The notes under the pieces were generated by a model. That model did no database searches. It saw only the letters and a list, made by a program, of their open reading frames with translations, and had not been told where the DNA came from. A stretch of 32,000 bases of DNA. Origin: Thermoproteus tenax Kra 1. Its GTDB lineage: Archaea; Thermoproteota; Thermoprotei; Thermoproteales; Thermoproteaceae. The position numbers were made by a program, and so were the translations under genes. This document shows, piece by piece, positions 1 to 32,000 of the stretch; position 1 is the first letter of the stretch, and each line of letters begins with the position of its first letter. The stretch spans positions 150,001 through 182,000 of the forward strand of contig NC_016070.1 in assembly GCF_000253055.1 (NCBI RefSeq). The letters run 5' to 3'.

Positions 1-1038
1 CTCATAGTGAGGAACCCCGCTGTGTACAACGCCTCGACAGTGGCCTTAGTAACTGTGCAGAGGCCCGATGGACGCACGATACAGATAGGGCCTGTGGCCG
101 TTGACCGCCAGTTCCTCTCGTTGGGCCTCACACCGCAAGTTGCATCGCAAGTAGACAGCTTCTATCAGCAGAACTTCGGCCTAGCCTCAGCTGTGCCGGC
201 GGGCTCCTCGGCGGTTCCCTACTTCTTTTATACGATCGAAAATAATAAGCTCACTCCACTAAATGGTATTTATAAATTTACCATCAATATATATTCATTT
301 ACCAATAAACATTTAATAAATAAAAATGATATATCAATAGTCTTGGAGGGACAAGTGTACGGGCTGATGGGCACTGACTACCTGGGGCACGACCTATGGC
401 AAGGCCTCCTTGCGGGCTTTCCGATCGATCTCGCGGTCGGCCTCCTCACGGCGGCAATCGTTGTAACGTTGGCCATACTCGTGGGAGTCATCGCCGCATT
501 CTACGGAGGGTTCGTCGACGAGGTGCTGACGAGGATCACCGACTTCTTCATTCTCCTGCCCGCTTTCCCGCTCTTAATAGTGTTCTCCGTCCTCTTCCAG
601 TGGAGCATCTGGGACGCCGTGGTGTTCCTCGCCGCTGTGTCTTGGGGCGGCTCAGCCCGTATAATCAGGGCTATGATATTGCAGATCAAGAACTCGCCGT
701 TTATCGAAAGCGCTGTGGCGGCGGGAGCGGGTAAGCTTTGGGTGCTCCGCAACCACATATTGCCCATGGTCATGCCCTATACTCTCTACCTCTTTGTCGT
801 GAACGTGCCGGGAGGAATCTTGACGCTCTCGGCCATAAACTTCTTCAATCTGGCCGGCGCCGAGCTTCCCACGTGGGGCAACATACTGGCCTATGCGAAC
901 GAATACGGCGCTCTGACGTCGGGCTATTGGTGGTGGGTCGTGCCGCCGGGCCTGCTGATCACCTTCGTGGCAGTGACATTCATATTCGTGGCCATGGGCC
1001 TCGAGCCCGTGGTTAATCCAAGGCTCAGACACGCATAG
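1..1038 (+). CDS. Peptide/nickel-type ABC transporter permease (DppC/OppC family); 5' end outside the window
   Basis: Frame 1 is open from the window edge, with no stop before position 7. Five hydrophobic TM segments are visible, plus the GTDYLGHD motif that in OppC-type permeases follows TM1 and the large external loop. TM1 must therefore lie upstream. Two Opp/Dpp-type ATPase genes follow directly. Confidence 0.85.
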   Translation, partial: LIVRNPAVYNASTVALVTVQRPDGRTIQIGPVAVDRQFLSLGLTPQVASQVDSFYQQNFGLASAVPAGSSAVPYFFYTIENNKLTPLNGIYKFTINIYSFTNKHLINKNDISIVLEGQVYGLMGTDYLGHDLWQGLLAGFPIDLAVGLLTAAIVVTLAILVGVIAAFYGGFVDEVLTRITDFFILLPAFPLLIVFSVLFQWSIWDAVVFLAAVSWGGSARIIRAMILQIKNSPFIESAVAAGAGKLWVLRNHILPMVMPYTLYLFVVNVPGGILTLSAINFFNLAGAELPTWGNILAYANEYGALTSGYWWWVVPPGLLITFVAVTFIFVAMGLEPVVNPRLRHA

Positions 1039-1040
1039 CC

Positions 1041-2039
1041 ATGCCGCTCCTAGAGGTCAAAAACGCAAGGCTCTACTATCAGACGACCAAAGGGATACTC
1101 AGGGCGTTAGACGGCGTATCCTTCGAGTTGGGGGAAGGAGAGACGCTGGCCATAGTCGGCGAGACTGGCAGCGGCAAGTCGACGTTGGCCAAGCTGATAA
1201 CTAGGGTGTGGGAGAGGAACGTGGCTCTGGTCGACGGGGAGGTGTATCTTGAAAACGAGGAGATCCTCCACATGCCTGAAGAGAGGTTCAGAAAGGAGAT
1301 AAGGTGGCGCAAGGTAGCCATGGTGCCTCAAGCGTCTATGAATGCGCTCAACCCTGTGATTACCATCGGGGAGCAGATGGTGGAGCCCCTCGTGCTCCAA
1401 GGAGTGCCGAAACAAGAGGCCGTGCGCCTAGCCGCAGATTCGTTGGAGTCCGTAGGTCTCCCGAGGGACATCCTATCGAGATATCCTCACCAGCTCTCGG
1501 GCGGCATGAAGCAACGCGTGGTGATAGCCATGGCCATTATGGTGAGGCCGAAGTTGCTAATACTGGACGAGCCCACGTCGGCGCTCGACGTAATGACGCA
1601 AGCCAACATTATGAATCTCTTGAAGGAGCTCAAGAACAGGCTCAAGTTGAGCTACATCTTCATTACTCACGATCTGGCTCTGGCCAGCGAGCTCGCAGAC
1701 TCTGTGGCGGTAATGTACGCCGGCAAGATAGTGGAGATAGGAAGCGCGGACGACGTATACACAGCCCCGGCCCATCCGTATGCCCAAGGGCTGATGTCCA
1801 GTATGCCCACGCTGAGGACCGACAAGGCCCTCTCCTATATACCCGGCGAGGTGCCGAGCTTGATCGATCCGCCCAGAGGATGTCGCTTCCACCCGCGTTG
1901 TCCGTACTTCTCCAAGGAGCCTGGCCTCAGGGGGCTCTGCGACGCCGAGGAGCCGCCGCAGGCGGAGATATCGCCTTGGGCGCACCGCCGCCATCTGGCC
2001 GCATGTTGGCTCTATGGATATAAATCGAGCAGATCGTAG
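1041..2039 (+). CDS. Oligopeptide/dipeptide ABC transporter ATP-binding protein (DppD/OppD type)
   Basis: Walker A GETGSGKS, signature LSGGMKQR and Walker B LILDEPTS are present. The C-terminal Opp/Dpp extension carries [10 protein letters not shown]. The ATG lies 2 nt after the permease stop. Confidence 0.92.
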   Translation: MPLLEVKNARLYYQTTKGILRALDGVSFELGEGETLAIVGETGSGKSTLAKLITRVWERNVALVDGEVYLENEEILHMPEERFRKEIRWRKVAMVPQASMNALNPVITIGEQMVEPLVLQGVPKQEAVRLAADSLESVGLPRDILSRYPHQLSGGMKQRVVIAMAIMVRPKLLILDEPTSALDVMTQANIMNLLKELKNRLKLSYIFITHDLALASELADSVAVMYAGKIVEIGSADDVYTAPAHPYAQGLMSSMPTLRTDKALSYIPGEVPSLIDPPRGCRFHPRCPYFSKEPGLRGLCDAEEPPQAEISPWAHRRHLAACWLYGYKSSRS

Positions 2040-2043
2040 GGAT

Positions 2044-3066
2044 ATGGCCGCGAAGACGCTCGACGTACACGAGACGCCTTGGGTCCGCGGAGACGCGTTA
2101 GTGGTGGCCCATAGACTGAGGATGTGGTACTCCGTAAAGAAGGGCTTGTTCTCAAAGCCCGTCTACGTGAAGGCCGTTGACGACATCAGCTTAAGCGTAG
2201 ACAGAGGGGAGACTCTGGCGGTCGTTGGCGAATCCGGGAGCGGGAAGACCACGCTCGGCAGAACTCTGATCAGGCTTTTGAGGCCCACCGGGGGCGAGGT
2301 CTATTTCGATGGAAAAGACATAACCTACCAGCCCGAGGCGGAGCTGAGGAGTTGGTTCAGGAGAAGAGTATCTATAATATTCCAAGACCCCTACTCCAGC
2401 CTGCATCCGTACCACAGCATAGGCTTTATATTGGAGGAGCCGTTGATAATACACGGCGTGCCCAAGTCGGAGAGGATCGAAAGAGTTTATAGGGCTCTTG
2501 AGGAGGTGAAGCTCACTCCGCCGGACGACTTCATAAACAAATATCCCCACATGTTGTCGGGCGGCCAGAGGCAGCGTGTGGCCATAGCTAGGGCAATGAT
2601 ACTGAACCCCGAGTTCGTCGTAGCCGACGAGCCTGTGTCTATGCTCGACGTATCGGTGCGCGTGGAGATATTGAACTTGCTCAAGGACATGCAGCGTAAG
2701 TACAACGCAGCATTTCTCTATATCACCCACGATATATCTACAGCCAAGTATTTCAGCGACAATATAGCGATAATGTACGCAGGCAAGCTGGTGGAGTATG
2801 GGCCCTTCCGCTCAGTGATAAAGGAGCCTGCCCATCCGTACACTCAAGCGCTCATAGAGGCTATACCGGATCCAGACCCGAAGAACAGGCTGAGGCCGAG
2901 GAAGGTGGCCCCCGGCGAGCCGCCCAATTTGGCGAATCCGCCGCCCGGCTGCCGCTTCCATCCGCGCTGTCCCTTCGCGATGGAGATATGTAGGAGGGAG
3001 GAGCCGCCGATGGTGGAGGTGAGGCCCGGAGTCTACACGGCCTGTTGGCTTTACGTCAAACGGTAG
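2044..3066 (+). CDS. Oligopeptide/dipeptide ABC transporter ATP-binding protein (DppF/OppF type)
   Basis: Walker A GESGSGKT, signature LSGGQRQR, Walker B VVADEPVS and the C-terminal [10 protein letters not shown] motif are present. The track ORF starts at 2014 (26-nt overlap). I prefer the in-frame ATG at 2044, 4 nt after the upstream stop. Either start is possible. Confidence 0.9.
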
Positions 3067-3090
3067 CGCCTTTCGGCTCAACTTTATTTA

Positions 3091-3666
3091 ATGGTCGCGG
3101 ACTCTTGGATAGGCCCCCGCGTCAGATTCTCTTGTGCGCAGTGCGGCGAGTGTTGTAGACTCTACTGGGTCCCTGTGACTCACAGAGATATCGAGAGGAT
3201 ATCTCATAGGACTGGGCTGAGGCCCGCGGACTTCACGGCACCTATACCCAAGAGCGTCGTGGGCGAGTGGGGGCTCCCCTCCTTCCTTTTAGATGACGGC
3301 GAACATTATCTGATATTGAGAAAGAGGCTCGACGGATTTTGTGTGTTCATAAGCCCGGAGGAAGGCAAGTTCCGATGCGCTATCTATGACGCAAGGCCTC
3401 TGACTTGCCGCTTCTATCCCTTCGTCTATATCTCTGGGGAGCCCATTAGGTTCGAGCTTGCGGAGGACGCGCCGGCCCTCTGCCCCGGCATCGGGAGAGG
3501 CCCTACGGTCTCCTTCGGCTCAGTGGCCCGCTTCGCTGTACAGAGGGAGAAGGAATTGGAAGAATATAAAGCGTTGGTCAACCGATGGAATAGACTGGTG
3601 TTATCCGGAGCTGTGAGGCCCTCCTTCGAGGTATATCTGGACTTCCTGCTCAGCCCTCCCCCGTAG
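3091..3666 (+). CDS. YkgJ/UPF0153-family Fe-S/zinc cluster protein (CxxCxxCC motif)
   Basis: The N-terminal CAQCGECC motif plus later conserved Cys (C..F, CRFYPF) is typical of the putative zinc- or iron-chelating CxxCxxCC family. Confidence 0.7.
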   Translation: MVADSWIGPRVRFSCAQCGECCRLYWVPVTHRDIERISHRTGLRPADFTAPIPKSVVGEWGLPSFLLDDGEHYLILRKRLDGFCVFISPEEGKFRCAIYDARPLTCRFYPFVYISGEPIRFELAEDAPALCPGIGRGPTVSFGSVARFAVQREKELEEYKALVNRWNRLVLSGAVRPSFEVYLDFLLSPPP

Positions 3667-3789
3667 CGCCGGGCCCGCGCTTGGGTTATTCCGACCGGGC
3701 GCCTCGGCGGCGCCGCAGTAGGGGCCCAGCTGGGCCGCGTCCGTCTGCTGGCCCAGAGCCTAGCGAGAGACTAGTGCGCCTAGATGGCT

Positions 3790-3805
3790 GAAAAATTTTA
3801 AAAGG
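3790..3805 (+). promoter_or_regulatory. BRE/TATA-like element for the eS30-trmI unit (leaderless spacing)
   Basis: gaaaaattttaaaagg is centred about 26 nt upstream of the ATG at 3825, in otherwise GC-rich DNA. Confidence 0.55.
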
Positions 3806-3824
3806 CAGTGTCTTCTTAGGCAAT

Positions 3825-3989
3825 ATGCCGTCCCACGGCAGTTTGACCAAGGCGGGCAAAGTGAGATCCCAGACCCCCAAGATACCCCCGAAGCCCAAGA
3901 GGAATCTGACGCCGAGGAGGAGGAACTCGAGGAACTACAGAAGGAGGATAGTCTACGCAGCCCAGTCCGCCGAGGCGGCGGCCGAGTAG
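3825..3989 (+). CDS. rps30e: 30S ribosomal protein eS30 (S30e), 54 aa; not in the supplied ORF track
   Basis: ATG at 3825 to TAG at 3987-3989 translates to [54 protein letters not shown]. The [14 protein letters not shown] core is the eS30 hallmark. A TATA-like gaaaaattttaaaagg lies about 25 nt upstream. The stop is 1 nt before the trmI start. Confidence 0.8.
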
Positions 3990-3990
3990 C

Positions 3991-4758
3991 TTGAAGAAAG
4001 GAGACTGGCTTTTATTGATATCCGAGGACGGCTATAAACATGTAGTGAGGTATTCGGGCAGGAGAATAGAGACCATCAGAGGCTTTCTGGAGCCCTCAGA
4101 TCTGGAGGCCGCTAGATACGGAGATGTGCTGACGACGAGTTTGGGGCACAAACTCTATGTGTTGAGGCCGACGTTGTACGACATCATGCCCCACTTGAGA
4201 CACGCAACGCAGGTTATATATCCATTGGACGCCGAATTCATAGCGTTGGTGGCAGGCATAGGCCCCGGCTCAGTGGTGGTCGAGGCGGGCACAGGCTCGG
4301 GCCATCTGGCCGCGTTGCTCGCATGGCGCGTGGGCCCCCAAGGGGTCGTGTACACGTTCGAGAAGCGGCCCAACTTCGCCGAAATCGCGTGGGGCAATAT
4401 AAAGTCGTTGGGTCTCGAGGATAGAGTGGAGCTCGCGGTGGCCGACGTAGTTTCCCACGGCTTTGGCGTCAAAAACGCCGATGCGGCCGTCTTAGATATG
4501 GGGGACCCGTGGAACGCAGTAGGCGCTGCCTTGAGGGCGCTGAGGCGCGGAGGTGCGTTGGTCATATTCAGCACGACGGTAGACCACGCACAGAAGAGCT
4601 TGTCCGCTCTACGGAGGGCGGGGGTTTTAGACATAAATATGGCCGAACTCTCGGCGAGGTTCTGGAAGATCTCCGAGGGCGAGATGAGGCCTGAGACGAG
4701 GACTGTGTCGTTCACCGGCTTTGTAATATGGGGGAGATCGCCCGGCATCAAGCTTTAA
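3991..4758 (+). CDS. trmI: tRNA (adenine57/58-N1)-methyltransferase TrmI (Gcd14 family)
   Basis: The N-terminal small beta domain (KGDWLLLISEDGYKHVV) is present. So are the SAM-binding VVEAGTGSGHL and the DMGDPW motif. Length and order match the archaeal TrmI I remember. The start codon is TTG. Confidence 0.85.
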   Translation: MKKGDWLLLISEDGYKHVVRYSGRRIETIRGFLEPSDLEAARYGDVLTTSLGHKLYVLRPTLYDIMPHLRHATQVIYPLDAEFIALVAGIGPGSVVVEAGTGSGHLAALLAWRVGPQGVVYTFEKRPNFAEIAWGNIKSLGLEDRVELAVADVVSHGFGVKNADAAVLDMGDPWNAVGAALRALRRGGALVIFSTTVDHAQKSLSALRRAGVLDINMAELSARFWKISEGEMRPETRTVSFTGFVIWGRSPGIKL

Positions 4759-4836
4759 ATTATTTGGCGGAATGTCGCCATGCGCCCTATTAGGGAGCCC
4801 CGCCCTCATCCCAGGGAGAAATTGAAGGCGAACCTT

Positions 4837-6243
4837 ATGGAGTGGTTCCACTGGCTTTTACGAGAGGCGGAGATATACGACATAAGATACCCTGTCAAAG
4901 GCGCCTTCGTCTGGATGCCGTACGGCATGAAGATAAGGCGGAACGTGGAGGCCTTGATCCGGCAGCTCCACGATTCCACCGGCCACCAGGAGGTGCTTTT
5001 CCCAGTCTTTATACCCTACGAGTTCTTCAGCAAGGAGTCGCAACACATCAGGGGGTTCGAGTCCGAGGTCTTCTGGGTCTCTAAGGGTGGAGAGGCCGGC
5101 GAAAGGCTGATATTGAGGCCGACGTCGGAGACGGCAATAATGCCCATGTTCAAACTGTGGATAAAGGATCACACAGATCTGCCCTTGGCCGTATATCAGA
5201 TCGTCAGCGTGTTCAGAGCTGAGACCAAGATGACGAACCCCATGATAAGGGTCAGAGAGATAAGCATGTTCAAGGAAGCCCATACTGCTCATGCGGACAG
5301 AGAGGACGCAGAGAGGCAGGTGAGGATGGCCGTGGAGATATATAAGAAGATCTTCGATGAGATGTGTATCCCTTACTTGATCTCCCGCCGGACTGAGTGG
5401 GACAAGTTCGCCGGCGCCGTCTACACTATTGCGTTCGACACCATACTGCCGGACGGGAGGACTCTCCAGATCGGGACTGTGCACTACCTCGGCACTAACT
5501 TCTCCAAGGTCTTCGAGGTGACATATCTTAAGCCGGACGGCGCCCACGAATTAGTCCATACAACCTCATACGGCATATCTGAAAGGAGCATAGCGGCCAT
5601 GCTCATAATCCACGGGGACGACGCCGGCACTACGATACCGCCCAAGCTTGCCCCCATACAAGTTGTCATAGTACCCATAGTTTACGGCGACGAGAGGAAG
5701 GCTGTGATGGATACTGCACAGTCCGTTGCCGACAAGCTGAGCGCTATCGGTCTGAGGGTCCACATAGACGCGAGGGAGGACAAGACGCCGGGCTGGAAGT
5801 TCTACTATTGGGAGTTGAAGGGAGTCCCTCTGAGGATCGAAATAGGCAAGAGAGACCTGGAACAGAGGTCGGTGGTTGTGACCAGGAGGGACACACTGGA
5901 GAAGTACTCCGTGGGGTTGGACGAGCTCGAGGAGGCCGTCAAGAGGATAATGGAGCAGATCACAGAGAACTTGAGGAAGACGGCGTGGGAGAGGCTCAGA
6001 TCCTCAGTCGTAGCCGCGGGCTCTATAGAGGAGGCGCGGAGAGCTCTAGGCGAGGGCAAAGTGGTCGAGGTGCCCTGGAGCGGCGACAACGACTGCGGGC
6101 TCAAAATATCCGAGATGTTGCGGGCAGACGCGCTGGGCACCCCCATGGATAAGGAGCCGGACATCGGCGGCTCCGACATGAGAGACTTGGCGTGTCCAGA
6201 GAAGAGGGCCAACTACTGGCTAAGGCTCTCTGAGCGCTACTAG
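4837..6243 (+). CDS. proS: Prolyl-tRNA synthetase, archaeal/eukaryotic type
   Basis: [27 protein letters not shown] matches archaeal ProRS N-termini. The class II motifs are present (RPTSET, FRAE), and the C-terminal residue is Tyr, as is typical of this ProRS type. The track ORF starts at 4780. A TATA-like ctttaaattattt at 4753-4765 would place the transcription start near 4784, so I prefer the ATG at 4837. Confidence 0.93.
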
Positions 6244-6257
6244 AAAAATTTATAAGG
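6244..6257 (+). promoter_or_regulatory. TATA-like element for eS26 (leaderless spacing)
   Basis: aaaaatttataagg is centred about 27 nt upstream of the ATG at 6279. Confidence 0.55.
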
Positions 6258-6278
6258 AGGGCGCTTTTGTAGGGGCGT

Positions 6279-6569
6279 ATGCCGAAGAAGAGAAAAAACC
6301 GAGGTAGACACAAGGGCGATAAGGGCCATGAGACCATGGTTCACTGCGACAACTGCGGCAAGTTGGTGCCTAGATCTAAGGCGGTCCGCGTGACAGTGCC
6401 CTATAGCCCAGTGCCGCCAGATCTAGCGAAAGAGCTAGAAAAGCAAGGCGCCATAATACCCAAGTACTTCATAACGAGGACATACTGCATAAACTGCGCA
6501 GTCTTCTTCGGTTTGATCAAGGTGAGGCCGAGAGAGGAGAGGAAAAAGAGGGCTGCGCTGGCCGCTTGA
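6279..6569 (+). CDS. rps26e: 30S ribosomal protein eS26 (S26e)
   Basis: MPKKRKNRGRHKG..VHCDNCGKLVPRSKA..YCINCA is the eS26 zinc-ribbon pattern. Confidence 0.93.
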   Translation: MPKKRKNRGRHKGDKGHETMVHCDNCGKLVPRSKAVRVTVPYSPVPPDLAKELEKQGAIIPKYFITRTYCINCAVFFGLIKVRPREERKKRAALAA

Positions 6570-7057
6570 GCTTTTTGATAAAATCTGACACTGCTTGTTG
6601 GAGCGATTTCCCTCCCGCCCCCCTGGTCAGGGGCAGAGCCGACGTACTCCTCGACTTCGCTCTGGAGGCCATGAGGGCTGGGGCAAGGAGAGTATACTTG
6701 GTGTTCTGCGACGACGTAGTTGTCGAGGTGGACGAGATAAAGGCCCGTAGCGCTCGCGAGCTCGCCCTCGAGCTCCTCAACAAGAGGCGCTATAGAGGAT
6801 CGCTCAAGGACGTAGTTGAGGCGTGGAGAGGCCCAGTTTTCTATCTCCACGAGCGCGGGGTAGACATAGACCGCGCCGACATAGGCCCCGGCTCTCTAGT
6901 AGTGGTGGGCGATCAAGACGGCCTCTCCAGAGACGACGAAGAGTATCTGAGGACAAAAGCGACGTGGGTGTCCCTGGGTCCAGCGCCGTACCTCAGCTGG
7001 TTCTGTGCACCCTATGTGATGTTCAAAATAAAAAGGTCTTCCAGCAAGAGGGCGTGA
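6566..7057 (+). CDS. SPOUT-fold protein resembling tRNA (pseudouridine54-N1)-methyltransferase TrmY (DUF358/COG1901)
   Basis: The blocks GRADVLLDF (compare GRLDLLCR in TrmY), VFYLHERG.D and VVVGDQDGLSRDDEEYL....VSLGP.PYLSWFC parallel M. jannaschii TrmY as I remember it. The protein is shorter than typical TrmY. The TTG start overlaps the eS26 stop. Confidence 0.6.
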   Translation: MSFLIKSDTACWSDFPPAPLVRGRADVLLDFALEAMRAGARRVYLVFCDDVVVEVDEIKARSARELALELLNKRRYRGSLKDVVEAWRGPVFYLHERGVDIDRADIGPGSLVVVGDQDGLSRDDEEYLRTKATWVSLGPAPYLSWFCAPYVMFKIKRSSSKRA

Positions 7058-7614
7058 TCGAGAGGCTAAGGAAATACGTAAAACTGGAGGGGATAGGCCG
7101 CCGCGTGCCTCTGTCTGCAGACGTAGTAACGATGCTCTCCTTAGGCGTGGCCCTCGCCGGAGTCTATTTGACGTGGAAGGGCGCGCCCGGATGGATCTTT
7201 ATAGCAGCGGTGGGGATTCTGGACGCCATAGACGGGGCCGTGGCCCGCGCTAAGGGCACGGCGGGTAGGCGCGGCGCCCTCCTCGACTCCTCGTTGGACA
7301 GATACGCAGACGCGGCCATCCTGCTCTATTTTGCACAGTGGGCGCCTCTATGGGTCTTGTATGCAGCCCTCGTGGGCACCTTTTTGATAAGCTACGTGAG
7401 GGCGCGCGCGGAGTCCCTCGGGCTTGCCATGAGGGGCATCGGCTTAATGGAGAGGGGCGAGAGGATCATCTACTTGTTCGCGGCCTCTCTCCTGGGCTGG
7501 CTCACGCCCTCGATCATTGCGCCGGCCCTTTATGTCTATACAATCGTCGTAAATGCAGCGGCAGTCTACAGACTCGTAGCCGCCTACCGTATGCTGAAGT
7601 CAGACGGCCGTTAG
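7054..7614 (+). CDS. CDP-alcohol phosphatidyltransferase family protein (archaetidylinositol-phosphate-synthase-like size)
   Basis: DAIDGAVARAKGTAGRRGALLDSSLDRYAD fits D-x2-DG-x2-AR-x8-G-x3-D-x3-D, and several TM helices are present. I trimmed the track ORF (6823..7614) to the in-frame GTG at 7054, which overlaps the upstream stop. The Arg-rich upstream extension overlaps the TrmY-like gene and looks non-coding. Confidence 0.85.
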   Translation: MIERLRKYVKLEGIGRRVPLSADVVTMLSLGVALAGVYLTWKGAPGWIFIAAVGILDAIDGAVARAKGTAGRRGALLDSSLDRYADAAILLYFAQWAPLWVLYAALVGTFLISYVRARAESLGLAMRGIGLMERGERIIYLFAASLLGWLTPSIIAPALYVYTIVVNAAAVYRLVAAYRMLKSDGR

Positions 7615-7639
7615 ATTTCCTCTGAGGCAAATAAATAAA

Positions 7640-8065
7640 TTGGTGAACTTTCGGCCTTCCGTGAGCATTGTGGCCAAGATTTCGCAGGGGAAAATAGTGG
7701 AGAAGAGGATCGTGGAGGGGAAGGTCTACGACGCAGTTAAGAGGGAGGGCGCGGCCCTGTTAAACAAGTGGAACCCCACCTCCTCGGACTTCATAATCCT
7801 TAGGGACTACGTCACATTGAGCTACAAAGCCCCGATCACTAAGGAGCTCCTGGAGAAGATACGGGAGTTCTCGCCGAAGAGGATCGGCGATAAGATCGAG
7901 GTGACGGTGCCTGTCTTCGAGGTTGTGTACAACAGTACCTGGACGGGCGACAACATGAAGATAGACGACGCCGTGGTCGTCGCGCCGCACATAGACGACG
8001 AGTCGGACCAGAGGATTCTGGACTCCGTGGCGAGGGAATTCGCCGAGGCGGAGGAGATGGAATGA
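7640..8065 (+). CDS. Hypothetical protein with acidic C-terminus
   Basis: The ORF has host-like codon usage and no motif that I recognise. A TATA-like aaataaataaatt abuts 7640, so the in-frame GTG at 7661 is a plausible leaderless start. Confidence 0.6.
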   Translation: MVNFRPSVSIVAKISQGKIVEKRIVEGKVYDAVKREGAALLNKWNPTSSDFIILRDYVTLSYKAPITKELLEKIREFSPKRIGDKIEVTVPVFEVVYNSTWTGDNMKIDDAVVVAPHIDDESDQRILDSVAREFAEAEEME

Positions 8066-8074
8066 CCGCGCTCT

Positions 8075-8090
8075 CCGCCCTAAAGGGCGG
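8075..8090. terminator. Hairpin CCGCCC-TAAA-GGGCGG, 10 nt after the stop of the 7640..8065 CDS
   Basis: This is a perfect 6-bp stem with a 4-nt loop. The core CCTAAAGGGCG recurs at 8278-8288 and, as its reverse complement, at 24434-24444. Confidence 0.4.
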
Positions 8091-8309
8091 GGGCCTCACT
8101 GCGGGGATCTCGCCCGTTGCCCGGGGTTAATGGGCCGCGGCGGAGCGGGCATTGCGGCGTCCCCCCGCCAGGGCCGTCCCTCGTTGAAGTTCGCCCCCCG
8201 CGCGGCGGCCGCCGCGGCCCCCTCCCTCTCTGCGTCTTCACCTGCTCTGCCCTGAAAAAATATAAAATCCATCCCCACCTAAAGGGCGAGGCTTTCTGTC
8301 GTAAGCCTC

Positions 8310-10892
8310 TTAGGCCAGAAGTTTGGCCACTCCCCTCAGCTCCTCCATGGAGTAGCCCAGGGCCTCCAACACTTGCTCCACGGTTGTCGCCATATACTCA
8401 AGGTATTTCCTATCGTCGATCTCGTCTATTCTGGCCAGCTGTATGGGCTTGACGCCCAGGGCATCCCTCGTCTTGACGTAGATTATCACGTCGCCGCGCC
8501 CCAGCTTGATGCCCATCGCCTTGCTGAGCATCTCGGCCGCCTTCACGTGTTGCGGCTTGTTCTTAGTGTATTCGTCCAAATCCTTATTGAGGGTCGTCTT
8601 AATGGCCAACTTGTCCAGAGTTATCTTCCTCTCCCTCAGCTTTGACTCATAGTCTCTAATTAGCGCCGAGATCTCGTCTCTAGTCTTTAATATGTCGTCG
8701 AGAGTGTGAACTGAGCGGAGCCTCTCCACTATGTCGTCCATGAGATCTTTGACGAAGCTGGGAGCGTTGCGCTTCTTGCCGACAAGGCCCTTGATCACGA
8801 CGCCTCCATCGGCTGTGACGCCCAAATAGTTCTTTTTACGGCCGCTGAACAGGACAAACCGGTAAACTTTGTCTAAATCGATGTCGATGCCCAGCTGCGA
8901 TGCGTAGTCCATAAGCCCCTTTATTTTCTCGTTGTCTGCGTTCAGGAGGAACAAGCTGTCAGTGTCTCCGTAGATGGGCTCCATCCCCAGCTCGATCGCT
9001 CTGAGCACAGTGCTGGTCATGACGTATCTAGCAAGAGCTGTGGTGAGCTCAGCGACGGGCGGGCAATACAACGGGAAGGTCTCGGCTCCGAACACACCAT
9101 ACGACGCATTTATGAACACCTTCATAGCGCTCTGGACCACATCGTATAGAGTCCTCTCCTGTTGAGTGGAGGCCGATTTGGCCAACTTCTTATACACATG
9201 TACTCTCAGATCGCGGAGTATGCCCACCAGAAGGCTGGTTATTCCCCTCCTCTTTTTACAGATCCAGTGTGGGAGCTCTGCGATTGGCCTCTCGGCGTTC
9301 TCCTTGTCTTTACAGTTGACTGTCTCGTAGGAGAGATTCCATTTGCTGATCACCGAGGGGTACAGAGAAGCGAAGTCCAGGACGTAGACGTTGAAGAAGA
9401 CTCCGGCGGGGGGATCGAGGACAACAGCCCCTGCGTATTTCTTGCCCTTGATTATAGCTTTCGTGTAGGCCTCCCCTCTGGAGGCTATGATGTCCTCCTT
9501 GTTGGGGATGAGCCAGCCCCTCCTCCTGTGTTCGAAGTAAAGCATATTTCTAATCCACGCTGAGACTTGGGAGCGGGTCAGATCCTCGGGCGGCAGCTTG
9601 GCTATGCGCGACAGAAGGATTACAAGCTTCATAACGAGCTCGTCGTTATACACAGTGAAATACAGAGTGATGAAGGCATCGCGGAAGTTATATTCAGCCA
9701 GCTCGTCTAGAGGCAGAGAGGAGATTACGGACTGTCTCTCTATTTTGCCTATGCCCAACACCGCCGACGCGATGGCGTCAAGCCCCCTCTCGCCTCTGTA
9801 TACTCCTCCGAAGGCGTAGACCTCGATGGCCTTTATTGCGAAGAACTTGTACAGATCTATATGGATGCCGGGGGCGACCGTCACGTAGTCCCTCCTCGCC
9901 ACTATCGGTATCTCCTCCTTTTTGAATCCCAAGGCTAGGGCGCGGTTGTAGAGGTAGGGCAGATCAAAGTTGTCGCCGTTGAAGGAGACTATCAGAGGAT
10001 ACTGCACGAGGGTCTTGAAAACTTCGGCGATCAAGTCGTACTCGTTGTCAAAGAACAAGACCTCGTACTCGGCGTCCTTAAGTGCATCGAAGTCGACCTT
10101 TACGTCGGGTCTCTTGAGCAAGAGCACCCTCCTCAGCCCGTCGGTGCCCACTAGGGCCACTGAGACGACCTCATATAGCGCGTCCTTAGGGTTGGGCACT
10201 TTGTTCTCCTGAGGAGTGAACACCTCTATGTCTATCGCGACTCTCTTTATGTGGGGTATAGGCGCTTGGAAGAGGGGGATCCAGTTGGCGGCCTCCTCTC
10301 TCTCATCGTCGGAGGAGAACACCGTGGTGAGGCTCTTCAATACGTCCTGGGGTATATCGACTTCCACGGGGACTAGCCCGTTGCCCTCGCTCCGATACCA
10401 CATCCCAGGTAGAATAGCTCTGTCGAACAAGTAGCTGTGGTGGTACTTTATTCTGGACTCCCAAGTCTTGGGGAGCAGCTCTCTTATCGACCTTCTGCCG
10501 CCTCCTATGGAGAGGGGGTCCTTCGCGTATACCTTAGTGAGCTGGACTGTGCGGTCCGCCAGAGCGTCGTACTTCGACACAACCTCCAGGTGGCTGAAGC
10601 CGGGGTGTTTCAGAACATCGGGGTACTTCTCGGCGATAACCTCTGGGGGCACGTCGGTTATCAGATAGGGCCTGTGTCTAGTGTTGTCGTACCAGTAGTA
10701 GACAGTATCGCTCTGGGGGTCGTAGAGCTTGACCAACGCCTTCCCCTCAGCGCCGTCGTAGGTGACCGAGAGGACGATAGAAGGAGGTATAGACGCCGAT
10801 AGGGCCCCCTTTATTCTATACTCAGCTACCTCCTCCTCTTCCGACTCTCTAACTTCCTCCTCTTCGATGAACTCCTCCTCTTCAAAGGCCAC
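8310..10892 (-). CDS. polB: Family B DNA polymerase (860 aa; size suggests crenarchaeal PolB1-type replicative enzyme)
   Basis: Exo I VAIDIEV, Exo II NGDNFDLPYL and Exo III YNFRDAFITLY are present. So are Pol A DFASLYPS, Pol B KVFINASYG and Pol C YGDTDS. The N-terminus is acidic, the start codon is GTG, and there is no intein. Confidence 0.95.
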   Translation of the reverse strand: MAFEEEEFIEEEEVRESEEEEVAEYRIKGALSASIPPSIVLSVTYDGAEGKALVKLYDPQSDTVYYWYDNTRHRPYLITDVPPEVIAEKYPDVLKHPGFSHLEVVSKYDALADRTVQLTKVYAKDPLSIGGGRRSIRELLPKTWESRIKYHHSYLFDRAILPGMWYRSEGNGLVPVEVDIPQDVLKSLTTVFSSDDEREEAANWIPLFQAPIPHIKRVAIDIEVFTPQENKVPNPKDALYEVVSVALVGTDGLRRVLLLKRPDVKVDFDALKDAEYEVLFFDNEYDLIAEVFKTLVQYPLIVSFNGDNFDLPYLYNRALALGFKKEEIPIVARRDYVTVAPGIHIDLYKFFAIKAIEVYAFGGVYRGERGLDAIASAVLGIGKIERQSVISSLPLDELAEYNFRDAFITLYFTVYNDELVMKLVILLSRIAKLPPEDLTRSQVSAWIRNMLYFEHRRRGWLIPNKEDIIASRGEAYTKAIIKGKKYAGAVVLDPPAGVFFNVYVLDFASLYPSVISKWNLSYETVNCKDKENAERPIAELPHWICKKRRGITSLLVGILRDLRVHVYKKLAKSASTQQERTLYDVVQSAMKVFINASYGVFGAETFPLYCPPVAELTTALARYVMTSTVLRAIELGMEPIYGDTDSLFLLNADNEKIKGLMDYASQLGIDIDLDKVYRFVLFSGRKKNYLGVTADGGVVIKGLVGKKRNAPSFVKDLMDDIVERLRSVHTLDDILKTRDEISALIRDYESKLRERKITLDKLAIKTTLNKDLDEYTKNKPQHVKAAEMLSKAMGIKLGRGDVIIYVKTRDALGVKPIQLARIDEIDDRKYLEYMATTVEQVLEALGYSMEELRGVAKLLA

Positions 10893-10908
10893 GGATATAA
10901 GAAGATCG

Positions 10909-10920
10909 GTGTTTAAACAC
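10909..10920 (-). promoter_or_regulatory. Palindromic TATA element GTGTTTAAACAC upstream of polB
   Basis: This perfect 12-nt palindrome is centred about 22 nt upstream of the polB GTG at 10892, consistent with a leaderless or near-leaderless transcript. Confidence 0.45.
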
Positions 10921-11041
10921 GTACCTCGCCCGCAGATAATACATATCCTTCTTAAATTTTAATATATTATTATAATTAAACATAAAAATAAAATCCAATA
11001 AAATAAAAATGTAAACTAAGTAATATAATAGTATTTAAAAG

Positions 11042-11524
11042 ATGAAAAATAATAGAGTTAGTGTATTTCTATCAAGGGGAAAGATTAATAAAGTGCCTCG
11101 CAAAGAGTACAATATGGTCATCTACGTTTCACCGCATAAGAATGACGTTAAGACCACGATGTCCACAGATCTCAAGAAGACATTACTCTCAGAAGTTATA
11201 GGAGAGGTTATACAAGGCGTAACCATACTGGACTCGCGAGGAGTGCCGATAATACACCAGCTGCCCAATACGTTGACGGCGAAGACGTTGCGGCAGGTCT
11301 CAAACCTCATAGAGCTTGTCAACATAATTAGACAGAACCAAGACGAGAGCCTCGGCGACTTTCAGTATATAATGATAAAATATATGAACTATAAGGTAGG
11401 CATCTTCGAGCTCCCCAACAAGAAGGGGTGGCTCATCGTCTTCCTAAACCCATTGTGGCACATTGAAAACGTCATCCCGAAGATAAGGCAGTTTTCCCAC
11501 AAGATAGCCCAGATAGTCACTTAG
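11042..11524 (+). CDS. Roadblock/LC7 (MglB-like) domain protein; start uncertain
   Basis: From MSTDLKK onward the pattern matches the Roadblock/LC7 layout (GVTILDSRGVPII....; LGDFQYIMIKYMNYKVGIFEL...GWLIVFLNP....). The first 40 codons are extremely A/T-rich. In-frame ATGs at 11114 and 11159 are alternative starts. G+C is lower than in the neighbouring genes. Confidence 0.55.
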   Translation: MKNNRVSVFLSRGKINKVPRKEYNMVIYVSPHKNDVKTTMSTDLKKTLLSEVIGEVIQGVTILDSRGVPIIHQLPNTLTAKTLRQVSNLIELVNIIRQNQDESLGDFQYIMIKYMNYKVGIFELPNKKGWLIVFLNPLWHIENVIPKIRQFSHKIAQIVT

Positions 11525-12731
11525 AGCGGCCGAGCGCCTGATGAGCCCTAGCCAACTCGTTCCTGGCGAGGGCAAGTATTAGGTTCAACTCTCCTGCCAA
11601 GACAGCCGCCGCGACTATCTCGGCGAATTTGAGCGAGTTGGTGCCGGGCGGATTGCCAGAGCCGGCGACGCCCAAGAGCTCGAGGGCCTCCCTCTGAGTG
11701 GGCAACCCCGTGCCTCCGCCGACAGTGCCGACCTCTAGGCTGGGCAAGAAGACGGACACGTAGAGTCCATCCTCTCTGGGCTCAGTCCAGGTAATGCCCA
11801 TGCTGGACTCCACCACTTGGGCTACGTCTTGGCCAGTCGCTATGAATATGGCTGTGATTATATTGGCGAAGTGCGCGTTGAAGCCGTAGGAGTGGGCCAA
11901 GGCGGAGCCCAGTAGGTTCTTCCGCACGTTGACCTCGTGGACGTCCTCGGGCCTCACGCCCATTTTGGACAAGACCTCTCTGCGTATTAACGCCTCGGCC
12001 ACAACAGTCTTCCCCCTGCCCAAAAGGAAGTTCACTGCGCTCGGCTTCTTATCAACACACAAGTTCCCGCTGAGGGCCACTAGTTGGGCGCTGGGGTAGT
12101 TCTCTTGGATGAACTTGGCGGCGGCCTCCGAGGCTATAGTGGCCATGTTCATCCCCATGGCGTCCCCAGTCTCGAAGACGAAGCGTAGCCACACGTTGTT
12201 ACCCACGATGAAAGGCTGTATCTCCTTAAGCCTTCCGTGCCTAGTAGTAGATTCGGCGGCCCTCTTTATTTCTTCGAAGTGCGCTCTGATCCACTCAACG
12301 AAGTCTACGGCGTCTATCATCGAGGGCAGTTTGAACAGGGGCGCTCTCGCCATCCCGTCCTTGATGACGCGCGCGCGGGCCCCTCCGGACTCAGTTACTA
12401 TCTTGGCCCCTCTATTTACTGAGGCCACTAGTGCGCCCTCAGTAGTCGCAAGCGGTATGTAGAACTCGCCGTTGGCGTATTGGCCGCGCACCAATAGGGG
12501 GCCCGCCACGCCGATAGGTATCTGGGCCGCCCCTATCGGGTTCTCTATGTTTCTGCCCACAGCCTTGTTGAAGTCTATCACAGTGCGGCCTATGGCGTCC
12601 AGCCTAACGCCAGTCTTCCTCTCGAGGTATCTACGCCGCTCCTCGGCGGCTCTGTTCGAGTCGCCTAGAATTCTATCGAGCTCGTGGAGCTTCACGGCGC
12701 CTTCCTCAAGTTTTTTGGCCAGCTCTTCCAT
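11517..12731 (-). CDS. hmgA: 3-hydroxy-3-methylglutaryl-CoA reductase, class I
   Basis: TTEGALVASVNRGAK, TGDAMGMNM and EVGTVGGGTGL are present. The length is 404 aa. Confidence 0.95.
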   Translation of the reverse strand: MEELAKKLEEGAVKLHELDRILGDSNRAAEERRRYLERKTGVRLDAIGRTVIDFNKAVGRNIENPIGAAQIPIGVAGPLLVRGQYANGEFYIPLATTEGALVASVNRGAKIVTESGGARARVIKDGMARAPLFKLPSMIDAVDFVEWIRAHFEEIKRAAESTTRHGRLKEIQPFIVGNNVWLRFVFETGDAMGMNMATIASEAAAKFIQENYPSAQLVALSGNLCVDKKPSAVNFLLGRGKTVVAEALIRREVLSKMGVRPEDVHEVNVRKNLLGSALAHSYGFNAHFANIITAIFIATGQDVAQVVESSMGITWTEPREDGLYVSVFLPSLEVGTVGGGTGLPTQREALELLGVAGSGNPPGTNSLKFAEIVAAAVLAGELNLILALARNELARAHQALGRSK

Positions 12732-12736
12732 CCAAA

Positions 12737-12751
12737 CATTTTAATATAATG
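12737..12751. promoter_or_regulatory. A/T-rich core of the 36-bp divergent hmgA/thiolase-like intergenic region
   Basis: cattttaatataatg is centred about 25 nt upstream of the ATG at 12768. A weaker ttgataag on the other strand sits about 25 nt from the hmgA ATG at 12731. The two leaderless promoters lie back to back. Confidence 0.5.
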
Positions 12752-12767
12752 TCTTATCAAGTTTTCG

Positions 12768-13880
12768 ATGACAGACGTATGGGTAAACGGCGCGTCCATG
12801 ATGCCGACCGGCAGACACTACAACGTGAACATAGACGAGATGGCGGCGCGCGTGCTCGACGAGGCGTTGAGGGATGCGGGCAACCCACAGCTGGACGCTC
12901 TGTTTGTCGCCTCGGCCACCTCGGAACAAGCCGAGAAACAACAGCTGTTGGGCGCCTATATAGCGTCTAGGCTAGGACTTGACAAAATAGCAACGTACAG
13001 GGTGGAGAACGCCGACGGCTCAGGCGGAGCGGCCATAATGGCAGCCGCCATGGCCGTCAGATCTGGTCTCTACAACTGCGTTGCTGTAGTCGGAGCCGAC
13101 AAGCCCAACGACGTCCTCTCCAACCAACAACAAGATATATACTCCACGGCGACGGATACAGTCTATGAGAGGTACTTCGGCGTGACGCCCGCGGCGCAGG
13201 CGGCCATAATGGCCAAGCTCTATTTGAACAAATATGAGTATAAGTACGAGGACCTGGCCCTCTGGCCTGTTCTGATGCACAAAAACGGTGCAAACAACCC
13301 CTACGCCTATATGAGGAAACAGGCCAAGATAGAGGACGTGCTCGAGAGCGAGCTGGTGAGCGATCCACTGAGGCTGTACGACGTCGGCCCCATGGCCGAC
13401 GGGGCGGCGGCTCTTGTTTTGTGTAGAAACAGAGGATTCGCGAAAATAGTGGGCATGTGGACCTCCACGAGCTCGAGGCCGTTCAATATGAGGGAGGACT
13501 ACGACGTCCTCTACTCGGCGAGGGAGGCGGCCGAGAGGGCCTACGCAATGGCGGGCATAACGCCGCGCGATGTAGCTGTAGCCGAGGTCCACGACTCTTA
13601 CTCTATCTTCGGCGTCTTAGCCGCCGAGGCTTTGGGCCTGGCGCCGCGGGGCCAGCTCCTTGCCTCTCTTAAGGCTGGAGCAGATATTAAAGTCAATTTG
13701 AGCGGCGGCTTGAAGAGCCGCGGCAACATCATGGGCGCCACCGGCGTGTATCAAGCCGTTGAAGTGTTGTGGCAGCTGTTGGGCAAGGCTCCCTTCAAGA
13801 GGGCGGACGGAAATATAGGAGTGTTGCACTCCATGGGAGGCGTCGATAGGACTTCGACTATAGTCGTATTTGCAATATAG
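12768..13880 (+). CDS. Thiolase-fold protein (archaeal SCP-x-type acetoacetyl-CoA thiolase homologue) lacking the canonical catalytic Cys and His
   Basis: Full-length similarity to archaeal thiolases is visible (RVE.A..SGG.A, DGAAALVL, VAEVHD, N.SGGLK..G...GATG). The gene also holds the conserved position upstream of DUF35 and HMGCS. Residues D83 and N320 occupy the positions of the nucleophilic Cys and the His (see findings). Confidence 0.9.
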   Translation: MTDVWVNGASMMPTGRHYNVNIDEMAARVLDEALRDAGNPQLDALFVASATSEQAEKQQLLGAYIASRLGLDKIATYRVENADGSGGAAIMAAAMAVRSGLYNCVAVVGADKPNDVLSNQQQDIYSTATDTVYERYFGVTPAAQAAIMAKLYLNKYEYKYEDLALWPVLMHKNGANNPYAYMRKQAKIEDVLESELVSDPLRLYDVGPMADGAAALVLCRNRGFAKIVGMWTSTSSRPFNMREDYDVLYSAREAAERAYAMAGITPRDVAVAEVHDSYSIFGVLAAEALGLAPRGQLLASLKAGADIKVNLSGGLKSRGNIMGATGVYQAVEVLWQLLGKAPFKRADGNIGVLHSMGGVDRTSTIVVFAI

Positions 13881-13912
13881 CAAAAAATATTAATGAAGGA
13901 GATCTAGGTGCT

Positions 13913-14311
13913 ATGGAACACGAATCGGTCCCCTTATACTGGAGAAATATACCTAGCTATTATAGGCTCAACGCCAAGAGGTGTAAGAAGTGCGGAGAGG
14001 CCTACTATCCGCCGGTAGTTAAGTGCCCCAAGTGCGGCTCCTCGGAGCTCGAGGACTATCAGCTCCCCTACGAGGGCGAGCTAGTCGAGTTCACAGTTCT
14101 CAGGAACGTCCCCACAGACTATCTGAAGCAGAAGCCGCTAATAATAGGGCTCGTCCAACTGGGCCCTGTGAAAGTCCTGGGCCAGATAGTCGACGCAGTG
14201 CCGGAGAAGCTCAAGAGGGGGCAGAGAGTCGAGGCTGTGTTCAGAAGAGTCGTCGTCGACGGAAAATATGGGCTAGTTATGTACGGCTACAAGTTCAGGC
14301 CTAAGCCATGA
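13913..14311 (+). CDS. DUF35 zinc-ribbon/OB-fold protein (thiolase/HMGCS complex scaffold family)
   Basis: A CKKCG...CPKCGS rubredoxin-like ribbon is followed by an OB-fold segment. The protein is 132 aa and sits between the thiolase-like gene and HMGCS. Confidence 0.9.
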
Positions 14312-15357
14312 GGACCGGCATTGTATCTTGGGGAGCGTATATACCTAAGTACCGCGTCAGAACCGAGGACATAGCCAGAACGTGGGGCGACGATCCGCAG
14401 AGGATAATCGATATGTATCTGGTCTATGAAAAGAGCGTCGAAGGATACGACGAAGACGCCGTCACTATAGCCGTCGAGGCCGCGAGGAGGGCGCTGAGGC
14501 GCGGCAAGATCGATCCGCGGAGGATAGGCGCCGTGTACTCCGGCACTGAGTCCAAGCCCTACGCCGTGAAGCCGATCTCGTCCATCCTCATTGACGCGCT
14601 CGGCCTCTCCAATAACGTCTTCGCCGTCGATATGGAGTTTGCGTGTAAAGCCGGCTCAGACGGCATAGTCGCTGTGATGGGCCTCGTGGACTCCGGGAGG
14701 ATCGAGTACGGGATGGCTGTGGGCACGGATACTTCACAAGGCGAGCCTGGGGAACACCTGGATTATTCGGCGAGTAGCGGCGGCGTTGCCTACATAGTAG
14801 GACGGAGCGAGGTAGCAGCTGAGTTCGAGGCAGTTTATACGTTCAGTTCCGATACTCCAGACTTCTGGCGCAGAGAGGGATCGCCATACCCCATGCACGG
14901 CGAGGGCTTCACGGGGGAGCCGGCGTATTTCAGACACGTGGTGGGCGCAGCCAAAGGGCTCATGGAGAGGTACGGCTATAAGGTATCCGACTTCGCCTAC
15001 GCGATCTTCCACCAGCCCAACGGCCGCTTCCCTATGCGCGCCGCCGCTATGTTGGGATTTCCGCCCGACAAAGTGAAGCCGGGCATCGTAGTGACCCACA
15101 TAGGAAACACCTACAACGCATCTGCGCTGATGGGCCTCGCGAGAGTGTTGGAGCAGGCAAAGCCCGGCGACAAAATACTCCTGGTGACGTTCGGGTCGGG
15201 CGCAGGATCAAACGCGTTCGCCTTAAACGTGACCGATTGGATCATTGAGAGGCAGAGGGCCGATGTGCCCAAGGTCGACGACATGCTGGCCGACAAAATA
15301 TACTTAGATTATTCAATGTACCTAAAGAATAGAAAGATGATTAAGTTATTCGAGTGA
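14308..15357 (+). CDS. Archaeal hydroxymethylglutaryl-CoA synthase
   Basis: [11 protein letters not shown] (Glu), EFACKAG (Cys) and FHQPNG (His) are present. The length is 349 aa. An ATGA overlap links it to the DUF35 gene. Confidence 0.93.
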
Positions 15358-15363
15358 GGTAAT

Positions 15364-15379
15364 ATCCTATTTATAGGAT
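15364..15379 (+). promoter_or_regulatory. TATA box embedded in inverted repeat ATCCTA-TTTA-TAGGAT (candidate autoregulatory operator)
   Basis: The 6-bp arms flank the TATA core, about 40 nt upstream of the wHTH gene ATG at 15413. Confidence 0.45.
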
Positions 15380-15412
15380 TTTTGAGTTAAAAACTCGTGG
15401 CCATGAGATTAT

Positions 15413-15655
15413 ATGCCGCGCCGTCAGACAGACAAGGTATTGGAACGGAAGGACCAGATAGTGGATCTCATAAAGCGGCACGGGGAGCTCACTACGAGCG
15501 CCATAATGAGGCTGACAGGCATGAGCCACTCCCAGATATTCTACGTCTTGAAGCTCTTAGAGAAAGAGGGAGTAGTGAAGGAGGTGAGGAGGGGAAAAAT
15601 AGCGTATTGGCGCCTCAATGTTGAGCAAGAAAGCGGACTTAAAGAACATCAGTGA
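15413..15655 (+). CDS. Small winged-helix DNA-binding protein
   Basis: The 80-aa product contains LTTSAIMRLTGMSHSQIFYVLKLLEKEGVVKEVRRGKIAYWRL, an HTH plus wing pattern of MarR/ArsR/TrmB-like wHTH proteins. Confidence 0.7.
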   Translation: MPRRQTDKVLERKDQIVDLIKRHGELTTSAIMRLTGMSHSQIFYVLKLLEKEGVVKEVRRGKIAYWRLNVEQESGLKEHQ

Positions 15656-16304
15656 GATCGGAGTACTCGGCGCCACTATACTCTGCGCCAAGAGAGGCTG
15701 CGAAGGGGATGGGCCGGAGATATACATAGGCAGACTCAAGATCAAACTATACTTGGGAGGCCCGGCCAAAGAGGCCCAGGCCCCCCAGAGGAAGAGGGGC
15801 CAAGCCAGCCTTCTAGAGCTAGTCGGCCGTCCACAACGCAGTCAGCCGCAGCGGCCCCAGAGGCCTCCGGAGAGCCCCAAGGAGGAGAGGCCTAAGGCCC
15901 AGGCCGCGGCGCAGGCTGAGGAGAGGCGGAGCGAGGCGGCGGAGAAAAAGGGCGAGGAAGGGGGAGGGGCAGGCGGGGAGAGGCGGGAGCCCGCCCCCGG
16001 CGGCGCGGACAAGCCCGAGCATGTCGACGTGGAGAGCCTAGTCAGAATAGCCTCGGGGGCCATAGGGGTAGGCTCGGCGGAGACCAAGAGGGCCGTGGAG
16101 GCTGCTCTCTCCTATCTGTCCACCTACCCTAGTGTGGGCGTCTTGAGGTTTCTAGAGGACGTCAAAAAGATCGCCAAGGTCGACCCCGAGGTCTTGAGGA
16201 GGCTCCTCAATATTATGAGGGCGTTGGACATAGTGGAGTTGCACGAGGTGGGCGTCGTCAATCTGAAGAAAAAGATAGAGGTGAGAAGGGAGACAAAGCT
16301 CTGA
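15618..16304 (+). CDS. Hypothetical protein with a small N-domain, a Pro/Glu/Arg/Ala-rich disordered linker and a helical (possibly wHTH-like) C-domain
   Basis: The 228-aa ORF overlaps the wHTH gene by 38 nt. The central part (about 15770-16020) is low-complexity. The C-terminal 80 aa look globular. I do not recognise a family. Confidence 0.55.
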   Translation: MLSKKADLKNISEIGVLGATILCAKRGCEGDGPEIYIGRLKIKLYLGGPAKEAQAPQRKRGQASLLELVGRPQRSQPQRPQRPPESPKEERPKAQAAAQAEERRSEAAEKKGEEGGGAGGERREPAPGGADKPEHVDVESLVRIASGAIGVGSAETKRAVEAALSYLSTYPSVGVLRFLEDVKKIAKVDPEVLRRLLNIMRALDIVELHEVGVVNLKKKIEVRRETKL

Positions 16305-16306
16305 GA

Positions 16307-16645
16307 TCAGCTAGCGGCCCTCCTCGCGGGCGCGTAGACCTCAGTCCTGTGACCCTTCGACACTAAAACAAGGTCTCCCTTGGCCCTCAGAGTGCGCAAC
16401 GCCCTCAATGCGACCGTCATCTTGACTCCGTACTTGCTGGCTACATCGTACGCAGTAATGGCGTTCACAGTCTGAATCTCCTTAGAGAGCGCCTCCAACA
16501 GTCTCTCCTCAGCGGTTATCTGTTGTTTCTTGGCACCGCCCTCCTCCTTCTTCTTGCCCTTGGCTTGAGCTTGTTGTTGCTGCTGTCCAGCCTTCTCCGC
16601 CTTTTTGGCCAACTGGCTCAACGTGGGCCTTTTCTTGCCGCCCAT
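16307..16645 (-). CDS. rps25e: 30S ribosomal protein eS25 (S25e)
   Basis: A Lys-rich N-terminus is followed by ITAYDVASKYGVKMTVALRALRTLRAKGDLVLVSKGHRTEVY, an eS25 winged-helix pattern. A tttaaa lies about 22 nt upstream. Confidence 0.9.
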   Translation of the reverse strand: MGGKKRPTLSQLAKKAEKAGQQQQQAQAKGKKKEEGGAKKQQITAEERLLEALSKEIQTVNAITAYDVASKYGVKMTVALRALRTLRAKGDLVLVSKGHRTEVYAPARRAAS

Positions 16646-16724
16646 GTCGGTTAATAAAAGCTCGTTTAAAGATTTAGCGCCCCCGATGACGTAGACATAT
16701 CGCGCCGGGAAATTTAAAGCCCAT

Positions 16725-16736
16725 CTATTTAAATAG
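16725..16736 (+). promoter_or_regulatory. Palindromic TATA element CTATTTAAATAG upstream of tbp
   Basis: This perfect 12-nt palindrome is centred about 24 nt upstream of the ATG at 16754, which is leaderless spacing. Confidence 0.5.
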
Positions 16737-16753
16737 GGTTTAAAAATCTAGAT

Positions 16754-17365
16754 ATGGACTCTTCTAGAGCCGCCGGCCCCACCCACAAGATCGAGAATAT
16801 AGTGGCCACGGTTAATCTAGGCGTCGAGCTCGATCTGGAGCAGTTGGCCGAGAGGCTTCCCGTGGCCGAGTACAACCCGGACCAATTCCCCGGGCTCATC
16901 CTCCGTCTGACCAGGCCCAGGATATCGGCATTGATATTCAGGACTGGGAAGATGGTCTGCACCGGCGCCAAGAACGAGACCGATCTGAAAAACGCAGTAC
17001 ACGCACTAGTCAAGCTCTTGAACGATAACGGCGCGGACGTGCCCCTAAACCCCGAGGTCCAAGTCCAGAATATAGTGGCGTCGGGAAGTCTCAACGCAGA
17101 GGTCGACCTAGAGCAAGCGGCGCTGTTGTTGGACAACGCAATGTACGAGCCCGAGCAGTTCCCCGGTCTGATCTACAGAATGACAGAGCCGCGCGTGGTA
17201 GTGTTGATATTCGGCAGCGGGAAAATAGTCTGCACCGGCGCCAAGTCGGAGAAGGACGTCGCCGTGGCTGTCCAGAGGCTGTACGACAGGCTTAAAGAGC
17301 TAGGCGTCTTGTACGTCGAGGAGGGCGGAGGCGCCGAAGCGGAGGAAGCCGAGGAAGAGGAGTGA
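16754..17365 (+). CDS. tbp: TATA-box binding protein
   Basis: Two direct TBP repeats are present (IENIVATVNLG...FPGLILRL..P..ALIFRTGKMVCTGAK and QNIVASGSL...FPGLIYRM..P..VLIFGSGKIVCTGAK). The tail is acidic. Confidence 0.97.
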   Translation: MDSSRAAGPTHKIENIVATVNLGVELDLEQLAERLPVAEYNPDQFPGLILRLTRPRISALIFRTGKMVCTGAKNETDLKNAVHALVKLLNDNGADVPLNPEVQVQNIVASGSLNAEVDLEQAALLLDNAMYEPEQFPGLIYRMTEPRVVVLIFGSGKIVCTGAKSEKDVAVAVQRLYDRLKELGVLYVEEGGGAEAEEAEEEE

Positions 17366-17850
17366 TAGGACTTTATGCGGACAAAGTCATAAAGACGGAC
17401 CTCCCCCTACTTGTCCCCTTCTGCGAGGCGCCGAGGCCAAACGTCGTGCCCTATGTGGACGAGGACTTGGGCTGTCTGATGAGGGCGCTCCGGACCGCGT
17501 ATATGGCCGTAGCCGTCAGAACACAGAACAAGGTATTGGTCAAGATCGCGGAGGAGATGAGGCCAGATCTCTTGATATTGGTCGATGGACTGCGTATATA
17601 TACGAGGAGGATAAGGCCGCTGTTGAGACCCGGGCAGCACAGCAGAGGATATTTCGTAGTGGCGGACAGATCCGAGCTGTCGGAGCTGGATAAAGACCAG
17701 GCCGAGGGAGTTTTCCTGAACTACGAGGCGTTCCCGCAGGAGTGGGTCCAAGCCGCTGTGTCCGGCTCCCTTAAGTGCAGCCGGTGCAATAGGTGTGGCC
17801 CCCTCGATCTGTTGCTCTGCGATTCATACAGAGAGCTCGAGGTGATATAA
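17362..17850 (+). CDS. Hypothetical protein with C-terminal CxxCxxC cluster
   Basis: The 162-aa ORF has a GTGA overlap with the tbp stop and host-like codon usage. CSRCNRC plus a further Cys lie near the C-terminus. I do not recognise a family. Confidence 0.6.
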   Translation: MIGLYADKVIKTDLPLLVPFCEAPRPNVVPYVDEDLGCLMRALRTAYMAVAVRTQNKVLVKIAEEMRPDLLILVDGLRIYTRRIRPLLRPGQHSRGYFVVADRSELSELDKDQAEGVFLNYEAFPQEWVQAAVSGSLKCSRCNRCGPLDLLLCDSYRELEVI

Positions 17851-17864
17851 AGGCGCCGGCGGAC

Positions 17865-18272
17865 ATGGTCGCTCCAAAGACCAAGGGGGCCTCCAAGGAG
17901 AGGTCGGTGGCCAATCTGTTGTGGGAGAAGGGATGCGCCGTCTTGAGAGGGTGTTCCTCGGGCGGCGGCGTAAGGAAGAGGTTTGTGCCCGACATAGTCG
18001 CCATATGTAACGGCAAAGTGTTAGTTATGGAGCTGAAATACAGAGCCAAGAGGACGACGGTGAGGATAGAGGCCGAGAAAGTCCAAGGTCTTCTGGAGTT
18101 CGCGGCTAGATCCGGCGGTAGAGCCTTCGTATTGGTTAAGTTCGGCAGAGATCAGTGGAGGGTCTTCGAAGTGGCGGAGGGGGCCGACGTGAGCATAAAC
18201 GGTGAGGCCTACGACAGAGCGCCCACGTTGGACCATTTATTAGCGTCAATTTTCAATAGACAGCTCGTATGA
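17865..18272 (+). CDS. hjc: Holliday junction resolvase Hjc
   Basis: KGASKERSVANLLWEKGCAVLRG..S......PDIVA....KVLVMELKYR contains the Hjc catalytic E / D / E-x-K pattern. I trimmed the track ORF (17793) to the ATG at 17865, 14 nt after the upstream stop. Confidence 0.88.
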   Translation: MVAPKTKGASKERSVANLLWEKGCAVLRGCSSGGGVRKRFVPDIVAICNGKVLVMELKYRAKRTTVRIEAEKVQGLLEFAARSGGRAFVLVKFGRDQWRVFEVAEGADVSINGEAYDRAPTLDHLLASIFNRQLV

Positions 18273-18514
18273 GCGAGGAGAAGGCCAAGGCGTTGCTCCA
18301 GCTGGTGAAACAGAAGGCGAGGGATCCTCTGAAATACGCAAAACTTATCTATGACCCAAAGATGAAGGTGTACAGACTGAAGCTCGTGTTATTGAGGCCT
18401 ATGTCGTTCCGTACACTTCAGGAGATCGCGCAGGCCGCCGAGGGGGCTGGCTTCGAGGTCCAGATCTACGCGCCCCACGCCAGAGCGTTGAGGCTCGACT
18501 TAAAGCCCCGCTGA
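18269..18514 (+). CDS. Hypothetical small protein (81 aa)
   Basis: There is an ATGA overlap with the hjc stop, and the codon usage is host-like. No motif was recognised. Confidence 0.5.
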   Translation: MSEEKAKALLQLVKQKARDPLKYAKLIYDPKMKVYRLKLVLLRPMSFRTLQEIAQAAEGAGFEVQIYAPHARALRLDLKPR

Positions 18515-18557
18515 TGGGAGGACAGAAAGACTTTAAATTTGGAAATATAATGGCGAT

Positions 18558-19241
18558 ATGAAGATCAAATGGTTCGGCCACGCCTTCTTCATGGTGGAGA
18601 CCCAGTCCATGAGGATACTCGTGGACCCGTGGGTTACCCACCCTCTCTCGCCCGCCTCCATTGACGAAGTCGTCAATCTAAAGCCCAAGTACATCCTGAT
18701 AACCCACGACCATATGGACCACTTGGGAGAGTCTGTGGAGATAGCCAAGAGGACCGGCGCAACTATCGTGGGCACCTTCGAGCTATCGCTAGAGATAGCC
18801 GAGAAGGGAGTCCCGGAGGCCCAGACCTTGGGCATGAATATAGGCGGAAGCCTCAAGTTGGGCGACGGCGTCGAGATCTATATGACGCAAGCGTTCCACA
18901 CGGCAAACAGAGGAGCTCCGTCAGGCTTCGTCATTATGACGCCCGAGGGGACGGTGTATCACGCCGGCGACACGGGGGTCTTCGGAGACATGGAGCTCAT
19001 CGGAAGGATGTTTAACTTGGACGTGGCCCTCTTGCCCATAGGAGGCTTCTACACTATGGGGCCGAGGGAGGCCACCTGGGCGGTGCAGCTTCTGCGGGCC
19101 AAGTCGGTGGTGCCGATGCACTACAACACATTCCCCGTGATCAAACAAGATCCAGAGGACTTCAAGAGCAGAGTGGAGGCCGTTGTTGGAGCCAAAGTCT
19201 ACGTCATGAAGCCTGGCGAGGAGCTCAACATTAAGGCTTAA
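18558..19241 (+). CDS. UPF0173-family metallo-beta-lactamase-fold hydrolase
   Basis: MKIKWFGHAFF...ILVDPW...ITHDHMDHLG...HYNTFP is the pattern of the UPF0173 MBL family. Confidence 0.88.
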   Translation: MKIKWFGHAFFMVETQSMRILVDPWVTHPLSPASIDEVVNLKPKYILITHDHMDHLGESVEIAKRTGATIVGTFELSLEIAEKGVPEAQTLGMNIGGSLKLGDGVEIYMTQAFHTANRGAPSGFVIMTPEGTVYHAGDTGVFGDMELIGRMFNLDVALLPIGGFYTMGPREATWAVQLLRAKSVVPMHYNTFPVIKQDPEDFKSRVEAVVGAKVYVMKPGEELNIKA

Positions 19242-19264
19242 AAGAGGAGCTCCATCTTGGGCCT

Positions 19265-20626
19265 ATGTCTCTCTCATACGACGTGGTCGTCGTAGGCGCC
19301 GGCACGGCTGGCGCCTATACGGCGTATAACTTGGCCAAGAGGGGGTTCAGAGTTGCCCTATTGGAGTCGAAGAGCGGAGACAAAGTGGGAGTAAAGACGT
19401 GCGGAGACGCCTTGGGGAAACACCACGTGGATAGAATGGCGAAGTACCTCACCCCGAACCCCAAGATATTAGTCAACGACATAAAGGGCGTGGAGCTCTT
19501 CAGCCCAGACATGAGGACTAAGTACGTGATACCGGGCGAGGGCTATATGTTGGATAGATTCAATTGGGGGAAGTGGCTCGTGAAGGAGGCTATCAACGCA
19601 GGCGCCGAGTTCTACGAGGGCCACACAGCCACAGTGCCCATCTTGGAGAACGGGCAGGTCTCGGGCGTAAAGGCCAACGACAACAGACAGGGGACCCATA
19701 AGGAGTTCAGAGGGAGGATCGTCGTAGACGCCTCGGGCTCTGTGGGCGTCGTCAGATCGCGCCTGCCTGACACGTGGCCGATCTCAGAGAGGCTCCACCC
19801 AGAGGACGTATCTCACGCGTATAGAGAGGTCTTCTATATAGACGGCTCCGTGGAGAACCCTCAGTATATCAAGATATATTTAGATCAGACTATCTCGCCG
19901 GGAGGATATTGGTGGGCCTTCCCATATTCGTCCGACTTCCTCAACGTGGGCTTGGGCGTATGGGGCACTCTGAAGGTGAACCCGAACGCCAACTACAAGA
20001 GGTACCTGGAGCCGCGATACAGGATCAAGAACAAGGTACACATGGGAGGAGGCTTTATACCCACGAGGAGGCCTCTGAAGACCCTCGTCTGGAACGGAAT
20101 TGTCGCCGTCGGCGACGCCGCAGCTGCTGTGAATCCCCTTCACGGCGGAGGCATAGGGCAAGCCCTTTTGACGGGCGAGCTGGCCAGCAAGGCTATAGAG
20201 AGGGCCTTCTCGGCCGGGAGGTACGACGCAGCGACTCTGTGGAGCTACAACGTGGACTATATGAACGAGTGGGGCTATAGACAAGCCCAGTTGGACGTGG
20301 TCAGACTGATGCTCCAGACGTTGGACAACGACGACCTCAACTTCGGCCTTTCGAGGAAGCTGTTGACGGAGCAGGACGTGTTGGATATATCCTCGAGGGG
20401 CGTCACTCTGTCTGTTGTAGACAAGTTGAGGCTTGCGCTCCAGTTTGTCGGCAGACCGGGCTTGCTCATGAAGCTCTACAACGCCATGAGCTACGCCAAG
20501 AGGATCGGCGATTTGTATCTACAGTATCCACAGAGGCCGGAGGAACTAGACAGATGGTACGCCAAAGTGGTAGAGACCTACAGAGAATATAGGGACAAAA
20601 TAGGCCTTGGGCCAATGCCGGCGTGA
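19265..20626 (+). CDS. FAD-dependent geranylgeranyl reductase family protein (digeranylgeranylglycerophospholipid reductase-like)
   Basis: YDVVVVGAGTAGAY is the dinucleotide fold, KTCGDALG is the conserved Cys motif, and VAVGDAAA..NP.HGGG is also present. At 453 aa it is longer than the roughly 400-aa core enzymes. Confidence 0.85.
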   Translation: MSLSYDVVVVGAGTAGAYTAYNLAKRGFRVALLESKSGDKVGVKTCGDALGKHHVDRMAKYLTPNPKILVNDIKGVELFSPDMRTKYVIPGEGYMLDRFNWGKWLVKEAINAGAEFYEGHTATVPILENGQVSGVKANDNRQGTHKEFRGRIVVDASGSVGVVRSRLPDTWPISERLHPEDVSHAYREVFYIDGSVENPQYIKIYLDQTISPGGYWWAFPYSSDFLNVGLGVWGTLKVNPNANYKRYLEPRYRIKNKVHMGGGFIPTRRPLKTLVWNGIVAVGDAAAAVNPLHGGGIGQALLTGELASKAIERAFSAGRYDAATLWSYNVDYMNEWGYRQAQLDVVRLMLQTLDNDDLNFGLSRKLLTEQDVLDISSRGVTLSVVDKLRLALQFVGRPGLLMKLYNAMSYAKRIGDLYLQYPQRPEELDRWYAKVVETYREYRDKIGLGPMPA

Positions 20627-21183
20627 TCGAGGAGGAGATCGTAGAATATTACAAGCTCCTCTACTTGAGAGGACTCTCAACTCTCCTCAGCGGCAACATA
20701 AGCGTTAGGTCGGGCGACCTCATCCTCATAACTCCCACCAGCCTCCCAAAGCCCCTCTTGAGGCCGGAGGACTTAGTCTATATAGATTTCGAGGGGCGAG
20801 TAGTGAAGGGGACCAGACAGCCCTCCTCCGAGTGGAGGATGCATGCGGCGGTCTATAGGAGGAGGCCTGACGTAGGCGCCATAGTACACGTCCACCCAGT
20901 CCATTCTACTCTGCTTGCTGAGAGGATAAAGCCGGACCTATTCCTCGAGGGAGATATATATATCGGCGGCCCTCTGGCGGTTGTCCCGCCGCTTCAGCCC
21001 GGCACTTGGGAGCTGGCCGAGGCGGTGGCCGACGCTCTAGCCAGAGCCAACGTCGCCGTGCTTAAAAAACACGGCGTTGTCGCAGTGGGGAGGAGCTTGG
21101 CGGAGGCCGTCAATAGAGTTGAGGTCGTGGAGGATCTGGCCAAGGCCACTCTGATCAACCTATGGATAAACAGCGGCATCTGA
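20623..21183 (+). CDS. Class II aldolase/adducin-family protein (FucA/MtnB-like)
   Basis: SGNISVR, PSSEWRMH (Glu) and VHVHPVHS (zinc His) are present. A GTGA overlap links it to the upstream stop. Confidence 0.85.
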   Translation: MIEEEIVEYYKLLYLRGLSTLLSGNISVRSGDLILITPTSLPKPLLRPEDLVYIDFEGRVVKGTRQPSSEWRMHAAVYRRRPDVGAIVHVHPVHSTLLAERIKPDLFLEGDIYIGGPLAVVPPLQPGTWELAEAVADALARANVAVLKKHGVVAVGRSLAEAVNRVEVVEDLAKATLINLWINSGI

Positions 21184-21800
21184 TAGTCGGCTATCTGCTC
21201 GCGCTGGCCAGGACTGAGGGCGAGGGCATCTCCGAGGCCGCCAGAGCCCTCGGTCTGTCGAGACAAGGCCTCCACAAGGCGTTGAGGAAGTTGAGGGAGT
21301 TGGGCTACGTCGAGGAAGGCCCCGAGATAAGGCTGAGCGAGAGGGGGAGGGAGCTCCTCAGAGAGGCTCTGAGGGACTTGATGGAGTATTTCGGCGTGTC
21401 CACTATACGGCTCTACGGATACGTGGCGAGGGGGCTCGGCGAGGGGGCCTTCTATGTATCTCTGGAGGGCTATAGAAGACAGATAGAGGAAAAGCTGGGC
21501 TTCACGCCGTATCCAGGGACTCTCAACGTAGTCCTGGCGCCCGACGCGTTGCCCTACAGGAGATACCTCGAGGCCCTCCCAGGGGTCTTGCTCAAGGGCT
21601 TTTCAGACGGCGTTAGAACCTATGGGAACGTCAAGGCCTTTAAATGCACAATATTCGATATGGACTGCGCCGTCTTAGTCATAGAGAGGACCCACCACGG
21701 CCCCGAGGTCGTTGAAGTGATAGCCCCTGTCAAGCTGAGGGACGTCTACGGCTTGAAGGACGGCGACCCTGTGTCCATAGAGGTCAAATTAATTAGTTAG
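21162..21800 (+). CDS. wHTH-fused CTP-dependent riboflavin kinase (RbkR-type architecture)
   Basis: The N-terminal HTH is ISEAARALGLSRQGLHKALRKLRELGYV. The C-terminal archaeal RibK domain is GYVARGLGEGAFYVSLEGY...LGF.PYPGTLNV. Confidence 0.85.
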   Translation: MDKQRHLIVGYLLALARTEGEGISEAARALGLSRQGLHKALRKLRELGYVEEGPEIRLSERGRELLREALRDLMEYFGVSTIRLYGYVARGLGEGAFYVSLEGYRRQIEEKLGFTPYPGTLNVVLAPDALPYRRYLEALPGVLLKGFSDGVRTYGNVKAFKCTIFDMDCAVLVIERTHHGPEVVEVIAPVKLRDVYGLKDGDPVSIEVKLIS

Positions 21801-21811
21801 AAACTAGTGCC

Positions 21812-23173
21812 ATGTCCACAGAGATAGGCCTAGTGGTCAGCGGGGCCTCGATATCCTCTATACCGGTCCAGATCTATAGGCAGGCGGAGCGCCACGCCCA
21901 AGAGGAGCAGATGGTCATCGTCAGAGACGCGGCCGACCCCGAGGTGGCTATACTGGGATTCCTCCGAAGGATCACGAAGCTGGAGCCGATAGTCAGAGAC
22001 AAGGTGAGGACGCCCTACGTCGATAAGCCAGACATGTTGGACTACGGAGTCCTCCTGCCCTATACCACGGCTGTGGTCAAGCCATATGTTGAGCTGGACC
22101 AACGCGGCTCAGTGAGGGAGGTAGAGCACATCCCCACTCCGGGCTCCAAAGTGTATTTGGCCAAGGGCGGCCCGCCCGTCAAGATCTCGCCCCAGAGGGC
22201 CGCCGTCGTGGGGACGCACAAGTACTCGGGGTGGGAGGTGCCGTTGGACCTCGCCTATATATCCCACCATGTCGGCGTCTTTGGAGCAACCGGCATGGGG
22301 AAGTCGAGGCTCGTCCGGGCCCTCTTGGGAGAGCTCGTCAAAACAGGCTCCCGCATCGTCGTCTTCGACCATACGGGCGTAGACTATGCCCCCTTCTACG
22401 AGAACGTAGTGAAGTCCTCCGAGGTCAAAATACCGCCCAACATCTTGGCATCAGTTTTGGCGAAGCTGGCGGATCTGCCGTGGCAGACCTACGGCGAATA
22501 TATCGAGATCGCAACGATGACCTTCGAGGGACAGTGGAGCAGAGACGCCTTCTTGGCGCACGTCAGAAGGACCATGAAGAGGCTGAACGCCCGGGACACC
22601 ACGACGGAGAGAGTCGAGCTCTTCATAAAACAGCTCGTGGATCCCCAGTTTTTCTCAGATCTAAACAAGAGGACCAAGACGCCGGCCGACATCCTTGCGT
22701 CCCGGCCCTACCCAGTCGTAGTGGACTTGAGCTACGACACTGAACTCTCAGTGAAGCAGGCGATAGTCGCCTCAGTGATCGCCGAGGCGTGGGCCGAGGT
22801 GAGGAGGGCGAGGGAGCCGCGCCCTACCGTCTTCGTGATAGACGAGGCGCAGAACTACGCGCCCAGCGAGTGGGCCATCTCAAAGGACCCCATAGAGACG
22901 ACGGCAAGAGAGGGCAGGAAGTGGGGCCTCTCTCTGATATTGGCAAGCCAGCGCATCGCTGGGGATATAGACCCCTCCATAAGGGCGAACCTCGGGACGG
23001 TCTTCTTCAGCAGGCTCACCGCCCCCACGGACCTAAGGGAGATCGTAGCATACCTCGATTTAGCCGATGTGAACGAGGGCGTGCTCACTCAGCTCCAGCC
23101 CAGGGAGTTCTTCGTCGCAGGCCTGATGAATCCGCTGAGGAAGCCCGTTCTTTTGAAAATCAAGGAGATCTGA
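21812..23173 (+). CDS. HerA/FtsK-like (DUF87, COG0433) P-loop ATPase
   Basis: The N-terminal region resembles a HAS barrel. Walker A GATGMGKS and Walker B VFVIDEAQNYAP are present, and the C-terminal SQR...D looks like an arginine-finger region. Confidence 0.85.
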   Translation: MSTEIGLVVSGASISSIPVQIYRQAERHAQEEQMVIVRDAADPEVAILGFLRRITKLEPIVRDKVRTPYVDKPDMLDYGVLLPYTTAVVKPYVELDQRGSVREVEHIPTPGSKVYLAKGGPPVKISPQRAAVVGTHKYSGWEVPLDLAYISHHVGVFGATGMGKSRLVRALLGELVKTGSRIVVFDHTGVDYAPFYENVVKSSEVKIPPNILASVLAKLADLPWQTYGEYIEIATMTFEGQWSRDAFLAHVRRTMKRLNARDTTTERVELFIKQLVDPQFFSDLNKRTKTPADILASRPYPVVVDLSYDTELSVKQAIVASVIAEAWAEVRRAREPRPTVFVIDEAQNYAPSEWAISKDPIETTAREGRKWGLSLILASQRIAGDIDPSIRANLGTVFFSRLTAPTDLREIVAYLDLADVNEGVLTQLQPREFFVAGLMNPLRKPVLLKIKEI

Positions 23174-23445
23174 GGGACTGTTGGCGCCCGGCCCTACCCG
23201 GGAGCGTATTTTGGCCCCCAGCCTAGGCGACGTCGTGAGGTCTCGTCGTCGGCCAACTGCTACGTCTCTCGGCTGCATGGCGTATAACAAAGATAGAGGG
23301 GATTTCACTGGTTACACATATCTTATGAGATGTAGTTTAAATAGAATTAGTTTATTCTCAAATTTATAAATACTGATGTATATATTGTAGCTCTCTTTTT
23401 AAGATATCGAATGAAAGAAAAAAGCTGGACAATTCAATACTATAC

Positions 23446-24267
23446 GTGAACGCAAAAAAGATAGCATTAATATTAATCTTGGTTTTAGTCGGCAGCACGT
23501 TGGGTGCCGTCGTTGCGGAAAACAATGTGCACCTCGTTGTGGTGAAGGGCGGCGGAGAGGTGAATTCGAGCTGTATCGGGAACTGTCTGATTGTAGAGGC
23601 CGTGCGCTCAGCTCTTAAGAAGCCTCCATACCCAATAGTGAACAAGTCGATATTCCCGGGTACGTTAGTGACGTTTGAGATGCCCAGAGGCTCCCAGTAT
23701 AAGTATGTATCGCTCGTGGTCAACAAAAGCGCAATATATGTGTACCAGTTCAACAGCCCGAGGGACTATAGACTCTACGCGATTGTAGATAAGCCGCAGA
23801 GGACTGTCGAGACTGAGATCGTCTACAAAGAGGGCAATTATACATATTCTGCTGAACTCGTCCTTGCGCTTTACGAAGTTCCGATACCCGGCGGCGATGC
23901 CGTACCGGTCCCCCACCTCAGTTATTCTGTACCGTCCTACACGGGCGACCGCTTGACAACTAACACGACTGCTGCCGGCTGGTTTTACATAAATCCAAGC
24001 ATCGCTGTGGTGGGTTTGATTCCCGACGGCTCGGCCTACGCTAATCCGCCGATGGCGTTGTGTACATCAAATGAGGAGGTTGGCGGGGTTGGAACCTTCG
24101 CGGCGTATACCTATGTACGCGCCCGCTATGCATTATTGGATTGCCCAGTGACTACGGCGATATTCACCTGGCCTTCGGTGGGCATGGACGCCAACGGCAA
24201 TGTTTACTATCCAACCTCGATACCGGCCACGAAGTTTGTAACGTTTGCGTGCGGGTGTTCTGGGTAG
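23446..24267 (+). CDS. Hypothetical secreted or surface protein
   Basis: The start codon is GTG. The N-terminal signal/anchor is KKIALILILVLVGSTLGAVVA. There are at least five N-x-S/T sequons and several Cys, including a C-terminal FACGCSG. The upstream region is A/T-rich and G+C is lower than in core genes. No family was recognised. Confidence 0.6.
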   Translation: MNAKKIALILILVLVGSTLGAVVAENNVHLVVVKGGGEVNSSCIGNCLIVEAVRSALKKPPYPIVNKSIFPGTLVTFEMPRGSQYKYVSLVVNKSAIYVYQFNSPRDYRLYAIVDKPQRTVETEIVYKEGNYTYSAELVLALYEVPIPGGDAVPVPHLSYSVPSYTGDRLTTNTTAAGWFYINPSIAVVGLIPDGSAYANPPMALCTSNEEVGGVGTFAAYTYVRARYALLDCPVTTAIFTWPSVGMDANGNVYYPTSIPATKFVTFACGCSG

Positions 24268-24414
24268 GCTTCATACCCCCGATTAGTATAGGGGAAGGCG
24301 GTTAAAATAACGGAAAAACCAAACCTTTTTCAAAGAACCTCTGTTTATCCTTTTAATCGCCTGTGCAACCCGGTTGAGCTCTGAATACTGCAACGCCCCC
24401 TCTGCAACCACGCA

Positions 24415-24445
<31 letters not shown>

Positions 24446-24803
24446 TGGGAGGGGGTCATACAGCCACCTATTGAGGACATCTAGGTAGTCTCCAAGGTCC
24501 CTCCAGCTCCCACGTTGTGCGCAGATGGTGGGACATCGCCGCGGTGATGGAGAGACTGATCCTGAGACTCAGGTAGGGACGTACCGCCCGGCCCTACACA
24601 CTACGCCCAATGTAATGTCCACGACATGTGCGTGGAGATGCACCGCTGAGGGATATAGAGTTTAAATAATCGCGCATGGGAAATGTGTGAGTTTTCTTCT
24701 GGAAGAACTCGAGGGCTTTTCTGCGAGCGGCTAGGAGGGACCTTGAGGATGGTTTATGGAATCTCGCCGTGTTTCATGCAGAGCAGGCGCTTCAGCAGGA
24801 AGA

Positions 24804-24846
24804 ACCCGGGCGGGGGGTTGAAGGTCGCCGCCGGCGTGTGTCACGT
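24804..24846 (+). repeat. Inverted-repeat copy A (partner at 26755..26797)
   Basis: acccgggcggggggttgaaggtcgccgccggcgtgtgtcacgt matches the reverse complement of 26755..26797 at 38 of 43 positions. All 5 differences are G here versus A there. Confidence 0.85.
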
Positions 24847-24917
24847 GGGCTGCAAGGTTAGATGGTTAAGGGTTTATCTCAGGAAAAAGCATATTAAGTA
24901 TTACGAATATTATTGCC

Positions 24918-26447
24918 ATGAAGAATCTATATATCGCAGCAATAATTGTAGCAATAGTAATAGTAGGAGTAATTGCGGGAATAATGCTGACAAGAACACC
25001 ACCATCAGTAACAACAACAGTGTCAACTACCACAATAACAACTGTTACCACAATAACAACTGCGCCAACTACTACTACAACAACTGGACCCATAGTATTC
25101 TATACATGGTGGGCTACAACGGGGAAAGTGGCATTAAATCATTTAATTCCAGTATTTGAACAGCAAACGGGGATAACAGTACAACCCTATATAGTTCCAG
25201 GGGCAGGAGGTACTAACGCAAAATATGCAATATTAGCACTAATAGAAGCAGGGAAACCACCAGCAGCCTTCCAAGTACATTTTGGCCCAGAAATGATATC
25301 CTATGTAGAGGCGGCACCCAACAGAATAAACTCCTTCGTAAACATGACGCCATACGCAATGGAGTGGGATCTATTTAACAATGCAGTGTATGAAGTACTA
25401 CAAGCAGGTGCATTTAACGGAACATTACTATCAATACCAGTGAATGTGCACAGAGGTGCTTTATTATACGTTAATGTACAATTGCTAAGGGAATACAACC
25501 TACCATTCCCATATAACTTTAGCACGTTGGTCTACGACACAGTACAACTGGCAAAACATGGAATACACCCATGGATAATACCGGGAGGAGACGGAGGATG
25601 GGATCAATTCAACCTATGGGAGGATATATTCCTGTCCTTAGCGGGACCACAACTATATAATGAGATGATGTATGGAACAATAGACCTAAACAACGCGACA
25701 GTACAAAAATTAATAAATGAAACCAATTACTGGTTCCTAAACTTCACATCCTATGATTATCCAGGGTGGCAATCAATGACATGGACCCAAGGGCTGACGC
25801 TATTAGTACAGGGAAAAGTAGCATTCCAGGCAAACGGGAACTGGCTAACAAACTACGCTTATGACTTCCTAAACGTAACAGCTTATCCACCACTACCCCA
25901 ATACATAAACAACCCGAATGTAACACTAATAGAAGCCCCATTCCCAGGGACGCAGGACTATTACGCGCTAGTAATAGACTCCATTGGGATCCCAGTAGGA
26001 CCGCAAGACCAACAAGCTTTGCAATTTGCCCACTTCTGGTCCTCATATCAAGGACAGGAAATATGGACAAAGTGGAAGGCAGTTACTTATTATAAGAATG
26101 CTACTGATTGGTTTAATACCCCTGCTCAGTGGTACGATTATCAGCAGTTAATCAACGATTCCTCTCGTCCGCAAGACTTCGTTTACCAATTATCGGATGG
26201 TGGAGTTTTCGACGACGTATTTGCCCAAATAGACTCTGGATTACTAACATTACAACAAATAGGACCCGCGGGATTATCAGTATGGAATTCTACACTATAC
26301 TCAGCAATGCATGAAGAAGAACAACAATGGTTGGCTGCCGCAAAACTAGGGCTAGGATACCTGGGATTTCCTGGCCATCCGTTTGCAAACTACTATCCAC
26401 CATGGGTTAAGGACCCATCGAAGTACGGATTAGAACAAACCTCTTAG
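24918..26447 (+). CDS. glcS: Sugar ABC transporter substrate-binding protein (GlcS-like) with N-terminal membrane anchor and Thr-rich linker
   Basis: The hydrophobic N-terminus is LYIAAIIVAIVIVGVIAGIML, followed by a Thr-rich linker and then a large Trp/Tyr/Asn-rich solute-binding domain. It is the first gene of the low-GC operon. The symbol is by analogy to S. solfataricus glcSTUV only. Confidence 0.8.
   Translation: MKNLYIAAIIVAIVIVGVIAGIMLTRTPPSVTTTVSTTTITTVTTITTAPTTTTTTGPIVFYTWWATTGKVALNHLIPVFEQQTGITVQPYIVPGAGGTNAKYAILALIEAGKPPAAFQVHFGPEMISYVEAAPNRINSFVNMTPYAMEWDLFNNAVYEVLQAGAFNGTLLSIPVNVHRGALLYVNVQLLREYNLPFPYNFSTLVYDTVQLAKHGIHPWIIPGGDGGWDQFNLWEDIFLSLAGPQLYNEMMYGTIDLNNATVQKLINETNYWFLNFTSYDYPGWQSMTWTQGLTLLVQGKVAFQANGNWLTNYAYDFLNVTAYPPLPQYINNPNVTLIEAPFPGTQDYYALVIDSIGIPVGPQDQQALQFAHFWSSYQGQEIWTKWKAVTYYKNATDWFNTPAQWYDYQQLINDSSRPQDFVYQLSDGGVFDDVFAQIDSGLLTLQQIGPAGLSVWNSTLYSAMHEEEQQWLAAAKLGLGYLGFPGHPFANYYPPWVKDPSKYGLEQTS
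25005..25088 (+). repeat. Low-complexity Thr-rich (ACN-codon) linker within the binding protein
   Basis: The segment encodes SVTTTVSTTTITTVTTITTAPTTTTTTG. Read out of frame, it produces the spurious N/Y-rich ORF 24683..25159. Confidence 0.8.
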
Positions 26448-26663
26448 TAATAACCGGATCAAATAGTATTCCTCTTTTTTAACTTGAGTAAACTGCCCCG
26501 TGTCTACGATCACGACTTCGATGGCGGCTATTCCGGTATCTTCTGCGGCGAGAGAGACCTTACTTGTGTTGGCGATAACGATGAGTTTTGCATCAATATT
26601 GAACGCATCTACAGCGCAACCAAGGTCGGCGGTCTCTACCTTGTCATACCCTAGTTTTTTCAC
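26430..26663 (-). other. Questionable 77-aa ORF or possible gene remnant in the GC-richer spacer between glcS and glcT
   Basis: The ORF lies on the opposite strand inside the roughly 340-bp piece whose composition resembles the host. It overlaps the glcS stop by 18 nt. No motif was recognised. Confidence 0.25.
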
Positions 26664-26754
26664 TCATAGAGTTGTGCGTATTGGGCAGATTGTCGATGCA
26701 CACAAGCTCTACAGGCTCATAAGGGAGAGGGGCTTCTGAAGTTGAAGTCGGAAT

Positions 26755-26797
26755 ACGTGACACATGCCGGCGGCGACTTTCAACTCCTCGTCCGGGT
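26755..26797 (-). repeat. Inverted-repeat copy B (partner at 24804..24846)
   Basis: See copy A. It lies 33 nt upstream of the glcT ATG. A weaker third relative is at about 29808..29846, in the same orientation as B. Confidence 0.85.
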
Positions 26798-26829
26798 AAA
26801 TATATATACCACATAATTTATAATCGATA

Positions 26830-27687
26830 ATGAAAAAGAGTACTATAATCTTAGTAATTCCTACAGCGCTCTTTTCCGCGATATTATTATACTTAGTGAT
26901 ATGGAACGCTGTAATATCCTTTACTAATTGGTCTTTATTTAATCCTAAAATGTCTTTCGTGGGTTTGGAGACTTATTTTAGCGTGGTAAAAACTTTTCAG
27001 TTCTCCAATTCTATGCTTCATTCGTTAGAATTATCAGCAAGTTTAGTTACAATTGGTAATATTCTAGGAATATTGTTTGCAGGTTTGCTATATTTTCTAT
27101 CATCCAATAAAGCTAGATCGGTATTTCTTTCAATCATACTTTATCCATTAGCAATATCCATGGCTGTTAACGCCTTAATTTGGTTATGGCTGTTTAATAT
27201 AAACATCGGTATTGATTGGCTGTTGGTGAGAATAGGTTTACCTCAGCTTCCCTGGTTATCCTCTACATCTACGATGTTTCCCAGTTTGATTTTAGTAACA
27301 ATATGGGCTTACACTGGAATTGCAACGTTATTTTATTTGGCCGGGTTCATGAATATAGATAAATCTGTAATAGAGGCCGCGAGGTTAGATAGTGCAAGTT
27401 CCTTCAAGATATTATATAAAATATTATTACCTAACTCATTTAATTCGTTTATTGTGTCGACGGCTTTGTTGTTCCTATTTTCCTTTAGGATATTCAGCTT
27501 ACCTTATATACTATCTGGCGGGCCTACTAATATTTTCCTTCAGACTGCCGTAGTATATATGTATTACCTTTTTACTGTTGAGTTCTTCTCTCAAGCTACT
27601 GCAGTAGCTACAATAATTACCGTTATCGCTTCCGTGGTAATAATTCCTTATGCGCTAATTATAATGAGGAGGTGGATTAGGAAATGA
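26830..27687 (+). CDS. glcT: Sugar ABC transporter permease (GlcT-like, MalF/CUT1 type)
   Basis: Six TM segments are predicted, with an EAA-like loop IEAARLDSASSFKILYKILLP. Codon usage is A/T-rich. Confidence 0.88.
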   Translation: MKKSTIILVIPTALFSAILLYLVIWNAVISFTNWSLFNPKMSFVGLETYFSVVKTFQFSNSMLHSLELSASLVTIGNILGILFAGLLYFLSSNKARSVFLSIILYPLAISMAVNALIWLWLFNINIGIDWLLVRIGLPQLPWLSSTSTMFPSLILVTIWAYTGIATLFYLAGFMNIDKSVIEAARLDSASSFKILYKILLPNSFNSFIVSTALLFLFSFRIFSLPYILSGGPTNIFLQTAVVYMYYLFTVEFFSQATAVATIITVIASVVIIPYALIIMRRWIRK

Positions 27688-28532
27688 GACCGGTTATAAA
27701 AGCGAGCTTACATTATTTAGCATTAAGTATAGTGAGTATTTTATGGTTAATACCGGTTTACGCTATGATAATTAACGGATTTAAGAGTAATCTAGAAGCA
27801 CTATCAAGCCCAGTTTTATCTCCTCCGAGATCTTTTTCTCTAACTGCTTATATTACAGTGTTTAATGATTTAGCGAAACCCTTGATAAACAGTCTAATAG
27901 TGGTAATACCCACGGCTTTCATCTCAGCATTTTTGGGAGCTATGGGAGCTTATTTCTTCTATACTTTGTCTTATTCCTTTAGTAAGTTCTCATCTACAAT
28001 TAGCGATTTATTATTCTCCTTAATCGCGTTAGCCACTTTCATACCTTATCAAGCCACATTAATTCCACTAACTAGATTAATAGTCAGCATGGGTATTCTA
28101 GATACTTATATAGGCATAATTTTTGCAATGCTTATATTCTATATTCCTACTGGGGCATTACTAATGTCGATGTTCATTTCAGTTATCCCGAGAAGTCTAA
28201 TAGAGGCCGCTAAAATAGATGGAACCGGCGACCTGAAAATATTTATGAAAATAGTACTTCCTCTATCTATGCCAGGCTTCATATCAACTCTAATATTTAT
28301 AATAATACAATCATGGAATAACTTCTTCATTCCTCTAATTCTAATTACTACTCCAAATATGAGGTTAGTTTCAGTTGCAGTGCAATCATATACTGGAGGA
28401 TACGGCACATTATATAATGACACATTTGCGGCGGCAATGATAGCCAGTATAGTTCCGCTGGCAATATTTATATTTCTTGGAAGATACTTCATTAGGGGCC
28501 TAATAGCACTAGGAGGAGGTAAGGGGGTATAA
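27684..28532 (+). CDS. glcU: Sugar ABC transporter permease (GlcU-like, MalG/CUT1 type)
   Basis: The gene has an ATGA overlap with glcT. The EAA loop is IEAAKIDGTGDLKIFMKIVLP, and six TM segments are predicted. Confidence 0.88.
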   Translation: MRPVIKASLHYLALSIVSILWLIPVYAMIINGFKSNLEALSSPVLSPPRSFSLTAYITVFNDLAKPLINSLIVVIPTAFISAFLGAMGAYFFYTLSYSFSKFSSTISDLLFSLIALATFIPYQATLIPLTRLIVSMGILDTYIGIIFAMLIFYIPTGALLMSMFISVIPRSLIEAAKIDGTGDLKIFMKIVLPLSMPGFISTLIFIIIQSWNNFFIPLILITTPNMRLVSVAVQSYTGGYGTLYNDTFAAAMIASIVPLAIFIFLGRYFIRGLIALGGGKGV

Positions 28533-29593
28533 TGGTTAGGATTATAGCTAAGAACATTTCTAAATACTTCAAGAAGGGTAAGAATAGAGTAGTAGCCTTA
28601 GAAAACATAAATCTAACAATTGAGAATGGCGAAAGATTCGGAATCTTAGGACCTAGTGGAGCAGGAAAGACAACGCTATTGAGGATAATAGCAGGACTTG
28701 AGGTACCATCAGAAGGGGAGTTATACTTCGATGATAAATTAGTGGCAAAAGGCGGGAAAGTAATAGTTCCACCAGAAGATAGGAGAATAGGAATGGTATT
28801 CCAAACCTGGGCGTTATATCCTAATCTAACAGCCTATGAGAATATAGCATTCCCACTAACTAATATAAAATTAAGTAAAGAAGAGATAAGAAAAAGAGTA
28901 GAAGAAATAGCCAGGATATTAGATATAACTCATGTATTAAACCATTATCCGAGAGAGCTATCTGGAGGACAGCAACAAAGAGTAGCCTTAGCAAGGGCAC
29001 TAGTAAAAAACCCCTCGCTTCTACTATTAGACGAACCATTTAGTAACTTAGATGCAAGAATAAGAGATAGTGCAAGGGCACTAGTAAAAGAGGTTCAAAG
29101 CAAGCTAGGAGTAACATTGTTAATAGTTTCCCATGATCCGGCAGACATATTTGCACTAGCAGATAGAGTGGGAGTCTTAATCAAAGGAAAACTAGTTCAA
29201 GTAGGCCCACCAGAAGAAATATATAATAAACCTATATCTATAGAGGTAGCATCACTAATAGGAGAAATAAATAGGATAGAAGGAAAAGTAACGAAAGAAG
29301 GAGTAATAATAGGAAGCTTCAAAATACCAGTAAGCGTTAGTTCAGATAGGGCATTAATAGGGATTAGACCCGAAGACATAAAAATATCGAAAGAACCGAT
29401 CGAGGAAGAGAAATGGATATTAGTAGGAAAGGGAAGAGTAAAAGTAGTAGGTTATCAAGGTGGATTTTTCAGAGTAACAGTAAGTCCATTAGATTCAGAG
29501 GAAGAAATTGTAACTTATTCAGACCACCCAATAAAGGCAGGAGAAGAAATATTAGTATATGTGAAAAAAGGATCGATAAAAATATTCACTTAA
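28532..29593 (+). CDS. glcV: Sugar ABC transporter ATPase (GlcV/MalK-like)
   Basis: Walker A GPSGAGKT, LSGGQQQR, LLLDEPFSNLD and a C-terminal OB-like regulatory domain are present. Long blocks match my recollection of the crystallised S. solfataricus GlcV. They include MVRII.KN.SK.FKKGK, GERFGILGPSGAGKTT, IGMVFQTWALYPNLTA, DSARALVKEVQS, SHDPADIF and PLDSEEEI.TYSDHPI. Confidence 0.93.
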   Translation: MVRIIAKNISKYFKKGKNRVVALENINLTIENGERFGILGPSGAGKTTLLRIIAGLEVPSEGELYFDDKLVAKGGKVIVPPEDRRIGMVFQTWALYPNLTAYENIAFPLTNIKLSKEEIRKRVEEIARILDITHVLNHYPRELSGGQQQRVALARALVKNPSLLLLDEPFSNLDARIRDSARALVKEVQSKLGVTLLIVSHDPADIFALADRVGVLIKGKLVQVGPPEEIYNKPISIEVASLIGEINRIEGKVTKEGVIIGSFKIPVSVSSDRALIGIRPEDIKISKEPIEEEKWILVGKGRVKVVGYQGGFFRVTVSPLDSEEEIVTYSDHPIKAGEEILVYVKKGSIKIFT

Positions 29594-30093
29594 TTTTTGT
29601 TCTCTCAACTAATTATTACTAAAGTTTCTGATCCTAAGGGTTAGCGTTCGCTAGGGAGGTGACGCCTGTGGAGCCTAGGGCTATTGTCGCCGTCGACGTC
29701 AACTGTCTCGACCACTAAAGGTTGGTCTCGTGGCCGACGGCCGAGCCGTGGAGTTGTCGAAGTTCCCCAAGAGGGAGCGGATAGAGAAGACAAAGCAACC
29801 AGGTTTTTCCTCCGCACCGGCGACTATCACACTTTTAACCTCGTCCTCTTGTTTCACGAACGGCATCTGGCCCCGGGGCGGTTGACGGGGGCGCAAAGAC
29901 GGCGAAAATCGGCCGTTAGACGCCCTCTCGCCCCGGTGTACCCGGGGCGGGCCCTTGAGCCCCCTCGGGGGCAAGAGAGAGGTAGGGGGACGTTAGGCAC
30001 ACGTTTAGGCCCTCTGCCTGTACCGAAAAACGCGGACTTTCACTTGCGAGGAGGGGAACCGCCTCTAGGCGCATCCATAGGGGTTGGACAGAA

Positions 30094-30105
30094 CTTTTAT
30101 AAAGG
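30094..30105 (+). promoter_or_regulatory. TATA-like element cttttataaagg upstream of the PLP-enzyme gene
   Basis: It lies about 30 nt upstream of the in-frame GTG at 30132 and inside the longer track ORF that starts at 30084. This argues for the downstream start. Confidence 0.45.
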
Positions 30106-30131
30106 CGCACAGTCGTGCCTCTTATGTCGGG

Positions 30132-31127
30132 GTGCACGAATGCCTTGAGGCTGTCGCAGAGCTTCTGAGGAAGGGCAGAGTAGTCGCCGATGACAAATCG
30201 GCTCCCTGCCTCTCTTTGGTCTTCCTGCGTAAGGTCTCCTCTGGGGAAACCCTCGAGCTATCCGAGCTGTACCCAGCCGTAGATCCCTATAGAGTCTTCG
30301 AGAGCCCACTGGAGCTGTTGTTGAAGGGAGGGCCGACCCCGCTCCTCAAGGTCGGCGAGAGGCCCAAGGAGGCTTGGGCGAAGTTGGAGTGGTACAATCC
30401 GTTCAGCAGGAGCATCAAGGATAGGACGACGTACGCCCTGTTGAGGTCTGTCAACGGCGATAGGCTTGTGGAGGTATCAAGCGGCAACGTAGCCCTGGCG
30501 CTGAGCGCCATGGGGCTCCTCATGGGGAAGAGAGTGAAGGTCTATGTGCCGACGGCGGGCAGATACGTAGAGCCCTTCCTAGAGATCTATGGCGTTGAGC
30601 ACGAGGTCCTGGACGTCACTATGACCGTTGAGGCGTTGGAACACATCAGAAGCGATGTAGCCAAGGGCGCGGTGCACACGAACCAGTTCGAGAACGACGC
30701 AAACTTCTTTGCGCATATACGCACAGCGGCAGAGCTCGACTGGCAGCTTCAACGCAGGGGGAGGAGGCCCGACTTCATCGTGGCGGGCGTGGGCACCTCG
30801 GGCCATTCGGCGGCCCTCGGCTTCTACTTCTCTGTGAGGTACAAGTCGAAGTTGGTGGCGGTTCAGCCAAAGGACTGGATCCCCGGCCTCAGGAGGGTCG
30901 AGACAGGGGTGAAGTGGCTGAAGTGGGTCGACGCAGAGGTAGTCGACGTATCTTTCGAGGAAGCTATGAAGGGCGTGAGGGCTCTCGCCAGAAAGTTCGG
31001 GATACTGGCCGGCATAAGCTCAGGCGCCGTGTACTACGAGTACCTAAGGAGGAGCGAGGAGGGAGTCTACGCCATGGTGTTCCCCGACGACCTTTTCAAA
31101 TACTACGAGGTGTTGAGGAGCCGCTGA
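30132..31127 (+). CDS. PLP-dependent Trp-synthase-beta-fold enzyme of the cysteine synthase family (CysK/CysM/OPS-sulfhydrylase-like)
   Basis: KLEWYNPFSRSIKDR carries the PLP Lys. NQFENDANFFAH and the Gly loop GVGTSGH are also present. The start is uncertain: the track gives TTG at 30084, and I prefer GTG at 30132, downstream of the TATA element. Confidence 0.82.
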   Translation: MHECLEAVAELLRKGRVVADDKSAPCLSLVFLRKVSSGETLELSELYPAVDPYRVFESPLELLLKGGPTPLLKVGERPKEAWAKLEWYNPFSRSIKDRTTYALLRSVNGDRLVEVSSGNVALALSAMGLLMGKRVKVYVPTAGRYVEPFLEIYGVEHEVLDVTMTVEALEHIRSDVAKGAVHTNQFENDANFFAHIRTAAELDWQLQRRGRRPDFIVAGVGTSGHSAALGFYFSVRYKSKLVAVQPKDWIPGLRRVETGVKWLKWVDAEVVDVSFEEAMKGVRALARKFGILAGISSGAVYYEYLRRSEEGVYAMVFPDDLFKYYEVLRSR

Positions 31128-31378
31128 GGGGCCCGACTCCTTAGCCCCTCTCAAGAGGCTCGGGATACAGGGCGCGCTGGAAAGGCCGCAGCAAATCCGC
31201 CGAAAACAGTAGCTCTGTCCCCTTATGAGAGAGACCGGCCCCCTGGAGGTCGCTCCGCCCATAATGCCGTTGGCGGAGAAGAGATATAAACAGGGACAAT
31301 CCCCACTATATGTCCTGCCCCACTCTCCCGAGCGATTTTCCTGGCCCCCCTGCCTATGTCGACTGTTGGAACTGCCCC

Positions 31379-32000
31379 ATGATGAAGAAGGAGATGGACG
31401 CGTTGGAGCTGGCCTTCAGACGTAAGACTAAGATAACGGCCTATCTGGTGGACTACATTAGAAAGTACGCCGAGGAGCTCGCCAAGAGGGACCCCAAGTA
31501 TGTCTACAAAATTATGGACTTCTGCGGCACCCACGAGTGGACTATCGTCCACTTCGGCCTCAGGAGCGTGCTCGAGATGGCGGGGGTCAGAAACGTGGAG
31601 CTTGTGGCCGGGCCCGGCTGCCCCGTCTGTGTGACGCCCTCCTACTACCTAGAGCAGGCCATGAAGCTCGCCTTCGACGGCGTAGTAATATATACGTACG
31701 GAGACGTCTTCAAACTGCCCGCGATAAACAGGGTGAACGGCGCCAGGTCGCTGGCGGAGGCCAAGGCCCGCGGGGCAGACGTGAGGCTCGTCCACACGTT
31801 CTTACACGCTGTTATAGATGCAAAGAAGCACAACAAGCCCTCAGTCTTCCTGGGCATAGGCTTTGAGACGGTGGCGCCCGGCTATTCTGAGGCCATACTC
31901 AAGGGCCTAGTGCCGCCCAACCTCAAGCTCATGAGCTTAGTGAAGCTCACTCCGCCGGCTATGTTCTACGCTTTAGATATGGTGAGGGAGAAGCCCACAG
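31379..32000 (+). CDS. hypD: [NiFe]-hydrogenase maturation protein HypD, 3' end outside the window; not in the supplied ORF track
   Basis: My translation from the ATG at 31379 is MMKKEMDALELAF...IMDFCGTHEW...VAGPGCPVCVTP...GADVRLVH...FLGIGFETVAP... It is open to the window end. The CGxH, GPGCPVC and GFET motifs are HypD hallmarks. Confidence 0.85.
   Translation, partial: MMKKEMDALELAFRRKTKITAYLVDYIRKYAEELAKRDPKYVYKIMDFCGTHEWTIVHFGLRSVLEMAGVRNVELVAGPGCPVCVTPSYYLEQAMKLAFDGVVIYTYGDVFKLPAINRVNGARSLAEAKARGADVRLVHTFLHAVIDAKKHNKPSVFLGIGFETVAPGYSEAILKGLVPPNLKLMSLVKLTPPAMFYALDMVREKPT

Follow-up and report, generated by a model that had tools for sequence, protein, structure and literature searches.

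The low-GC block at positions 24870-29640 of a 32,000-nt window (bases 150,001-182,000) of the Thermoproteus tenax Kra1 chromosome is predicted from its sequence to encode a binding-protein-dependent ABC importer of the CUT1 class, of the GlcSTUV type, with glucose as the putative substrate. Very probably, the T. tenax lineage acquired this importer horizontally from a Saccharolobus near S. caldissimus, and the cluster was rearranged afterwards.

Four intact open reading frames on the forward strand (24918-26447, 26830-27687, 27684-28532 and 28532-29593) encode GlcS, GlcT, GlcU and GlcV, which score 793, 439, 425 and 545 bits against NCBIfam equivalog cut-offs of 500, 360, 340 and 450 bits, respectively, in agreement with the binding protein, two permeases and ATPase named in the initial annotation. 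GlcS would serve as a membrane-anchored sugar-binding protein, GlcT and GlcU as the permeases and GlcV as the ATPase. GlcV shares 81.1% identity (284/350 residues) with S. solfataricus GlcV (PDB 1OXS), and unbroken matches reach 20 residues in length, in line with the ~80% identity and the long identical blocks noted earlier. The similarity also far exceeds that to other ATPases, as had been claimed, with 641 bits for S. solfataricus GlcV against ~260 bits for the next relatives in the PDB. The Walker A, LSGGQ, Walker B and H-loop motifs and the PF17847 domain are all retained. At its N-terminus, GlcS has a single hydrophobic segment followed by the Thr-rich linker already described in the initial annotation. 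It lacks 13 codons bearing the prepilin-type (class III) signal motif YSL[VA][RK]GL[ST]STQ and the last ~45 codons, which encode a hydrophobic tail, both of which are present in all examined Sulfolobaceae GlcS proteins. Nevertheless, it spans positions 1-444 of the 444-position NCBIfam GlcS model, and its truncated C-terminus falls where GlcS proteins from outside Sulfolobaceae naturally end. The loss of the motif and the tail would have left GlcS with an N-terminal anchor that is not cleaved, as is typical of T. tenax binding proteins.

Protein searches against 5.8 billion sequences placed the best matches in Sulfolobales and not in Thermoproteales, with S. caldissimus GlcV 92% identical and S. 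caldissimus GlcS 91% identical over the core; none of the matches listed was closer for either protein. Among the 120 best GlcV matches and the 119 GlcS matches at E <= 1e-100, GlcV of T. tenax itself, 100% identical, is the sole Thermoproteus entry, and Pyrobaculum has none. At the nucleotide level, glcTUV aligns to positions 8258-11105 of the S. caldissimus locus in a single 2857-column blastn alignment of 90% identity. The individual glcT, glcU and glcV genes share 90.6-92.0% identity with S. caldissimus and a metagenomic relative, and glcS matches the minus-strand glcS of both at 85-86%, slightly closer to the metagenomic relative. In a neighbor-joining tree of GlcV, T. tenax joins the S. 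caldissimus/metagenome pair in 100 of 100 bootstraps, nested within Sulfolobaceae. Together with the empty site in relatives described below, these results uphold the inter-order transfer put forward initially. The term "recent" holds in a relative sense only, the synonymous divergence (dS) from the nearest known Saccharolobus being 0.28-0.38 for glcTUV and 0.57-0.69 for glcS. Because of this divergence of ~0.3-0.7, and because T. tenax is sister to the S. caldissimus/metagenomic pair, S. caldissimus itself was probably not the source of the genes. It is a facultative anaerobe with a growth range of 65-93 °C and pH 1.5-6 (PMC9022530); T. tenax has an optimum of 86 °C and uses glucose (PMC3189178).

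The composition of the block is likewise foreign. Its G+C content is 38.3%, compared to 56% for the remainder of the window, and the genes on both sides keep host composition. The drop noted initially is therefore real; however, the figure of about one-third fits only glcTUV (26799-29636, 0.350), since the glcS fragment (24870-26455) has a G+C fraction of 0.418 and the spacer (26456-26797) one of ~0.47-0.63. As glcS is GC-richer than glcTUV in Sulfolobaceae too, part of this composition is gene-specific. Codons do end preferentially in A/T, as had been observed, given that GC3 is 0.25-0.36 in the four glc genes, whereas ten host genes from the window have values of 0.71-0.79. Third positions with G/C in T. 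tenax and A/T in both donor relatives number 130, compared to 62 in the reverse direction (p = 1e-6). This shift is strongest in glcS and absent from glcV (18 vs 21 sites). Amelioration, described earlier as barely begun, is thus small but measurable and directed towards the host.

The insertion site is flanked by two conserved forward-strand genes. On the left, the HerA-family ATPase gene TTX_0186 (21812..23173, Pfam DUF87/HerA) shares 81-86% identity with its orthologues in four other Thermoproteus species, all of which immediately precede cysM. On the right, the cysteine synthase gene cysM (TTX_0191, 30132..31127, Pfam PALP; annotated start 180132 in the genome, Siebers et al. 2011) is 67-73% identical to its orthologues beside HerA in the four species, and its promoter, with a TATA element at about 30095-30102, also aligns with theirs. 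The gap between the two genes is only about 140-260 bp in these species. The site is thus empty there; however, the 23446-24267 gene, which the initial annotation had taken as the left border, is missing as well, as is about 1.5 kb of non-coding DNA rich in GC. The lineage-specific insert therefore extends from 23177 to about 30085 and measures 6.9 kb, not 4.8 kb. The transfer very probably postdates the divergence of T. tenax from the other Thermoproteus species sampled. The left part of the insert (23177..24869), missing from the HerA-cysM spacer of all four species, comprises an AT-rich promoter-like stretch (23300-23445, 26% GC), ~600 nt of non-coding DNA that is GC-rich like the host, and TTX_0187 (23446-24267, forward strand). 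This orphan secreted-protein gene has only two relatives, both in Vulcanisaeta distributa (39-40% identity), and matches no Pfam or NCBIfam family. The right part (29641..30085), also missing from the sister loci, is GC-rich (61%) and non-coding, without any protein-family or Rfam match. The absence of an adjacent integrase, transposase or tRNA reported initially was borne out, as no tRNA lies within the 32-kb window and the neighbouring ORFs contain no integrase or transposase domain; flanking direct repeats were not found either. With no recognisable integrase, att site or tRNA, we propose that the DNA entered between HerA and cysM by illegitimate recombination or break repair.

Within the insert, the donor-derived DNA falls into two forward-strand fragments. 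The glcS fragment (24870..26455) consists of ~45 nt of promoter and the glcS coding sequence, and the glcTUV fragment (26799..29636) of 31 nt of promoter and the three remaining genes. The latter promoter carries a TATA-like element, AAATATATATA, at 26798-26808, and expression would proceed from these donor-derived promoters. Past glcV lies a relic on the reverse strand (29594..29640), the 3′ end of the donor's convergent neighbour, an MFS sugar-transporter gene; it aligns with the end of the MFS gene, which directly follows glcV in S. islandicus, S. caldissimus and the metagenomic relative. Donor homology ends at about 29636-29640. The gene order is that of glcSTUV, as first noted, but the orientation is not, for glcS is co-directional with glcTUV in T. 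tenax, whereas the two diverge in both S. caldissimus and S. islandicus. Moreover, of the 176-nt intergenic region of the donor, the central ~80 nt have given way to non-donor sequence. At the breakpoints, a 43-nt inverted repeat flanks glcS; its arms (24804..24846, GC-rich and not donor-like, and 26755..26797) are complementary at 38 of 43 positions without gaps, with a 23-nt core matched in none of 100 shuffles. The left arm ends ~25 nt ahead of the donor homology of the glcS promoter, and the right arm one base ahead of that of glcTUV at 26799. Between glcS and the right arm lies a 299-nt filler (26456..26754, 47% GC) that begins with an oligo-T run at about 26473-26482, which could terminate the glcS transcript. 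The filler resembles neither the donor loci nor the sister loci nor any other part of the window, its ORFs match no Pfam or NCBIfam family, and a search against 1.84 billion representatives yielded nothing but its own sequence and a spurious repeat protein. Most probably, the donor's divergent unit was broken within the shared intergenic region, and its glcS half ended up reversed inside the inverted repeat, separated from glcTUV by ~340 nt of non-donor DNA.

It is also conceivable, though unlikely, that glcS and glcTUV were acquired separately, on two occasions or from two Saccharolobus lineages, and landed next to each other. The higher dS of glcS to S. caldissimus (0.57-0.69 vs 0.28-0.38), its slightly closer match to the metagenomic relative, its stronger GC3 shift and the non-donor DNA between the fragments would all fit such a history. 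However, glcS is the fastest-evolving gene between the donor relatives too (dS 0.23 vs 0.13-0.19), and the ratio of T. tenax/donor to donor/donor dS is similar for glcS (2.4-2.9) and glcTUV (2.0-2.5). In addition, the same species is the best match for both, and the two fragments share a donor intergenic region as an end point, each beside one arm of the repeat, as a single break-and-inversion predicts.

All four ORFs have stayed intact, with dN/dS values of 0.09-0.12 against the donor relatives, and have evolved under purifying selection since the transfer; over the same time, GC3 has drifted slightly hostward. The dN of glcT, glcU and glcV between T. tenax and the donor relatives is about 5-10 times that between the two donor relatives, which could reflect relaxed constraint rather than adaptation. 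This elevated dN, the loss of the GlcS signal motif and tail, the presence of three other predicted sugar-binding proteins in T. tenax, and the absence of TTX_0188 from the four glycosylated binding proteins found by mass spectrometry (Siebers et al. 2011) would fit a passenger that is not expressed or not assembled and slowly decays. Such a fate appears unlikely as well, because the ORFs remain open despite a dS of ~0.3-0.6 at a dN/dS of ~0.1, the catalytic motifs of GlcV are all kept, the GlcS core covers the full family model and ends where non-Sulfolobaceae GlcS proteins naturally end, and oligo-T runs as well as TATA-like elements are still present.

The abrupt changes in composition near 24.87 and 29.64 kb could also be read as an assembly chimera, with Sulfolobales DNA present in the same laboratory or sample misjoined into the T. 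tenax chromosome, and S. solfataricus is another organism studied by the sequencing laboratory. We regard this as very improbable. The block shares only 72-74% nucleotide identity with S. islandicus, which is closely related to S. solfataricus, and 90% with the nearest known genome, and therefore is no copy of any laboratory strain. The inverted glcS, the GC-rich filler, the inverted repeat, the GlcS deletions and the host-directed GC3 shift are specific to the T. tenax lineage, the genome is a closed 1.84-Mb circle, and a 43-nt repeat would be too short to mislead the assembly of Sanger reads. Vertical inheritance of ancient Thermoproteales genes, AT-rich for functional reasons, is the least probable reading, for although GlcS and GlcV homologues occur in Vulcanisaeta and Thermocladium and the composition is partly gene-specific, these homologues are only 50-79% identical (91-92% for S. 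caldissimus), and the Sulfolobales best matches, the empty site in four Thermoproteus species and the fully supported nesting in Sulfolobaceae refute it. The relic of the donor's neighbouring gene also speaks against it.

The acquired block coincides with "Low G+C region 1" of the genome paper (174,858-179,643, 4786 nt, 38.3% GC; Siebers et al. 2011, PLoS One 6:e24222, Table S1), which corresponds to 24858-29643 of the window, where we measured 38.2-38.3% GC. Table S8 of that paper, with which the gene coordinates of the window agree, gives Sulfolobus best matches for TTX_0188, 0188a, 0189 and 0190; for this region, it names neither a transfer nor a donor and describes no sister-genome comparison or rearrangement. 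As the block was already published in 2011, the case is a clean, largely ordinary gene transfer.

Compared to S. solfataricus GlcSTUV (GlcV PDB 1OXS-1OXX; NCBIfam NF040930-NF040933), the T. tenax system has the same four components above the equivalog cut-offs, an 81% identical GlcV with the same motifs and C-terminal domain, and the same GlcS anchor and linker. It differs in the host, a neutrophilic-to-mildly-acidophilic Thermoproteales anaerobe, in the co-directional glcS, and in a GlcS devoid of the prepilin-type motif and the hydrophobic C-terminal tail. Its closest known relative is the glcSTUV locus of S. caldissimus HS-3 (AP025226), with nucleotide identities of 90.6-91.6% for glcT, glcU and glcV and 84.5% for glcS. 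The two loci share the end of the convergent MFS gene 3′ of glcV, and the sequences proximal to the T. tenax glcS and glcT promoters align to the HS-3 intergenic region, the middle of which is replaced in T. tenax. Similar to the integrase-mediated islands of Crenarchaeota, which are tRNA-targeted and carry an SSV-type integrase and flanking direct repeats, the block is compositionally foreign and provides an accessory metabolic function. Unlike those islands, it lacks a tRNA (within 32 kb), an integrase or transposase domain and flanking direct repeats. Instead, each of its ends is marked by a truncated donor gene, and its interior by an inverted repeat.

The segment at 24870-29640 has a G+C content of 0.383, compared to 0.561 in the rest of the window, which is core chromosome encoding PolB, HMG-CoA reductase, ProRS, thiolase, geranylgeranyl reductase and others. 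At third codon positions (GC3), the four glc genes have values of 0.25-0.36 versus 0.71-0.79 for ten host genes. The low-GC block seen in the initial annotation is real; the fall in G+C, read there as abrupt, is large but stepped, with 0.418 over the glcS fragment, ~0.47-0.63 over the spacer and 0.350 over glcTUV. The excess of glcS over glcTUV is largely native, because the donor genes differ in the same way (39% versus 32-36%). A second small patch of low G+C (11042-11524, 0.41 in a 500-nt window) holds a 160-aa ORF (GC 0.43, GC3 0.60) that lies tail-to-tail with the HMG-CoA reductase gene with an 8-nt overlap, and a Pfam search with it gave no match.

The block was proposed to encode a binding protein, two permeases and an ATPase, and all four products exceed the cut-offs of the NCBIfam equivalogs NF040930/31/32/33: GlcS (TTX_0188, 24918-26447) with 793 bits (cut-off 500), GlcT (26830-27687) with 439 (360), GlcU (27684-28532) with 425 (340) and GlcV (28532-29593) with 545 (450). 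NCBI already carries the names glcS and glcV, and the ATPase is 100% identical to the T. tenax GlcV entry there. GlcV possesses the Walker A, Q-loop, LSGGQ signature, Walker B, H-loop and GlcV-type C-terminal domain looked for in such an ATPase, with GPSGAGKT at 40, LSGGQ at 143, LLLLDEP at 163 and SHD at 200, and matches the Pfam families PF00005 and PF17847 (8e-31). It shares 81.1% identity with the crystallised GlcV of S. solfataricus (PDB 1OXS), including identical runs of up to 20 residues, so the about 80% given in the initial annotation was accurate; a PDB search gave 641 bits for 1OXS compared to ~260 bits for the next relatives. Full-length GlcS is 75-89% identical to its Sulfolobaceae orthologues (91% over the core to S. 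caldissimus), from which we infer that it serves high-affinity glucose transport in T. tenax. By homology to the characterised S. solfataricus system, GlcS would be anchored by its N-terminal helix, spaced from the membrane by the Thr-rich linker and bind glucose, GlcT and GlcU would form the channel, and a GlcV dimer would hydrolyse ATP. The glcS gene retains donor-derived upstream sequence and has an oligo-T run 3' of the gene at ~26473-26482, and glcTUV keeps a TATA-like AAATATATATA 22-32 nt 5' of the glcT ATG and an oligo-T run 3' of glcV; this makes two transcription units plausible. The T. tenax binding proteins identified in a mass-spectrometric study did not include TTX_0188 (Siebers et al. 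2011, PMC3189178).

Similarity search of GlcV against 5.8 billion proteins revealed that its best relatives are from Saccharolobus caldissimus (92%) and a metagenomic lineage (91%), followed by S. islandicus (80%), Sulfolobus tengchongensis (79%), Sulfurisphaera (77%) and Metallosphaera (74%). Within Thermoproteales, the proteins of Vulcanisaeta and Thermocladium are only 50-70% identical, and none from another Thermoproteus or Pyrobaculum was among the matches listed. GlcS gave the same pattern of relatives. At the nucleotide level, 26799-29636 forms a single alignment to S. caldissimus with 90% identity; against S. caldissimus and the metagenomic relative, glcT, glcU and glcV share 90.6-92.0% and glcS 84.5-86.4%. 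In a neighbor-joining tree, T. tenax GlcV fell within Sulfolobaceae, where its sister group was the pair formed by S. caldissimus and the metagenomic lineage (100/100 bootstraps). Moreover, ~45 nt past the glcV stop (29594 to ~29640) align with the 3' end of an MFS transporter gene, which follows glcV convergently in Saccharolobus, and are thus a relic of the donor locus. The flanking genes herA (TTX_0186, 21812-23173) and cysM (TTX_0191, a PLP enzyme) have orthologues only ~140-260 bp apart in four other Thermoproteus species (L007-L010). Altogether, the homologue and synteny comparisons that the initial annotation had proposed bear out its inter-order transfer of a complete sugar-uptake system, through the Sulfolobales best matches and the empty site, as do the nested tree and the donor relic: the glc cluster of T. 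tenax is a transfer from a Saccharolobus lineage. T. tenax is an anaerobe. S. caldissimus, a facultative anaerobe, has a growth range of 65-93 °C and pH 1.5-6.0 (PMC9022530), which overlaps the niche of T. tenax, which grows optimally at 86 °C (PMC3189178). In addition, Vulcanisaeta sp. AZ3 has a GlcV (P0017, 70%) and a GlcS (P0135, 79%) near the Sulfolobaceae clade, the latter likewise devoid of a C-terminal tail; this hints that the transporter crossed between orders a second time, independently.

The low-GC block had been delimited to 24870-29640, but the insert specific to T. tenax is larger, extending from 23177 to ~30085 (6.9 kb rather than 4.8 kb). It also includes the orphan gene TTX_0187 (23446-24267) and two GC-rich, non-coding stretches of ~600 nt (24268-24869) and ~450 nt (29641-30085). 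TTX_0187 encodes a secreted-looking protein of intermediate composition (GC 0.52, GC3 0.61), the only relatives of which are two proteins of Vulcanisaeta distributa at 39-40% identity; a role in a sugar-uptake module was considered and dropped, as the Vulcanisaeta homologue lies in an unrelated neighbourhood. Its UniProt name "NurA-like nuclease" has no support in Pfam or NCBIfam and probably derives from its position beside HerA. In the four sister loci, the spacer between herA and cysM contains a tiny ORF of ~17-19 codons (MC[TA]PPS[KE]VKK[EK]...; L007 1399-1428, L008 9879-9908, L009 9909-9938 and L010 9916-9945, all on the minus strand), which has its own AT-rich upstream box and differs between species in part by synonymous changes. 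The insert occupies this spacer in T. tenax and the ORF is absent from the window, so the event was a replacement and not a pure insertion.

The origin of the GC-rich flanks and of the filler, 299 nt of non-donor DNA at 26456-26754, was sought by tblastx comparisons with the loci of the donor, the sister species and Vulcanisaeta and with the remainder of the window, which gave nothing meaningful, and neither had a Pfam or NCBIfam match. A 77-aa ORF of the filler, searched against 1.84 billion representatives, found only itself and a repeat protein, a match due to repetition. No structured RNA reached the Rfam threshold in the non-coding stretches; a match to COG3610-DE at 26.6 bits, compared to a gathering score of 73.5, was disregarded. 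A 27-nt sequence (ACAGAAAGCCTCGCCCTTTAGG...) with a small palindrome GCCCTTTAGGGC occurs in non-coding DNA at 24417-24443, in the GC-rich stretch left of glcS, and at 8278-8304, directly after the PolB gene, and also at ~8075-8095; its recurrence after PolB suggests that the stretch left of glcS is T. tenax-type intergenic DNA. At the right edge, the PLP-enzyme ORF was mechanically called from TTG 30084, whereas the alignment of sister species and the published annotation favour GTG 30132, which has a conserved TTTATAAA box ~30 nt upstream of it; its mRNA is probably leaderless.

The glcS and glcTUV units of S. caldissimus and S. islandicus are transcribed divergently from an intergenic region of 176-190 nt. 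In T. tenax, glcS is co-directional with glcTUV and separated from it by 382 nt that include non-donor DNA; the initial annotation was right about the four components of glcSTUV and their order, but the orientation differs, since glcS is inverted. In the glcS half, homology to the donor extends from ~24870, ~45 nt ahead of the conserved ATG, to ~26455; in the glcTUV half, it sets in at 26799, 31 nt 5' of the glcT ATG, and ~80 nt from the middle of the donor intergenic region are lost. A GC-rich, gapless inverted repeat of 43 nt (24804-24846 and 26755-26797, 38/43 complementary) encloses glcS and the filler, and each arm adjoins the promoter-proximal end of one donor fragment. The five mismatches are all G/A transitions of the same polarity (C>T on the right arm's plus strand), a pattern that looks like cytosine deamination on one strand. 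The repeat either served as substrate for the inversion or is the scar that it left; it may reflect pre-existing repeats that underwent homologous recombination, end joining with snap-back or templated synthesis, or the remains of a mobile element. Exact matches to an arm were absent from viral and JGI metagenome collections. As first noted, no integrase, transposase or tRNA is adjacent: the 32-kb window has no tRNA, the neighbouring ORFs have no integrase, transposase or recombinase domain, and the internal pair is the sole repeat, with no flanking direct repeats and no target-site duplication. A peptide in the right flank (~29650-29800) resembling the RuvC-I motif of TnpB (AIVAVDVN...DGRAVEL) was considered as a transposase remnant and dropped, as Pfam at E <= 10 was empty for the ORFs and for a frame-joined composite.

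GlcS has been remodelled at both ends. A net deletion of 13 codons removed YSLVRGLSSTQ (YSLxxGLSSTQ in GlcS generally), which in S. solfataricus is the prepilin-type, PibD-processed signal; each of the eight copies examined from Saccharolobus, Sulfolobus and Metallosphaera javensis keeps the motif. The start codon and ~45 nt of upstream promoter are still donor-derived. At the C-terminus, a hydrophobic tail of ~44 residues is missing from the point where donor homology stops. The remaining protein spans the entire NCBIfam GlcS model and ends at the natural terminus of GlcS proteins from outside Sulfolobaceae.

Synonymous divergence (dS) of T. tenax from its nearest relatives amounts to 0.28-0.38 in glcTUV and 0.57-0.69 in glcS, versus 0.13-0.23 between the two donor relatives; therefore, either the sampled genomes do not include the true donor or the transfer is not very recent. 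The ratio of the two distances is alike for all four genes (2.0-2.9), which favours a single source for both fragments; that glcS and glcTUV were acquired separately is a minor possibility. The dN/dS values of 0.09-0.12 indicate purifying selection on the glc genes, and a silent passenger cluster is likewise a minor possibility. The dN between T. tenax and donor is several-fold above that between the donor relatives, which could fit relaxed constraint as well as adaptation to the new host. At 130 third-position sites, T. tenax carries G/C and both donor relatives carry A/T, whereas the opposite holds at 62 (p = 1e-6; glcS 63:25, glcT 29:8, glcU 20:8, glcV 18:21). This unpolarised asymmetry replaced a parsimony polarisation with distant outgroups, which was dropped as the AT>GC excess appeared on donor branches too, a known artefact with saturated AT-rich outgroups. 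Amelioration, described as barely begun, is indeed slight though measurable, with GC3 moved by ~0.03-0.08 toward the host value of ~0.74. The shift drops along the cluster from glcS through glcT and glcU to nil in glcV; expression level, time since arrival and a strand or position effect are candidate causes. An assembly chimera or contamination is very unlikely, because the locus carries a lineage-specific rearrangement, lineage-specific deletions and host-directed drift in composition, and the T. tenax genome is closed. Vertical inheritance is refuted by the Sulfolobales best relatives, the empty site in four Thermoproteus species and the nesting of the tree in Sulfolobaceae.

It is conceivable, if improbable, that this transferred locus is the scar of an integrase-independent inter-order DNA capture by break repair, followed by domestication of GlcS. 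A donor fragment would have been broken within the divergent promoter region and joined through break repair, which would have generated or used the 43-nt inverted duplication along with templated or captured filler; afterwards, deletion of the Sulfolobaceae prepilin-type signal and of the C-terminal tail would have domesticated the binding protein in its new host. Among Crenarchaeota, T. tenax is reportedly unusual in that it encodes DprA and ComF (PMC3189178), so the scar could possibly stem from transformation-type uptake and illegitimate recombination. If true, this would be a natural example of such uptake in a hyperthermophilic archaeon.

The block itself is the "Low G+C region 1" (174,858-179,643, 4786 nt, 38.3% GC) of Siebers et al. 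2011 (PMC3189178), stated to encode sugar ABC transporter subunits and listed in their Table S8 with Sulfolobus best hits; genes stand in that table at their window positions plus 150,000, TTX_0186 for example at 171812-173173. The low-GC block and its Sulfolobus affinities have thus been known since 2011, and the system is not of a new kind. A literature search found no paper on the transfer itself. What the present work contributes is the donor lineage, the empty site, boundaries at base level, the inversion with its inverted repeat, the changes in GlcS and the statistics on amelioration. The locus is a very clean, datable case of a complete nutrient-uptake system crossing two archaeal orders of hot, sulfur-rich habitats. 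With a donor lineage identified to ~90% nucleotide identity, a known empty site and ends mapped nearly to the base, it is a useful teaching and benchmark case for amelioration rates in hyperthermophiles, integrase-independent gene capture and the refitting of a foreign membrane-anchored binding protein to the secretion system of a new host.

Compared to integrase- or transposase-mobilised elements, the glc insert lacks a recombinase gene, a tRNA or att target and flanking or terminal repeats. It also differs from the Saccharolobus glc locus, as its glcS is not divergent and the MFS gene persists only as the ~45-nt relic. Sulfolobaceae-type binding proteins carry a class III (prepilin-like, PibD-processed) signal, recognised as [KR]G[LI][ST] N-terminal to a hydrophobic segment, whereas T. 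tenax GlcS does not. T. tenax binding proteins have an N-terminal anchor and ST-linker without a pilin-like signal (Siebers et al. 2011, PMC3189178). The insert does share the operational features of genomic islands, namely atypical composition, a phylogeny in conflict with that of the host and absence from the syntenic site of relatives.
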